Shown in pieces: positions 1 through 64,000 of a DNA stretch of 64,000 nt (position 1 is the first letter of the stretch; each line of letters opens with the position of its first letter). The position numbers and the translations under genes are program-made. Source of the DNA: Promethearchaeota archaeon. GTDB lineage: Archaea > Asgardarchaeota > Lokiarchaeia > Sigyniarchaeales > SOKP01. The stretch lies in assembly GCA_016839555.1 (NCBI GenBank), contig JAEOUA010000008.1, positions 32,001 through 96,000 on the forward strand, written 5' to 3'. Below the pieces are notes generated by a model. That model was not told where the DNA came from, searched no databases, and was given only the letters and a program-made list of their open reading frames with translations.

Positions 1-2
1 TT

Positions 3-563
3 CTTTTCCAGACAGGTGATTTACTATTTGAAGGGGGAATAATCAATACTGGCGCTATTGAAGAAAATACAGATTTATATGGTGCTAACGCATTCATTTC
101 TTTTATAATTGGCTTAGGAGTAATTGCTGGAGCACTTATTGGAGGATATATTGCTGATATTGTATCTAGAAAATGGTCTTTTTACTCTTCAATGATAGTT
201 ACAACAATTTCATTAATAATTTTTATAATTCCCGCACCGTATTTGATCTTACTAATATTTGCTTTTATTGCAGGCTCCACAAATGGATGGAGAAATAGTG
301 GATTCTCAGCTATTATAGGACAAGTTTCTCAGCTTTACCCAGAGGTGGATAGTACTTATTATGCCACATGCAATTCATTTGCAAATATAGGTTCCCAACT
401 CGGCTTAATTTCTATTAATATAATAATCACAATTTTAACTGGTTCTGGGATATACTTTACGTTTGCAATAATTTTCATCTTTTTAGGGCTAACTTCTAAT
501 ATTGGGATATTACCATTTCTATTCATAAAGCCAGAAGAATATGAACTGCCAGAAAAAGTGTAA
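3..563 (+). CDS. MFS transporter, C-terminal part (5' end outside window)
   Basis: Frame of ORF 192..563 is open from base 3; contains MFS motif-A-like GALIGGYIADIVSRK and several TM helices. Confidence 0.8.
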   Translation, partial: LFQTGDLLFEGGIINTGAIEENTDLYGANAFISFIIGLGVIAGALIGGYIADIVSRKWSFYSSMIVTTISLIIFIIPAPYLILLIFAFIAGSTNGWRNSGFSAIIGQVSQLYPEVDSTYYATCNSFANIGSQLGLISINIIITILTGSGIYFTFAIIFIFLGLTSNIGILPFLFIKPEEYELPEKV

Positions 564-778
564 AACTTATAAATTTCTTTTTTTTTTATTTAATTTAGTT
601 TATAGAGATTATTATGCTTTTTTTAGTAATAAATAAGAAAAGAAAGTAATGTTCTTCAAATAAGGTTTTATAAAGTTAAGAATAAAAACCAATTTTATTA
701 CTATTAACATAAGATTTTTATAGCTTTTTTAATAATTAACTTTACTTAATTCTAAATTCTAACTTAACGCAAACTAAT

Positions 779-1957
779 ATGAAAATAGATTACGCGAAAA
801 GATTAACTCGATTACCTAAATATATTTTTGCTCAAATAGAAGAATTGATAGCTGAAAAAAAAAGGGCTGGGGAAAGTTTAATAAAGCTTGGAATTGGAGA
901 TCCGGATTTAACAACACCAGAATTAATCGTAAATGAATTAATAGAGCAAGTAAAAGTACCAGAGAATCAAAATTATCCAACCTCTAAAGGAGAGACTTTT
1001 TATAGAGAGGGTATTGCTCGTTGGAATAAAGTTCGGTATGGCATCGATTTAGATCCTGAAACAGAAATATCTCATGTAATAGGGGGAAAAGAAGGAGTTG
1101 CCAATATTGCAAGAGCATTTATTGAACCGGGAGATATTGTTCTATGTCCAAATCCGGGATATCCCGTATATGAGAATGGCGCTACAAAACTATGCGATGG
1201 AGAGCCTTATTTAATGCCTTTAAAAAAAGAAAATAATTTTTTACCAGATATAGAAGCTATTGATTCAGATATTTTGATAAAAGCAAAAATGATGTATATA
1301 AACTATCCGAATAATCCTACAGGAGCTATTATCCCTAAATCATATTTAAAGAAATTAGTTGATTATGCCGAAGATTATAAATTTTTTATTGTTCATGATA
1401 ATCCTTATTCTGAATTCACTTTTGATGATTATATTGCACCAAGCATTTTACAAATAAGCCAGGAACACGTTGAAATCAATAGCGCCTCAAAAATGTTTAA
1501 TATGACTGGCTTTCGATGCGGTTGGATTGCAGGAAATGCTTATATTATTGAAGGCTTACGAAAAGTAAAATCTCAAATTGATTCTGGTGGACCAATTTTT
1601 ATTCAAAAAGCAGTAATCAAAGGTTTAAATGAATACAAATCAGAAAAAAAACCAGAGATCATCCAAAAAAATATGGATATCTATCAAAAAAGGCGAGATG
1701 TTTTAGTTAAAGGTTTAAATGATATAGGATGGAAAACAGATAAACCCCATGCCACCTTTTATATTTGGACCCAAATTCCAGAACAATATTGTAATTTGAC
1801 TTGTTTGGAATTTGTTAAAAAATTAATAAATGTGGGGGTAATATTAACGCCTGGAGTTGGTTTTGGAAAATATGGAGAAGGTTTTGTCAGATTTGCTTTA
1901 ACACAATCCGTTGAAACCATCAAAGAAGCGTTAAAAAGAATAGAGAAAATTCTTTAA
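779..1957 (+). CDS. PLP-dependent class I/II aminotransferase (LL-diaminopimelate aminotransferase-like)
   Basis: GIGDPD, NYPNNPTG, DNPY, SASKMFNMTGFRCG (PLP lysine), GEGFVRFAL; substrate not determinable from motifs. Confidence 0.85.
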   Translation: MKIDYAKRLTRLPKYIFAQIEELIAEKKRAGESLIKLGIGDPDLTTPELIVNELIEQVKVPENQNYPTSKGETFYREGIARWNKVRYGIDLDPETEISHVIGGKEGVANIARAFIEPGDIVLCPNPGYPVYENGATKLCDGEPYLMPLKKENNFLPDIEAIDSDILIKAKMMYINYPNNPTGAIIPKSYLKKLVDYAEDYKFFIVHDNPYSEFTFDDYIAPSILQISQEHVEINSASKMFNMTGFRCGWIAGNAYIIEGLRKVKSQIDSGGPIFIQKAVIKGLNEYKSEKKPEIIQKNMDIYQKRRDVLVKGLNDIGWKTDKPHATFYIWTQIPEQYCNLTCLEFVKKLINVGVILTPGVGFGKYGEGFVRFALTQSVETIKEALKRIEKIL

Positions 1958-2017
1958 TTTTTAAAATCATTTTTCAAAATTCTGTAAACATTTCAAAAAT
2001 ATATAATTATTTATATT

Positions 2018-2155
2018 TTACCACGCAATTTCTTCATAATTAATAAAGCACTCAGCAGGAAGAGCAAACCTTGTATGATCAAGAAGCATAGTCATATAGG
2101 TTTTTCCTTTACTTTTTTTGGACTTTAATATTGACCCTTGTTTTATTATAGCCAC
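2018..2155 (-). CDS. 45-aa microprotein MAIIKQGSILKSKKSKGKTYMTMLLDHTRFALPAECFINYEEIAW (not in ORF track)
   Basis: GTG start 9 nt after a strong SD (GGAGGT, 2170-2165); TAA stop; protein-like composition; no Val codon after the start. Confidence 0.65.
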   Translation of the reverse strand: MAIIKQGSILKSKKSKGKTYMTMLLDHTRFALPAECFINYEEIAW

Positions 2156-2207
2156 CTCTTTTTTACCTCCTTTTTATTTTTTTCTATTTATGATATGGCT
2201 GTTAAAC

Positions 2208-2317
2208 AAGAAAGCACCGATCCGATGACCTTTTTAGAAATAAAATATGATTATATTCCCAAGAGAACAATCCCGCAGATATTTCATAAAAAAAAGGTTA
2301 GTCGGAAATGCTCTCTT
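2208..2317 (-). promoter_or_regulatory. ~110-nt imperfect RNA hairpin in the leader of the 45-aa ORF (putative attenuator)
   Basis: Arms AAGAGAGCAUUUCCGACUAACCUUUUUUUUAUGAAAUAU / AUAUUUUAUUUCUAAAAAGGUCAUCGGAUCGGUGCUUUCUU; most deviations are G-U wobbles on the minus strand only. Confidence 0.7.
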
Positions 2318-2319
2318 CT

Positions 2320-2391
2320 TTATAATACTACCTCTAATACTACAACTACTGATAATGCTTTCCTATTAAAGGTAATATTATTCGAAATCAT
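2320..2391 (-). CDS. 23-aa Val-rich putative leader peptide MISNNITFNRKALSVVVVLEVVL
   Basis: ATG ~30 nt downstream of TTTAAATA; 6 Val in the last 9 codons; stop codon 2 nt before the hairpin. Confidence 0.6.
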   Translation of the reverse strand: MISNNITFNRKALSVVVVLEVVL

Positions 2392-2420
2392 AGTTATTAC
2401 TATAATTAATTAAGATATTC

Positions 2421-2428
2421 TATTTAAA
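2421..2428 (-). promoter_or_regulatory. TATA box for the leader-peptide transcript
   Basis: TTTAAATA on the minus strand, spaced for a near-leaderless start at 2391. Confidence 0.5.
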
Positions 2429-2553
2429 TCTTATGCTATAGAACATAGCGAATTATAAAAGTTTTCAGAATCCAATTAAATTTTAAAAATAGTAATAATG
2501 ATAAAATATATCGATATAATTTAAAAAATAAAATAAAAATGTAAATATTAACT

Positions 2554-3873
2554 ATGGAAAAGAAAATCGTTTTAATTGGAGCTGGTTCCACATCATTTGG
2601 TCCTTCAATGTTTTCAGATCTATATCAGAGTGAAGTTCTTAACGGTTCTACTGTAGTATTAAATGATATTGATAAAGAAAAATTAGATATTATTTATGAA
2701 TTACTCTCCATTGAAAATGAAAAAGCAAATAATAAATTTGAATTGCAAAAAACTCTAAATCGAAAAGAAGCTTTAAAAGATGCAGATTTCATAATTAGCT
2801 CGATTGAGGTTGGAGATAGAATGAAACTTTGGTGGCAAGATTACACTATACCTCGAGAATATGGTTCAACTCAGATTCTGGGTGAGTGTGGTGGTCCAGG
2901 TGGTACGTTTCATGCATTTAGAATCATTCCACCTATTATCGATATTGTAAAAGATGTCGAAAAAATATGCCCTAAAGCTTTTTTTATTAATTTTTCAAAC
3001 CCAATGTCTCGGGTTTGCTTAGCAATTAAGAGAGCAGTAGATATTAATTTTATTGGATTGTGTCATCAAATCCATTTCCTTGAAATTCATCTTCCTAGAA
3101 TGTTAAATATAAAACTGGAAAACCTTCGAATGACGGTTGCGGGCTTGAATCATTTTGGATTTCTTTTAGATCTTAAAGATTTAAGAACAAATAAATCTTT
3201 GATGCTTGAATTTAATGAAAAAGCGATGAATTATTTTAAAAAGTATGAAGATCCCTTTGAATTTTCCACGCTTACTTTTGAAGTTTATAAAAGATTTGGA
3301 TATTTCCCTCATCCAGGCGATAATCATCTCGGAGAATATTTGCAGTTTGGCGAGGAGTTCACTACCACTCAAGATATGATCAATTGGATAAATCGAACAG
3401 ATAAGTTTAATGTGGGGATTTATAAAAAAGTATTAAGATATCATAAGCGATTGAAGGAGGGAAGATATCCTCGAAAAGGAATGCTATATAAAGTCCCTTC
3501 TGGTGAGCGGGCAATTCCAATAATTGAGGCTATTATAAAAAATGAAAATTCTTATGAGCCTTCAGTTAATATCCCAAATAATGGACTGATTGAAAATTTA
3601 CCTCAAGATCTAGTTGTTGAGGTCCCTGTTAGAGTTAATAAGGAGGGGGTTAATGGAGTAAAATTGGGAAAAATTCCTAAAAATATTGCAGCACTTTTAC
3701 GTATTGAGGCAACAATTCAAGATTTATGTGTAGAGGCGATATTAAAGAAATCAAAAAAATTAGCAATCGCTTCTTTAGCAATAGATCTAAACGTTGGGAG
3801 TTTTGAAAGAGCAGAAAAGATTTATAGCAAAATGAGTGAAATTCAGAAAGGTTATTTACCTAATTTTAAGTAA
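2554..3873 (+). CDS. Family 4 glycoside hydrolase (NAD+/Mn2+-dependent alpha-galactosidase/glucosidase)
   Basis: KIVLIGAGS, GECGGPGG, NFSNP, GLCH, AGLNHF, HLGEY, VVEVP. Confidence 0.92.
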   Translation: MEKKIVLIGAGSTSFGPSMFSDLYQSEVLNGSTVVLNDIDKEKLDIIYELLSIENEKANNKFELQKTLNRKEALKDADFIISSIEVGDRMKLWWQDYTIPREYGSTQILGECGGPGGTFHAFRIIPPIIDIVKDVEKICPKAFFINFSNPMSRVCLAIKRAVDINFIGLCHQIHFLEIHLPRMLNIKLENLRMTVAGLNHFGFLLDLKDLRTNKSLMLEFNEKAMNYFKKYEDPFEFSTLTFEVYKRFGYFPHPGDNHLGEYLQFGEEFTTTQDMINWINRTDKFNVGIYKKVLRYHKRLKEGRYPRKGMLYKVPSGERAIPIIEAIIKNENSYEPSVNIPNNGLIENLPQDLVVEVPVRVNKEGVNGVKLGKIPKNIAALLRIEATIQDLCVEAILKKSKKLAIASLAIDLNVGSFERAEKIYSKMSEIQKGYLPNFK

Positions 3874-4077
3874 TTTTCTTATTTATCTCATAATCTTTTT
3901 ATTTTTTAACAGTTGTGGGTGTTATATTTTTACGATTTTTTTATTATAGAAAAAAGAATAATATTTTGAGAAAAAAGCGTTTTATTTAACGATAATTTTA
4001 AATATTAAAATATTGTCTAAAAGTATGTAGAAAGAGATAGAATAGCTTCATTTGATAAAAAAAGATCAGTTTTTATA

Positions 4078-7000
4078 ATGAGTGAAAGTAGGAATTTATA
4101 TAAAGCAATACTAGAGAATAAAAAGATATTTAAATACATTTTTGAAAAAAGTGGATTTGGAATTGCTATTTTAAATTCAGAGGGAAAATTTCTTCTAGAA
4201 AATAATTCTTTTCTAAAAATATTTAATCTTGCTAAATTGGCAGATTTTAATGATCAAAGATTTTTTAATGAAGTTATAGTCCCCAATATTGATAGGCAAA
4301 ATCTTTTTTTACAGGATAATTTAGTTTTTGAAAAAAAGATTAATTTACCTAATTTTTTTGACAATCCAGAATTATCTTCTAAAGAAAATCTCAAATACCT
4401 ACGAATTAAAATCTCTCCTATCATATTAAAACGAGAAAATCAACACTATATTATTGTTGAAATTGAAGATATAACTCGAGAAAAAGATATAGAAAAGGAG
4501 TTGAAATATAATGAAACAAGATTTAATGCTATTGCTGATAATGCAAAAGAAGCAATATTCATAATTGATGAAAATTTTAAATTAATTTATGCTAATAAAA
4601 ATGTAAGCAAAACTTTAGGATATCCTATCGTAGAAATTATTGGCGAAGATTTTCGAAAATTTTTAGATGAGGAGAACAAAGATTTAGTTATTAAAAAATA
4701 TAAAAGCAGACAAAAAGGTGAATGGGTTGAACCTCAATATGAATTTAAAGTAGTTACTAAAAATGGACAAAAAAGAACTATTGAAGTTACTGCTATTGCC
4801 ACAAAAGAATTAGGTGAGGGAATAAAAAGCATAGGTCAAGCAATAGATATCACAGATAAGAAGAAAACAGAACAGAGATTAGAGGAGTCAGAAGAAAGAT
4901 TCAATATTTTAGGAACCCCTCTAATGAGTATTATCATTTTGCAAGATCATAAGATAAAATACGCAAATAAACATTTCAGAGATGTGTTTGGATATTCAAA
5001 TAAGCAAGTTAGTAATTTGAGTCTAAAAGAATTTGTTAATAAAATCCATCCAGATGACAGGCAACTTATTTTGGATCAATTTAGTAAAAATGAAATTAGT
5101 GAATTAAATAATGGAAAAAATTATCAATTTAAGATATATAATAAAGATAATGACTTAATTTGGAAAGCAGCATACTTAAATAAAATAAAATATCAAGGAA
5201 AAGATGCTAAATTAATTACTTTAATTGATATAACAGACCAAAAGAAAACAGAAATAGCCTTAAAGGAATCTGAGAAAGAAAAAACCCTCATGGTAAATAG
5301 TATTTCGGAACATTTTATTTTTCAAGATCTTGATCATAATATTATTTTCGCAAATAAAGCCGCATCAGACTCCCTTTCACTTCCTAACGAAAAACTAATA
5401 GGACAAAAGTGTTATCAACTTTGGAATACTTTGAATGAACCTTGTATTGGTTGTCCCACAGAAAAAGCAATTAAGACTGGGAAAGTAGAACATAATGAAA
5501 TGATAACTCCAGACGGAAGATATTGGTTTATAAGAGGATTTCCCGTAAAGGATGATGATGAAAATCTCATTGGTGTAATTGAAATTACTAAGGATATCAC
5601 AGATACTAAAAGAGCTGAACAAGCTTTAAAGGATTCAGAACAAAAATTCAGAATTATTACGGAACAATCTTTTATGGGCATTGCTATAGCACAAGATCTT
5701 AAATTAAAATATACAAATAAGAGATTTTTGGAGATTATAGAATACAATTTAGAAGATATTTTAAATTGGGAGAAAGGGAGATTTTATGAACTTATTCATC
5801 CAGAGGATGCGAATCAGGTTATCCCTATATTTGAGAAAAAATACCGTGGAGAGATAGGAGCAATTAGAAATTTACAATTCCGGATTATTTCAAAACACGG
5901 TAAAATTGTGTGGGTAGAGATTTTTTCAAAAACGATTCCATACAAAGGAGGATGGGCTGATTTAATATCTATTATTGATATTACAAATCAAAAGGAAGTA
6001 GAGAAAGTATTAAGAGAATCTGAAGAAAAATTTAGAAGGATTGTTTATTCCATTCCAGATTTGTTTTTCTTAGTATCGAAGGATACCACCGTTTTAGATT
6101 ATAAATGTGAAAATGAGTTATTATTTATGCCACCAGAAGAGTTTATGAATAAAAAATTAAGTGAAATTTTACCAGAAGAACTTGCATTAAAAACTAAAGA
6201 ATCAGTTGAAAAAGCAATTAGTACAAGAACACAGCAAATAATGGAATATTCATTACCAATTAATTTTAAAATCCAATATTATGAGGCAAGATTTTTTCAT
6301 TATTCAGAGAACCAAGTAGCGATTTTTATAAGAAACATTAGCGGTCGTAAAAAAGCAGAGAAAATGATAAAAGAGGAAGTAGAACGATTAAAAGAATTAG
6401 ACCAAATGAGAAAGGATTTAATTTCAAGAGTTTCTCACGAATTAAAAACCCCAATAATGGCTATTAGTGGCGCTATTGAATATGTTATAGATTGCTATGA
6501 TAATAGTATTAATAAAGAAATAATTGAATTAATAAAAATGATAGAAAAGAATGAAAAACGATTAGAAAATTTGATTGAAAGTTTACTTGATATCAGCAGA
6601 ATGGAACATGATAAATTACAATTGAAAAAACAACAATGTGAGCTTAATGAGTTAATTATAAATAGTGTAAAAGAGTTAGAATATCTCCTTAAAGGCCGTA
6701 AATTAGTTTTAAATTTAGATTTCTCTAATGAAATTAATTTATATATTGATAAAATAAGAATAGAACAAGTAATTATTAATTTACTTTCAAACGCAATAAA
6801 AAATACTCCTCCCGAAGGAAAAATCATTATAAAGAGTGAGAAAAAAAATAATAATACTTTTGAGATCTCATTTTCTGATACTGGTATTGGGCTAACTGGA
6901 GAGGAGATGAATAAATTATTTACGCAATTCGGAAAAATTGAACGCTATGGAGAGGGGCTGGAATATCTTGATATTAGGGGGTCGGGCTTAGGATTGTATA

Positions 7001-7098
7001 TCTCAAGGCAAATTATACAACGCCATGGCGGCAAAATTTGGGTTGAATCAGAAGGGCGAAATAGAGGTAGTACCTTTATAATAGAATTACCTATTTAA
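4078..7098 (+). CDS. Cytoplasmic multi-PAS sensor histidine kinase
   Basis: About six PAS/PAC repeats (DIT..K..E..L.ESE); H-box VSHELKTP, N-box NLLSNAIK, DTGIG, GSGLGL. Confidence 0.93.
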   Translation: MSESRNLYKAILENKKIFKYIFEKSGFGIAILNSEGKFLLENNSFLKIFNLAKLADFNDQRFFNEVIVPNIDRQNLFLQDNLVFEKKINLPNFFDNPELSSKENLKYLRIKISPIILKRENQHYIIVEIEDITREKDIEKELKYNETRFNAIADNAKEAIFIIDENFKLIYANKNVSKTLGYPIVEIIGEDFRKFLDEENKDLVIKKYKSRQKGEWVEPQYEFKVVTKNGQKRTIEVTAIATKELGEGIKSIGQAIDITDKKKTEQRLEESEERFNILGTPLMSIIILQDHKIKYANKHFRDVFGYSNKQVSNLSLKEFVNKIHPDDRQLILDQFSKNEISELNNGKNYQFKIYNKDNDLIWKAAYLNKIKYQGKDAKLITLIDITDQKKTEIALKESEKEKTLMVNSISEHFIFQDLDHNIIFANKAASDSLSLPNEKLIGQKCYQLWNTLNEPCIGCPTEKAIKTGKVEHNEMITPDGRYWFIRGFPVKDDDENLIGVIEITKDITDTKRAEQALKDSEQKFRIITEQSFMGIAIAQDLKLKYTNKRFLEIIEYNLEDILNWEKGRFYELIHPEDANQVIPIFEKKYRGEIGAIRNLQFRIISKHGKIVWVEIFSKTIPYKGGWADLISIIDITNQKEVEKVLRESEEKFRRIVYSIPDLFFLVSKDTTVLDYKCENELLFMPPEEFMNKKLSEILPEELALKTKESVEKAISTRTQQIMEYSLPINFKIQYYEARFFHYSENQVAIFIRNISGRKKAEKMIKEEVERLKELDQMRKDLISRVSHELKTPIMAISGAIEYVIDCYDNSINKEIIELIKMIEKNEKRLENLIESLLDISRMEHDKLQLKKQQCELNELIINSVKELEYLLKGRKLVLNLDFSNEINLYIDKIRIEQVIINLLSNAIKNTPPEGKIIIKSEKKNNNTFEISFSDTGIGLTGEEMNKLFTQFGKIERYGEGLEYLDIRGSGLGLYISRQIIQRHGGKIWVESEGRNRGSTFIIELPI

Positions 7099-7150
7099 TT
7101 CTAAAGTTTTTAAAAAGTTAGTAATTTTACTTGAAAAAATAAGATTATAT

Positions 7151-7309
7151 TTAAAAATTCTCTTTTTTCCATTTTTCTAAATAATTTTTAAGAGTTTTTT
7201 TAGAAATACCTATAGATGTTTGATTATCTCTTTCCTTCTCAGATGATTCCTCTTTGTTAGAAGAATGATAGGATAATTCCCAATCATAATAAGATATAGC
7301 TCTAGACAT
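7151..7309 (-). CDS. 52-aa hypothetical microprotein MSRAISYYDWELSYHSSNKEESSEKERDNQTSIGISKKTLKNYLEKWKKENF (not in ORF track)
   Basis: ATG-TAA frame filling the gap downstream of polB2; protein-like composition. Confidence 0.5.
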   Translation of the reverse strand: MSRAISYYDWELSYHSSNKEESSEKERDNQTSIGISKKTLKNYLEKWKKENF

Positions 7310-7367
7310 ATTTATAAGATAACAATTAAAATTAATAAAGAGAAGGAGACTAACGGTTTACTAAAAC

Positions 7368-7383
7368 TATCACCTAGGTGATA
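7368..7383. promoter_or_regulatory. Perfect 16-bp palindrome TATCACCTAGGTGATA, candidate transcription-factor site
   Basis: Exact inverted repeat ~60 bp upstream of the 52-aa ORF. Confidence 0.45.
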
Positions 7384-7477
7384 TCTTAAAAATCTTAAAG
7401 AACTGAACACTTAAGCTATATTAGAAATATTATATCATAGGAAAATAATCATAGTAATCTCAAATTTCCAGTTATTT

Positions 7478-9883
7478 TCATAGAAAACACATTAAATCCT
7501 TCTGTGTGGAACACTCACTCGAAATATTTTCTAACAGATCATCAAGATCCTTAAATTTAAAAGGAAAAATATTTTCAAAGGCTCTTTTTAATAGTTCTAT
7601 ATATTTTTTTTTGTCATACCGATGGATATTCTTTTTGTAGAAATGTGAAAGAATGACTTTTTTTTGGGGAAAATCTGGATTTGCATCAGCATTTAGGATT
7701 ATATATCGTACGCTTTTACCGGGTGTCATAATAAGACCTGCTCTTTCTGCCTGCTTGGCAGCAACGGCTTGATAGGAATTTACCTTATATTGGGAAGGTT
7801 TACGAGATATTTTTTGATGAATGATTAGTTCTTCTTTTGAGAGATTGCCACTCTGAATTCTCTTTGCATATTTTACAAGCAATTGTTTTGCTTTTGGAAT
7901 TTTTTTCTTGAATTGTGTTACGGAAGTTACTATTTTAAATATATTAATAAAATCTTTTTGCGCTTTTTTAATGATAGTTGGTATATCTCTCCGGCGAAGC
8001 TCAATTCCACGGACTTTTATGGTCCCATCTGCTTTAATACCCCAATAGTGATTTAAGGTGGGCACCTCCGGTTCCGCTTGCGAGGGAAGAAATATTATAA
8101 TATTAAACAATCCTTCCCAACTCATAGGAATATTTGTTTCCTTACTAATTTCATCAGAAATTAACTTGGTAACATTTTTAAACTCCTTTACAGATCGTTT
8201 TTTAGCGTCTTGAAGCCAAAGAGAGTCTACAATCCCATGAATGACTCGGCAACCATGTCTTTTAGCTATCTCTGCAGCACGCATTAAGAATTCGCGAGCA
8301 AAAGCACAAACTGTTTGATGCGCTTCTATCTTCCCGAATCGAGCGTTTTTAAATCCTAAATATCCAAAACTAACGACCAAGACCCATTTAAGAGCAATAT
8401 CAGTAAACTTATAGCGAAGATCTCCAGTTTTTTTTACATACGCTTTACATTTAAGTCTTTTTTCTAATGGTAACCGAATTGATTTCGAAATGATTCCTTC
8501 TCGCTTCGAACAAATATGAAAATCCAACCCGGGCACCTTGATTCCTGTGCCATCAGATTCACAGCATTTGCAATTAAGTGTCTCCGACGAGATATTATAT
8601 TTTGACATTAACGAAGGATACATCGAGGAAAAATCTAATTCCGCAACTTGTTCAAATACACCAATTTTGGGCTCAAAAATATGACCTCCTCGATCACTTT
8701 TTATTAAATCCATTCCCGTAGAGAAGTCTTCAGGATTTTTTTTGAAAGGAGGGATCAAATGATCAAGTTTATATGCATTATAGAATTGGATTGACTGAAG
8801 TGCTCCGCCAATGGTGATTCGACATAATCTTTGCAAAGGTACACGTGAAATTCGTGCTACTTCAATTACTCCGGGGACATTACCTTCACTAAAATGTAGG
8901 CTTCCGTAAGTTGTCGTGTCGAGATGAAAACGACCCGTGAAATATACTTGAGTCTTTGAACGCCGCCTTATTATTCCATAGGACATATAATGATCTGCAC
9001 CCCCTGATAATTCGAAAATACAATATCTAAGAGGTGTTTTTGTTCTAGAAAAGTAAAATTCCTTTGAGATTTTGTGAACGGAAGCTCTTGCGGAAAGATA
9101 AGGAAAAATAAACTCGTCCCCTCCTTGAGTAAGAATGATATCTGGGTCAAGTTTTTCAATAACTTGGCTTATTTTTCTCAAGTTTTCAGCTTCATCTGCC
9201 ATATCAATTAAAATATGTTTTTTCTTTACAGCACCATCCGCACGAGGTACATTCCAGTTTCTATCATTTTCTATGATACTGATTACAGCATATGCCAGAG
9301 GTTCATTAAAATACGGTTTAATATCTTTTTGTTGCACCTTAATCTCTAACCATACTGCTTTTAAAGGGGGAAGGTCATAAAATAATTCTTCATTGCCATC
9401 TTTTAATTCCAAGCTAATTAATTTGGGGATGTTCTGTTTTTTAAGGTATTCTATGCTAAAATGACAGTAGGCGAATGGAAACAAATCATTTACGTAAAAA
9501 TACATTTGTGAAATTGGAAGATCCGTATTATAAAGTGTGAATAAGTCTAACTTTTTGATTTCCTCGATTGTCTTTTTGAATAATGAAGGATCGATGACGG
9601 ACACTCCAAATATCTTGGTCTTTTTATGATCTTCAAGGTTCACATATTTCTTACAAATTCTTACATTTCGCACGTTTGGATGATCCTTTAAGAGGGATTG
9701 CCCTCTCTTCAAATCATAGGCCATATGATTTCGAGGTACTGCAAAGAATTCCGGATAATAATCTTGAAACACTTCTATTATTTCTTTGTCGTTTGCTCTT
9801 TTTACCCATAAAACAACACCACCTTTTGTTGTAGAGACATCTAACAACCATCCCTCAAACTCAGTTTGTTCTTGCAAAGGCAC
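7478..9883 (-). CDS. polB2: Family B DNA polymerase, PolB2 clade
   Basis: DFSSMYPS, KWVLVVSFGYLG, altered motif C HGIVDSLW, VRGIELRRRD; degenerate exonuclease motifs; C-terminal PIP-like QKDLMCFL. Confidence 0.92.
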   Translation of the reverse strand: MPLQEQTEFEGWLLDVSTTKGGVVLWVKRANDKEIIEVFQDYYPEFFAVPRNHMAYDLKRGQSLLKDHPNVRNVRICKKYVNLEDHKKTKIFGVSVIDPSLFKKTIEEIKKLDLFTLYNTDLPISQMYFYVNDLFPFAYCHFSIEYLKKQNIPKLISLELKDGNEELFYDLPPLKAVWLEIKVQQKDIKPYFNEPLAYAVISIIENDRNWNVPRADGAVKKKHILIDMADEAENLRKISQVIEKLDPDIILTQGGDEFIFPYLSARASVHKISKEFYFSRTKTPLRYCIFELSGGADHYMSYGIIRRRSKTQVYFTGRFHLDTTTYGSLHFSEGNVPGVIEVARISRVPLQRLCRITIGGALQSIQFYNAYKLDHLIPPFKKNPEDFSTGMDLIKSDRGGHIFEPKIGVFEQVAELDFSSMYPSLMSKYNISSETLNCKCCESDGTGIKVPGLDFHICSKREGIISKSIRLPLEKRLKCKAYVKKTGDLRYKFTDIALKWVLVVSFGYLGFKNARFGKIEAHQTVCAFAREFLMRAAEIAKRHGCRVIHGIVDSLWLQDAKKRSVKEFKNVTKLISDEISKETNIPMSWEGLFNIIIFLPSQAEPEVPTLNHYWGIKADGTIKVRGIELRRRDIPTIIKKAQKDFINIFKIVTSVTQFKKKIPKAKQLLVKYAKRIQSGNLSKEELIIHQKISRKPSQYKVNSYQAVAAKQAERAGLIMTPGKSVRYIILNADANPDFPQKKVILSHFYKKNIHRYDKKKYIELLKRAFENIFPFKFKDLDDLLENISSECSTQKDLMCFL

Positions 9884-9884
9884 T

Positions 9885-10154
9885 TTAACTCCTTTGAATT
9901 ATTTCTTCTAATTGTTTTATTCTTTTTTCTAAAGACTCGATTTTTTTCTCTTGTTCAATGGCAAACGAAACAAATAAAACTTCAGAAAGCATCGGACGTC
10001 CTCCCATACTCCCTGCGTCCGCATGAATTCGAGCATAATTCATTAATTTATCAAAAATTTTTGCATCTTCTGGTCGTAAAGCGCGCTTATAGTCTTTCCA
10101 GCTTTCAATCTCTTTTTCTAATGCCGGTCGAAACGAAGGAACCGTTCTACCCAT
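9885..10154 (-). CDS. Small PolB2-associated protein (arCOG07300-like)
   Basis: MGRTVPSFR...W..YKRALR.ED...FD signature; stop 1 nt before the polB2 start (alternative GTG at 10163). Confidence 0.85.
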   Translation of the reverse strand: MGRTVPSFRPALEKEIESWKDYKRALRPEDAKIFDKLMNYARIHADAGSMGGRPMLSEVLFVSFAIEQEKKIESLEKRIKQLEEIIQRS

Positions 10155-10194
10155 GGTATTCACTTTATTCTCAATTTATGGTTTTATTTTAATC

Positions 10195-10258
10195 GTGATA
10201 TTTACCTTTTTTTAATCGGAAGCTTTTTGACGAAATATATAAAAAGGCGAAAAATCAC
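10195..10258. promoter_or_regulatory. Imperfect inverted repeat enclosing a TATA-like element upstream of the polB2 operon
   Basis: GTGATATTTACCTTTTT ... AAAAAGGCGAAAAATCAC; TTTTATATAT on the minus strand inside. Confidence 0.4.
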
Positions 10259-10555
10259 ATGATAATAATCTATAGAATAAGTTTTTTACTGCATTTAAAC
10301 CCTAATAGAGCAAAAATTTTCTATAAATCTTATAACACATCAGTTTTGAAATTGAGATTATATTGTAACAAAAAATGGACTAAAGAAGTACTTTTAAGGA
10401 TAATTTTTATTTATAAAAAAAAGTATTTCTTTTGGGAGTTTAGCAATTCACAAGAGGATTTTAGAAGAAGTTAAAGGTTTAAAAGTAATATTATTTTTTT
10501 AAAAAGTTTTTATAGGTGAAATTTATTAGTGATCTAAGAAAAAAAGGTATTAGAA

Positions 10556-13129
10556 ATGTTGAGGTATAAAAAAATCGGAGTGTTATTGATATTTATCTTA
10601 ATTTTTAGTTTTTCAGCATTTATATTCCAAAGCATAGATAGAAATAGTCTCGATGATAATAAATATTTTCCATTTACCAATTCTAAGGAAAAAAGTCTTC
10701 AATCATCTGGTATTCAGCCTATTAACTTGAGTTTATTTGAAGATTGGAATTTAACAGAGCCGTTTTTTGACCGTCATAATGAAGAATTGTTGGTTATCGA
10801 AAATATTGAAGGATATAATGTAAGTTTAAATTGTGTTGTAAAAAATCTTCGAGATAGAAGTAGTGAAGAAAATTACTATCCTGAAGCCATAAGTTTAAGT
10901 TTATACCAACATAATTCAACGAATTGGACTTATATAGGAAGCTTTTCAGATATTTCAAATGGAAGTGGTTATATAAATATAGATATTTCTATTCCAAAAA
11001 ATATCTCAGGATATTTTGCGATAGGTAGCATCGTAAACGTAACATTTGATATTTTTTTTACTCTTAGTGATAATAATACTCGAGAGATTCAAGCAATTTA
11101 TCAACAAAATAGATGGACTATTAATTATAATTCTTCTTATATTATAGGGAATTATACTTCTATCATTAGTAATTTATCTTCTGCTCTTGATTTAGAACTT
11201 ATACGAGGATATGACGGTGCGAATTGGAGACCAATAATCCAATATCAATTTTTTGAAACTTTGAGCATTTTTGAAAGTTTTTCAAAATACTTAATTGAAT
11301 TTTCTGTGCAAACACTTGAAATAGCCTATAATGATTACCTTGAAGTGGGAGATGATTTAGGTCTATATATAGTTCCCAAAGTAGACGGGAATCTCTCTGT
11401 GACTTTTTTAGGTGTTAATAACGAAGTTCTAATAAATAATACTCAAATCGTTACAAAGAACAAGATGATTAATTATTCTTGGCAGATGAATGCATCCAAT
11501 CCCGGAGGTATTGGTGAATTAAGTATTGAATTCAAAGGTGAAACCATGTTTAATGTATCATACATAAATTCTCAGATTGAGTTTCATAAACAATCAAAAA
11601 TAGAAATTGCGGGATTAATTGTTGGTGATGACTTTACAAATACAACTCAGGCTTTAGAAACTATCGGTTTAGTAGCAATTTTTACGGATCTTTATAATGA
11701 TTCAGTTATACCAAATGCCACTTTAGAATATAATATTGGTAACTTTTCTGGCGAAATGGATTATATTTATCTAGCAGATTATAGTGGTAATCCAGATGAA
11801 GATTTCTATATATATTTGGAAATTATTGATTTATCTGAACTGAGACTAAAACCAGGAAATTATACTGTTGAAATAATAGCATCTAAAATTGGATATGATA
11901 ATGATACTTATCAACTACCCTTAGAAATTACGAGAGTTTATTGTAATATTTCTACTCCCTTATTATTAAACAATCATATTGATATTTTTATCAATGAACC
12001 ATTTGAATTAGACTTAGATTTATTATATGAGGCATGGACAGATGCCTGGATTAATATTCAAGAGCCAGTAAATTTAACTTTTACAATCTATACTTCAAAT
12101 TGGGAGGAAATAGGAAGTTTACCGACACTAGATACTCAATATGCAGATCCTGAGATAAAAGGGGTAATTGAATCTGGTGATGCTTATCCCGGCGATTACT
12201 TTATTGAAGTGGCTGTTGAATCTCCCTTTTATTATGGAAGAAAAAATATTTCACTCACTATAAAAAACCAGTTAAGTATATTTCTCATAGCACCACCGAA
12301 TATTGCTCATCCAGATGTTATCAATTTGAATTGGATAAGTGATGGATTGTTCTTTGGAGATACAAGAGGGCTTGTATTAATTCTTATAGATGGTAAGCCA
12401 TATGGTATTCAGCCCTTATTGCCGCTTTCTTCTCTTCAAATAGATTCCAATGATCTATCTGCTGGACAACATGTAATACAGGTTTTGATTCAATCAGATT
12501 ATTATATAGGTCAGACTATTCGAACTATTAATATAGAATTATCCTTTTGGGAACAATATGGGATCATTATTCTTACTGTAATTGGAATAATAGCAATAGC
12601 GCTTTTGGTTTTGGCGGGATACCAACGAAGGAAGAAAAAACTCAAACAAAAAGAATGGGCCTCTTTAGGTGCGATGATGGCAATAAAAGACGGTATGAAT
12701 ATGTTTACAATTAAGCGTTCAAAAAAATCAAAATATTCATACGAATTGAGCGCCGATGAAGATTTATTTACTGGAATGATTGAAGCTATCAAAAATTTCG
12801 CAAAAGAGATTAATTTAAGTTCTGGAGATACCACCAGATTTCAAGGTGATCAAGGCATGATAACAATAATACCTGAAAATGAGCGAAGATTTAATTTAGT
12901 TTTTCTCAGCCAAGATGAACTTAAACATATTGAATCTGATTTGAGGTCAATATTTGTACAGAGTTTAAGAAGATATTATGATGCTCATATTGGTGATTGG
13001 AAGGGCGATTTAAGTTTATTTAAAATTTATCTAAATAAAGCACAGCGATTAATTAATTCTGATTCTATAGCGAAAGCAAAGAAAAGGGGTAAAAAAGAAA
13101 AGGTCTATGATTATGAAATGCAAACTTAA
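10556..13129 (+). CDS. Surface/receptor-like membrane protein: beta-rich ectodomain, TM helix, cytoplasmic longin/roadblock-like domain
   Basis: N-terminal hydrophobic signal; many N-x-S/T sequons; Ig-like PGNYTVEIIASKIGY; TM followed by RRKKK; DEDLFTGMIEAIKNFAKEI motif. Confidence 0.7.
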   Translation: MLRYKKIGVLLIFILIFSFSAFIFQSIDRNSLDDNKYFPFTNSKEKSLQSSGIQPINLSLFEDWNLTEPFFDRHNEELLVIENIEGYNVSLNCVVKNLRDRSSEENYYPEAISLSLYQHNSTNWTYIGSFSDISNGSGYINIDISIPKNISGYFAIGSIVNVTFDIFFTLSDNNTREIQAIYQQNRWTINYNSSYIIGNYTSIISNLSSALDLELIRGYDGANWRPIIQYQFFETLSIFESFSKYLIEFSVQTLEIAYNDYLEVGDDLGLYIVPKVDGNLSVTFLGVNNEVLINNTQIVTKNKMINYSWQMNASNPGGIGELSIEFKGETMFNVSYINSQIEFHKQSKIEIAGLIVGDDFTNTTQALETIGLVAIFTDLYNDSVIPNATLEYNIGNFSGEMDYIYLADYSGNPDEDFYIYLEIIDLSELRLKPGNYTVEIIASKIGYDNDTYQLPLEITRVYCNISTPLLLNNHIDIFINEPFELDLDLLYEAWTDAWINIQEPVNLTFTIYTSNWEEIGSLPTLDTQYADPEIKGVIESGDAYPGDYFIEVAVESPFYYGRKNISLTIKNQLSIFLIAPPNIAHPDVINLNWISDGLFFGDTRGLVLILIDGKPYGIQPLLPLSSLQIDSNDLSAGQHVIQVLIQSDYYIGQTIRTINIELSFWEQYGIIILTVIGIIAIALLVLAGYQRRKKKLKQKEWASLGAMMAIKDGMNMFTIKRSKKSKYSYELSADEDLFTGMIEAIKNFAKEINLSSGDTTRFQGDQGMITIIPENERRFNLVFLSQDELKHIESDLRSIFVQSLRRYYDAHIGDWKGDLSLFKIYLNKAQRLINSDSIAKAKKRGKKEKVYDYEMQT

Positions 13130-13261
13130 AATTTATAATTTTTTTTTTTGCATCTTTTTTTTATTCCACCTTCTAATAAATATTTTAAATTAAAGGAATA
13201 ATATATCAATATAATTTAATTTTGAAAAGATTTAATATTTAATAAGAATAGGATTGTTAAT

Positions 13262-13681
13262 ATGAGTTTAAATTATAAGGATCATGCTCCTTGTGGTATT
13301 TATTGTAAAATGTGTCCTGGTGTACAAGTTTATGGATGTAAAGGTTGTAGGGTAGAAAAGGGACAAATCAAGGATTTTCCAGTTTGTAAAACCTATGAAT
13401 GCGTGAAAAATAAAAGCCATACATTTTGTGTTGAATGCGGAGATTTTCCTTGCGAAAAACTGCAGCCAATTGTCAATTTCGAGATTTTTGTTCCTCACAA
13501 TTCAAAAATCTATAATCTTTTGATGATAAAGAAGTTGGGGATCGAGAAATGGAATGAAATATGCGAAGAAAAAACCATTTTATATTATCATGGGAAGAAA
13601 GTAAAATATGGAGGAGATCCTCTTACACTAGAAGAAAAAGATAAAAATTTGTATAAAAAGAAAGAAAATAAGGAAAAATAA
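13262..13681 (+). CDS. DUF3795-like Cys-rich protein
   Basis: APCGIYCKMC, CKGCR, C..YEC, FCVECGDFPC. Confidence 0.85.
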   Translation: MSLNYKDHAPCGIYCKMCPGVQVYGCKGCRVEKGQIKDFPVCKTYECVKNKSHTFCVECGDFPCEKLQPIVNFEIFVPHNSKIYNLLMIKKLGIEKWNEICEEKTILYYHGKKVKYGGDPLTLEEKDKNLYKKKENKEK

Positions 13682-13747
13682 TTCTTTTTATTTATTATAT
13701 TCTTTTGATAATTTCATTAAAGATCGTTTCTTTTAAATTTTCGACAA

Positions 13748-16700
13748 TTAAGTATATTTGTGTGAACGTCCTCTGTAAAAATATGAAATATTTTCTGCAA
13801 TAATTTTTATAAGTTCGTCTTGCTGGGTGATAGAACAAACCATTTCATTAGGATTTTCCGTCATAGGCCCATAAAAAGCCTCCTCTTGGTCTCGATTAGC
13901 TGCAACCACTGATACATCCATCTCAGTTATAACACGTATATCTATATTAGCTTTTTCAATTAATTTATCTGCTATTTGTCTATCAATTTGAGGGGAAGCA
14001 ATAGTTACCTTCTGACTAATTTTAGTCGCCATAATAGTATCCACCGGTAATATATTCATATCTGGAACTATTATAAAAATAAGTAATTTTGTTCTTTTTA
14101 TCATCGCATCTAAATAAGCCTTAATACTATTTTGAGAAACAATTTGCCAAGTACCTTCTGCTTGAAGTATTTCCATGGTTTTCACATCCTCCCATACTTC
14201 TGCGAGAATATTTTTAAGGTCAGTTGCAGCAACTATAACATTATCAATAGGATCTGTAACTCCCTTAACAGCTTTGTCGAAAGATTCTAACATATCTTTT
14301 ATAAGTTTATCAAGATTATTCATTGACTCTTTACCAACTTTATTTGTTGCCTCTATAAAGCTCCTATCAATTTCTCTAACTTCATTTATAAGCGCTCCCT
14401 TCAATTCCTCTATAGAAGAGATGAAACTTTCAACTGCTTTCCCCATAATTTCAAAATATATTTTCTGAAGTGCATTAAGATTATCATTAATTTTAGTTTG
14501 GGTCGAATCTGCTGTAGCATTTGATTTGTCAATAAGATTATTTGAGAAATCAATAAGGTTTTTTGTGAAATTTGAATAATAATTTGTAGTTTTTCTAGCG
14601 CCCTCTTCAAAAATATTCGATATTTGTGTTTGCAATTCATTGATTTTTGTAGATATGTCGGTAATAGCATTTTCAACATCGGTTGTAAGTTTTTCATTAA
14701 AATTTCTGGCTAAATTATTGAATTCATTATTTAATTTGGAAATACTTGCTTTAACAGCTTCATTTGAACCTTTGATTGTTGTGTCTATATTTCTTTTAGT
14801 ATCGTTAAAAGTTCCCTCAATTCCCATCTCAATTTCAGATAAATCAGTATCTAATTGGCTTGAAAAATTAGAGATGCTATTGGAAAGTGAATCTGCAATT
14901 TTTTTTAATGTGCTTTCCTGTAACGATTTTAGTTTGTGATTAAATTCTGTTGATTTGCTCTCAATCTCTTGTTTAATAGAATTTAGATTTACCGAGGAGA
15001 TATTCTTTACTTTTTCAATTTCCGATGTGAAGCTTGCTGAAAACTCCTCAATCTTAATATCAAATTCATCCTTAATAGATCCAAATTTATTCTGGTTTGC
15101 CATATTATATTCTTTATACTTTTCTTTAATATAATCAATAATTGACTGAGTTGTAGTAGCAAATAGTTCTTTGGTCTCTAGAAAAATTGGTTTACCTAAT
15201 TCCGAGATCTTTCTCTTATGTTCGCTAATTCTATTGTTAAGATTCTGTTTTTGCTCAATTAAACTTGAATTTAGATTATTTATTTGCTTATCAAAAGTAC
15301 CTTTTATTTCTGCTGTTTGTTGAGTAAGAAAGTTATTAATTATAGCCTTTTTTTCTTCTAAATTTAATTGACTTTCCAAATTATTCTTAATAGTTTCAAA
15401 CTTGGTTTTTGTTCCATCTTCATATTCTTTAAACTTTTGTTTAATAAAATCAGTAGCAGATTGAATATTAGTACTAAATTGTTCTTTAATTTCTGTAAAG
15501 AGGGGTGTGGCAAACTCGGAAGCCAATTTCTTCTGCCCATCAATTTTATCATTGAATTTCTCTTTTTGTTTTAATAAACCGGTTCCCAGCGAATTAAATT
15601 GTTCATTAAAGGTATTTTTTATATCAGCTAGTTTTTTTGTAAAAAAAGCTTCAAGTCCAATTCTTTTTTCTTTTAAATTAGGTTCAGCCTTTAATTTTTT
15701 ATTAATTTTTTCAAATTGATCTTTTATTCCATCTTCATATTGTTTAAATTTTTGCTTAATAAAGTCAGTAGTAGATTGTATATTATTAGCAAACTGTTCT
15801 TTTATATCTTTAAATATTGGTGCTCCAAAATCAGAAGCCTTTTTCATTTGTTCGTTAATTTTACTATTAAAATTCTTTTTTTGGGTGATTAAAACCGAAT
15901 CCAAATCATTGATTTGAGCGGTAAAACTATTCTTTAGATCAGTTAAGGTTTGCGTGAAATATGTATGTAGATTTGATTTTTGCTCCTTAAGATCTAACTG
16001 AGTTTCTAACTTGTTTTTAATAGTTTCAAATTGGTTTTTTGTTCTATCTTCATATTCTTTAAATTTCTGCGTAATAAAATTAATAGCAGATTGAAATTCA
16101 GTAGTAAATAATTCTATAGTTTCTTTAAAGAATAAATCTAAAAAATTAGAGAATTTTTCTTTCTTTTCTTCAATTTTACCATCAAAGATCTCCTTTTGTT
16201 CATTAAGATCAGAATTAAGTATATTTATTTGCTCATCGAAAATACTTTTTAAATCTACTAATTTTTGTGAGAAATACGCATCAAGACTATTTCTTTGTTC
16301 CTTTAGAGTAGTTTCTAAAGAGGATTTTCCTTCATCTAAGTCTATTAATAAGGTATTTTGAAGTTCTAGTAAATTATTTGCGGTTTGTTCGCTAAGATTA
16401 GAGAGTTCTTCAAAAAAATTTTCGCGGTTTAAGGTTATAGTATTATCGAATTCTGTTTTTAATATTTCCATTTGAGAATCTATATTTTTTTTAAGAGAAT
16501 TAGAATTTTCTAAATTTTTTGTTTTTAGATTACTTAAAGATTTATCAAGATTAGTGTTTGTTGAATTAGATAAATTATCCAATTCAGTAAATGTTTCTGT
16601 ACTCCAATTTTTTAATTGTTCCATCGTTTTCTCTTGCTGTGATTTATTTTCAGCAATAGCTTTATCTTTAGCATTATTTAATGTGGTTGAAAATTGATTT

Positions 16701-17398
16701 TTTGCTTTGTTGAATAAATTTTCCACGGCTTTATCCAATCCTTCAAAATCTTTAATAATAGAATCTTTAGTTTCATTTGCGTTGATGTTTGAATCTTCTC
16801 TAAATTTCCCTATAGAAGATTCGTTTTCTTTCTTAAAATTCATAATATTAGTTTCTACGCTGTTTTTTGTTGAAGTAATTGATTCTTCTACCTTCCGCTC
16901 GCCTTCATTTAATGCTGCTTTATGCTCAGAAGTAGATTTTTGCATTGCCTCTGTAATATTATCATCTGCTTTTTTAATACTTTCTTTAATAGCAGCCTTT
17001 TCATTCTCAATAACAGTCTCAATATTACTGCGGACTTCTAAAAATTCATTCTTAGTTTCAGTTTTTAGTTTTTGCAAAGAAATCTTAATTTTCTCTTTCT
17101 CATCTTCCATTTTACTATTAAAATCTTCTAAATGTTTTATAAATCCTTCGAATGGTGGAACACTTATATAAACATCAACAAGTCCACCAGCTTTTTGGTA
17201 CTTTTGAGCAAGCCCTTTAACAACCAAACCCTCTAAAACTTCTTTAATTTTCTCATAATTAGTTTCTTGATCAATTTTAGTATAGATACAGACTTCTCCC
17301 ACTGTAAGTTTACTTTTAATCAGTAGCAACTCATAACAGAGTGCTTCTATATCATTTAAACCTAATTTCTCTTGGGCTATTGTTTTAAATCTTTGCAT
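13748..17398 (-). CDS. TrmB-like wHTH + ~1000-aa amphipathic coiled coil + TrmB/PLD-like C-terminal domain
   Basis: LGLNDIEALCYELLL...LEGLVVKGLA...Y..VPPF; C-terminal IKAYLDAMIKRTK.IFIIVP...RDQEEAFYG; no Walker motifs, so not SMC. Confidence 0.75.
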   Translation of the reverse strand: MQRFKTIAQEKLGLNDIEALCYELLLIKSKLTVGEVCIYTKIDQETNYEKIKEVLEGLVVKGLAQKYQKAGGLVDVYISVPPFEGFIKHLEDFNSKMEDEKEKIKISLQKLKTETKNEFLEVRSNIETVIENEKAAIKESIKKADDNITEAMQKSTSEHKAALNEGERKVEESITSTKNSVETNIMNFKKENESSIGKFREDSNINANETKDSIIKDFEGLDKAVENLFNKAKNQFSTTLNNAKDKAIAENKSQQEKTMEQLKNWSTETFTELDNLSNSTNTNLDKSLSNLKTKNLENSNSLKKNIDSQMEILKTEFDNTITLNRENFFEELSNLSEQTANNLLELQNTLLIDLDEGKSSLETTLKEQRNSLDAYFSQKLVDLKSIFDEQINILNSDLNEQKEIFDGKIEEKKEKFSNFLDLFFKETIELFTTEFQSAINFITQKFKEYEDRTKNQFETIKNKLETQLDLKEQKSNLHTYFTQTLTDLKNSFTAQINDLDSVLITQKKNFNSKINEQMKKASDFGAPIFKDIKEQFANNIQSTTDFIKQKFKQYEDGIKDQFEKINKKLKAEPNLKEKRIGLEAFFTKKLADIKNTFNEQFNSLGTGLLKQKEKFNDKIDGQKKLASEFATPLFTEIKEQFSTNIQSATDFIKQKFKEYEDGTKTKFETIKNNLESQLNLEEKKAIINNFLTQQTAEIKGTFDKQINNLNSSLIEQKQNLNNRISEHKRKISELGKPIFLETKELFATTTQSIIDYIKEKYKEYNMANQNKFGSIKDEFDIKIEEFSASFTSEIEKVKNISSVNLNSIKQEIESKSTEFNHKLKSLQESTLKKIADSLSNSISNFSSQLDTDLSEIEMGIEGTFNDTKRNIDTTIKGSNEAVKASISKLNNEFNNLARNFNEKLTTDVENAITDISTKINELQTQISNIFEEGARKTTNYYSNFTKNLIDFSNNLIDKSNATADSTQTKINDNLNALQKIYFEIMGKAVESFISSIEELKGALINEVREIDRSFIEATNKVGKESMNNLDKLIKDMLESFDKAVKGVTDPIDNVIVAATDLKNILAEVWEDVKTMEILQAEGTWQIVSQNSIKAYLDAMIKRTKLLIFIIVPDMNILPVDTIMATKISQKVTIASPQIDRQIADKLIEKANIDIRVITEMDVSVVAANRDQEEAFYGPMTENPNEMVCSITQQDELIKIIAENISYFYRGRSHKYT
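15105..16310 (-). repeat. Intragenic tandem repeat, 315-bp (105-aa) unit, about 3.8 copies
   Basis: F..NIQS..DFIKQKFKEYED unit recurs near 16082, 15767, 15452 and 15137. Confidence 0.85.
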
Positions 17399-17541
17399 AA
17401 GTTAATTAGAGCGGGAGAATTTTTAAATCTTTATTAAAAAGTTTGAGATTTCTGATATAAAAATTTAAACAGGTTTTTTATACAGAAATAAATTGTAATT
17501 AGAATGAAATATGTGAAGAAATATTTCTACTTAATCCTCTA

Positions 17542-18297
17542 TCATTTTATCCAGCAATCTAAGGTAGTGTTCTTGGAATTATTTGCTAAATTTCGCTTCG
17601 GTTTTAGAGGTATCCATTTTAATTCTCGCTTCTCTGGTAAAGAGGGATGTTGGACCAAAGTATACTCTACAAAGCGTTCTTCATTTTTAATCATCACCAA
17701 CACATTTCCAAAATGCGAGAGAATTTTTCCTCCTGCTGGTCTAAACTGGGAATATTTATGTAATGTTGCCGTTATCACAATTAAGGGATTCGTGTTAGAA
17801 AGAATAGTTTTTATTCCGCTAATAGCTCGCAATAAGTCCTCAAATGTCTGTTTTTCATAGCTCTGAAATAATTTAGTTATGCCAGAGATGAGAACTACTT
17901 TTATATCTTCCAGTTTCGCAAGTCGATTTTCCAGAAGTTCGACCATCTGATCCCAAGTAAATGCTCGTGCGATGAGAATATTTTCTAACACTTTGCGGGG
18001 GGATAATCGCTTTAACACCGCAAATTTGCTCACATCATAAGGATTAAATCGATTATTACCATCAATAAACGCAACTCTAATCCCATCTCCTAATCCTCCA
18101 TTAGAAAAAGCCTTTTGAACAATCACAGAAGTAGTTAATAAAATAGTGGTGGTTTTTTTTTCATCGCCATAAAGTAAATAAATGAGATTTTGCTGAAATC
18201 CGCCATTTAAAAGCTTATCGAGCGTTGGATCGCCGCTTGAAATCACATTATGCCGATTATTCTTCTTATAAACTCTAAATCCCGAATCAAACTCCAT
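17542..18297 (-). CDS. Inactivated RadA/RecA-like protein (iRadA, ImuA-like)
   Basis: ISSGDPTLDKLLNGG, degenerate Walker A LYGDEKKTT, FIDGNNRFNPY, ILIARAFT, PAGGKILSH. Confidence 0.85.
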   Translation of the reverse strand: MEFDSGFRVYKKNNRHNVISSGDPTLDKLLNGGFQQNLIYLLYGDEKKTTTILLTTSVIVQKAFSNGGLGDGIRVAFIDGNNRFNPYDVSKFAVLKRLSPRKVLENILIARAFTWDQMVELLENRLAKLEDIKVVLISGITKLFQSYEKQTFEDLLRAISGIKTILSNTNPLIVITATLHKYSQFRPAGGKILSHFGNVLVMIKNEERFVEYTLVQHPSLPEKRELKWIPLKPKRNLANNSKNTTLDCWIK

Positions 18298-18621
18298 AAC
18301 TAAAATTAATGAGAAAGGAAACTAAAGGTGGATCGGGGCGACAATTTTTTAAAATCCTCCCTTTTAAATGGAGAGAATAGCTTAACTTATAAATAATATA
18401 AAGGGTGTTTTCTTTAGATGTAAAGGGGTTATATGGGGACAGAGAGAGGTAATTAAAAGTAGAAGTAGATTAGAAAACATAAATCTGAATTAGGCTGACT
18501 CGACAAAAATATTTCTGCCAGTGGCTGGATTAAACAGAAATTATAATTGCTAAAAGCAAAATATAGTTAAAAATTAATTTATCAATAAAAAGAATTAGTC
18601 TTATTAAAAATAATTAATAAG

Positions 18622-18861
18622 TTAATCAATCAGTATCGCTTCCTTTTTACATTGAGTTGTACAAATATGACATTTAATACAAAAGTCTTCTCTTTCTTTC
18701 ACGACCGTGCATTTTGGAATCGATTGCTTGTTAACTACTTTATATACACCACGGAAACACGCCTCTTCACATGAAAAATCCTCACAATTTTTACATTTTT
18801 CAGTATCAATATGATGAAACCTATAATGTTCAATATTTGCTTGTTTGTTTACTTCGGTCAT
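18622..18861 (-). CDS. Ferredoxin-type 4Fe-4S dicluster protein
   Basis: CKNCEDFSCEEAC and CIKCHICTTQC. Confidence 0.85.
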   Translation of the reverse strand: MTEVNKQANIEHYRFHHIDTEKCKNCEDFSCEEACFRGVYKVVNKQSIPKCTVVKEREDFCIKCHICTTQCKKEAILID

Positions 18862-19013
18862 TCATAATAAGAAAGCTATAAGAATAATTTATCAATTTTG
18901 GTTATAATATATAAAAAAACTAAACAATAGCACATTTTCAATCTTTAAAAATCAGAAAAATATTTATATTAGAAAAGATCAATGATGATTAGAAATAAAT
19001 AAAGTTTGAAAAA

Positions 19014-20189
19014 ATGAATAGCCCAGAGAGAGTTTTCAAAGCTTTAAATTTAGAAGAACCTGATAGAGTTCCTATTCATTTACTTTATATTGATGCGAAC
19101 AATGTTGATAAAATATTGGGAAAACCTCAAATGTCGGATTTTGATTTGGTAGATCAAATAAAAGAAAATAATCCTGACAATTGGACCGAGGAATTAACTA
19201 ATTTAGTAGAAAGCGTAGAGACCTCAGTATTTTCCCGAACTGTAGAAGCTGCGATCCAAATTGGACTTGATATAATGCAAGTTGGAATAATTCCATTCTA
19301 TTTTATTGAGGATCCTAATGATCCACGATTATTAATGAATGATATTTTTGGGAGAGTGTGGGAGGCGCGAAACAATGAAGGTAATTTTAATCCTTATTAT
19401 TTATATGGAACAACGAATTCCAAGGAAAAATGGGAAAAAATTAAATCTGATCTTCAAGGACCATTAAAGAAAAAATATAAAACATTTTCTAAAAAATTCT
19501 ATAGACGAATAAATAAGAAATACAAAGATGAAATTTGTGTGGCTGTAACTAATGATCTAGCTGGAGTTTTCGAAAGTGCTTCTCAAGGTATGGGCATGAC
19601 TTATTATGCTAAAATGCTACATAAAAATCCAGAATTTATTAAAGAGGTTCATGATGTTATTGCAGAATTTACTGCAGAATTATATAAAAGTTATATGGAT
19701 GTAGGAGCGGAAGTTTTTGTGGAATCAGGTGATTTAGCTTATAAAACGGGGCCGATGATGAGCCCTCAAAAATTTTATGAAACCTTATTACCAGCATATC
19801 AGTTAATTACAGAGACAGTCCATGAAAGAGGAGGCAAAATTATTTTGCACACAGATGGCCAAGTAACTCCCCTTTTAGATTTTGTTGTTGATTGTGGCTT
19901 TGATGGATTACATAGTCTTGAACCAACTGCTAATGTTGACATAGCGGAAGTAAAAAAGAAAGTCGGAGATAAATTATGTCTTATAGGGAATATTGATGTT
20001 TCTTATATTCTCGTAGAAGGGTCAAGAAAAGAAGTTTTTGATGCCGTTAAAAATGCAATAAAAATTGCGGCGCCAGGGGGAGGATATATTATATCCGCTG
20101 CAAATATGCATCCAACTGTGAAAGTGGAAAATATAAAGTGGTTAATTGAAGCTACCAAAAAATATGGTAATTATCCTATTTCCTTATAA
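19014..20189 (+). CDS. Uroporphyrinogen decarboxylase / MtaA-CmuA superfamily protein
   Basis: MNSPERV...EEPDRVP, DLAYKTGPMMSP, ILHTDG, LCLIGNID, APGGGYI. Confidence 0.88.
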   Translation: MNSPERVFKALNLEEPDRVPIHLLYIDANNVDKILGKPQMSDFDLVDQIKENNPDNWTEELTNLVESVETSVFSRTVEAAIQIGLDIMQVGIIPFYFIEDPNDPRLLMNDIFGRVWEARNNEGNFNPYYLYGTTNSKEKWEKIKSDLQGPLKKKYKTFSKKFYRRINKKYKDEICVAVTNDLAGVFESASQGMGMTYYAKMLHKNPEFIKEVHDVIAEFTAELYKSYMDVGAEVFVESGDLAYKTGPMMSPQKFYETLLPAYQLITETVHERGGKIILHTDGQVTPLLDFVVDCGFDGLHSLEPTANVDIAEVKKKVGDKLCLIGNIDVSYILVEGSRKEVFDAVKNAIKIAAPGGGYIISAANMHPTVKVENIKWLIEATKKYGNYPISL

Positions 20190-20221
20190 CGTCGAATTTA
20201 AGTATATAGGATTTTTAAAGG

Positions 20222-21652
20222 TCATTTATCTTCCAAGTTTATGCCTAAATCTTGCAACTTATCCCTGATTTTATCGCTTATTACATAAAGTTTCCTTTCT
20301 CTGAGTTCTTCACGGGTTTCCTTGATTATATCTAATAAGTTCTTTATTAGTTTATCTTTTTCTCCAATTGGCTCAATAATTCCAAGTTTTAATTTTTTCC
20401 TTAAGTCTGGGAATATTCCAAAAATTTGCTCTAAATCCTCAATAAATCCAAAAAATTGATTTTTAAATTCTTCTGTAATGTCAGTATTTTTCTCAAAAAC
20501 GACTCGATTAATCTCATTAAAAAGGGTTAAAATCTCTGCTATTGCCTCAGGGGTGCTAAAATCATTATCCATCGCTTCTATTATTTTTATTTTAGTTTCT
20601 TCTATTTTCGAACTTAAATCGGTTAATTTTTGAGAACTTTTATTAATTGGATTTAATTCGTGAATTTTTTTTATTGTATTTAACATTTTCTCATAATTAC
20701 TTTCTGCTTGTTGGATACTGTTCATTGTAAAATTGGCTGAGCTTCGATAATGGCTGGAGATTAAAAAAAATCGAATAACCATTGGATCAAATTTTTTAAG
20801 GAGATCCGATACTAAGAAAAAATTTCCAAGACTTTTCGACATTTTTTCTTGATCTACTTCAATAAATCCATTATGCAGAAAATACTTAGCAAATAGATCT
20901 TCCCCGGTATATGCTGTCGATTGAGCAATTTCATTTTTATGGTGAGGTGATTTTAAATCGAGACCTCCTCCATGAATATCAATCACATCCCCTAAAAACT
21001 TTAACGCCATACATGAGCATTCTATATGCCATCCTGGCCGGCCTTTTCCCCAAAGGCTTTCCCAATATGGTTCTCCTTCTTTCCAGGCCTTCCAAAGTAC
21101 AAAATCATTAGGATCATATTTATCACCATATAAAGGTTGCTCGTCTGTGGGAATTTCATACTCTATATATTCTTCTTCTTCTTTATTTTGAAAAATGGTA
21201 TTATAACCTGGATATGTCTTTACAGCAAAATATACTGACCCATTACTTTCATATGCATAGCCTTTTTCAATCAAAGTCTGAATCACTTCAATCATAAAAT
21301 CGATTATTTCCGTCGCTCTTGGAGTTCTCGTTTCGGGCTTAATATTCAAAATCCTCATTATATTATCATATTCTTCAATGTATTTTTCACTAAGTGCTTT
21401 AAAATCCATGTTTTTTTCATTAGCACGTTTTATAATCTTATCATCAATATCAGTATAATTTTTGACAATATTAACGTTAAATCCTTTATATTCTAAATAA
21501 CGTCTTATCAAATCAAAAGCGACAGCGGATTTTGCATGCCCAAGATGGGGCGAATCGTACACTGTAGGCCCACAAACATACATAAGAACCTTATCGGGAT
21601 TTAAAGGTTCAAATTTTTCTTTCTGAAAGGTTAGACTATTATAAACAAGCAT
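20222..21652 (-). CDS. cysS: Cysteine--tRNA ligase (class I)
   Basis: YVCGPTVYDSPHLGH, NYTDIDDK, GRPGWHIECS, DIHGGGLDL, KMSKSLGN. Confidence 0.97.
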   Translation of the reverse strand: MLVYNSLTFQKEKFEPLNPDKVLMYVCGPTVYDSPHLGHAKSAVAFDLIRRYLEYKGFNVNIVKNYTDIDDKIIKRANEKNMDFKALSEKYIEEYDNIMRILNIKPETRTPRATEIIDFMIEVIQTLIEKGYAYESNGSVYFAVKTYPGYNTIFQNKEEEEYIEYEIPTDEQPLYGDKYDPNDFVLWKAWKEGEPYWESLWGKGRPGWHIECSCMALKFLGDVIDIHGGGLDLKSPHHKNEIAQSTAYTGEDLFAKYFLHNGFIEVDQEKMSKSLGNFFLVSDLLKKFDPMVIRFFLISSHYRSSANFTMNSIQQAESNYEKMLNTIKKIHELNPINKSSQKLTDLSSKIEETKIKIIEAMDNDFSTPEAIAEILTLFNEINRVVFEKNTDITEEFKNQFFGFIEDLEQIFGIFPDLRKKLKLGIIEPIGEKDKLIKNLLDIIKETREELRERKLYVISDKIRDKLQDLGINLEDK

Positions 21653-21786
21653 TTATCTACTTCACCATAAAAAGAAACTCATATTAATCTAGATTTTTTA
21701 GATCATCATACCATTTATTATTTTCTCTAATTTTTTATTATTACAACTTGACAGCAATTAAATTGCTAAATAGAATGACATTATCT

Positions 21787-22359
21787 TTAATTACAATAAT
21801 TCACCCATTTTTGAGGGTTTTTAGCATATCCTTTCTCATCTATAGCTCCGATTCTGTCTATAATTTTTTGAGGTATGGGATTTTTTCCAATTCTTAATAT
21901 TTTTAATTTTTTTAAATTTCCCAAACCCTCAATAGTTCTTATATTATTTTCATATAGATTTAAATTTAATAAGTTATGTAAATTCTCAAGACCTTCAATT
22001 TTTGTAATTTTATTAGTCTCAAATGAAAGCGTTTCAAGATTTTTTAGATTGCTAAGGTTCTCAATTTTAGAAATTTTATTTTCGGAAAGATAGAGCACTT
22101 TTAAATTTGAAAGCGCTTCTAGATTTTCAATTCTTTGAATTTTATTTCCATAAAGATTAAGCTTTTCTAAACCTTTAAGATTATTTAATCCTTGAATTTC
22201 TGTTATATTATTATTAAACAAATATAATTCTTTTAAATTCGGTAAATTCTCCAAATTAATCATTTGTTTTATATTTTTTATCCCAATATTACCTAAAATT
22301 AATTTCTGATTCTTTAGATAATATTTTTTACCTTTAACTACAACATAATCTTGAGCCAT
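21787..22359 (-). CDS. SDS22-type leucine-rich repeat protein
   Basis: 22-aa LxxLxLxxNxIxxIxGL repeats. Confidence 0.9.
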   Translation of the reverse strand: MAQDYVVVKGKKYYLKNQKLILGNIGIKNIKQMINLENLPNLKELYLFNNNITEIQGLNNLKGLEKLNLYGNKIQRIENLEALSNLKVLYLSENKISKIENLSNLKNLETLSFETNKITKIEGLENLHNLLNLNLYENNIRTIEGLGNLKKLKILRIGKNPIPQKIIDRIGAIDEKGYAKNPQKWVNYCN

Positions 22360-22468
22360 AAATTAATCATATTCTAAAAGTGTTTTAAAAATTCAAATTA
22401 TTTTAATGATTAATTCAAAAAAGAAGTTTTGCAAACCTATTTCTTTTCAAATATATTAGTGTAAAAAA

Positions 22469-22566
22469 AGCCAGCGATGGGAATTGAACCCATGATAAAT
22501 GGCTTTCCACGATAGTTGGGTATTTAAGTTCTGCAGGCCATCTCCTTGCCGCTCGGAAACGCTGGC
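22469..22566 (-). tRNA. tRNA-Cys(GCA) with 26-nt intron at 37/38 (22505-22530)
   Basis: GCCAGCG/CGCTGGC acceptor stem, U73, ATGGC/GCCAT anticodon stem, CTGCAG loop, T arm ATGGG-TTCAATT-CCCAT; 72-nt exons. Confidence 0.95.
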
Positions 22567-22762
22567 GTGAACAAATAATATTGACTGAAATGTGAATTAT
22601 CAATTCACAATAAATATTCAATAGCTTGATTTAAATAATTAATGTTAATTATAAAATGATTGAAAAAAATAAAATAATAAGTTAGGAATTAATCTTATAT
22701 TGTTAATTTATTAGGAATTGTATTCTTTAATATCTTGGAAACTAAAAATTATTTTGGATAAA

Positions 22763-23053
22763 ATGACAGAACTGGAGAGAATTGAGAAGATTCTTAAAAA
22801 ACATATGAAAATTTTGAAAAAAAAATTCTATGTTAAAAGAATTGGTATTTTTGGTTCCCTTTCAAAAGGAAAGCAAACTCCTGAGAGCGATGTTGATATT
22901 TTAGTTGAGCTAAATGGTCCAATAGGTTGGGATTTTGTAGAATTAAAGTATTTTCTAGAAGAGATCATTGGAAAGAAAGTCGATTTAGTTAGTATTAAAG
23001 CATTAAAACCACAACTCAAAAAAAATATTTTAAATGAGGTTATCTATGTATGA
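22763..23053 (+). CDS. Minimal nucleotidyltransferase (MNT antitoxin)
   Basis: IGIFGS...ESDVDILV, KVDLV; ATG at 22763 preferred over 22718. Confidence 0.9.
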   Translation: MTELERIEKILKKHMKILKKKFYVKRIGIFGSLSKGKQTPESDVDILVELNGPIGWDFVELKYFLEEIIGKKVDLVSIKALKPQLKKNILNEVIYV

Positions 23054-23399
23054 CCGATGACATTGATAAAGTTAAACTATATTTAGAAGATATTTTAGAA
23101 GCTATTCAAAAAATAGCAAAATATACAAAAAATTTAAATAAATCAACTTTTAAGAAAAAAGAAATTATAATCATGCCGTTTTAAGAAATTTAGAAATATT
23201 GGGAGAAGCATCTCGAAATCTACCAGATGACTTTAAAGCTAAATTTACTCAAATCCCATGGAAAAAAATTATCGGATTAAGAAATATAGTATTACATGAA
23301 TATATTAATATTGATTTAGACATCATATGGGATATAATTACCAAAAACATCCCTGAAACTGAATTAAAAATAGAAAAAATATATAAAAACTTTTTTTAA
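23050..23399 (+). pseudogene. HEPN (DUF86) toxin with a 1-nt frameshift near 23172
   Basis: ATGA overlap with MNT; frame 1 MTDDIDKVKLYLEDILEAIQKI..., frame 2 AVLRNLEILGEA...IPWKKIIGLRNIVLHEY. Confidence 0.85.
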
Positions 23400-23614
23400 T
23401 ATGATTTTTCCTAAATTCCTTTTAATAAATGTCTTTATTCTTATTTTGTTTAGATTATTTTATAAAATAAAAAATTATATATAGATTAATTTATGAAAGA
23501 TTCTCTCTTTTCTTTTAGAGTTAATATTTCATAAAACTAAAGCTTATTATTTTGGTTAACTAGTTTTGAAATTAGAAATATAATTATAAATCAATAAATA
23601 AATGGTGAAAAATT

Positions 23615-23923
23615 ATGTCCGAAGAAAAAGAACGAATAATTATAAGTCCTTCAATATGTGGTTGGGCTGATGAGGATCACAAAACTTATAGAATTGAAGT
23701 AGAATTACCGGGTGTGGATAAAGATACAATTAAACTTAAGATGCATGAAGATAGTTTCTTTTTGAAGGGAGAGACGGATAATGTAGTATATGTTGGATCA
23801 TATGCTGTTTGCTGTCCAGTAAAACCAGGGGAGGCTAAAGCTAACTACAAAAATGGATTACTGAAGGTTGAAGTTCCCTTTAAAGATCCATTGGAAGATG
23901 CGATTGATATAGAAATTCATTAA
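23615..23923 (+). CDS. Small heat-shock protein (Hsp20)
   Basis: ELPGVDK, AKANYKNGLLKV, C-terminal IxI. Confidence 0.9.
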   Translation: MSEEKERIIISPSICGWADEDHKTYRIEVELPGVDKDTIKLKMHEDSFFLKGETDNVVYVGSYAVCCPVKPGEAKANYKNGLLKVEVPFKDPLEDAIDIEIH

Positions 23924-23972
23924 TTTTTCTTTTTTAATTTAATAATAAACACTTTAAAAAAAGGTGTAAAAT

Positions 23973-24278
23973 ATGTCAGAAGAATTAGAAAAAAGAATTA
24001 TATCCCCAAATATGTGTTCATGGCTCGATGATGAACATAATACATCACATATTGAGATAGAGCTACCTGGTGTAGAAAAAGATACTATAAAGTTGCGAAT
24101 GCATGAAGACTCATTTTTTATTTCTGGAGAAACAGAACAAATAAGATATATTGGTTCTTATTCGTTATGCTGTCCTGTGATTCCAGAAAATGCTAAAGCA
24201 ACCTATAAAGAAGGATTATTAACATTTGATGTTCCCTTTAAAACAAAATTCGAAAGTGTAGATGTAGAAATTCATTAA
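23973..24278 (+). CDS. Small heat-shock protein (Hsp20), tandem paralogue
   Basis: ELPGVEK, AKATYKEGLL; close similarity to the upstream gene. Confidence 0.9.
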   Translation: MSEELEKRIISPNMCSWLDDEHNTSHIEIELPGVEKDTIKLRMHEDSFFISGETEQIRYIGSYSLCCPVIPENAKATYKEGLLTFDVPFKTKFESVDVEIH

Positions 24279-24356
24279 ATAACTTTTTTTTATTTTAAAT
24301 TTTTTATCAGACTTGCTTTTCCATTGTTCTATATGAAAGATCTTGTCATGAAGCAA

Positions 24357-25223
24357 TTAATTAACTTTCTCCGCGATAATAAATATATGGCGTTCTGGTA
24401 CAAGTGGTTCATCAATTCCAACATAATCAGTTTCAATTATATCAAATCCATGTGCTTTTAAAAGTTTTTCCCACTCTTTTACCTTAAGGAAATTGAGAGG
24501 TACATTAATATCTTCACCCCCAATTACTCGATTATAAAACCAATCAACAAAACAGTTAGTTATTTTAAAATCATCCTTTTCAATATAAGCTTCTTTGATT
24601 ACTAAACGTTGTTTAGTTACTCTAGTTGCTTCTTCTAATAGATGTTCAGGATCATTCGCATGATGTAACACAGTATATAGAATAGTTGTATCTACTTCTT
24701 GATCTGCTAAAGGTACTTTATGCTTTGGATTATATAATATTAATGGTAATTCTGTATAATTATAATCCAAAACATCAATTAGAACAACTTCTTTATCAAG
24801 TTCTTTTTTTATCACTTGTGCTAAAAGACCATTTCCAGCACCAAGATCCAAAATTTTCTTTCCTACGATATAATCTCTTATTTTTTCAAACCTCTTTTTA
24901 ACTTCTTTGAATTCTTTAGCTTTTAGATCTTTTTCATTATCAACATGTCTTTTAATAAATTTTCGCAATGTATTTTCGACGTTAATAAGTGGAATTCCTT
25001 TTTTCATGCCTTTAGTTATAGTTCTATTTACATATAGCCAAAAAATCCTTCTTTTAAAATAATTAACATCAGCATTTTTCATTGCAGATAGTAACAATGA
25101 GCGGATTTCATTCCAATAATGCTTGTATTCTTCGTTACTTTTAGAAAATATTGGATATATTACATCTTCTATAATATTTATATCATTTGGATTATCTAAT
25201 TTATTAAATTTTATGTGGTTCAT
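24357..25223 (-). CDS. Class I SAM-dependent methyltransferase
   Basis: ILDLGAGNG, VLHH...LLEEATRV. Confidence 0.85.
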   Translation of the reverse strand: MNHIKFNKLDNPNDINIIEDVIYPIFSKSNEEYKHYWNEIRSLLLSAMKNADVNYFKRRIFWLYVNRTITKGMKKGIPLINVENTLRKFIKRHVDNEKDLKAKEFKEVKKRFEKIRDYIVGKKILDLGAGNGLLAQVIKKELDKEVVLIDVLDYNYTELPLILYNPKHKVPLADQEVDTTILYTVLHHANDPEHLLEEATRVTKQRLVIKEAYIEKDDFKITNCFVDWFYNRVIGGEDINVPLNFLKVKEWEKLLKAHGFDIIETDYVGIDEPLVPERHIFIIAEKVN

Positions 25224-25256
25224 TTTTTATTAATATTAGTATTATTTTTAAGTAAT

Positions 25257-25298
25257 TGAGTATTTACTCATTTATAAACTTTATGAGCAATTACTCAT
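25257..25298. promoter_or_regulatory. Two palindromic operators flanking a bidirectional TATA box
   Basis: TGAGTATTTACTCA (25257-70), TTTATAAA (25271-78), ATGAGCAATTACTCAT (25283-98), between divergent methyltransferase and TetR genes. Confidence 0.75.
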
Positions 25299-25311
25299 TT
25301 AATAAATTAAG

Positions 25312-25926
25312 ATGTCAAAAAAAAAATTCTCTAGAAATAAAGAAGAAAAAATAGAACGCATTTATAAAGAATTCTTTAATCTAATATTAAAAAAAGGTTA
25401 TCATAACACAAGTACGAATCATATCGCAGAATCTGCTAAAATTAGTATAGGTACAATTTATAAATATTTTCCTAAAGGAAAAGAAGATATTATAAGAAAA
25501 TATTTTGAAGAATCAATGGAAAATATGTTGGAATCAGATGATTTGATTAGTTTAAATGATGATAATATTAGGAATAATCTTAATCATTTTATTACAGAGT
25601 TAATAAAATATCATAAGGAGAATAGAGGATATCATCTAGCTTTTAGATCTGCTATACAATCTGATAAAAAATTGCTTGCTTCACATAGAGAGAAAACATT
25701 TTTAATATTTAAAGACAGGGCGCAGAAATTAAGAAAAGCTAATAAAAATTTTGAAAAAATACCCGAAAAAGGATTAGTTGAAGCTTTTGTATTTGCATAT
25801 AATCTTGTTAATGCTATACTCTATCATCATTTATCAATAATGAAATTTTTTGATTCAGAAGATAAATTAATTGAATATCTTTTGAATTTGGTGGTTTTTT
25901 CATTACAATATTTACTTAAATCATAA
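25312..25926 (+). CDS. TetR/AcrR family transcriptional regulator
   Basis: GYHNTSTNHIAESAKISIGTIYKYFPKGKEDI. Confidence 0.92.
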   Translation: MSKKKFSRNKEEKIERIYKEFFNLILKKGYHNTSTNHIAESAKISIGTIYKYFPKGKEDIIRKYFEESMENMLESDDLISLNDDNIRNNLNHFITELIKYHKENRGYHLAFRSAIQSDKKLLASHREKTFLIFKDRAQKLRKANKNFEKIPEKGLVEAFVFAYNLVNAILYHHLSIMKFFDSEDKLIEYLLNLVVFSLQYLLKS

Positions 25927-25956
25927 ATAAGACAAAATAAGATGAAATGAAAAATA

Positions 25957-26898
25957 TTAATATTTAATTTCGGTTTTTTTAAGGTAATCAAATGCAGAAT
26001 AGGCTGCGATAACTCCTTCCGATACACCTGTAATAGCTTGTTTAAAAGGGGCGTCAGCAACATCCCCAGCGGCATATATACCTGAAATATTTGTTTCAGA
26101 CTTTCTATTAATTATAATCTCTCCTTTTTCGTTGGTTTTAACACCTATTTTTTCAGCAATATCAGATGCCGGAATGGAACCAATTTCAATAAAAACTCCG
26201 TCAACTTCTAAATTTTCTCCATTATCGAATACAACGGATGTCACATTATTTTCATCTCCTTTAATTTCATTAATATTAGTATTATAAATGATTTCGATTT
26301 TTTCATTTTCAAGCACTCGCTTTTTATTAATCGGTTCTGCCCGTATCTCATCTCTTCGATATATAATATATACTTTTTTAGCATGTCTTGCTAGAAAAAG
26401 TGCCTCTTTAGCAGCTGAGTCGCTTCCACCAATAACGCTTACAATTTTATCTTTAAAAAAAGGCCCATCGCATGTAGCGCAATAAGATACTCCTTTTCCC
26501 GTATATTTTTTTTCTCCAGCGATATTAAGCTTTCTGCGTTCTGAGCCGGTTGCAATACATATGGTCTTTGCCTTAAAGGTTTGGAAGAATGATTTCAAGA
26601 TGAAATAATCATTTTCTTTACTGATTTCATTAATTTCGTCAGTAATATAAGGAATTTCAAGAGAATTAATATGATCTCTAAACATTTCCATAAGTTCAGT
26701 CCCTGTAACCGAGGTAATTCCAGGATAATTCTCGACGATATGAGTTGTAGTTATTAATCCTCCATATTCTCTACCGATTAATAGAAATTCCAAATCAAAT
26801 CTCGCAGCATAAATCGCACATCCTAATGCTGTTGGACCAAGCCCTAAGATGATAATATCATAAATCTTTTCAGGATCTAATTGTTCTAAATTATACAT
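25957..26898 (-). CDS. trxB: Thioredoxin-disulfide reductase
   Basis: VENYPG, GVSYCATCDG, IGGSDSA, YAAGDV. Confidence 0.93.
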   Translation of the reverse strand: MYNLEQLDPEKIYDIIILGLGPTALGCAIYAARFDLEFLLIGREYGGLITTTHIVENYPGITSVTGTELMEMFRDHINSLEIPYITDEINEISKENDYFILKSFFQTFKAKTICIATGSERRKLNIAGEKKYTGKGVSYCATCDGPFFKDKIVSVIGGSDSAAKEALFLARHAKKVYIIYRRDEIRAEPINKKRVLENEKIEIIYNTNINEIKGDENNVTSVVFDNGENLEVDGVFIEIGSIPASDIAEKIGVKTNEKGEIIINRKSETNISGIYAAGDVADAPFKQAITGVSEGVIAAYSAFDYLKKTEIKY

Positions 26899-26998
26899 AT
26901 TATACCCTTTTTTGAAATTATTCTTACAATATAGCTTATTTTTTTATGAGTTTTAAATAAAGGTAACACATTAAAGAGAGTTTAGTTTCTTATCAGAA

Positions 26999-27694
26999 TT
27001 ATCTGTATTGAATATTAATATTTGAAACTATTAATTCTCTTAGAAGTTGTTGAGATCCAATCATCCCCTGAATCGCTGGTCGCTCATTTATAATAGTATA
27101 GGGGACTCCTGAGGCGTTATAATATTGTCCAATATCTTGATTGGCAAGAATATCAACAATTACTGATCTAATTTTTCCCTCGGACGCAATTGCAAACAGA
27201 TTTGCGGTTTCAATCAACTGAGGACAATATGGACATTGCATTGTCATCATTATCTTTATAGTTGTTGGGTTAATTCTATGAAGATTTTGTTTAATTGCAT
27301 TTTCAAAATAATTGGGTCCTCCAGCAAAAGCGAATATCGTTTTTACGAAGGGCTGGATTTCTAACCCATGGGGTGCTGCCAAATATCTCACCAATTCTCT
27401 ATCTCTATCATCAATAAATAATATAGTCGGAACTCTTTGAATATCATATCTTCGGGCAAATTCCTGATTTTCGCTAATAGATAATTCCTGAACTTCTAAC
27501 ATTCCATTTGAATTTTCTTCATAAATTCGAAGTAAATTCATAAGATTATTACAATCATAACATTCTCTTACTTTAGTTCCATCGGGATTCGTTTTTAATG
27601 AAGTAAAAACCCTTAATTTTGCATTTTTTTGCAATTTCGACATTTCTCGTTGAATTATATTCTTATAGTTTTCTGTAGTTGCTATTATTACCAC
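26999..27694 (-). CDS. Protein disulfide oxidoreductase (two Trx folds, AhpF-N/PDO-like)
   Basis: CYDC and CPYC sites, RVPT, GVPYT. Confidence 0.85.
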   Translation of the reverse strand: MVIIATTENYKNIIQREMSKLQKNAKLRVFTSLKTNPDGTKVRECYDCNNLMNLLRIYEENSNGMLEVQELSISENQEFARRYDIQRVPTILFIDDRDRELVRYLAAPHGLEIQPFVKTIFAFAGGPNYFENAIKQNLHRINPTTIKIMMTMQCPYCPQLIETANLFAIASEGKIRSVIVDILANQDIGQYYNASGVPYTIINERPAIQGMIGSQQLLRELIVSNINIQYR

Positions 27695-27725
27695 CTCCTC
27701 CTTAAATTAATTATTTAAATAAAAG

Positions 27726-28430
27726 TTAAGCATACATTCCTCCAAAATCTCTTTGTCCTCCAGTTAATTTATCCAAAAGATCTTGTGGAGTAAAGAGACC
27801 ATATAAAGTATCTTTCTTGTTAATCATTGTATTAGGTACACTTGTGATGTTATATTCTTGAGCAATATCTGGATTTGCATTAATATCTATTACTTTAACA
27901 TTTATTTTTCCATCTGAAACAAGTGCAAACAAATTAGCAATAGGAATAACTTGAGGGCAGTATGGACATGTATGGGTTATAAACATAGTAATTTCTGATT
28001 TCTGGATATTTTTCAAATTTGTTTTTATTTGGTCCTTATAAAATGGACTTAATCCTGAATAGAATTGCAAAGTTTTTATAAATCCAACTAATTGATTTCC
28101 ATCCGGGACTGCGGTATATCTTATCATTTCTTTTCCATTTTTATCCAAAAAGATAATGGTTGGAATTCTTTCAATATGAAATTTCTCTATAAACTCTTGA
28201 TCTTCATTAGTTGATATTTCTATAATTTTTAATTTCCCTTGCGAGGCTTTTTCTAATTCATTTAATATATTCATTATGCTATTACAAGACAAGCATTGTC
28301 TTCTTTTTTTTTCTTCTTTAGAAGCTTTATAATCAGTAACTACTCGTAAGGTGATCTCATTTTTTAATTTCGACATCTCATTATTGATTATTTTCTCTTC
28401 GCGGTCAGAAAATACCATTTTTAAATTCAC
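27726..28430 (-). CDS. Protein disulfide oxidoreductase, paralogue
   Basis: CLSC and CPYC sites, RIPT, SVPNT. Confidence 0.85.
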   Translation of the reverse strand: MNLKMVFSDREEKIINNEMSKLKNEITLRVVTDYKASKEEKKRRQCLSCNSIMNILNELEKASQGKLKIIEISTNEDQEFIEKFHIERIPTIIFLDKNGKEMIRYTAVPDGNQLVGFIKTLQFYSGLSPFYKDQIKTNLKNIQKSEITMFITHTCPYCPQVIPIANLFALVSDGKINVKVIDINANPDIAQEYNITSVPNTMINKKDTLYGLFTPQDLLDKLTGGQRDFGGMYA

Positions 28431-28857
28431 TGATTTTTCTAAATCTATATCTAATTACTTAGAGATTATTTGTATTAAAAATATTTTTCTTAATAAAATA
28501 AAAATAAGTAAATGATCTAATTTACTGAATATAATTTTAAGGAAAAAAATATTAAGAAAAAATTAATTTATTCTTTCTAATTTTTATTACTTTCTCTAAA
28601 GATATTAAATCAATATGTCCCATTATATAAAGATTCATAATACTTATTCTATTTCTCGCTTCAAGCTTTAGATTCTGACCATAAATCTAAAAAATAAATC
28701 ATAAAATTATTATTTATTTTCTAAATAGGTTTAACTAATTATTAATTTTAATAAAAATCACACAATCTTTGAAAAAGTTTAATTACTTTATCATTCAAAT
28801 AAAATTAAAATAAATTATATAAATTTTTCAAAATAATTAATAAAAACTGAATTAAAA

Positions 28858-30234
28858 ATGGAACAGCAAACCTTTGGAAAAGTACAGAAATGGTCTTTCG
28901 GATTGGGTTCATATGCGCAATGGTTCATAAACGGTGCGTTTAATACGTGGGTTTTTTCATTCTATTTCTCCGCAGTGAGACTAAATGTTATATATCTAAT
29001 GATAGCTTTTGTCTGTTGGACATTCTGGAATGCAATAAACGATCCTTTAATAGGTTATCTCTCTGACAAAACACATACTAGATTCGGTCGCCGTAAACCG
29101 TTCATTATGATTGGATCAATCCCAATATTGATAATAGAAATAATGATATGGCTTCCCAGACCAGGGAGTGATCTCATTAACTTCATTTATCTTTTAATTA
29201 TGCTAATTTGTTATGATACTTTTTATACTATGGTGGCATTACCATTTGATTCTCTCTTTCCTGAGTTATATACCTCTGTAGAGGAGCGCGCTGAAGTAAA
29301 CACAATCAAACAAGTGATGGCAACAGTTGGATTAATAATGGCATTTCTGATTCCGGGTATCTTTATTGGTAGAATATCTGATCCTTCCGGATATTTAACA
29401 AATGGGATTGTTACTTCTATTTGTGTAGGAATAGCATTACTTCTTTCCCTAAAATATGGGGTAAGAGAGCGTGAAGAGTTCAAAATGGATCATATGCATG
29501 GATTTAACTTCTTTGATAGTTTAAAATATACCTTAAAGAATAGAGGGTTTATCCTGTATACACTTATGTTTTTCCTTTATGAATACCTTACTTTAGTATT
29601 AAGTACAACAGTGCCTTTATATGGTGATGAAATTTTAAACGTAGGGACATTTATGACATCAATTCTTTTAGGGCTTCTATTTATTGTTGGAATTGCAACT
29701 GTGATTATATGGATGAAATTAGACGTGAAATTAGGTAGCAGGAAAGTGTATGCTATTTCGATTCTTGCTTATTTTGTCGCTAGCTTACCTATTCTCTTTA
29801 TTGATGAGTTTATTTTCGCTTTAATTACAGTGATATTTATGGGATTTGGTTTCGGGGGGATGCTTTACTTTATTTATTTACTCATCGCAGATGTAATTGA
29901 TGAGGATGAATTAAAAACAGGTGTCCGAAGAGAAGGTACTTTCTTTGGAGTTACTAATTTCTTCATGCGTTTAGCGATGGTAGCTTCAATCCTAACTGTT
30001 GGGTCGATGTTTATTTCCACTGGCTGGGAGGAGTGGGTACCCAATCCTAATATTGATACACTTTTAGCTTTAAGATTATTAATTGTTGTTGTTCCTGGCA
30101 TCGCCTTAGGAATAACAGCTTTATGTTTGTACTTCTATCCATTCCCAAAAGAAAAAGTAGACAATATAAAACTCCAACTTAAAGAGTTGCATGATCAAAA
30201 AAGAGATAAAGTAAGATCACAAATAAAACCATAA
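28858..30234 (+). CDS. MFS transporter, glycoside-pentoside-hexuronide (MelB-like) family
   Basis: WNAINDPLIGYLSDKTHTRFGRRKPF, ADVIDEDELKTGVRREG. Confidence 0.92.
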   Translation: MEQQTFGKVQKWSFGLGSYAQWFINGAFNTWVFSFYFSAVRLNVIYLMIAFVCWTFWNAINDPLIGYLSDKTHTRFGRRKPFIMIGSIPILIIEIMIWLPRPGSDLINFIYLLIMLICYDTFYTMVALPFDSLFPELYTSVEERAEVNTIKQVMATVGLIMAFLIPGIFIGRISDPSGYLTNGIVTSICVGIALLLSLKYGVREREEFKMDHMHGFNFFDSLKYTLKNRGFILYTLMFFLYEYLTLVLSTTVPLYGDEILNVGTFMTSILLGLLFIVGIATVIIWMKLDVKLGSRKVYAISILAYFVASLPILFIDEFIFALITVIFMGFGFGGMLYFIYLLIADVIDEDELKTGVRREGTFFGVTNFFMRLAMVASILTVGSMFISTGWEEWVPNPNIDTLLALRLLIVVVPGIALGITALCLYFYPFPKEKVDNIKLQLKELHDQKRDKVRSQIKP

Positions 30235-30353
30235 TCAAAAATTTTTTTCTTGATTTCTTTATTTTATTTAATAGTTTTTTTTAATTTGTTGAATTTTATT
30301 AATATACTGAGTATATATTTTATTAAAAAATATCATAATTCATTTGTGTTATA

Positions 30354-30773
30354 ATGCAATTTGAAAAAATTATTTCAGCAATAAAAGATAAAGTCTCGGA
30401 GAAGGATGAGATTATTGCTGCATATCTGTTTGGATCTTCTTTACATAATAAAGAATATGAAGATATAGATATTGGAATTCTTTTAGATGAATCTTTTAAA
30501 CCCGATTATTTATATGAAATAAATTTAACCAAGATTTTAGAGGAATATTTTAAAAACAAATTGAATAATTACATTCAATTCGATATTCATATTCTGAACA
30601 ATCAAAATCTGAGATTCCTCTTTGGTATTCTACAGAATGCAATGTTAATAATATCTAAGAATGATAAAAAAAGAGCGAAATTCGAATCTCAAGTTATTAT
30701 TCGTTATTTGGATATTAAACCTCTTTATGAATATTATGATAAGATGAGGAAATTACGATATGCAAATCGATAA
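30354..30773 (+). CDS. Nucleotidyltransferase antitoxin (MntA-like)
   Basis: AYLFGS...DIDIGI, FDIHILN. Confidence 0.9.
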   Translation: MQFEKIISAIKDKVSEKDEIIAAYLFGSSLHNKEYEDIDIGILLDESFKPDYLYEINLTKILEEYFKNKLNNYIQFDIHILNNQNLRFLFGILQNAMLIISKNDKKRAKFESQVIIRYLDIKPLYEYYDKMRKLRYANR

Positions 30774-31176
30774 AAATCTTATTCAAGGAAAAATTGATGT
30801 CATAGAAAGAGACTTAAAATTTCTTAAAGGATATAAAAAGTTATCGATTAAAGAGTTTTTAAATAATTTTAAAGATATCCAAGCTGTTAAATACTCACTA
30901 TTAGAAATAATTGAAGCTTGTATTGATATTGGTGCTCATCTGATATCTATTTATAATTTAGAGAGACCAAAGACTTATGCCGAAATATTTGAACTTTTAG
31001 GGCAAAACGAAATAATAAATTTAAAATTAAGTAAAAATTTGACAAATATGGCTCGATTTAGGAATGTTTTAGTCCATATTTATAATAAAGTAAACGATTC
31101 AAAAATCTTAGAATATGTTAAAAAGGATTTAGAGAATGTTAAAGATTTTATTAAATCTGTACTCGTTCTTAGTTAA
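30760..31176 (+). CDS. HEPN RNase toxin (HepT-like, DUF86)
   Basis: IEACIDIG, P.TYAEIF, RNVLVHIY (R-x4-H-x-Y). Confidence 0.9.
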   Translation: MQIDKNLIQGKIDVIERDLKFLKGYKKLSIKEFLNNFKDIQAVKYSLLEIIEACIDIGAHLISIYNLERPKTYAEIFELLGQNEIINLKLSKNLTNMARFRNVLVHIYNKVNDSKILEYVKKDLENVKDFIKSVLVLS

Positions 31177-31258
31177 TTAAATTTAAATCTAGATTATTAA
31201 ATATTAATTATAATTTTTTAATGTAATTGAAACCAGATATTATTTATCGAGTTAGAAA

Positions 31259-32554
31259 TTAAAGTTGTTTTAGTGCTTGATCCAAGTCCTCAATTAAGTC
31301 TTGCGGATCTTCTAATCCGACGGATAATCGGAAATGAGTATCAGAAATATTCATTGAGCGTTTTTCCCAAGATGCAAGGTCTATTCCTGTCATTAATGAG
31401 GTATATTCTATTAATGAAGTGGTATCTCCAAGAGAAACTCCCACTTTAATTTGATCCAAAAGTTCAATGAATTTATTACTCTTTTCAATAGATTCCAGCT
31501 CGAAACCAATCATACCGCCGAAATTTTTCATTTGTTTTTGCGCAATCTGATGATGAGGATGAGATTTTAATCCCGGATAAACCGTGTTATATACTTTTTC
31601 ATGATTGTCCAAATATTGTGCAATTTTCATAGCATTTGAACTATGCCGTTTCATTCTCATTCCAAGGGTTCTTACCCCTCTTAAAATCAACCACGCATTA
31701 AAAGGACTTAATACAGCTCCTTGAGTTTCTAACCAATAATATCTGATGTCTCTCAAAACTTTTTTAGGGCCTAAAATGGCACCCCCTAAACAATCCCCAT
31801 GTCCATTGATATATTTTGTAAGACTTTCTACAACGAGATCAGCACCTAATTTTATAGGTTGTTGTAAAGCAGGAGATGCCCATGTATTATCAACGATACA
31901 CTTTCCATTATTTTCATGAATTATATTTGCACAAGCCTTAATATCAATAATATCAACGGTTGGATTTGCAGGAGTTTCAACGAATAAAAGCTTTGTATTT
32001 TCATCTACAGCATTTTTCACATCCTCTAAATTGTTTAAATTAACCCTTCTTGCTTCAATTCCCATTTGAGGATATATTTTCGTAAATAATCGAAAAGACC
32101 CAGTATATTGATTCTTATGAATTACCATATTTGGAATTATTTCAGGCTTTGTTTGAGGATATAATTCTTTAATTTTTTTAGGTCTTATACGCTCTACTCG
32201 CTGTTGTAATACACTCATACAAGCTAAATGGATTGAAGCCATACCAGAAGCAACTGATAACCCCGATTCAGCTCCATGTAGTGTGGCAAGCTTTTTATCT
32301 AAAGCATATAAAGTAGGATTTTCTGTTCTAGAGTAATAATAATGATTTTTCACAAGCTCAGATAAAGAATCATATACATATGACTTTGTTGCATATATAG
32401 GAGTTCGTAGACTATGAGAAGTTTCAGGATAAGGATCTTCCCCGGCAGATATTAATTTCGTATTGAAACGCAGTCTATCCCATTTTTCACGCAATTCTTT
32501 TTCTTTTTGGCTTTTTGGTTCATCAATTTCTTTTTTCTCTATAAAAATCACCAT
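31259..32554 (-). CDS. PLP-dependent trans-sulfuration enzyme (methionine gamma-lyase / cystathionine lyase family)
   Basis: YSRTENPT, ASGMA, ETPANP, VDNTW, SLTKYINGHGD, RLSVGLED. Confidence 0.9.
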   Translation of the reverse strand: MVIFIEKKEIDEPKSQKEKELREKWDRLRFNTKLISAGEDPYPETSHSLRTPIYATKSYVYDSLSELVKNHYYYSRTENPTLYALDKKLATLHGAESGLSVASGMASIHLACMSVLQQRVERIRPKKIKELYPQTKPEIIPNMVIHKNQYTGSFRLFTKIYPQMGIEARRVNLNNLEDVKNAVDENTKLLFVETPANPTVDIIDIKACANIIHENNGKCIVDNTWASPALQQPIKLGADLVVESLTKYINGHGDCLGGAILGPKKVLRDIRYYWLETQGAVLSPFNAWLILRGVRTLGMRMKRHSSNAMKIAQYLDNHEKVYNTVYPGLKSHPHHQIAQKQMKNFGGMIGFELESIEKSNKFIELLDQIKVGVSLGDTTSLIEYTSLMTGIDLASWEKRSMNISDTHFRLSVGLEDPQDLIEDLDQALKQL

Positions 32555-32647
32555 TAAAAGTTCAATTTTATTTCAATTTATTAATTTATTTTTTATTTAC
32601 AATATAATTTGGTATAATTATTGTAAGTTATTTAGAAGAATTTTAGT

Positions 32648-34159
32648 CTATAGATCTTTTCCAGGTACATCTAAGGACCCCTCTTCCTCGTCCATTCCTT
32701 CTAATTTTCTGTAATCATCCATAGTTCGGGCAGATATGATTTTTAAATATTCTTTAAGCTCCTCATCCACATTATCTGAATAACCTGGTCCTTGTTGAGT
32801 ATCAAGGATCTCCTTTACTTTTTCCCCCGCTCTTTCTATAATATCTTTCGAACCTTCTTTTGTCCATTTTCCTCTTCTTTCCCTATCCATTAATTGTGGT
32901 ACAAATAACTCTTTTCTCGTATTTTTTGCGGTATGTTTCAACATTAAATAAGCTTTATCAGTATTAGCAACTTCTTTTATTTGTTCGATAGCAAGTGAAT
33001 TTTCATCCACTTTTATTCCCTCTATTCCTCTCTTGACAATACTACATAATTCATCATCTATAACTAATAATTCCAATGCTTCGGAAAGGGATGATTCATA
33101 GGTTCCAGCACAGGTGATATAGTTGATACCCGCCTTTGCAGAACAGAATAATGTTATTAATCTTTCAGCTCCATTTTGGATATCAAAACATTTAGATTCC
33201 GTAACACATCCAGGTCCTCTAGAAGGAATCTTATAATATCTTGCTAATTGTGCATGAGCAGCAGATATCAAACCGGTTTCTATAGAACCCCAAGCTACAT
33301 TTCCAGTCGGAGGATCCATAATACTATTCATTGTGGAATAAAATACAGGTGTATTAGGATTAATTAATTGGGTTAACACAATAGAGGATAAAATTTCCAT
33401 ATTGGATTGAAGCAATAATCCGGCTAGGGTGACTGGAGCAGTAGAACCCGCATTAGCCGCGGGAGCAATAATTATAGGTTGGTTATATTTCGCAAATACA
33501 AAAAGACCATTTAGCATAACCTTTGTAAGCCTAAGGGGACTTGTAGGATTGAAAAAGGAGATTAGTCGAGGTCTCTTTTTTAATTCCTCTTCACCTCCTA
33601 CTATTATTGAGGCAATTTTCATCATGTCTAATGAGGCTGTTCTACCATAACATCCCAGACCATAGGGTTTATAACTATGATTTCCCCATGCATACATTGT
33701 ATGCCAATGGAGTTCGGTAAATTTCACATCATTTGGCCAGACATCTACATGTGAACAATTAATATGTTTTAATGTGTCAACGATCCGTATTTGTTTGATA
33801 GTATCCTCCAGAAGTGATTTTCTTACTTCTTTCTTATGGGACCGATCATAGATTTTGATGGGTGTGCCCACAGTCGCAAAATTGACCGATTTCGTATCGA
33901 TATCTAATCTGAAGGAGCCGTCAGGACCCCATAGAGAAAACGAATCTGGAACTTTCTTTAATTGTTCCATAACTAATTCTTCTGGAAATTTTACAAAATG
34001 CTTATTATTATTTTCAATGATTGCGCCATTTTCTTTCAATAAGGTTCTCGCTTCTTCAGTTTCGACTTTAACTCCAATTTCTTGTAATAAAGTTAACGTA
34101 TTATCATGTATTTGCTCGATCTCATCTAGAGATAATACTTTCATATAGTTTGTTTTCAT
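32648..34159 (-). CDS. Trimethylamine methyltransferase (MttB) superfamily, non-pyrrolysine
   Basis: NPTSPL, GSTAPVTLAG, GSIETGL, SKCFDIQNGAER; no internal TAG. Confidence 0.92.
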   Translation of the reverse strand: MKTNYMKVLSLDEIEQIHDNTLTLLQEIGVKVETEEARTLLKENGAIIENNNKHFVKFPEELVMEQLKKVPDSFSLWGPDGSFRLDIDTKSVNFATVGTPIKIYDRSHKKEVRKSLLEDTIKQIRIVDTLKHINCSHVDVWPNDVKFTELHWHTMYAWGNHSYKPYGLGCYGRTASLDMMKIASIIVGGEEELKKRPRLISFFNPTSPLRLTKVMLNGLFVFAKYNQPIIIAPAANAGSTAPVTLAGLLLQSNMEILSSIVLTQLINPNTPVFYSTMNSIMDPPTGNVAWGSIETGLISAAHAQLARYYKIPSRGPGCVTESKCFDIQNGAERLITLFCSAKAGINYITCAGTYESSLSEALELLVIDDELCSIVKRGIEGIKVDENSLAIEQIKEVANTDKAYLMLKHTAKNTRKELFVPQLMDRERRGKWTKEGSKDIIERAGEKVKEILDTQQGPGYSDNVDEELKEYLKIISARTMDDYRKLEGMDEEEGSLDVPGKDL

Positions 34160-34306
34160 TTTATATCTATTTTTCCTTAAAGAAAAAAAAAGAAAATTTT
34201 TCTTTTCTTATTTAATTTTTATGTTAAAATAGTATTAATTATTAATTTAATTCTTTATTTTATTTTACTACCTAATGATTTAAATAAAAAAGCCTAAAGG
34301 ATATAT

Positions 34307-34954
34307 ATGAGTAGATATCAGGAAGAAATTTATAATGCGATTTTAAATTATGACGAAGAAAGATTAAAAACCATCTGTAAATCCGCTCTTGATAATAATA
34401 AAATAAAACCCATCGAATTGGTAAAAATTATTAGCGATATTATGAGCGAGTATGGAGAAAAATTCGAAAAAGAAGAGATTATGCTTCCAGAACTTATTGT
34501 TGTTGCCAATATTGTAAAAAGCACTATTGATGAAATAATAGACCCTGCCATACGTGCTAGCGGAGAAAAACGTGAAACTAAAGGTAAAATTGTGATTGGA
34601 ACTGTTGAAAGCGATGTTCATTCAATAGGAAAAGATTTAGTAGCTTCTTTTCTTTTTTCCAATGGATATGAAGTCTATAATTTGGGTGTCGATGTCCCGG
34701 CAGCTAAATTCCTTGAAAAAGCAGAAGAAGTAAATGCTGATATTATAGGTCTATCAAGTCTAATTACTTTATCATTAGATTTTCAAAAACAAGTGATTGA
34801 TGTATTAAAAAAGAGAGGAGTACGAGATAAATACAAAGTTATTGTGGGAGGTGCTCCTACATCTGCTGACTGGGCGAAAAAAATAGGAGCAGATGCATGG
34901 GCTGATGATTCTCTTGATGCTGTAAAAAAAGTAAATGAATTATTAAAAAAATAA
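34307..34954 (+). CDS. Corrinoid (B12-binding) methyl-carrier protein
   Basis: GTVESDVHSIGK (DxHxxG), LGVDVP, GLSSL, IVGGAP. Confidence 0.95.
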   Translation: MSRYQEEIYNAILNYDEERLKTICKSALDNNKIKPIELVKIISDIMSEYGEKFEKEEIMLPELIVVANIVKSTIDEIIDPAIRASGEKRETKGKIVIGTVESDVHSIGKDLVASFLFSNGYEVYNLGVDVPAAKFLEKAEEVNADIIGLSSLITLSLDFQKQVIDVLKKRGVRDKYKVIVGGAPTSADWAKKIGADAWADDSLDAVKKVNELLKK

Positions 34955-34977
34955 ATTTATCCGTGTGATGATGTAAA

Positions 34978-36498
34978 ATGAAACTAAACCAAATTAAGAT
35001 CTTAACAAATGATGAAATTGAAACCATTCATAATGCAACCATAGAACTTCTCTCAAAAGTTGGCATTAAAATGGATTGTAAAGATATCCAAAAGCTTATG
35101 CAAGAATACGGAGCAGAGGTAAATAAAGATTCTGATTTTGTGAAAATTCCTGAGTTTTTAGTTAATGAAATGATGAAAAAAGTGCCAGATTCCTTTACGC
35201 TACATGGTCCCGATGGTTCTTTTAACTTTGAGGTAAATACAACTTCTACTCAATACGCGACTATTGGAACTCCGGTGAAAATATACGATCCTAATAAAAA
35301 AAAGGGAGTAAGAAAGACCATCTTGGATGATACTATCAAACAAATTCGGATCGTTGACACATTAAAACATATTAATTGTTCACATGTAGATGTCTGGCCA
35401 AATGATGTGAAATATACCGCCATACATGCTCATGCTATGTATCAATGGGTTAAAAACACTCGAAAGCCATACGGTTTAGGTTGTTTTGGGAAATTACCCT
35501 CTCAGGATATGATGAATATGGCATCTATTGCATGTGGTGGGGATGAGGAATTGAAAAAAAACCCTAGATTGGTTGGTTTTTTTAGTACCACAAGTCCTTT
35601 ACATTTTCCAAAAATTATGACGAATGGATTTGAGGTTTTTGCGAAATACAACCAACCTACAATTATTGCCCCTGAAGCTCTCGCTGGTGCATCGGCACCC
35701 GTCACGTTAGCAGGTCTTCTTACCGAAATTAATGCTGAAAATCTCGGAGGTGCAGTCTTAGCTCAAATATTTAATCCAGGAGCACCATTATTTTATGGAA
35801 ATGTCTCACATATAATGGACATGAAAACGGGTAATTCTGCGATGGGTTCTATAGAAACTGGCTTGATAAGTGCAGCAGTTGCACAATTAGGACAATATTA
35901 TGGATACCCTTCGAGAAGTCCTGGAGCAGTTACAGACTCGAAAGTATTGGATCTTCAAAATGGAATCGAGCGCATGGAGACGCTTCTGTTGGCTACTCAA
36001 GCAGGAATAAATTATATTACTTGTGCAGGAACCTACGAGGCTACTTTAGTTGAAGCTTTAGAATTATTATTAATAGATGATGATTTAGTTGGAATGGTGA
36101 AAAGAGCATTAGAAGGAATTGAAGTGAATGAAGAGACTATTGCATTAGACATAATTGAAAAAGTTGCGACAAGTGATATAAAAGGCGCTTCATTCTTAGG
36201 AGAACTCCATACTATCAAACACATGAAAAAGGAGTTATATATGCCGAACTTAATGGATAGAAAGAGAAGATCTACGTGGTGGAAAGAGGGAGGTAAAAAT
36301 ATTATAGAAAGAGCACGAGAGAAGGTAGAAGAGGTGCTCAAAACTCATAAACGACCCGAAATTTCGCAAGATATTGATAATGAATTTAAAGCTTATATTA
36401 AAGAAGTAGAATCCAGATCTTTACAAGATTATATGAAGGTAGAAGGTTTAGAATCAGCTTCGGCACCTGTCCCTGGAACAGAGATAAAAGAAGATTAA
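34978..36498 (+). CDS. MttB superfamily methyltransferase, non-pyrrolysine, paralogue
   Basis: TTSPL, GASAPVTLAG, DSKVLDLQNGIER; long identical stretches shared with 32648..34159. Confidence 0.92.
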   Translation: MKLNQIKILTNDEIETIHNATIELLSKVGIKMDCKDIQKLMQEYGAEVNKDSDFVKIPEFLVNEMMKKVPDSFTLHGPDGSFNFEVNTTSTQYATIGTPVKIYDPNKKKGVRKTILDDTIKQIRIVDTLKHINCSHVDVWPNDVKYTAIHAHAMYQWVKNTRKPYGLGCFGKLPSQDMMNMASIACGGDEELKKNPRLVGFFSTTSPLHFPKIMTNGFEVFAKYNQPTIIAPEALAGASAPVTLAGLLTEINAENLGGAVLAQIFNPGAPLFYGNVSHIMDMKTGNSAMGSIETGLISAAVAQLGQYYGYPSRSPGAVTDSKVLDLQNGIERMETLLLATQAGINYITCAGTYEATLVEALELLLIDDDLVGMVKRALEGIEVNEETIALDIIEKVATSDIKGASFLGELHTIKHMKKELYMPNLMDRKRRSTWWKEGGKNIIERAREKVEEVLKTHKRPEISQDIDNEFKAYIKEVESRSLQDYMKVEGLESASAPVPGTEIKED

Positions 36499-36526
36499 GC
36501 ATATTAAAAATTAAGGTTTTAGTAAA

Positions 36527-37522
36527 ATGATGAGTATTTATGACCATCTTTCACAAGAATCTCCTTGGTCTTGTTTTTTTGCTATAGAATCTTATATAAA
36601 AGCTCTTCACATAGAATTAACCGCAGAGAATCAAATAAAAGCTTTGATAAATTATCAAAAAGATTATAATTTTGATTTAATATTTCCAAGGATGGATTTG
36701 GATGAATATGTAGATTTTATTTCTAAGGTGAAAACAAAAAAAGAGGAAATTTCCAAAAGTAAAGATTGGGTGAATATTAGCCCCGAAAAGATTTTTAATG
36801 TTCCAAATATGCCTCAGATATCGAAATCATCAACCTACCAGATATTAAAAGCAATTAGAGATTATAAAAGTACTGGGAATACATTTAAGTATATAGGTGG
36901 ATTTATTCCGGCTCCATATACTTTAGTATCTTTAGTGCTAGACTTGCAAACAGTTTCAGAATTAGTCATTTTTGAACCAGAATTTATTAGAAAGATGGTA
37001 GAATTTATAACACCGATTATTGAACAATATGCAAAAGTTTTAAGTAGTTTTGTAGACACTTTTTTTATTTTGGCTCCCAGCGAATGTACTATTATGAAAA
37101 AATCGTACATTAATCTTGTCCAAAAAAGTATGAATCAACTAATTCACTATTGCGTTTCTGAATTGAATATCCCAACGATAATGCATATGTGTGCTACAAA
37201 AAACAAAAATATAGTTAATGAAGAGATTATAAAGCCTATGAAAAAAGCAGGAATCTGTGGGTTGAATATTCCTAATATTACTGAAAATATTCCTTTAGCT
37301 CAAAAATATGATTTAATTTTATGCGGAGGGATCGATCCCGTCCAAATTCAATTAGAACCATTTGAGAAGACTTGTAAAATAATTTCATCCTTATTAAATA
37401 AAACTATATCAATGAAATTTATTTTAGCTACCAATTGCCAGATTAAATGGGCTCCTGATCAAATATCTTCTGAGGACTTAATCAATCTTTTCTTTAAATT
37501 GCTGTCTATAGCAAAGAATTAA
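36527..37522 (+). CDS. Divergent MtaA/MtbA-like (URO-D fold) methylcobamide:thiol methyltransferase
   Basis: APYTL, Zn-type H-x-C (HMC), GGIDP, ILATNC; follows MttB. Confidence 0.7.
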   Translation: MMSIYDHLSQESPWSCFFAIESYIKALHIELTAENQIKALINYQKDYNFDLIFPRMDLDEYVDFISKVKTKKEEISKSKDWVNISPEKIFNVPNMPQISKSSTYQILKAIRDYKSTGNTFKYIGGFIPAPYTLVSLVLDLQTVSELVIFEPEFIRKMVEFITPIIEQYAKVLSSFVDTFFILAPSECTIMKKSYINLVQKSMNQLIHYCVSELNIPTIMHMCATKNKNIVNEEIIKPMKKAGICGLNIPNITENIPLAQKYDLILCGGIDPVQIQLEPFEKTCKIISSLLNKTISMKFILATNCQIKWAPDQISSEDLINLFFKLLSIAKN

Positions 37523-37648
37523 TTTCTTTATTAAAGCTTGAAATAAATAATTTTGGAATATTTTATAGCAATAAAAATATTTTGAGTTAAAATGAAGTTC
37601 CAGCTTAATAAAAAAGCTATGTTTTTGTCATGCCAAAAAAATAATAGG

Positions 37649-38617
37649 TTATTCAGTTAATAATTCGACTAAATCTTTTAGTTGAGGCTTTATACGGGCT
37701 CTTTTACCGAATACCTTTATAAACCAATAACAATCGGGGCAATAATACGTAACATAATCTCCTTTATAATCTTCTACTCTAAGCTTAGCTATTTTTTCAG
37801 CAACATCTTTTCGTAATTGATGACCAACCCCTCCTCCACAACAAAAAAGTGGAATATCCATAATTTCATATCCTGAATCATTTAAAAGATGTTCAATTTC
37901 AGTTTTAATCTCTGGCATACAATCATATATTAAAGGACATGCATGTTGAATACTTACTTTTCCCGATTTTTTATTCAATAGTGGCGTTAAATATTTAGTA
38001 TAATATTCAATTTCAATACCTAAATTATTATAATGTTTTTCAAATACCATGTAACAACTAGGACAGACAGTGATAATTTTTTTAAAGCCCTTCTCCATGA
38101 AAATCTTCTTATTTCTCGCAACAAGTTTATCATACGTGCTTATATCTCCTGTTACTAGAATAGGATAAGCGCAACATATTTCCTTTTCTAAAGTAGTAAA
38201 TCTAATTCCTTTTTTAAAGAGATAATTTGCTATATGAGCTCCGTATTGAGGTGTTTTAACGCTTACAAAACAACCAAAATATAATAAGGTATCAGATTTT
38301 TTTGGGAGTGCTTTTGGAAATTTGATTCTGCTTTTTGCGTCTTTATAAGGACTTCCATATTCTTCAAATATTTTTTTGGTTTTCTTTAAACCTTCTATTT
38401 TATTTCCATCTTTCAAAAATTTTTGTTTGAGTAAGATTCGCTCGTCAGAAGTCCCACATTCCCTGCAATGAATACAACTATAGAGTTTATAATAATCTTC
38501 TTGAGTAAATTTATATTCATCCTTTTTACAGAGAAGCTCGTGAACCTCTTCATTCGTAATAAAGTTTTCAGGTTCAACCTCTTGCGCAGGATAAGCCCTT
38601 TCCTTCTTTTCTTCCAT
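37649..38617 (-). CDS. CCG-domain Fe-S protein (HdrB/D, GlpC-like)
   Basis: CIHCREC, YFGC, EICCA, CPSC, QHAC, CCGGG, YCPDC. Confidence 0.85.
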   Translation of the reverse strand: MEEKKERAYPAQEVEPENFITNEEVHELLCKKDEYKFTQEDYYKLYSCIHCRECGTSDERILLKQKFLKDGNKIEGLKKTKKIFEEYGSPYKDAKSRIKFPKALPKKSDTLLYFGCFVSVKTPQYGAHIANYLFKKGIRFTTLEKEICCAYPILVTGDISTYDKLVARNKKIFMEKGFKKIITVCPSCYMVFEKHYNNLGIEIEYYTKYLTPLLNKKSGKVSIQHACPLIYDCMPEIKTEIEHLLNDSGYEIMDIPLFCCGGGVGHQLRKDVAEKIAKLRVEDYKGDYVTYYCPDCYWFIKVFGKRARIKPQLKDLVELLTE

Positions 38618-38638
38618 ATGGGATCAACAGCATACAAA

Positions 38639-39622
38639 TTACATTAATAATTCAAACACATCTTTAGCTTGAGGGTGTATACTATATTTTCTTGAGAAGC
38701 GATAAAGCCACCACCAGCAACTGACGCAGTAGGTTGTTACGTAATCAATATTTTCTTTATCAAAATCTTTTATTCTCTTTTCCCCTATAGCATCAATAAT
38801 GTCAATTCTATGCATACGACCTAATCCATGACCACAACACCACATAGGTACATGGATTACGTTATATCCACTTTTTTCGAAAATATTTTCGACAAATTTA
38901 TCTACATTTTCTCGCCCACGATACATAAGCTGACAGAGATGTTGAAACGCAACATTTCCAGACTTTTTTTCCTTAGCAGGTTTTAAATAATCCGAAATAT
39001 ACACAAATTTAATATCTTTATTCATAGCCTCAGCATAATCATTTCTAAAAAGATGATAACATGCGGGGCATAAACAAATTATTTTTTCATAATTCTTAAA
39101 GATTTCAATATTTTCTTTCATACATATCTGGAGTTCTGTTGTAGATCCTGAGACATACCAAGGCCATCCACAACAAATTTCTTCATCCAGAATGGTAAAA
39201 TCAATATTAGTTTTCAATAAATATTCTAAAGCGTGTTCTGTATAATGAGGAATTCGCATTGTGGAAAGACAGCCCATAAAGAAAAGCGTATCAGAATCTT
39301 CAGGTATACCTTCGGGAACCTTTATTCTCATCTTCTTCATGGGATAGGGCGTTCTATATTCTTTAAAATTAGTAAGCATTTCATCCCATCCTTCAAAGGT
39401 ATATCCTTGTTCTAAATATTTCTGTTTTAAAAGTATTCTTTCTCGTTCGGTTTCACATTCTCCACAATCAACACAATTATAAATCCTATAATAATCTTGT
39501 TGCTCAAATTCGAGTTGATTTAGATTCTTAACCATCTCTTTAACTTCATTATCTTCAATAAAATTTTTGGGATCCACCTCTTTTGTAGGATAATTCTTTC
39601 TTCCTTTAATTCTCTCTTTCAT
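38639..39622 (-). CDS. CCG-domain Fe-S protein, tandem paralogue
   Basis: CVDCGEC, FMGC, EICCG, CPAC, QHLC, CCGHG, YCVSC. Confidence 0.85.
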   Translation of the reverse strand: MKERIKGRKNYPTKEVDPKNFIEDNEVKEMVKNLNQLEFEQQDYYRIYNCVDCGECETERERILLKQKYLEQGYTFEGWDEMLTNFKEYRTPYPMKKMRIKVPEGIPEDSDTLFFMGCLSTMRIPHYTEHALEYLLKTNIDFTILDEEICCGWPWYVSGSTTELQICMKENIEIFKNYEKIICLCPACYHLFRNDYAEAMNKDIKFVYISDYLKPAKEKKSGNVAFQHLCQLMYRGRENVDKFVENIFEKSGYNVIHVPMWCCGHGLGRMHRIDIIDAIGEKRIKDFDKENIDYVTTYCVSCWWWLYRFSRKYSIHPQAKDVFELLM

Positions 39623-39772
39623 AATAAAAACCTATATAGTTAGAATTTACATTATTCTTTAAATACATACATTCTAAATTATAAGAAATTTCCTTATATT
39701 TATGTTATTTTAAGAGGAATAAAAAGAATATAAAGTAAATATAAAAAAAATAAAATAAAATATTAAAAATTC

Positions 39773-39967
39773 TTACTCTTCCTTAGTACGAATCCAAATA
39801 TACACTATAAAGAGAATCGCAGTAATAACTGATGTGATCTTATGAAGGGCATATAAAATATCATAAGCTAATCCATTAATTAGGATTGCTGATGCACCGC
39901 CAGATATAAGTGATAGAAGAAGAAACACTCCAGTTATTATAATTATTTTTTTTTCTTTTGTTCTCAT
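39773..39967 (-). CDS. Small 2-TM membrane protein
   Basis: Two hydrophobic helices, His in ALHKITS; directly downstream of the EFR1-like gene. Confidence 0.65.
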   Translation of the reverse strand: MRTKEKKIIIITGVFLLLSLISGGASAILINGLAYDILYALHKITSVITAILFIVYIWIRTKEE

Positions 39968-39972
39968 TTTTT

Positions 39973-40887
39973 TTAGCTCCTTTTTATTATTTTATTGTTT
40001 ACCATATCGGAAATTTTTACATCTGGGTGGTGATATCGCTCATTATAAGATACGATTTCACCATTAATTGCCTTTTGTGGACACCACACATAACACGCGA
40101 AACAATTTTCACAATTATGTTGCCATATAGGTTTATTATTAATAATTTTAATATTATTTACAGGACAGATTTTGGCACATATCCCACAACCATTACAGTT
40201 TTCATTAATCTGAAAGCTTTTATCTGCTAATGGTATCATTTCTTTAAATTTAAGATTTGATGAATTGGATAATTTTCTATATCTTCGGGAGAATACAGGT
40301 TTTATTAATAAATGAAGTAGGAGAGCAGATAGAAATTTAGCAAATTTAGATCGTGTTTCAATCAAACCTTTTTTTTTATGAGAAATATAACCATAAATTA
40401 TGTCAAGCTTATTTTTCGAATTCTCAATAAGCTCTTTTTGTCTTTCTTGAATTTCATGATTACTCTGATTTTCTAATTCTTTACGCAATATTGCCGTTTT
40501 TAATTTATAAAAGACAGAAGGAGGATTAAATAACTTTAAGGTAAAACCAGCAGCTAGTTCACCACCACGATTATTAATTATTTCTTGTAGATTTTCAACG
40601 GTATCCCCGGGATTTCCACTATGGGTACAAACTGAAAAAATATATTTTGAATCAAGGTCTTTTAATTTATTGAGAAATCTTTCAACAATAAGCGGAATAC
40701 CACTAAAACCATTTGTCGCATAGTAGACAGGGAACACAAAACCAATCATATTTGCATCTATCGTTATATTTTCTTTTTCCATCATAGAAGGTATTGATAT
40801 TATTTTTCCATTTATCTTATTCGCAAGGTCTCTTGCTACAGCTAGTGAGTTTCCGGTACCTGTAAAGTAATAAATTTCTTTAGTCAT
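39973..40887 (-). CDS. EFR1-family flavodoxin-ferredoxin fusion
   Basis: YYFTGTGNS, GFVFPVY, CNGCGICAKICP, CENCFACYVWCP. Confidence 0.92.
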   Translation of the reverse strand: MTKEIYYFTGTGNSLAVARDLANKINGKIISIPSMMEKENITIDANMIGFVFPVYYATNGFSGIPLIVERFLNKLKDLDSKYIFSVCTHSGNPGDTVENLQEIINNRGGELAAGFTLKLFNPPSVFYKLKTAILRKELENQSNHEIQERQKELIENSKNKLDIIYGYISHKKKGLIETRSKFAKFLSALLLHLLIKPVFSRRYRKLSNSSNLKFKEMIPLADKSFQINENCNGCGICAKICPVNNIKIINNKPIWQHNCENCFACYVWCPQKAINGEIVSYNERYHHPDVKISDMVNNKIIKRS

Positions 40888-40908
40888 TTTCTGAACGCCT
40901 TAATTTTC

Positions 40909-41565
40909 TTATTCTCTCTTTCTTATAAGATCAAACAAAAACTTGATATGTATAGATAATTTGTTTATTAAGTTATCAATTAATGTTTCATAGGAAGTCT
41001 CGTTATATTCAACAAGAAAACATTCAAAGAATAGGAAAAGGCAATAATTAAAGAATTCTTTAGCTAGAAGATTAGCATCAAATTTTAGTATATATTCTTT
41101 TTCAATCATTTTTTGGAAAACTTGAGTCCAAAGGGAATAAGAAGGTTCCATAAATTGGTTTTTAAAAAAATCTAAGAATTTATCGTTTCGGTAAAGTTCA
41201 ATACACATCAGTCTTAAGACCTTTCTTATTTGGGGCTTTTTTAATTGTTCCAGCATTGGTTTAGTAGCATTATTTAGAACGATTTCAGGATCATATTTAT
41301 CAAGCAAGCTTTCTATTGATATTTCTTCAGGTTGATATCTAAATTCATTAAGAAGATAATCAATAATAGTATCTATGATATCTTCTTTTCCTTTATAATG
41401 GCTATAAATAGTACTTTCACTAATATCTACTAAACGAGCTATATCTCGTATGGACACAGCATTATAGCCTTTTTGTGAAAAAAGATCGATTGCTACATCC
41501 CTAATACGTTCTTTAGTTCCTTTTTTTTCCTTTTTAATATCTTTTTGCTTCATTATGTTTGGCAA
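40909..41565 (-). CDS. TetR/AcrR family transcriptional regulator
   Basis: LFSQKGYNAVSIRDIA...STIYSHYKGKEDI. Confidence 0.92.
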   Translation of the reverse strand: MPNIMKQKDIKKEKKGTKERIRDVAIDLFSQKGYNAVSIRDIARLVDISESTIYSHYKGKEDIIDTIIDYLLNEFRYQPEEISIESLLDKYDPEIVLNNATKPMLEQLKKPQIRKVLRLMCIELYRNDKFLDFFKNQFMEPSYSLWTQVFQKMIEKEYILKFDANLLAKEFFNYCLFLFFECFLVEYNETSYETLIDNLINKLSIHIKFLFDLIRKRE

Positions 41566-41656
41566 ATCTTTCCTAATATCCTTTACTAATAATAAACAAA
41601 TTTTATTTCATTCTTAATATCTTAAAATAAATTTTGATATTTAAAGTTACCTAGCG

Positions 41657-41666
41657 AACGATCGTT
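41657..41666. promoter_or_regulatory. Palindrome AACGATCGTT, probable TetR operator
   Basis: GC-richer palindrome in AT-rich DNA ~90 bp upstream of the TetR start. Confidence 0.5.
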
Positions 41667-41960
41667 GGGAGAAATGATCTTTAAATAAAATAATTAAGAG
41701 TTATTTCCAAAATAAGTTAACACAAATAAAATAATAACCCACATATAACGGTTTAGATATGTGAGGTATAGTATCTGGTTTTAATTAGAGAAATATTATT
41801 TCCCAAGTTCTCTTTAAATTATAATGGAATTAAACAAAATATTTCTGGATGTATTAATTAAGAAGTTGATTATCTATGTTGAATATAATAAAAAAATTAA
41901 AAAACAATAACTTTATTAATTTTAAAAAAGCAAGAAAGGAATATAATAAAAAATAAAAAA

Positions 41961-42122
41961 TTAGTCTTCATCTTCTTTAAGTTTCACAAGGTCTCTCTGT
42001 ATTCCAACTTCCCTGTTGTAAGGCAAGGGTGTACCGCAATTATCTCGCTTACGTTCGTTTTCTCGAAAAGCTTCATCTATCATTTCATCTAATTCTTCAT
42101 CCGAAATTTCTTTTTCACTCAT
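41961..42122 (-). CDS. 53-aa acidic microprotein MSEKEISDEELDEMIDEAFRENERKRDNCGTPLPYNREVGIQRDLVKLKEDED (not in ORF track)
   Basis: ATG-TAA frame with coding-like base composition inside AT-rich flanks; T-rich tract after the stop. Confidence 0.7.
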   Translation of the reverse strand: MSEKEISDEELDEMIDEAFRENERKRDNCGTPLPYNREVGIQRDLVKLKEDED

Positions 42123-42343
42123 ATTTATTAAAACATCAAGAAAGAATTTAAAAATTTAGATTATGAAATATTTATTTCTTAGAGTAGATTGCTTTTCTTA
42201 AAAAGTAAATTGTTTTAATAATTTATTTCTTATTGAACTTTTTGTTTATTACCATAAGGCATTTTAAAATTAACAATTTAAGAGATTATTATAGAAAAGT
42301 AATTGAATTAGAAAAAAAAGAAATAAAATAAATACTATAGTTT

Positions 42344-42724
42344 TTAATCATAAAATTTATTCATATATTCCAATACGGCTTCTTCTTTTTCGACCGGGCG
42401 TCTTTCGGGAATTTGAAGGAACTTTTCTTCATGCATTTCATAGAAATCTGGATTTAAAAATAAATTGCAATAACAAGTACCATATTCTTTTATATCAGGA
42501 GGAGCATACTCACAGGGGCAAATAAGATCTCTTTCTAATTCCCTTTTACCGCATGCAAATCTACAAGGACATGATTGATACCCATAGCGTTTTTTATTTT
42601 TCACAAGACCTTCAATTAAATCATTTAAGGTTTGTTTATCCTTTTGTAGGATCCAATTATTCCTTTCACAGATCTTTTTACAATACTCCATCATTCCTTC
42701 TTTAGTTTCCATATCTAAAGTCAT
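42344..42724 (-). CDS. Ferredoxin:thioredoxin/glutaredoxin reductase catalytic subunit
   Basis: YCKK, SCPCR, ICPC, CYCNLF; ATG at 42724 right after the glutaredoxin stop. Confidence 0.9.
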   Translation of the reverse strand: MTLDMETKEGMMEYCKKICERNNWILQKDKQTLNDLIEGLVKNKKRYGYQSCPCRFACGKRELERDLICPCEYAPPDIKEYGTCYCNLFLNPDFYEMHEEKFLQIPERRPVEKEEAVLEYMNKFYD

Positions 42725-42725
42725 T

Positions 42726-43058
42726 TTAATCATCCTCCCTAAATATCTCATCATATTTGTTAGGATCATACCCAACTATAAATTTATCATCACAAATTAA
42801 AAAGGGATAAGATATTCTTTCTTGATAATTTTCTTTTAGAAAATTTAAAATTTTCATTTTTTCTTGAGGATCTATTTGATCTACATCGATATATCTATAT
42901 TTCACATTTTTATCCTTTAAATATCTCTTACATTTCTTACACCATTGACATGTACTAAGAGTAAATGCCATCACATCTACACTTTCATTTTGACCTTCTT
43001 CTAATTTGGCAATTTTTTCTATAAATTCAGGGAATTTTTTTTTAGTCATTTTTTTCAC
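42726..43058 (-). CDS. Glutaredoxin-like protein
   Basis: LSTCQWC, ISYP, IVGYD. Confidence 0.9.
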   Translation of the reverse strand: MKKMTKKKFPEFIEKIAKLEEGQNESVDVMAFTLSTCQWCKKCKRYLKDKNVKYRYIDVDQIDPQEKMKILNFLKENYQERISYPFLICDDKFIVGYDPNKYDEIFREDD

Positions 43059-43239
43059 TTTAAAATCAATTTATCCTTATATTTTTTTAAAAAGTAGGAT
43101 TTGATATTATAAAACAAAATAATTAGATCATCTAATAAGGTAAAACACATAAATTAATTATATCTACCATTTATAATTTATATATAATTTTTAATAGCTT
43201 ATTATAATAAGATTGCTTTCAAATTTCTAATAATAAACT

Positions 43240-44277
43240 ATGCCTCAAGAACAAGCATTATGTATAATATACTTTGATGCAATTATAGGTCCCAATATTT
43301 TTTATTGTAATAAAAATTTATCTGAAGAGGGAAAGCGTCCAAATTTCGAGCGACTTCTTGAATTCAGTGATGGAGAAGGTACCTTTATCTATGCGTTTCA
43401 AAAATATCAAACAATAAACCATACTTTTTATCTGACAAGTCCTTATGCACGAGGAGGAAAAGAAATCCTTATGATTTCTTATTTAATTAAGGCGGCTTCC
43501 TTTAAAAATGAAATTTCAGATGTTTTTAATTATTTACAATCTAAAACGCCTATTTTATTAGAGTTTGCGAATAAATTAAAAACTCTGGAAGATTTCCCAG
43601 AAGTTTTACATAAGAATATTAAAATGCATTTAAAGGAAAATCTTTTTAAATTGGGAAATTCAGAATTTCAAAAAAACTTTTTTTCATTATTTAATACTAT
43701 TTTTAATAAATTAGCTCAAATTATTCAATCGGATCTTATTCATCCTGATGAATCTATTAAAAAAGTGTTTATATTTGGAGCCGACCATGTCGGAAAAAAC
43801 AATTTTTTAAAAAATATTGAAATGATTCAATTAAATTTACAAAAAAATAAGGATATTCCAACTAAGATTTTTCAAGTGGTAATTGATAATCTGGAAATTT
43901 TGAAGGAAGAGTGTATAAAAGCCGGCTTAAAATGTGATCAATGTGAATTAAATAATCGATGTATTAATTATGCTGAAGGATTTATAGTTATATTTGATAT
44001 CTCTAATAAATCATCAATTATTGAAGCTAAAGAACGATTTAATATTATTATCAGTAAATTATGCCAGCGAACACCAATAACTAAAATCCCGATGTTACTA
44101 ATTGGGAATAAATTCAATTACCATGAAGAGTTCTCTTCTAAAATCATCTATAAGACTTTTCAAACAAAACAAGCAAAAAAATGTGCTATTGATATTCAAT
44201 ATTTTACTATGGATCTCTCAAAAGATAATGAGAAAGTTCTCGATTCTTTACGATGGTTAATTAGAAAAATGATATAA
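43240..44277 (+). CDS. uDENN/longin-like domain fused to a degenerate Ras-like GTPase domain
   Basis: N-terminal YFDAIIGP...ARGGKEILMIS; G1-like GADHVGKN, GFIVIFDISN, G4-like LIGNKFN. Confidence 0.7.
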   Translation: MPQEQALCIIYFDAIIGPNIFYCNKNLSEEGKRPNFERLLEFSDGEGTFIYAFQKYQTINHTFYLTSPYARGGKEILMISYLIKAASFKNEISDVFNYLQSKTPILLEFANKLKTLEDFPEVLHKNIKMHLKENLFKLGNSEFQKNFFSLFNTIFNKLAQIIQSDLIHPDESIKKVFIFGADHVGKNNFLKNIEMIQLNLQKNKDIPTKIFQVVIDNLEILKEECIKAGLKCDQCELNNRCINYAEGFIVIFDISNKSSIIEAKERFNIIISKLCQRTPITKIPMLLIGNKFNYHEEFSSKIIYKTFQTKQAKKCAIDIQYFTMDLSKDNEKVLDSLRWLIRKMI

Positions 44278-44373
44278 CTTCAATTTAATGGAATTTTGTA
44301 AATATCAAACCTTTAAATGCATATAAATAGCAATTTAATGATATATATAAAGCATTAGAGAATAAAAAAAAGC

Positions 44374-45165
44374 ATGAGAGAATCCAATACTTTACTAGCT
44401 AAAGGAGAGGTTGAAAAAGATGTGATACTTATTGGGGGTGAAGATCATCCTTTAGTAAAAAAATTAAGTAAAGAGATAATGAATTTTTCCCTTATCCGTA
44501 AAAATAAGGGGTTTTACTCTTTTAAATGTATATCTGATAATGCAAAGCTCCAATTTACAATGGTTATAACAGGAATAGGATCATCTTGTACAGAAATAGC
44601 TTTCAATGAATTAGCAAAATGTGGAGCACGTGTTTTTATTCGTGCCGGAACAAGCGGCGCGCTTAAGAAGGATCTTGATTTAGAAAGCGTCGTTATCACT
44701 AAGAACGCTTTGCGTTTAGATGGTGTGAGTGATTTATATGTTGATACTAAATTTAGAGCTGAAGCTAATAATTCTATTATTAACGCATTAATAGAAGCTG
44801 CAAACATATTAAATATTAAATATAGAATAGGTATTACTTTAACTAGCTCTAGCTTTTATGCTGTTGGAGGTAAATTTTTAGAAGATAAAGTAAAATTTGA
44901 CGGTTATTCTGCCAATTCTCTTTTTAAACCGCCAGGATTTGAGGTTCTTGAAAAAGTATTAACACTAAAAAATGTTTTAAACATTGATATGGAAACAGCT
45001 ACCTTATTAGTCCTTTCAAGATTAAATGAAATCAAAAGTGGGTCTGTTTGTGGTATTTCTAATTATATACCTTGGAAAAAAGAAGAGCAAATAAAACATA
45101 CAGAAAAGAGCCTAAATAATGCAATATCAATTGCAGTTAAAGCTATTGAACTAATTAACACATGA
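44374..45165 (+). CDS. Nucleoside phosphorylase (uridine phosphorylase/PNP family)
   Basis: TGIGSS, FIRAGTSGAL, SSSFY, NIDMETATL. Confidence 0.85.
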   Translation: MRESNTLLAKGEVEKDVILIGGEDHPLVKKLSKEIMNFSLIRKNKGFYSFKCISDNAKLQFTMVITGIGSSCTEIAFNELAKCGARVFIRAGTSGALKKDLDLESVVITKNALRLDGVSDLYVDTKFRAEANNSIINALIEAANILNIKYRIGITLTSSSFYAVGGKFLEDKVKFDGYSANSLFKPPGFEVLEKVLTLKNVLNIDMETATLLVLSRLNEIKSGSVCGISNYIPWKKEEQIKHTEKSLNNAISIAVKAIELINT

Positions 45166-45187
45166 TTTAGTTTATAAATTTTATTGA

Positions 45188-45532
45188 ATGAAAACACTTA
45201 AAAGGACATTTATCATTTTACTTTTTACACCTGAAAATAGTAATTTCTTCCAATACGATATAAATTCATGGTTTTGGATATTATTTTTAGGAGTTATATC
45301 TACAGGCTTTGGGCAATATATTTTTTTTGTGGGTGTAAAAGATATTGAAGTCTCAAAAGGGATATCATTAGCCTTTCTAAAACCAATTTTTACCACATTA
45401 CTCGCATTCTTAATTTTACAAGAAAAACCTACTATAGCGCTTTTTATATCAATTGGGATGGTTGCTTCTTCAGTCTTATTAATAAATAAAAACTCAGCAA
45501 ATTTAAAGAAATCTTTTCTACTTAAAAAATGA
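45188..45532 (+). pseudogene. Truncated EamA/DMT transporter (only part of the last repeat)
   Basis: ILFLGVISTGFGQYIF...LKPIFTTLLAFLILQE; N-terminal helices missing. Confidence 0.6.
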
Positions 45533-45621
45533 ATATAGGATTTAATGAGTAAAAATTTACTATTCATTTATATTTCAAAAACCAAATATTTTTTATTTGT
45601 TTATATAATTATGTATTAATC

Positions 45622-45915
45622 ATGACCGAAATGAAATTACCGATAATTATCACAAAAAAAGGTTGCCATCGCTGCGCTGAATTGAAAGAATGGTTAAATG
45701 AGAATAACGTCAAACATGTTGAAGAAGATATTGAAAATGAGGAATTTGTGGAACAGCTAGTGCAAGATGAAAATTTCCTTCAAACGTTTTGCGATGTAGA
45801 TGGCTGTATTGTAAATACTCCTGTAGTAATTAAAAATGGAAAATATTATTTTAAAGAGCTCTGGGGCATCTCTGGCTTACGAAAAGAAGAAGCAAAAGAA
45901 TTATTTTTAAATTAA
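45622..45915 (+). CDS. Glutaredoxin-like protein
   Basis: TKKGCHRC, second Cys pair CDVDGC, NTPVV. Confidence 0.8.
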   Translation: MTEMKLPIIITKKGCHRCAELKEWLNENNVKHVEEDIENEEFVEQLVQDENFLQTFCDVDGCIVNTPVVIKNGKYYFKELWGISGLRKEEAKELFLN

Positions 45916-45946
45916 GCTTTTTTTTATTTTAATTCTATACTATTTT

Positions 45947-46690
45947 TTAGATTTCTTCCTCTTTTATCAGTAAATTTTCTAACCATTTTGGGAGTATAAA
46001 TCCTAAATAATATGATACTGCACTTGCTATCAAGATTGATCTTACGATTACAAGAAGAATTGGATTGAGTGGAAAAACGGCATCCATAATGGCACCCACT
46101 GTAAATAATATGAATGCTAATAATAGCAATTTTCCCTTCCAACGTACTTTTTCTTTTTCTGATAGCATAGATTCTTTAGCAAAGAGAATTCCTGTAATTA
46201 AGGCAGTGATAATAGCAAATACTTGAAAAATTAAAATAAATATGCTGGGTTGAAAAAAGAAGATTCCTTTAATTTCCCCAACTAGATTATAATCCGTGAA
46301 AAGAAAACCTAACAATAGGATCTCAAAGAGGATGTAAATTAAAATATATATTATTATAATTATTTTGCTCTTTCTCGGTAATATCATTGGAATTGTAAAC
46401 CACACCCAACATACAATTGCGATTGGAATAAACGCATTTCCAATAAAAAAATAAGTAAATGTATCTAAGGGATTTTTAAATAAGAGAATTGATAAAAATG
46501 AAAACCCAGAGCCAAACCACCCACTACTCATAAATATCCAAGTAAATCCAACAAGTAGAAAACTTATATCCTTAACCTGAAAATATCTTAATAAAATTCT
46601 AATACCTAAAAAAATTGAAAAAAGTATAAAAATTAAGGTAAATGTGCCATGGAGTATTTCTATAGGGGATAAATCATTTAAAGTTATCAT
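45947..46690 (-). CDS. Multi-pass (about 7-TM) membrane protein of unknown function
   Basis: Seven hydrophobic segments; C-terminal YYLGFILPKW. Confidence 0.75.
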   Translation of the reverse strand: MITLNDLSPIEILHGTFTLIFILFSIFLGIRILLRYFQVKDISFLLVGFTWIFMSSGWFGSGFSFLSILLFKNPLDTFTYFFIGNAFIPIAIVCWVWFTIPMILPRKSKIIIIIYILIYILFEILLLGFLFTDYNLVGEIKGIFFFQPSIFILIFQVFAIITALITGILFAKESMLSEKEKVRWKGKLLLLAFILFTVGAIMDAVFPLNPILLVIVRSILIASAVSYYLGFILPKWLENLLIKEEEI

Positions 46691-46933
46691 TTTCTTTTAT
46701 CACATTAAAATAATATTTTTAATTATATATGAAGGGATGGAGATATATAAAATTAAGGTTTGAATATGAGGATTGAAATAAGGATTTGATTGTTTTATAT
46801 TTTAACAAAACAAAAAATTTATAGATATTATTTTACTGAGAATGAATAAATAGTGGCTAAATATTTGAAAGGCATTCTAAATTATTCTTTTTTTAGAATT
46901 TAAATTCTTGAAATAGTTTTAATACATAATTAT

Positions 46934-47548
46934 TCATTTGAAATCCATACTATTTTTTAAATCTCCCATTCTTTTTATTACTTTTCTTATCGCTCTTAGG
47001 CCTTCTCCATCCTTTTCCACACCCTCTTTACCCTCATCCTTGCTCCATAAGGCCGCGCCAAGATTGGCCCCAAAAGCACCACCGGAAACAGAAATAACAT
47101 GGTTTTGTTGATAAAAGTCTAAGATACTTCTTATTGCAATTTCCTGACCACCATTTCTATCTCCGCCCACTGCTAATGCCATCCCGATTTTATTCATGAA
47201 TACAGTTGGATTTTTTGCCACTAAAGCTCGACATCTATCCATTACCGCTTTAATTTGAGCTGAAAGCGTTCCTTGAAACACCGGAGTTCCGAAAATAAGG
47301 AGTTGAGCTTGTTCTAATTTTGGATATAATTCCTGTAAATCATCCTTATGAATACAACCTTTTTTTTCTCTAATACAATAATCGCAGTGAATACAAAATT
47401 TAATTTCTTTTGCTCGAACCGTCCAAAATTCCGTTTCAAAATTAAATTTTTCAGCAGCATAGTTAAGGGCATATTTTACCGCAAATTCGGTCCCTTGATT
47501 TCTAGGGCTCCCGCAAATACCTAACAATAAATTCTTATTTATACTCAT
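46934..47548 (-). CDS. Iron-sulfur flavoprotein / flavodoxin family
   Basis: GSPR, CIHCDYC...C, GTPVF, GGDRNGGQE. Confidence 0.9.
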   Translation of the reverse strand: MSINKNLLLGICGSPRNQGTEFAVKYALNYAAEKFNFETEFWTVRAKEIKFCIHCDYCIREKKGCIHKDDLQELYPKLEQAQLLIFGTPVFQGTLSAQIKAVMDRCRALVAKNPTVFMNKIGMALAVGGDRNGGQEIAIRSILDFYQQNHVISVSGGAFGANLGAALWSKDEGKEGVEKDGEGLRAIRKVIKRMGDLKNSMDFK

Positions 47549-47647
47549 AAAACCTAATAATATATGTTTTTTATTATATTAATCCTAATTAGAATTATAA
47601 ACTTTAAATTAAATAATTATTAATACCTATAATTCTCTTTAATAACT

Positions 47648-48301
47648 TTGAGCTCCGAAATCTCTACAATTGCAACCGTTAAAATAAAATTTCCAGATGA
47701 TATCTGGATTTCAGCAATTTTTAGAAAATTTTATGATATTAAAATGGAAATTTTATATTTTTTACCTTATGATTTTGAGGAATCTATTGGAAATGCCATT
47801 ATTGAATTAATGCATTACGATCTTGATTCTATAATTGAAGAAATAGAAAAACATCCCTCAGTTTATGAATTTCATTTAGTTGATAAGGGAGATAATAAGA
47901 TTAAATTTAACGTGAAAACAAAAGATCCCTATTTGCTTTATGCTGTGATTAAATGCGGAGTACTTGTAGATTTTCCAGTTAAAATCGAAGATGGCTATGC
48001 TTACTGGGATTTAATATCTACTCGTAAAAGCATTGATCAGCTGCTATCCTTATTTGATGAAGAGGGCGTCAAGTATGAACTATTAAGAATTGGAAACTCA
48101 GACCTTAATTTAGAGGATGGTAAATATGAGCTTAGTTTGGATGAAATAAAGTTATTAGAGACTGCGATTAGGAGAGGATTTTTTGATGTGCCACGAAAAA
48201 TATCGCTTGAAGAATTAGGATTTTTACTAAATAAATCAAAATCAACGTTATCTGTTCAGCTAAGAAAAATAATCAAAAAAAAAGTATTGGCAAATCCTTA
48301 A
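47648..48301 (+). CDS. Bat-type (HTH-10) transcriptional regulator
   Basis: LETAIRRGFFDVPRKISLEEL...KSTLSVQLRK. Confidence 0.88.
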   Translation: MSSEISTIATVKIKFPDDIWISAIFRKFYDIKMEILYFLPYDFEESIGNAIIELMHYDLDSIIEEIEKHPSVYEFHLVDKGDNKIKFNVKTKDPYLLYAVIKCGVLVDFPVKIEDGYAYWDLISTRKSIDQLLSLFDEEGVKYELLRIGNSDLNLEDGKYELSLDEIKLLETAIRRGFFDVPRKISLEELGFLLNKSKSTLSVQLRKIIKKKVLANP

Positions 48302-48361
48302 ACTTTGTTAGAAAAAAATAAAATTATCTATATGTTAATTATACCTTATTGAACTCTCTAA

Positions 48362-48907
48362 TTAATTGTTTAAAATTATTTCTTGAGAAAAAAAATTAGA
48401 TCTTTCAATAGTTCCTCTAATAGGACACATTTTTTCAGCTCGCTTTATTATTTTTTTTATTTTAGAAAGAGGTACTTCTGTTTTAATAAACCACTTAAAA
48501 TGAAAATCGTTTAATCCAGGAGGTTCCCTATTTTTAGGATTAATTATACCACGCATGTCAAATTTAGCAGAAAGTTCTAACTTGACATGCTCTACATTTA
48601 ATTTCATTACCGTAAAAAACATAACAACTGAGAGTAAAGAACAAGTTGCTAGAGAAGAAATAAGCATTTGCATGGGATTAGGCGCCTTATTGGATCCACC
48701 TAATTCCTCTCCCTCATCACATTCGAGCTGAAAACCTTCAATTTTGTTTTTTACGTGTAAATTATCAATTTGTTCTGTTTCTACGATAAGTTGCTTAATA
48801 AAAAATTGGTCTCCCTCCTTACTATTACCTAATTCTTTAAATTTTTTCATTTGACCTAAATATGCTTTAATGGTTCCTTTTGAAATTAATAAATTCTCTT
48901 CTTTCAT
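48362..48907 (-). CDS. OsmC family protein
   Basis: DEGEELGGSNKAPNP, LATC, FDMRG, MCPI. Confidence 0.88.
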   Translation of the reverse strand: MKEENLLISKGTIKAYLGQMKKFKELGNSKEGDQFFIKQLIVETEQIDNLHVKNKIEGFQLECDEGEELGGSNKAPNPMQMLISSLATCSLLSVVMFFTVMKLNVEHVKLELSAKFDMRGIINPKNREPPGLNDFHFKWFIKTEVPLSKIKKIIKRAEKMCPIRGTIERSNFFSQEIILNN

Positions 48908-49193
48908 AAAAAATCCACTCCAATGAATTTCCTCTGAGAATAATTAATAATATGCATATTTCTTATTTAAATCTATTTATATTCTCGTTCTAATAAGAAT
49001 TAAGGATAAATTAGTCAGATTATCAAAATTCAGCTCTAAAATTCCTTAATTTTTTTTCCTTTTAATTAATTCACTCATATTTATTGAAAACACTACATCC
49101 CCTATTTTTTATTTCAAATGTCTTTAGTTAAGTAAATGCTATTCATAAAATATTATGATAAGTTTAAAATAATAATAATCTATTAAAAAAAAT

Positions 49194-50534
49194 ATGGAGA
49201 TTCATATAATCGGTAATAATGTAGCGGGCACTTTTACTGCACAGAATATTCGAAAACAAAATAAAGACGTAGAAATTCATATTTATTCGGAAGAGAATTA
49301 TAATTATTACACTAGGGTTAAACTCCCCGAAATAATCTCCGAAAAAAGGGATATTGACGATTTAATAGTTTTTAAGGAGGAATGGTACGAAAATAATCAG
49401 ATTAAAACTCATTTGAATACTAAAATAAAAAGTATCAATCCTGATATAAAATATATGGTAGTTAATGAGTCCGAAGAGCAAATTTCTTATAATAAGTTGA
49501 TTCTTGCAGTTGGTTCTCACCCAAACGAGCCTCCTATAAATAATGCAAGAGAGCGGTTGGGTAATGGAGTTTTTACCTTAAGAAATATTAATGATGCATT
49601 AAAAATTCGCCGATTTATAAAAGAGAATAATTGTAAAAAAGCAATTATAATCGGAGGAGGCCTCTTAGGATTAGAATTATCAAAACAAATAAAAAATTGC
49701 GGTTTAGATACAAGAGTAGTCGAATTTTTTCCACGATTACTGCCTCGACAATTAGATATCGATTGTGCAAATATGCTTAAAAAAGAGGTAGAGGATATGG
49801 GGATAGAAATAGAATTAGATGCAAAAACTGAAAAAATTTTGGCTAATAATACAATAGAAGGTATATTATTAAAAAATGGCGATAAATATGAAGCAGACAT
49901 CATTTTTATACAAGCGGGTGTAAGGTCTAATATTGAACTCGCTAAAGAGGCGGAAATTAGCGTAAACAATGGGATAATAGTGAATAAATATCTGGAAACT
50001 AGTAAAAAAGATATATATGCTGTGGGGGATTGCATTGAATTTAATAATCAAACGTGGGGAATTATTCCAGCATGTATAGAACAAGCGGAAATTGTTGCCT
50101 CTTCAGTTTTAGGCAAAAATAAAAAAGAATATAAAGGAACTACTCCTAAAACAACCTTAAAAATTGTGGGAATTGATCTTACCTCCGTGGGAGTTTATGA
50201 TCCTGAAGAAGTCGGGGGAGGCTGGGAAATTTTAAAAAAAGCTGATAAATCGAGCAATTGTTATCAAAAAATTGTTTTAAAAGATAATAAACTCAAGGGG
50301 GCGATTCTTTTTGGGAAAAAAGATGGGGTGTCTTTTGTAAATAAAAATATTGAATCAGAAGTATCCATAGAAGATATTAGAAAAGCTATTGATGCTTATA
50401 TTTATAAATGTGAAAATTGCGGTGCGGAGTATGATGAGGTTAAAAAAGGTATTGCTTTTCAAGATTTACCAGAAAATTGGAAATGTCCTCAGTGCGGATC
50501 TCCCAAAAAGGAATTTAAAAAGATAGAGCAATAA
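49194..50534 (+). CDS. NAD(P)H:rubredoxin oxidoreductase with fused C-terminal rubredoxin
   Basis: [23 protein letters not shown]; C-terminal CENC...[14 protein letters not shown]. Confidence 0.9.
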
Positions 50535-50815
50535 TAGAGTAATTTAATTATTCTATATTTATGAATAACGCTGTATTCTATTTGTAATCTAAAAAAAGAA
50601 TTTATTTTTTATTTTATTCTATTTTTCTTATTAGAGCGATATCAATCAGAAGATAAAATAAATAGATCGTTTGTTTTTCATTTCTTATTAAAATATGATA
50701 ATCTTTTATTTTTTATTATGAATAAATTTAAAACATTTACAAAAAAATTACATATATAGATTGAAATTTCAATATTCATATAATATAAAAAAAATCAAAA
50801 GAGATTGTAATAAAC

Positions 50816-52054
50816 ATGAAGGCTATACAATTAGCTGAGGGTATTCATTGGATAGGAGCCAATATTTCAACAAATGATCTTTTTGAAGGAATATGGCCGA
50901 TCCCAGATGGAGTGACTCTTAATTCTTATCTTGTTCAAGGTGATAAACTTGCTGTAATTGATTTAGTAAGAGATTGGGGTGGTGCGCCCACTTATCTACT
51001 ATCTCAAATGGAATCTGTAGGTGTTAAACCAAAGGACATTGATTATGTGATTTTAAATCATTTAGAACCGGATCATACAGGTTGGTTGGATATGATCCAC
51101 TTGATTTCAGGAGAAGCGAAAATCCTTACTACCGAAAAAGGAGCGGAAATGGCGAAAGCATTGTATAAAGTAAAAGATGAAGATATTAATATCGTGAAGT
51201 CAGGGGATACGTTGGATTTGGGTCAAGGAAAAATACTGGCTTTCGAAGAGATTCCTCATGTGCATTGGCCGGAAACAATGGTCACATATGAGACGAGCTC
51301 AAAGACTTTATTTTCTTGTGATGCATTTGGTTCTTTTGGCGCTCTGAAAGGCTCAATCTTCGATGATGAGGTTCCAAAAGCTGATTTTAAATATTATGAA
51401 GAAGAAACGCTCAGATATTATGCAAACATAGTAGGTCCCTTTTCTGGTCCAGTTTTAAAGGCATTAGAAAAAGTAGATTCACTAGAAATCAATACAATTG
51501 CGCCCTCCCACGGACTCATCTGGCGCAAAGAACCCCAATATATTATTGAACAATACCGTGCGTATGCAAATTATAGCAAAAATTATGCGGAGCCAGAAAT
51601 AACTTTTATATGGGGAAGTATGTATGGAAATACAGAACATATGGTCCGTGCTGTATTAAAAGGTATAGCGAAAGAAGAAGTTCCAGTACATATTTTCCAT
51701 GTTCCCGAAGATGATGTGTCTTATATTTTAGGTCAAGCGTGGAAAAGCGCGGGTTTAGTGTTTGGAATGCCCACCTATGAATATAAAATGTTTCCGCCTA
51801 TGCGATATGTGGTCGACCTATTGGCTCAAAAACAAGCTCGGTATAAAAAAGTTCTTAGATTCGGCTCATTTGGATGGAGTGGAGGTGCGGAACGGGAGTT
51901 TACAGAGAAGATTGAACGGTTAAATTGGGACTTGCTTGAGTCTTTCGATTTTAAAGGCGCACCCACTGAAGAGGATTTAAATAAAGGAATTCAATTAGGT
52001 CAAGAATTAGCAAAACAAGTAAAAACAATCCCAAGAAAATTTAATCCAAAATAA
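50816..52054 (+). CDS. fprA: Flavodiiron protein (O2/NO reductase)
   Basis: NHLEPDH, HWPETM, SCDAFG, PSHG, SMYGNT, FGSFGWSG. Confidence 0.95.
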   Translation: MKAIQLAEGIHWIGANISTNDLFEGIWPIPDGVTLNSYLVQGDKLAVIDLVRDWGGAPTYLLSQMESVGVKPKDIDYVILNHLEPDHTGWLDMIHLISGEAKILTTEKGAEMAKALYKVKDEDINIVKSGDTLDLGQGKILAFEEIPHVHWPETMVTYETSSKTLFSCDAFGSFGALKGSIFDDEVPKADFKYYEEETLRYYANIVGPFSGPVLKALEKVDSLEINTIAPSHGLIWRKEPQYIIEQYRAYANYSKNYAEPEITFIWGSMYGNTEHMVRAVLKGIAKEEVPVHIFHVPEDDVSYILGQAWKSAGLVFGMPTYEYKMFPPMRYVVDLLAQKQARYKKVLRFGSFGWSGGAEREFTEKIERLNWDLLESFDFKGAPTEEDLNKGIQLGQELAKQVKTIPRKFNPK

Positions 52055-52112
52055 AAAATCTACCTAAATAGTTAAATTTATACTGATTTATTCTTTTTTT
52101 ATTTTTTTTCAA

Positions 52113-52578
52113 TTAGCTTAGCTTCATAGTAGAATTGTTTAATTCTCTATTAAATTTGCGACGGCAAATTGAGTTACAGAATATTTCTATTTTTGTATCT
52201 AACCAAAGTAGCTTCAACTCATCAATTTTCAGATAATTATGTATTTTAGCATAAGAATAGATATCAATTTCTTTTTTGCAGTAATTGCATTGTCGAGTTT
52301 TCAGCTGCAATTCAATCTCATGTAGCTCATTATTTTTTAACGATTTAAAGCAATCACAGCAGTGAAATTCTAAGATGGGAGACTCCCATAAGATAAAAAT
52401 TTGTTGAGCGGAATATTCAATATTATCGCTTAAAAAATCATAAACATTCAGCTCTTTTCCGCATTGCCAGCACGTTCGCTTCTTAAAATTTTTTGTAGAT
52501 TTAATAAATTCTCTTAATTGATGGATTTTATCCCACAGTTCATGGTTATTTAATTTTCGGAAAAAAATATTTTGCCAT
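52113..52578 (-). CDS. Cys-rich duplicated-domain protein (~154 aa) with a frameshift in a T7 run near the start
   Basis: Frame of ORF 52113..52310 stays open to 52577 (CWQC, HCCDC, CNYC, FCNSIC); ATG at 52578 joins it if one T is removed from TATTTTTTTCC (MAKYFFRKLNN...). Confidence 0.65.
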
Positions 52579-52666
52579 CACTTCTTAACCCTTTTATATC
52601 ATATAAAAATATATAAGATTATTTTTACTAACCCATTAATTTTAGTTTGGAAACTGTTTTAAAGCA

Positions 52667-53218
52667 TTATTTACTGTGAGATTTTATATATCTTGCCGCG
52701 TCTAAAAAATTATTAGCAACAAAAGTGGGCTTTATCTTTTTCTCCTTCAATTCTTTTGCATGCTTATTTCCATGCCCCGTGAGTAGATAGATTGTTTTTA
52801 ATCCCCCATTAACACCCAAGAGAATATCTGATGGATGATCCCCAATTACCCATGAGTTATTCAAGTCAATAATATAGAGAGAAAGAATTTCTTTAATAAA
52901 TTTTGTTTTAGGCTTCCTACAGTCGCAATTATCCTCCTTTTTATGGGGACAAAAATAGGTTTTTTCAATCGTTATGCCTTTTTTTTTAAGTACTGAAGTG
53001 AGATGGTTATTGAATTTCCAGAAATCTTCAATGCTGTAATAGTCTTTTCCAATCCCAGATTGATTTGTAATAATAAAAAATAAGTAATCATTTTTTAAGA
53101 GAGTCAACCCTTCAATGATTCCAGGTAAAAGTTCAAAATCATCAATTTTATGTACATAACCTCTATCTTTATTTAAGGTACCATCTCTATCGAGAATAAT
53201 TGCTTTGTATTTGCTCAT
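52667..53218 (-). CDS. gmhB: D-glycero-D-manno-heptose-1,7-bisphosphate phosphatase-like HAD-IIIA
   Basis: LDRDGTLN, TNQSGIG, CPH...CDCRKP, IGDHPSD. Confidence 0.85.
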   Translation of the reverse strand: MSKYKAIILDRDGTLNKDRGYVHKIDDFELLPGIIEGLTLLKNDYLFFIITNQSGIGKDYYSIEDFWKFNNHLTSVLKKKGITIEKTYFCPHKKEDNCDCRKPKTKFIKEILSLYIIDLNNSWVIGDHPSDILLGVNGGLKTIYLLTGHGNKHAKELKEKKIKPTFVANNFLDAARYIKSHSK

Positions 53219-53396
53219 ATTTATAAAATCTTTGAAAGAATTCTAATATTAGTTTTATGTTAGTTTCATTAAAGAAGGAAGGTAATTAGAAAAAATTTGC
53301 TATTAATTTATCAAGATAAAGATAACCGTATATAAATTTAAATAAATGAAAATAATAATATGAAATATAAAAACAAAAACAAATTAAAATATAAAA

Positions 53397-54578
53397 TTGG
53401 TAGAGATTAATCCAGTAGATTTTCCTTTTTATGATGAGGAAATTTTTAACTTTATGGTTAGACATTTCATTCCAATACAAAAATTTGACATTTTATACAG
53501 TATTACTCCAAATAATGATAAGATATTGTGTACTTTTCTTGCTAAAGGAAAATATGCACAACAAGAGGTTGATAGAATAATCAAGTATCAATGGATCACT
53601 CCAGTCTATATTACAAGATTTGGTATAGCTTACAGAAATCATTTAATGAATTATAATTTTTTTTATTGGAATGAAATTCCAAGAATTAAATTCAAGAAAA
53701 AGAAAATAATCATAAAACGGGAAAAATTTAGACCTATTTACAAAATTAAGAGAATTTCTTCCACTATAGAAGAGTTTGAAAAAATAAAGTATTATTTTAG
53801 TAATTTTTGCAAACTTCTTTATAATAGTTTTGACAAATTAATACTAATTATGAATAGATGTACTAAAGATCTTGATTTAATTCAACAAATACTTGATAAG
53901 AAATCACTTAATGGATTTCTTGAAGATTGCCGTATTTATTATAATGCTGGCAATAAAGTTAATGCTTTAACAATCTTAAAAAATTCCTACCAATTTATAT
54001 CAGACGAAAATGAAAAAATAGATTTACTATTCTTAATTGCTCTACTTCATAAAACAGATCGGAATTATAAAAGTGCAATAACTGCTTATGATAATATTTT
54101 AAAGCTTAATCCCCATAATCAGAAAGCAATAGAAGAAAGAAGTTATAATTATTATGCTCAATTATACTATCAAATAGAACCAAAAATAAGGAAAAGAGCA
54201 AAAAATTCTCATAAAGATGCATTAAAAAATGTGATAAAGGGAGCAGATTTAGAAAAAAAAGGGAAAAAGGCTAAAGCTAAGAAGATTTATGATAAATCTC
54301 TTGAATATTTCAATACAGCTAGTGATTATGATCCATATAATATTAATATATGGGAAGATAAAAAAGATTTTTTAGAATTTTTGGGAAAATCTGATGAAGC
54401 TAAAAAATGCCAAGAAGAGAAAAGAAAATATGAACCTCCTGAAGGCTATTCATTTTTAAACTTTATCCCTGAAGATTTTGATCAAAATAAATATGAAAGT
54501 GATTTAAGAGAGTACAAAATATTGAAATATACGTTTCAGAAAGCAATTCTTCTCATCTCTGAAGAGGATTCAATTTAA
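53397..54578 (+). CDS. TPR-containing protein
   Basis: YKSAITAYDNILKLNP, YDKSLEYF...DPYN..IW..K..FLEFLGK..EA. Confidence 0.75.
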   Translation: MVEINPVDFPFYDEEIFNFMVRHFIPIQKFDILYSITPNNDKILCTFLAKGKYAQQEVDRIIKYQWITPVYITRFGIAYRNHLMNYNFFYWNEIPRIKFKKKKIIIKREKFRPIYKIKRISSTIEEFEKIKYYFSNFCKLLYNSFDKLILIMNRCTKDLDLIQQILDKKSLNGFLEDCRIYYNAGNKVNALTILKNSYQFISDENEKIDLLFLIALLHKTDRNYKSAITAYDNILKLNPHNQKAIEERSYNYYAQLYYQIEPKIRKRAKNSHKDALKNVIKGADLEKKGKKAKAKKIYDKSLEYFNTASDYDPYNINIWEDKKDFLEFLGKSDEAKKCQEEKRKYEPPEGYSFLNFIPEDFDQNKYESDLREYKILKYTFQKAILLISEEDSI

Positions 54579-54662
54579 AGATAATTGAATATTAAAAATA
54601 AAAAAAAATAAGTATTAAAAAAAAATTTTAAAGATTTATTAAAAATTAAGGATATTATAAAA

Positions 54663-54965
54663 TTAGTCTCCGATAAGTTCTTTAACTTCCTTGCCGCCAT
54701 CTTCTAATTCTTCCTTTTGTTGTTTGTCTAGCTTTAGCAAGAGATATTGAAACTCTCCTACATGTTCTTTTTCTTCTTTTGCTACAGCCAATAACACCAT
54801 TTTTAGGTGTTTATTGTCTGTCATATCAGCCATTTGTTCATAAAGGTTAATAGCATCAAGTTCGGCAAGGAGTCCTGCCCTTAAAATCTGTTTATCCAAA
54901 TTTTCTTTTTTCACATTTTTTAGATCTATAGGAATTTGTGCTAATGTCATTTTAAATTTCACCAA
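54663..54965 (-). CDS. Short ferritin-like protein (encapsulated ferritin/Flp type)
   Basis: AELDAINLYEQ, EEKEHVGEF. Confidence 0.85.
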   Translation of the reverse strand: MVKFKMTLAQIPIDLKNVKKENLDKQILRAGLLAELDAINLYEQMADMTDNKHLKMVLLAVAKEEKEHVGEFQYLLLKLDKQQKEELEDGGKEVKELIGD

Positions 54966-55232
54966 TATTTTAATTATTCATTTATAACTATAAATAGAAA
55001 TTATTTAGTTATTTAAAAAATTGTTGATTGAAATTTATTTACTATGGTTTGAAAACTCTTATATTCATATTAAATTCATATATCATTTCCTCACTGATTC
55101 CCTTGAATACAAATAAATTATTACAAATATTTTTAAAAAGAATCTAATAAGTTCTTAAATACGAGAGAATTTCTTTTATTTAATTCTATCTCAAAAAATA
55201 ATAGAATAAAAAATTAGAGGTTTCGAAAAAAA

Positions 55233-55616
55233 ATGTTAGATTATAACGAACTATATCAAACTGCAGATTGGAAAAAAGAAAAACACGTGCCAGTAATTGA
55301 TGTGGCAACTAAAGGTGATATTGTTACAATAAGACTTCATGTAGGAGAGCAAATCGGTCATCCTAACACAACTGAACATCATATAAGATGGATTAAAGCC
55401 TTATTTTTACCTGATGGAGAAAAATACCCTTATGAAGTTGGAAAATGCGAATTTAATGCTCACGGAGAATCTATTGAAGGTCCTAATACATCAACGGTAT
55501 ATTGCGAGCCAGAAGCAACCCTAAGATTCAAAACAGAAAAATCTGGAACAATAATAGCATTAAGCTACTGCAATATCCACGGATTATGGCGAAATGAAAA
55601 AACTATTAAAATGTAA
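55233..55616 (+). CDS. Superoxide reductase (neelaredoxin-type)
   Basis: EKHVP, HPNTTEHHIRWI, YCNIHGLW. Confidence 0.93.
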   Translation: MLDYNELYQTADWKKEKHVPVIDVATKGDIVTIRLHVGEQIGHPNTTEHHIRWIKALFLPDGEKYPYEVGKCEFNAHGESIEGPNTSTVYCEPEATLRFKTEKSGTIIALSYCNIHGLWRNEKTIKM

Positions 55617-55761
55617 TTATATTATTTCCAATCTATTATCCTTTTTTTTTAATTTATTCTTTTTTGATTTTTTTAAATATTAAGCTTGCTTCTGAAGGAG
55701 ATAAGTTTAATTTATCTCTGAATAATTGTAAATAAAGAATAAAAAATTAAAATTATTAATT

Positions 55762-56400
55762 TTAACTTACTTCTTCTGCTAATTTTTTAATGTGTTTAAC
55801 ACCATCTACCGCATCTTCAGCAAAATCGTCTGCCCCTAATTGTTTCGCTAATTGCATATTTAAAGGAGCACCTCCCACAATTAATTTCACCTTATCCCTT
55901 AATCCTTCTTTTTTTAAGGCTTCATGGACTGCTTGAATTTGCTCCACAGTCATAGTTAGTAAAGAACTTAGGGCTACGATGCGTGCCCCGGACTCCTTTA
56001 CTTCCTTGATTATTTTATCTTCATCTACATCCATTCCTAAGTCATGAATCTCAAAACCAGAACTTAAAAGTAGAGAGGCTAAGATATTTTTTCCAATATC
56101 GTGATTATCTCCCTTTACCGTCGCAACGATTATCTTTGTTTTATTTTCTGCCTTTTCCGTGGCAGCTAGAGCAGGTTGAAGTATCTCGAAGGCTTCCTTC
56201 ATTGTTTCTCCCGCTAATACTAATTCGGTTAGATAATATTCTTTTTCCTCATACCGTCGACCAACCTCATCCATCCCTTTAGTCAAGGCATTCAATACCT
56301 CAAAAGGATCCTTGTCCTCATTTAACGCCTCTCGAACGGCATCTTGAATATCATCAACTTCAAGTTCAATAACTAACTCTGTTAATTTTTCAAACTCCAT
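55762..56400 (-). CDS. Corrinoid (B12-binding) protein
   Basis: TVKGDNHDIGKN, LSSLLT, IVGGAP. Confidence 0.95.
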   Translation of the reverse strand: MEFEKLTELVIELEVDDIQDAVREALNEDKDPFEVLNALTKGMDEVGRRYEEKEYYLTELVLAGETMKEAFEILQPALAATEKAENKTKIIVATVKGDNHDIGKNILASLLLSSGFEIHDLGMDVDEDKIIKEVKESGARIVALSSLLTMTVEQIQAVHEALKKEGLRDKVKLIVGGAPLNMQLAKQLGADDFAEDAVDGVKHIKKLAEEVS

Positions 56401-56585
56401 AAAAATGTCTATCTCAATTTTTCATTATAAAATAAATTTTCATTAATTAATTTAATTAATTTAGTCTAATTAATTAATAAATCTTATTTTCTCTTCTCCT
56501 AATATTGAAATTATAAAATAGATTGATCCGTAATTTATTCTTAATATTAGGATAATAATATGTCTGTTCTTATGAGTCAATATTC

Positions 56586-56714
56586 AAAAAAAAAAGAAAG
56601 AGAAAAACGGGAATCGCAAAATAAGTTAAGATCATACGATAAAATTAGGTTTTACCATATTTTAATTAGGAATTAGGGGATATTAAACAATCACGATTCC
56701 ACGACTTTCTCTCT
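56586..56714 (-). ncRNA. Candidate ~125-nt structured small RNA
   Basis: TTTAAATA (56746-39) 25 nt upstream; terminal ~20-bp stem GAGAAAGUCGUGGAAUCGUGA / UUGCGAUUCCCGUUUUUCUC with G-U wobbles; ends in U10. Confidence 0.5.
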
Positions 56715-57031
56715 ATGTAAATACTATAGTGACTCTTTTATTTAAATGCTTCGTATTAAAACTATTAAATTCTGAAAACTATAGAGAAGTGAGAGAATAG
56801 AAAGGAGGCATTTTTCGCTAACATCATAGCTGAACAAAAAATGGGAGTCTTTATTTTCCTATATAGAGGGAGTAAAATTTAATAAGCAAGAGGGTTCTAA
56901 TTCAAATTTAACTCACATTGAATATATATTGGAAAAAGGTGAAAATTTTCATTCAAGCATAGAAATTTTCCCATACATATTTGAAAATGAGATTTATTTG
57001 GAGGAGATATTTATGAATCTATTTTTACTAC

Positions 57032-58012
57032 TTATTCTATTTTAATAGTCATTAAATCTTGAGCCAAAAATGTATTAGGAAAGATAGCTCTCGCCTCTTC
57101 CAAAAGTTTTTGAGCTTCTTCTTGATATCGAGCGGAAATATGGGTTAATATCAGCTTTTTCGCATTCATCTTTACAGCATCATGGGCAGCATCAACAGAA
57201 GTAGAGTGTAGTTTTTCATTGGCTATATCAGATAGCTTTTTTGCGAAGGTAGATTCATGAATAAGAAGATCTGAGTCTTTTCCAAGTTCGATAAGTGATT
57301 GACAAGGTGCAGTGTCTCCAGAATAGGTGATTTTCCTTCCAGGACGTTCATTATCAACGATGCCCTCTTTAATTGGATTAATTATTCTACCTTGATATTT
57401 AATTGATTTGCCGGTCTGAAGAGTTTTCCAAAGATTACTTTCAGGAATTCCGAGGTCCTGAGCCCTTTCAGGATGAAACTTTCCATAACGAGGTTTTTCT
57501 ACGAAAGCATATCCATAGGTAGTAATAGAATGTTTCATAAGTGCATATTTTAAAAAATAACGATTTTTTTCAAATATAACACCATTTTCAATATCTATTT
57601 TGTCTATAGGAGGTTCTGATTCTAGGCCATGATATTGAATTAATTGGTTGTTTTCATGGTCAATTTCATAAATAATTAAATTGTAATCGGTTCTCAAGCC
57701 CAGAATTTTTTTATGAAGATAGAGATAAAGAAATAAATTCCTTGGTCCAAAAATTCTTAATGATGCATTCCTCTCTATTAAAGCAAAGCGAAATAAGAGT
57801 CCAGGAAGTCCAATAATATGGTCTGCATGAAAATGAGTAATACAGATGATTAGAGATTTATTTAATTTTAATCCCGCCTCAATAAATCGACGTTGCGTAT
57901 CTTCTCCACAATCAAAAAGAATTAAATCGCCACGATATCTTAAACCTATAGCTGATAGATTTCTTTCACGGATAGGCGTGGCAGCTGAACTGCCCAAAAT
58001 CACTAATTCCAT
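57032..58012 (-). CDS. rnz: Ribonuclease Z
   Basis: ILGSSAATP, FDCGED, THFHADH, YSGDT, HESTF, HSTS, LTHISARY. Confidence 0.95.
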   Translation of the reverse strand: MELVILGSSAATPIRERNLSAIGLRYRGDLILFDCGEDTQRRFIEAGLKLNKSLIICITHFHADHIIGLPGLLFRFALIERNASLRIFGPRNLFLYLYLHKKILGLRTDYNLIIYEIDHENNQLIQYHGLESEPPIDKIDIENGVIFEKNRYFLKYALMKHSITTYGYAFVEKPRYGKFHPERAQDLGIPESNLWKTLQTGKSIKYQGRIINPIKEGIVDNERPGRKITYSGDTAPCQSLIELGKDSDLLIHESTFAKKLSDIANEKLHSTSVDAAHDAVKMNAKKLILTHISARYQEEAQKLLEEARAIFPNTFLAQDLMTIKIE

Positions 58013-58032
58013 TGGATTATCGGTACACTTTC

Positions 58033-59211
58033 TTATTTTTTTAACTCATAAATTTCAGTTCTCTGCTGATTAGTCAGTTTCTCGAGTTCTTTTATCATTC
58101 TTTTCAGTTCATTTAATCTTAGAGAATCCAATTTTGATATATCTGCTTCTTTAATAATTTTTTCTCGTTCATCTATCTGACTTTTCAATTGCTTCATTTT
58201 TTCGGATTTTGATTGTAATTCCTCCTTTAATTGAGCGATGCTATCATCTTGAGTGGTTTTAGTAGATACTGTTTCTTTTAACCTTTTAATTTCTGTCTGC
58301 AATTTATTAATTATTTGTTTACGTTTATTTAATTTATCTTGTAATTCTTTTGTAAGTTCCGTTATTCCAGGTGCTGGCAGGATCCTTTCCACAGGTTTAG
58401 GGGGGACTTCTGACAATTTTGCATCTAAGGTTGAAATTTTTTCTATGAGATTTTGAATTTGGTTATTTTTTTCTTCAATTTGTTCTTTAAGATCGGCATT
58501 TTCAGTTTTTAATTCATTAAGCTCTTTATTTTCAGTAGATTCTTTTACAGGAACTTCAGCTGCTTTATATTTATTAAGTGTTTCTTGTAAAGTTTTTACT
58601 TGCTGACGAGTTCGGTTTAATTTCATTTGTAATTCTTCAGTAAGGCTTTTAGTTATAACATTGGAAGAAGGTTCCATCTTGTTCTTACTCTCGATTTGTG
58701 CTTCTAATCCTTCTATTTTTTTATCTTTTTCTTTTAACTGCGCCTCATATTTTGTACTTGAAGCATAAGCACCTCCTTCTTGTTGCAATTGATTGATTAA
58801 TTGTTTTTGTTTATTAATTTTGTTCTGTAACTCCTTTATTAAAGCATCCATGGAGGGCATATCTTTCTTCAAATCTATTGTAGATTTCGAGGCTTCTTTT
58901 TCATTTTCCTTTTCTAATTCCTCTATTTTTTTTCGAAAAGATATATTTTCCTTTCGAAGAAAACCCATTTTGTCTTTTAATTCTCTATTTTTTTTTTCTC
59001 TATCTGCTAATTCAATTGATAATTTGGTTTCCTGGACTTTTTCAGAGTCAAATGAACCTTTTGATTCAGCCTCATCAATAAGTGATTCTAATTTTAAGAT
59101 ATTATCCTCAAGCAATTCAATACGATCTAAATAATTATTTATGGTTTCATCTTTTTCTTGTAATTTTTCTTTTAATTCTTTTAAATCTTTTTCTAAGGGG
59201 TTCTCTGCCAT
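58033..59211 (-). CDS. Coiled-coil protein with three internal repeats
   Basis: LIKELQNKINKQK / LTEELQMKLNRTR / LTKELQDKLNKRK. Confidence 0.75.
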   Translation of the reverse strand: MAENPLEKDLKELKEKLQEKDETINNYLDRIELLEDNILKLESLIDEAESKGSFDSEKVQETKLSIELADREKKNRELKDKMGFLRKENISFRKKIEELEKENEKEASKSTIDLKKDMPSMDALIKELQNKINKQKQLINQLQQEGGAYASSTKYEAQLKEKDKKIEGLEAQIESKNKMEPSSNVITKSLTEELQMKLNRTRQQVKTLQETLNKYKAAEVPVKESTENKELNELKTENADLKEQIEEKNNQIQNLIEKISTLDAKLSEVPPKPVERILPAPGITELTKELQDKLNKRKQIINKLQTEIKRLKETVSTKTTQDDSIAQLKEELQSKSEKMKQLKSQIDEREKIIKEADISKLDSLRLNELKRMIKELEKLTNQQRTEIYELKK

Positions 59212-59306
59212 TTTATTTTATTATTGATTTGATTTGATTAAATGATTTAAATTCTTCAAAAATTTTAAACTTTGATAATTTAAATAATTTTAACTTTTTA
59301 TTGTAA

Positions 59307-61217
59307 TTAAAAAGTCGTGATTTCCCTAATTGGAAGAGTTTTAATTTTTTTTAATATGGGGATAAGGCTTATATAATTTAAAACAATAAAAAAGCCCAAA
59401 ATTAATCCAGCCAATAAAATTGGTATATATAAGGGTGGTAAAATTACATTATCAAATAAAAATAAGGAATTGATTATCATGCCTCCCGCTAGAGTTAAAA
59501 TAATTGCCGAAATTAATATAAAAACCCCTTCGAAAAATAGAATTCTTCTTAAATTTTTCAATTTGGATCCAATTGCTCGCATCACTAGAAAGTCCTTAAT
59601 TTTATCAGTTAAATCCCCTTTTTGAAAATTATAGAGAGAAAAAATTGAGACAATTGCCATTAAACCAATTAAAATCAAGTTATTCCATGTTAAATTATCG
59701 ATGAATTTAATGTTTTCAGTAAAAAAATAGTTTAAGCTAATACACATAAAATTTTCTCCTAAGGTATTAATAAGTGGAGCTATTTGACTTATTGTATATT
59801 CAAATGTATTTGGAACTATTTTTATAATGGCGATATTTATATCCTCAGAATTCAAATTTAACATGCTTTGAAATTTGTTTAAATCCATATAAGCAGCAAA
59901 TCCGGAATAAAATGTATCTATAAAAACTCCTGAAATGAAAAATTGCTCTCCGAAATTAATAAAGTTTACTTTCTGTTTTAACGGATCCTCAAAAAAATTA
60001 TTAGCTAAGCCATCACCTACAGTTAGAGTATAATTTGCATTTTCTTGTGTAAAAATATATCCATTAAGTTCATAGAATTGGACGAGTGTGCTAAAACTTA
60101 AGCCAATTACCGGAAAATTTCCAAACCTATTCTGACCAATAGTTATAATCTCACCGTTTTCGGCTGTTGAAATCCCTTGAATTTCTTGAAGATCACAGAA
60201 TTTTATAAGTCTTTTATCCACTCGAAGAATAGAGTTAATATTTTGTAAACCTTCGATTTGGGTTGAATTAAATATATATTTTTCATCTGTAAAATCAATA
60301 AGATATTTATGGATTAAGAGATCTGGGTTCGAAAACATCGAATACATATTTGCATATGCAATAAGTACGTCTCTATGACCTATCATTATAATATCCTCTC
60401 CTTGAGCTTTATTGATCCATGTCTTTGAGGTTTTTCGAAGGACGAATGCTCCCAAACTAACCGTAAAAATGATCATTAAAATAATAAGAAAAACCACAAA
60501 ATATTGTTTAAATTTGCCTTTTCTTCTTTTTATATTTAAAAGAGATAATTTAACATTTCGACCAAAATAGGATAACCATTTTGGGATATATTTCAATCTC
60601 TCTGCTGTAAAATGATAAGGAATGTCCCTTGAAATCATTTGAACAATGGTTTTTTTAGCGATTCGTTCTATGTATATCGCAGATACAGTTAAGCATCCTA
60701 ATGAGCTTAAAATAAATAATATAAGGGGGAGTAATATATTAAATTCAAAAATAATTAAAAAATCAAAAAAATTGATTATATATAGGAATATGAAATAAAA
60801 TATTATACCTAAACCTAATCCTAAAGCAAAAGCAATTAAAAAAATCAAATATGCTTCCATAAGATAAAATTTATAAATCCTTCCGGGCAATGTCCCAAAT
60901 GCTTTCATAATAGAAATATCTTTTTTTTTACTTGAAATAAACGCGAAAGAAATAATCATTACAAACACTACTGATAAAATAAAGATTAATACAATTAGGA
61001 TAGACGATAATTCGGAATAATTATTATATATCTCCCCCGAAAAAAAATAGATATTCATATATGCTCGCTGTTGATTGATAAACACACTTAAATCCAGTGA
61101 GGTTGAAAAAAGAATTAAAAAAATGCTTACCGCTATAATTAAACTAATAGTTAAAATATATGGAAAATTGACTCTCCGTTTGCGATAAAAATCTTTGAGG
61201 GTAAAATCAAAACTCAA
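59307..61217 (-). CDS. FtsX/MacB-like ABC transporter permease
   Basis: KKDISIMKAFG and DFLVMRAIG motifs; TM clusters around a large loop. Confidence 0.85.
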   Translation of the reverse strand: MSFDFTLKDFYRKRRVNFPYILTISLIIAVSIFLILFSTSLDLSVFINQQRAYMNIYFFSGEIYNNYSELSSILIVLIFILSVVFVMIISFAFISSKKKDISIMKAFGTLPGRIYKFYLMEAYLIFLIAFALGLGLGIIFYFIFLYIINFFDFLIIFEFNILLPLILFILSSLGCLTVSAIYIERIAKKTIVQMISRDIPYHFTAERLKYIPKWLSYFGRNVKLSLLNIKRRKGKFKQYFVVFLIILMIIFTVSLGAFVLRKTSKTWINKAQGEDIIMIGHRDVLIAYANMYSMFSNPDLLIHKYLIDFTDEKYIFNSTQIEGLQNINSILRVDKRLIKFCDLQEIQGISTAENGEIITIGQNRFGNFPVIGLSFSTLVQFYELNGYIFTQENANYTLTVGDGLANNFFEDPLKQKVNFINFGEQFFISGVFIDTFYSGFAAYMDLNKFQSMLNLNSEDINIAIIKIVPNTFEYTISQIAPLINTLGENFMCISLNYFFTENIKFIDNLTWNNLILIGLMAIVSIFSLYNFQKGDLTDKIKDFLVMRAIGSKLKNLRRILFFEGVFILISAIILTLAGGMIINSLFLFDNVILPPLYIPILLAGLILGFFIVLNYISLIPILKKIKTLPIREITTF

Positions 61218-61226
61218 GTTTAGTAT

Positions 61227-61970
61227 TCACTCTTCTTTTTTTATTTTTCCATCATCAAAAAAGATAACTCTATCTGCTAACTCAATCAAAAGATCGTCAT
61301 GAGTAGCTATAATTACTGTTTTTTTTGTATTTTTTAAATTTGAAAAGAATTTTCGTATGAGATTTACTGTATCCTGATCTAAATTAGCTGTTGGCTCATC
61401 CGCAAGAATTAAAGGAGGATCATTAGAAATTGCTCTAGCTATTGCCACTCTCTGCTGTTCTCCCGCCGACAGTTGGAAAGGTAAATGCTCCCTTCTCTCT
61501 TCTAGCCCCACATCCTTTAACAGTTTTACTGCAACTTTTCTCTGTTTTTCTAAAGGGACTTCCGAAAGATTCATGGGAAACATTACATTTTCCTCTGCAG
61601 TCAAGGTACTAATTAAATTATAATTCTGGAAAATAAAACCTATATGGACCAATCTAAAGATTGCTAATGATTCTTCTTTCATTTCTGAAATTTTTAATCC
61701 AAAACAAACGATATCTCCTTCTGTTGGTCGATCTAATCCACCGATTAAGTTTAAAAGTGTAGTTTTCCCAGCACCAGAGGGGCCTTTAATTGCTATGACC
61801 GATGCAATGGATATATCCAAACTCACATTATCTACTGCTCTTACTATATACTCTCCAATTTCGTAGTCCTTTGTTACATTAGATAAAGTTATAAGATTAG
61901 TTATATTGTCTTTTTGATCATTTTTATTGTCATCAGAGGGGATATTCTTTTGTTGCTTTTTCTTTTTCAT
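61227..61970 (-). CDS. ABC transporter ATP-binding protein (LolD/MacB-like)
   Basis: [33 protein letters not shown]. Confidence 0.95.
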
Positions 61971-62120
61971 TACCTTTTGAAAAACTTCAATGAAAAATAA
62001 AATTTACTCTAACACACTTTTTAATAAGATTGAAGCTGAAAAGAAGAATTATACGTTAGAAACCTAGACTTGTGGCACTCCTTATAAACTAAAAAAAATA
62101 AAAATAAAAAAAATGATATA

Positions 62121-62312
62121 TTACCTTCCGCCGGCAATATAAGGCAAGATAACAATTTCGTCTTCTGGACTTAAAGCAGTATCAGGGTCTGCTTTCTTAC
62201 CATTCACCAGAATACCGAAATATTTATCTTCCAAGTCCAGTTCCTTGAGAAGATCTCCTACAGTCATACACTTGTCAGGTGTAAGGGTCTCGTAAATACC
62301 AGATTCTAACAA
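62121..62312 (-). CDS. ThiS/MoaD/SAMP ubiquitin-like protein ending GG-R
   Basis: TVGDLLKEL, ILVNG, DEIVILPYIAGGR. Confidence 0.88.
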   Translation of the reverse strand: MLESGIYETLTPDKCMTVGDLLKELDLEDKYFGILVNGKKADPDTALSPEDEIVILPYIAGGR

Positions 62313-62685
62313 TTCGGAAATTTGTTTCAGTTTTATAAACCTCTTTTATTATAATATTTTTTTACTTATTATATAGATAAATTCATTTATATTTATAACT
62401 TTTTATTATTGGAAAAAAGTCTAATTGTTTTTAATAATAATTAATAGTTTTTAAGAATATATTTAAGAAGAGTAAATATGCGTGATTGCGTTTTTGAATC
62501 TTTTCTTTAGTTAAAAATTTTTGGTTTTTTTAAAATTTTCATTCAATTTATATATTTTTTATAATTCTCCTTTTTAGAACTAGCATAATAATTTACTTAA
62601 CTAACTTTATAGAACGAAAAATAATTACCTTTTAGAATTAAAATTAATTAGCATATATAGAAAACCTCAAGTTCGTTTGAGTTGA

Positions 62686-64000
62686 TCTTCAATTATCGAA
62701 GAAATTACGGATTATTCTGATTATTATCAGAATATAAGGGATGAGATAGCTGAAATTTCTAAAATTTCAAATTCAGAGGAAAGGCGTAAGCAAATCGAAA
62801 AAATAATATCTTCGGTGAATAGCTACATAAAAGAAATGTGTGAATCAGGGAATCGTTTAGAAGCCGGAGAATTACTCTATTCTATAGGAGGATTAATGAA
62901 AAAATATGAGAAATCTCGCGCTTTAGAGTTATATGATAAAACTATTGTACTGTGGGAAGAAGAGATTGAAGATTATAAAACGCAAGGAAAGCTTCATGAA
63001 ATTAGTGAATTATTTCTAAGGATTGCAGAACTATACAGAGAACAATATAATAATGCGGAGTTAGAAAAAAGTTACATACTAAAGAGTATAGAATTTTTGA
63101 TCCAAGAGAGTGATCTTTTAGAAGGGTTTAATGAAGGTAGAAAGCTTGCTCAAATATATCAAAATATTGCTGAATTATATTTAAAGCTTTCAGATATTAA
63201 ACATGCGATTGAGTATTATACAAAAGTCATAAAATTTGCGAAAGAAAATCATTTATTTGATATTCTTCCTTATTCTTATCGTCAAATCTCCTTTTGCTAT
63301 AAGAAACTGAATGATCCTCATAAAGCAAAAGAGATTCTAGTAAAAGCAATTGAATTTTTTCTCAAATTATATCAGAAATTAAGTAAAAAAAATGAGAATT
63401 TAGCAGTTGCCCAAATATGTCAGATTTTAAAAAATCTCTACAGAACATTAAGGGAATGGAAATCATATAGCTATTATTCAAAAAAGGAAGCGGGAGCATA
63501 TATCAGTTTAGCGGAAGGACTCAAAGGAAAAGAGGATGGCTTCTATAAAATCGCCCGGTATTATCGGGGTGCAGCTTTATGTTATAAAGATACTAATGAT
63601 AATCTACTTGAATCTGCCTCTTGTTTTTTGCTGGCTGGGAATTATTGTGAAAAAATAGAAGATTATAATCAAACTGCTATAAACTATTTCGACTCTGCGA
63701 TGATATTTAAAAAAATAAAAAATTACGAATTAGCATATAAGTTATTTATGAAAGCGGGAGATAATTATTCGAAAATAAAGGATCATAATGGTTCAAGTAA
63801 AAGTTATCTTTATGCTTATGAGGTAGCACTGGAAGGAAATTTAGAATTTAATAGTTTTGGCTTATTCAATCAAATAATTCGAGAATTACATATTATGGCG
63901 AAAGAAGGGCTTAAAAATAAGCAATTTTTTAAGGCGGCAACATTAATTCTTGAAAGTATAAAATTTTATGAACAATTAGATAACGCAGAAGAATTTTTAT
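62686..64000 (+). CDS. TPR / alpha-SNAP-like helical repeat protein (runs off the window; start uncertain)
   Basis: Frame open from 62686 to the end (>430 codons); LAQIYQNIAELY, AALCY, SASCFLLAGNY, LFMKAGDNY; first GTG/ATG at 62815/62836. Confidence 0.8.

Follow-up and report, generated by a model that had tools for sequence, protein, structure and literature searches.

In a 64,000-nucleotide stretch of DNA (the window) from an Asgard archaeon that sources place in the Promethearchaeia/Lokiarchaeota, a 45-residue open reading frame (sORF1) is preceded on the minus strand by a shorter upstream frame (uORF) whose final stretch consists largely of valine and leucine codons, which raises the question of what that upstream frame is for. 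A first-pass annotation had proposed a leader-peptide attenuator, and the elements that it listed, a TATA box, the uORF, a hairpin, a Shine-Dalgarno (SD) sequence and the 45-aa ORF, are all present on the minus strand between positions 2018 and 2428 (Table 1). The core of that proposal is supported by a conserved uORF, by codon runs that match the downstream genes and by mutually exclusive helices. In our assessment, the region quite probably makes up the 5' leader on a short minus-strand mRNA with two cistrons and lets the ribosome gauge the supply of charged Val- and Leu-tRNA.

Table 1. Features of the uORF-sORF1 locus and its neighbour (window positions)
Feature	Position	Strand	Remarks
TATA box TTTAAATA	2428-2421	-	Starts 37 nt 5' of the uORF ATG
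Leader uORF MISNNITFNRKALSVVVVLEVVL, 23 codons + TAA	2320..2391	-	ATG at 2391, stop 2322-2320
Codon run V-V-V-V-L-E-V-V-L (6 Val, 2 Leu)	2323..2349	-	Immediately 5' of the stop; sequence
P0, uORF self-hairpin	2322..2381	-	18 bp in the minimum-energy fold
Long hairpin	2321-2205	-	Sequence and minimum-energy fold
A1 AAGAGAGCAUUUCCG, purine-rich, SD-like	2303..2317	-	Begins 2 nt 3' of the uORF stop
A2, ACC + U8	2288..2298	-	5' arm of helix A2:C2, conserved oligo-U tract
B CGGGAUUGUUCUCUU, first partner of A1	2261..2275	-	Helix P1, read by eye from the sequence
C2 AAAAAGGU, partner of A2	2228..2235	-	Fold and alignment
C1 CAUCGGAUCGGUGCUUUCUU, second partner of A1, pyrimidine-rich	2208..2227	-	Closes the long hairpin of the minimum-energy fold
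SD GGAGGU (GGAGGT in DNA) of the 45-aa ORF	2165..2170	-	Sequence
sORF1, 45-aa acidic protein, motif LDxxRFxxPAE...IAW	2018..2155	-	GTG start at 2155; ORF translation
T5 tract	1995..1999	-	19 nt 3' of the sORF1 stop; sequence
DapL-like aminotransferase	779-1957	+	Next gene, convergent; neighbour of sORF1

The spacing between the TATA box and the ATG leaves room for a 5' UTR of just a few nucleotides, so that the uORF would be near-leaderless from this presumed transcription start, and no SD lies upstream of the uORF ATG in the window sequence. Of 101 related leaders, 96 have a TATA-like motif that begins 29-35 nt 5' of their ATG. At the other end, the T5 tract likely terminates a transcript of ~430 nt. 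The minus strand folds to -64.1 kcal/mol (z -5.0; 0/200 shuffles as good) versus a weaker -41.3 kcal/mol for the plus strand (z -1.8), and the structure is strand-specific. A repeat or mobile element was ruled out, as the 596-nt gap is single-copy, with no other copies in the genome.

The uORF with its Val/Leu run is in frame in all 25 relatives that retain the 45-aa ORF. Across these loci, drawn from nine genera, it spans 23-29 codons in at least seven lengths, all of them multiples of three, and closes with TAA, TAG or TGA. The last eight codons (200 in total) comprise 101 Val (50%), 86 Leu (43%) and 13 others, with Ile, Phe and Met at zero; genome-wide, Val accounts for 4.7% of codons and Ile for 10.5%. 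The final codon specifies Leu at every locus, by way of TTA, CTC, CTA or CTT. When all 180,148 open frames of at least 12 codons in the whole genome were screened for a 10-codon tail with at least four Val and at least eight Val plus Leu, three qualified, this uORF among them; the other two are out-of-frame stretches within genes, and the genome holds no further Val/Leu-tailed short ORFs outside genes. The Val/Leu tail is well beyond chance.

The uORF is also an 18-bp hairpin in itself, which the first-pass annotation had overlooked. Its 5' arm (2381-2364) corresponds to the N-N-I-T-F-N codons and its 3' arm (2339-2322) to the Val/Leu run plus the initial T of the stop codon. Among the Val codons of the run, 88% are GTA, versus about 35% genome-wide. 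Since the run doubles as the P0 3' arm and carries this GTA bias, RNA pairing shapes it besides codon identity.

We then asked how widely the leader occurs. A covariance model (R1), comprising the uORF tail, A1, oligo-U, B and C2 in that order together with the A1:B helix, was built from eight seed sequences; the window is one of them, and its match (109.5 bits, E 1.2e-14), the sole copy in its genome, is thus a match by construction. Beyond the seed, 94 loci match R1. The leader is present in 98 of the 135 genomes of the host's archaeal family, and 125 genomes representing 26 further families of the phylum yielded no match. By its sequence, the window element is a Val/Leu-type member of this leader family, in which the uORF, at 20-32 codons, is intact in 101 of 102 members. 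Downstream gene identities, taken from NCBIfam and Pfam, place 49 of the 102 leaders upstream of an archaeal-type leuS and four upstream of a bacterial-type leuS; two precede ilvE, three an acyl-CoA dehydrogenase (ACAD)-Etf operon, six an FrhB/TrmB-like gene with meaB behind it, and 38 members of two small-ORF families, sORF1 and sORF2.

The makeup of the last eight uORF codons differs among these classes. Leu makes up 67% in archaeal leuS leaders (n=49) and 75% in the bacterial-type ones (n=4), whereas ACAD leaders carry 58% Val, FrhB-like leaders 48% Ile and 32% Val, and ilvE leaders a run of Ala, Val, Ile and Leu with Ala at 38% and Val at 31%; sORF1 leaders (n=28) have 51% Val and 43% Leu. 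Judged from these compositions, the codon run follows the downstream gene for leuS, ACAD, FrhB-like and ilvE leaders, sORF1 being without a known pathway. Against the gauge reading, sORF2-class uORFs are without clear Val, Leu or Ile runs, and in one genus sORF1 sits behind a plain short 5' UTR without the leader. On the evidence of sequence comparison, this Asgard family probably runs a regulon in which changes of the codon run (Leu, Val, Ile/Val or Ala/Val/Ile/Leu) have adapted a single homologous RNA to leuS, ilvE, ACAD-Etf, the FrhB/TrmB-like gene and two small-protein families.

These compositions bear on a simpler account, that of a constitutive structured leader. Here, a translated uORF would open or remodel the downstream structure, stabilise the mRNA or limit expression to a co-transcriptional burst, with no amino-acid reporting, and the Val and Leu codons would owe their presence to the good pairing of (GUA)n(UUA)n with the P0 arm AAUAAUACUAC. 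The identity of the run with the P0 3' arm, its strong GTA/TTA bias, the covariation of P0 (z -6.7, and z -12.0 over 42 clusters, in the cognate test described below) and the lack of clean runs in the sORF2 class all speak in its favour. Against it, the makeup of the run shifts from one downstream gene class to another, and does so in the cognate sense: Leu runs stand before both unrelated leuS types, Val before ACAD, Ile/Val before FrhB-like genes and the mixed run before ilvE. Ile, the commonest residue of the proteome, fills 0 of the 200 sORF1 tail codons yet dominates in the FrhB-like class, and the final-position Leu is maintained across two-base codon changes. We regard a constitutive leader as unlikely.

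A functional product is another possible use of the uORF: it may encode a hydrophobic micropeptide, making the locus a two-gene small-protein operon. The N-terminus MISNN(T) is conserved, and the C-terminal 16 residues in one genus have the hydrophobicity needed for a membrane helix. In the window and its genus, though, the tail contains Asp and Glu and is too short to span a membrane; the peptide lacks conservation in its middle part, its composition differs with the downstream gene, and the conserved N-terminal codons are those of the P0 5' arm. Given this pattern, a micropeptide is highly improbable.

Returning to the gauge reading, we examined which RNA helices are maintained in the leader family. 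In the pairing test, cognate segments were compared with deranged partners in two runs, and six segment pairs without signal served as controls. Helix A1:B, with 14 of 15 positions paired in the window, pairs in 92.4% of cells over the 102 sequences, and 11 of its 13 pairs have changed on both sides; none of 500 shuffles reached the observed values, and slid controls pair at 38-50%. The cognate test returned z -5.5 and z -12.5 for A1:B, z -9.7 and z -8.5 for A1:C1, z -6.0 and z -7.0 for A2:C2, and z -3.5 and z -5.0 for C1 with the ribosome-binding site (RBS). Helix A2:C2, to which the alignment was not fitted, pairs in 88.2% of cells with 52 compensatory cells. No cognate signal was seen for the negative controls B:C1 (z +0.9 and z -0.4), B:C2, A1:C2 and A2:B. 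RNAalifold on plain MAFFT alignments recovered just the A2:C2 core; it missed the A1 helices because the registers of A1 and B were misaligned, which the covariance-model alignment resolved. Pairing of a free uORF 5' half with A1 or B was also considered and rejected, the signal being weak (z -2.2 and z -1.5) and due to one genus.

As judged by covariation, A1 has two mutually exclusive partners, B and C1, and C1 is a putative anti-SD that can pair with the SD/start region instead of with A1. The first-pass annotation had likewise envisaged mutually exclusive pairings, and exclusive helices are indeed conserved, but the conserved set (A1:B and A1:C1) differs from the one it had drawn. Segment B was absent from its pairings. 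It had cast the U-tract arm ACCUUUUUUUU as the anti-SD; that arm could form a duplex with the SD/start region, but the pairing carries no cognate signal (z +1.7; z -0.8), and the conserved partner of ACCUUUUUUUU is C2, AAAAAGGU. Nor is there conservation (z -1.5) of the proposed mimicry by which the R-K-A-L codons in the uORF 5' half would pair with C1.

The geometry of the leader is also maintained. Throughout the family, counting from where the uORF stop codon ends, the P1 arm begins at -3 to +2 nt, and an oligo-U tract (at least five T in 88 of 101 leaders) begins 20-26 nt 3' of the stop. The exclusive helices are placed such that the position of a ribosome could select between them; that the ribosome itself makes the selection is what we infer.

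Next, we queried access to the sORF1 start in computed ensembles. The unpaired probability of the start is 0.33 with P1 enforced, 0.60 with A:C allowed and 0.40 with A1 masked, and 26 of 34 leaders drawn from the different classes change in this direction. When A1 was masked, as it would be by a ribosome standing on the stop codon, the unpaired probability of the SD fell from 0.51 to 0.26. In these calculations, the start is open with A:C and closed with A1:B or with A1 masked; the SD/start region is predicted to be sequestered in one conformer and freed in the other, as is characteristic of translational attenuators. The sequence AAAGGAGG at the SD is kept in 25/25 sORF1 leaders. The leuS leaders have a weak SD or none, and their computed start accessibility shifts little (0.57 vs 0.73), so translational masking may not be an output common to all members.

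Transcription termination was considered as well. A bacterial-type terminator, a hairpin followed directly by a U-run, occurs in six of 101 leaders vs 1.0 expected. The window carries one such terminator in C1 (2227-2215 followed by CUUUCUUGUU), which we rejected as the regulated structure as it is not conserved. The conserved U-tract lies instead between A1 and B, in the loop of the first helix, where the archaeal polymerase might pause or terminate.

The ensemble energies of the two states are near-equal (-31.5 vs -33.7 kcal/mol), and conserved alternative helices of such similar stability would also suit an RNA switch of the riboswitch or T-box kind, in which A1, B and C respond to a bound ligand, tRNA or protein and the uORF is incidental or secondary. 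The near-invariant single-stranded motifs GGAUUUG and CUUUUUC could be contact sites for such a factor. Set against this, no Rfam family matches the window at the gathering score, the Leu, Thr, His, Trp and Phe leaders and the T-box included, and the sole match within 1950-2560 at E up to 1 is a chance miRNA (19.8 bits). A factor-binding switch would not be expected to keep a strictly in-frame uORF, its fixed adjacency to A1 and gene-matched runs, and we hold it to be very unlikely.

Taken together, a working model for the gauge emerges. A first ribosome would load at the 5' AUG during ongoing transcription, and its position when B, and then C, exit the polymerase would set the availability of A1 to B; the ribosome may either be held in the Val/Leu run or stand on the stop codon, covering A1. 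Should A1 take B, C1 would close the ribosome-binding site (OFF). Should A1 be withheld until C is made, A:C would form, with A1:C1 and A2:C2 together building the long hairpin, and the ribosome-binding site would be open (ON). The oligo-U, fixed at 20-26 nt past the stop, may provide a further step, either pausing or termination, that depends on the ribosome-polymerase distance. Toehold displacement via A2:C2 could undo A1:B after transcription, which counts against a kinetic model of this kind. The regulon is mixed in its demands, an ON state in starvation being natural for leuS and an ON state in abundance for ACAD-Etf and meaB. Geometry, equilibrium folding and regulon logic conflict on the sign of regulation, and from the sequence either amino-acid state could correspond to ON.

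The protein made from sORF1 has homologues in 38 of the 154 genomes of the order, all within one family. The first-pass description of the 45-aa ORF as Val-free holds for the window, where no Val follows the GTG start, but most homologues begin MTVI..., and by this comparison the Val-free makeup of the target is incidental. No match to sORF1 was found among Pfam and NCBIfam families or in the protein atlas, and its AlphaFold model is poor (pLDDT 60, pTM 0.21). Kinship between sORF1 and sORF2 was not detected by hhalign (probability 1%).

Ribosome-mediated attenuation is a textbook bacterial mechanism, reliant on coupled transcription and translation; its leader peptides include E. coli ivbL-ilvBN, with a Val/Leu run, leuL and pheM-pheST. 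In Streptomyces, classical attenuators have been predicted upstream of leuS and trpS (PMC1262725). Like the bacterial systems, the Asgard leader has a short ORF with a codon run cognate to the regulated gene, exclusive helices that start at the ORF end, a stop-codon position that determines cover of the next RNA segment and an aminoacyl-tRNA synthetase gene among its targets. Unlike them, it belongs to an archaeal host with an archaeal RNA polymerase, its uORF is (near-)leaderless and self-folded, it lacks a conserved terminator hairpin with U-run (6/101), having its oligo-U within the loop of the first helix, and its output, as computed, lies in how accessible the ribosome-binding site is; no sequence or Rfam relation links the RNA to bacterial leaders.

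According to the abstract of a preprint on mycobacteria, leaderless short ORFs with poly-Cys tracts are translational attenuators that form a 'ribulon', and a stalled ribosome blocks structures that otherwise sequester the site (bioRxiv 10.1101/834739). The two systems are alike in their leaderless sensory short ORF with a codon tract and in having one amino-acid signal common to several loci; they differ in that the mycobacterial one is bacterial and Cys-specific, whereas the archaeal one has a conserved three-way choice among A1:B, A1:C1 and C1:RBS, with members that differ in their runs.

The leader can also be compared with ermC and cat, in which drug-dependent stalling on the nascent peptide, not tRNA charging, is the signal, and in which segments 2 and 3 of ermC pair. 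The four-segment logic is similar, pairing of segment 1 deciding whether segment 3 covers the downstream SD; unlike in ermC, there is no pairing between B and C1, and either of them can take A1. Synthetase genes of Gram-positive bacteria have T-box leaders, which bind uncharged tRNA directly, without a uORF. Control of aminoacyl-tRNA synthetase and amino-acid genes by tRNA charging through alternative helices is a T-box feature that the Asgard leader would share, while it differs in having a uORF and no T-box match. Our literature search found no report of ribosome-mediated attenuation or of such a leader switch in archaea, in agreement with the first-pass statement that none was known for Asgard archaea.

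The in-frame uORF, the gene-matched runs and the two covarying exclusive helices make this a concrete Asgard case whose RNA is built differently from the bacterial leaders, and the covariance model offers a means of annotating about one hundred loci. The families of sORF1, in the window, and sORF2, in its relatives, are unannotated small-protein families that likely take part in a branched-chain amino-acid response. If the regulon reading is true, it would represent the first case of attenuation in Archaea, the 45-aa protein of the window would be a new Val/Leu-controlled effector, and there would be direct evidence that the closest prokaryotic relatives of eukaryotes control genes through the coupling of transcription and translation.

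The candidate leader lies on the minus strand, in a gap between two plus-strand genes. A TATA box, a near-leaderless uORF, a hairpin, an SD and a 45-aa ORF (sORF1), as listed by the first-pass annotation, are all present in the sequence. The predicted fold is far better on the minus strand (-64.1 kcal/mol, z -5.0) than on the plus strand (-41.3 kcal/mol, z -1.8). This difference means that the structure depends on G-U pairing and is one of the minus-strand RNA. Within the uORF lies an 18-bp hairpin, P0, in which the Val/Leu codons (GUAGUAUUA...) pair with Asn/Thr codons near the uORF start. Beyond the uORF stop, segment A1 can pair with B at 14 of 15 positions; the alternative is A1:C1, which together with A2:C2 (jointly A:C) builds the long hairpin seen in the minimum-energy structure. 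The window leader had no match in Rfam, and no second copy of the gap was found in its own genome. Genome-wide, a Val/Leu tail of this type occurs in 3 of 180,148 open frames, the other two being out of frame within genes. Elsewhere in the window, a tRNA gene at 22469-22566 on the minus strand (Rfam RF00005, 47.4 bits) probably contains an intron, since its 98-nt span exceeds the 71-position model.

Features of the leader locus in the window
Feature	Coordinates	Strand	Remarks
DapL-like class I aminotransferase	779-1957	+	
Gap between two plus-strand genes	1958-2553		
Family-4 glycosidase	2554-3873	+	
TATA	2428-2421	-	TTTAAATA
uORF ATG	2391	-	no preceding SD
uORF stop	2322-2320	-	23 codons, MISNNITFNRKALSVVVVLEVVL
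Structured stretch after uORF	down to 2205	-	
A1	2317-2303	-	AAGAGAGCAUUUCCG, after uORF stop
A2	2298-2288	-	ACC + U8
B	2275-2261	-	CGGGAUUGUUCUCUU
C2	2235-2228	-	AAAAAGGU
C1	2227-2208	-	
SD	2170-2165	-	GGAGGT
sORF1 (45 aa)	start 2155, end 2018	-	GTG start

Of the order's 154 genomes, 38 have homologues of sORF1, recognizable by the motif LDxxRFxxPAE...IAW, and these 38 belong to a single family; in public sources the protein is hypothetical and the organisms are Promethearchaeia/Lokiarchaeota. Upstream of sORF1, the TATA box, uORF, structured segments and SD are all kept across 25 loci from nine genera. The uORF is in frame at every one of these loci despite a length range of 23-29 codons, ends in TAA, TAG or TGA, and has Leu as its final residue throughout, written with four different codons. 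The uORF at these 25 loci stays rich in Val, as the first-pass reading would have it: the last eight codons (n = 200) comprise 101 Val, 86 Leu, 13 others and no Ile, Phe or Met, against a proteome background in which Ile is the commonest residue (10.5%) and Val makes up 4.7%. The leader before sORF1 is a lineage-specific addition, because one genus (L030, L031, L039) has sORF1 behind a plain promoter and a ~30-nt 5' UTR, with neither uORF nor leader. The genomes of that genus carry the leader before leuS instead. Downstream of sORF1, a same-strand formylmethanofuran dehydrogenase subunit A-like amidohydrolase is seen in one genus (L036, L042, L043, L044), unlike the convergent aminotransferase of the window.

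Pairing was queried with a swapped-partner test, in which duplex energies of same-genome segments are set against those obtained after partners have been exchanged between genera; composition is kept, and optimisation is identical on real and swapped sets. No swap was as good as the real set for A1:B (z -5.5, 0/1814), A2:C2 (z -6.0, 0/1890), A1:C1 (z -9.7, 0/1808), P0 (z -6.7, 0/1820) or C1 with the SD/start region of sORF1, the RBS (z -3.5, 0/1879), and eight control segment pairs gave no signal. Wide tests over 35-67 clusters returned z -12.5 for A1:B, -8.5 for A1:C1, -7.0 for A2:C2, -5.0 for C1:RBS and -12.0 for P0, with control pairs null. Covariation in relatives, a check suggested by the first-pass annotation, is present. 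On a wide alignment fitted to the A1:B helix, 92.4% of 1238 cells are paired, both partners vary in 11 of the 13 pairs, and compensatory cells number 186 versus 63.5 in shuffles (0/500 as high); slid controls pair at 38-50%. For A2:C2, 88.2% of cells are paired and 52 are compensatory versus 23.7 in shuffles (0/500), a count that is independent because A2:C2 was left out of the covariance model used for searching. Two pairings proposed in the first-pass annotation fared otherwise: A2 as anti-SD, one of the eight control pairs, gave no signal and is rejected as the conserved pairing (A2:RBS, z +1.7), and the mimicry of the hairpin base by the uORF codons R-K-A-L is not conserved (z -1.5).

The covariance model, built from eight seed leaders spanning the uORF tail to C2 with A1:B as the only encoded helix, recovers all 25 known leaders and finds one copy in the window's genome. 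Within the family, 98 of 135 genomes have a match; outside it, the 125 genomes searched from 26 further families of the same phylum have none. We fetched 102 leaders and classified the gene behind each. The uORF codon run, taken over the last eight codons, follows the downstream gene class: Leu 67% before archaeal-type leucine-tRNA ligase (49 leaders); Leu 75% before bacterial-type leucine-tRNA ligase (four); Val 51%, Leu 43% and Ile 0% before sORF1 (28); Ile 48% and Val 32% before an FrhB-like protein fused to a TrmB domain and followed by meaB (six); Val 58% before acyl-CoA dehydrogenase with EtfB and EtfA (three); Ala 38%, Val 31%, Leu 19% and Ile 12% before a branched-chain aminotransferase above the NCBIfam cut-off (two); and mixed before sORF2, a small ORF of ~65 aa (ten). 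The bacterial-type leuS genes (TIGR00396, E 6e-124), from one genus (L079, L080, L092, L094), stand behind uORFs ending in five or six Leu codons, which suggests that this leader was recruited there separately. The presence of Leu runs before two unrelated leuS genes argues more strongly than any other single point that selection acts on codon identity and not on RNA pairing alone. At L140:336-4034 (+), the FrhB/FdhB-like protein behind the Ile/Val-type leader has a C-terminal TrmB DNA-binding domain, and the next genes encode an HTH protein and the MeaB GTPase, which partners methylmalonyl-CoA mutase; this arrangement suggests a possible connection with Ile/Val breakdown via propionyl-CoA. 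An intact uORF of 20-32 codons is present in 101 of the 102 leaders. The sole broken one, L082:1001-1112 (-), has a seven-codon ORF that stops early before an FrhB-like gene, with the Ile/Val tail (IIEIIVVIIL) in another frame; either a sequencing error or decay of this copy could account for the break.

sORF2 is a second unannotated small-protein family, with the C-terminus ...EDEKKxGYLRKKYSKxSK (examples: L090:761-955 (-), L129:759-953 (-), L084:769-912 (-), L068:1667-1867 (+)); it has no Pfam or NCBIfam match, and an hhalign comparison with sORF1 gave a probability of 1%. Several of its uORFs (MNFSRHNT..., MSFHNTMDH...) are without clean Val/Leu/Ile runs. The two sORFs are adjacent in many relatives (L023, L024, L025, L026, L027, L029, L016, L040, L056), the neighbour lying about 420-510 nt after the leader, and at least two genomes (L134, L088) have tandem leaders of the same family, one for each. 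The window carries sORF1 without sORF2.

Taken together, the comparisons establish three steps: a translated-looking uORF with a cognate codon run, an A1 segment with two mutually exclusive covarying partners, and the tie of one partner to the RBS. The geometry is regular. In 96 of 101 leaders a TATA-like motif begins 29-35 nt 5' of the uORF ATG. The start of the A1 arm falls between -3 and +2 nt relative to the end of the uORF stop. The U-tract begins 20-26 nt 3' of the stop (at 21 nt in 59 of 101) and contains at least five U in 88 of the 101 leaders. A bacterial-type terminator is no part of the leader family; one occurs in 6 of 101 leaders, and the window has one in C1. Because P0 includes the 5' end, the uORF would be readable only by a ribosome loading during transcription. 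Free A1 would take B first, since B is made before C, and C1 would then close the RBS; A1 under a ribosome at the uORF end would be kept back until A2:C2 had formed, whereupon A:C would zip up and the RBS stay open. When folding was constrained, the start region of sORF1 had an unpaired probability of 0.33 with A1:B enforced, 0.60 with A:C allowed and 0.40 with A1 masked; the change went in the same direction in 26 of 34 leaders, and the A1:B and A:C states were nearly isoenergetic. C2 could displace B through a toehold on A2, weakening any kinetic trap. At the 21-nt spacing, a ribosome on the stop would touch polymerase on the oligo-U tract; as oligo-U tracts are archaeal pause and termination signals, a termination layer dependent on transcription-translation coupling is plausible.

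Masking A1 as by a ribosome on the stop lowered computed SD accessibility from 0.51 to 0.26. The earlier scheme, in which the hairpin meant ON and a ribosome at the stop meant OFF, is not supported, and the arguments on the sign of regulation point both ways. A ribosome held in the codon run would leave A1 mostly free, which argues for stalling giving OFF; one halted at the stop or within the final three codons would cover A1. By analogy with pheST, the leuS class suggests that starvation gives ON, and the acyl-CoA dehydrogenase-Etf and meaB classes suggest that abundance does.

Bacterial leader-peptide attenuators include ivbL, leuL and pheM-pheST. The window family is alike in function to these and to the predicted attenuators of Streptomyces leuS and trpS (PMC1262725). 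In architecture, the closest system is that of the mycobacterial leaderless poly-Cys short ORFs, described as controlling RBS access (10.1101/834739). Published ribosome profiling of archaea describes uORFs and no attenuation (PMC7261190), and, in agreement with the first-pass annotation, the literature searched held no leader-peptide switch for archaea, Asgard included. Unlike the known bacterial systems, the window family has an archaeal host, an unrelated RNA, a uORF that folds on itself, an oligo-U tract inside the first helix, and one RNA scaffold re-tuned to several amino acids. The reading of the locus as a leader-peptide attenuator thus has strong comparative support: the window element is a Val/Leu-type member of this family, single-copy in its genome, that stands before a conserved 45-aa protein, sORF1, and is predicted from sequence to control it.
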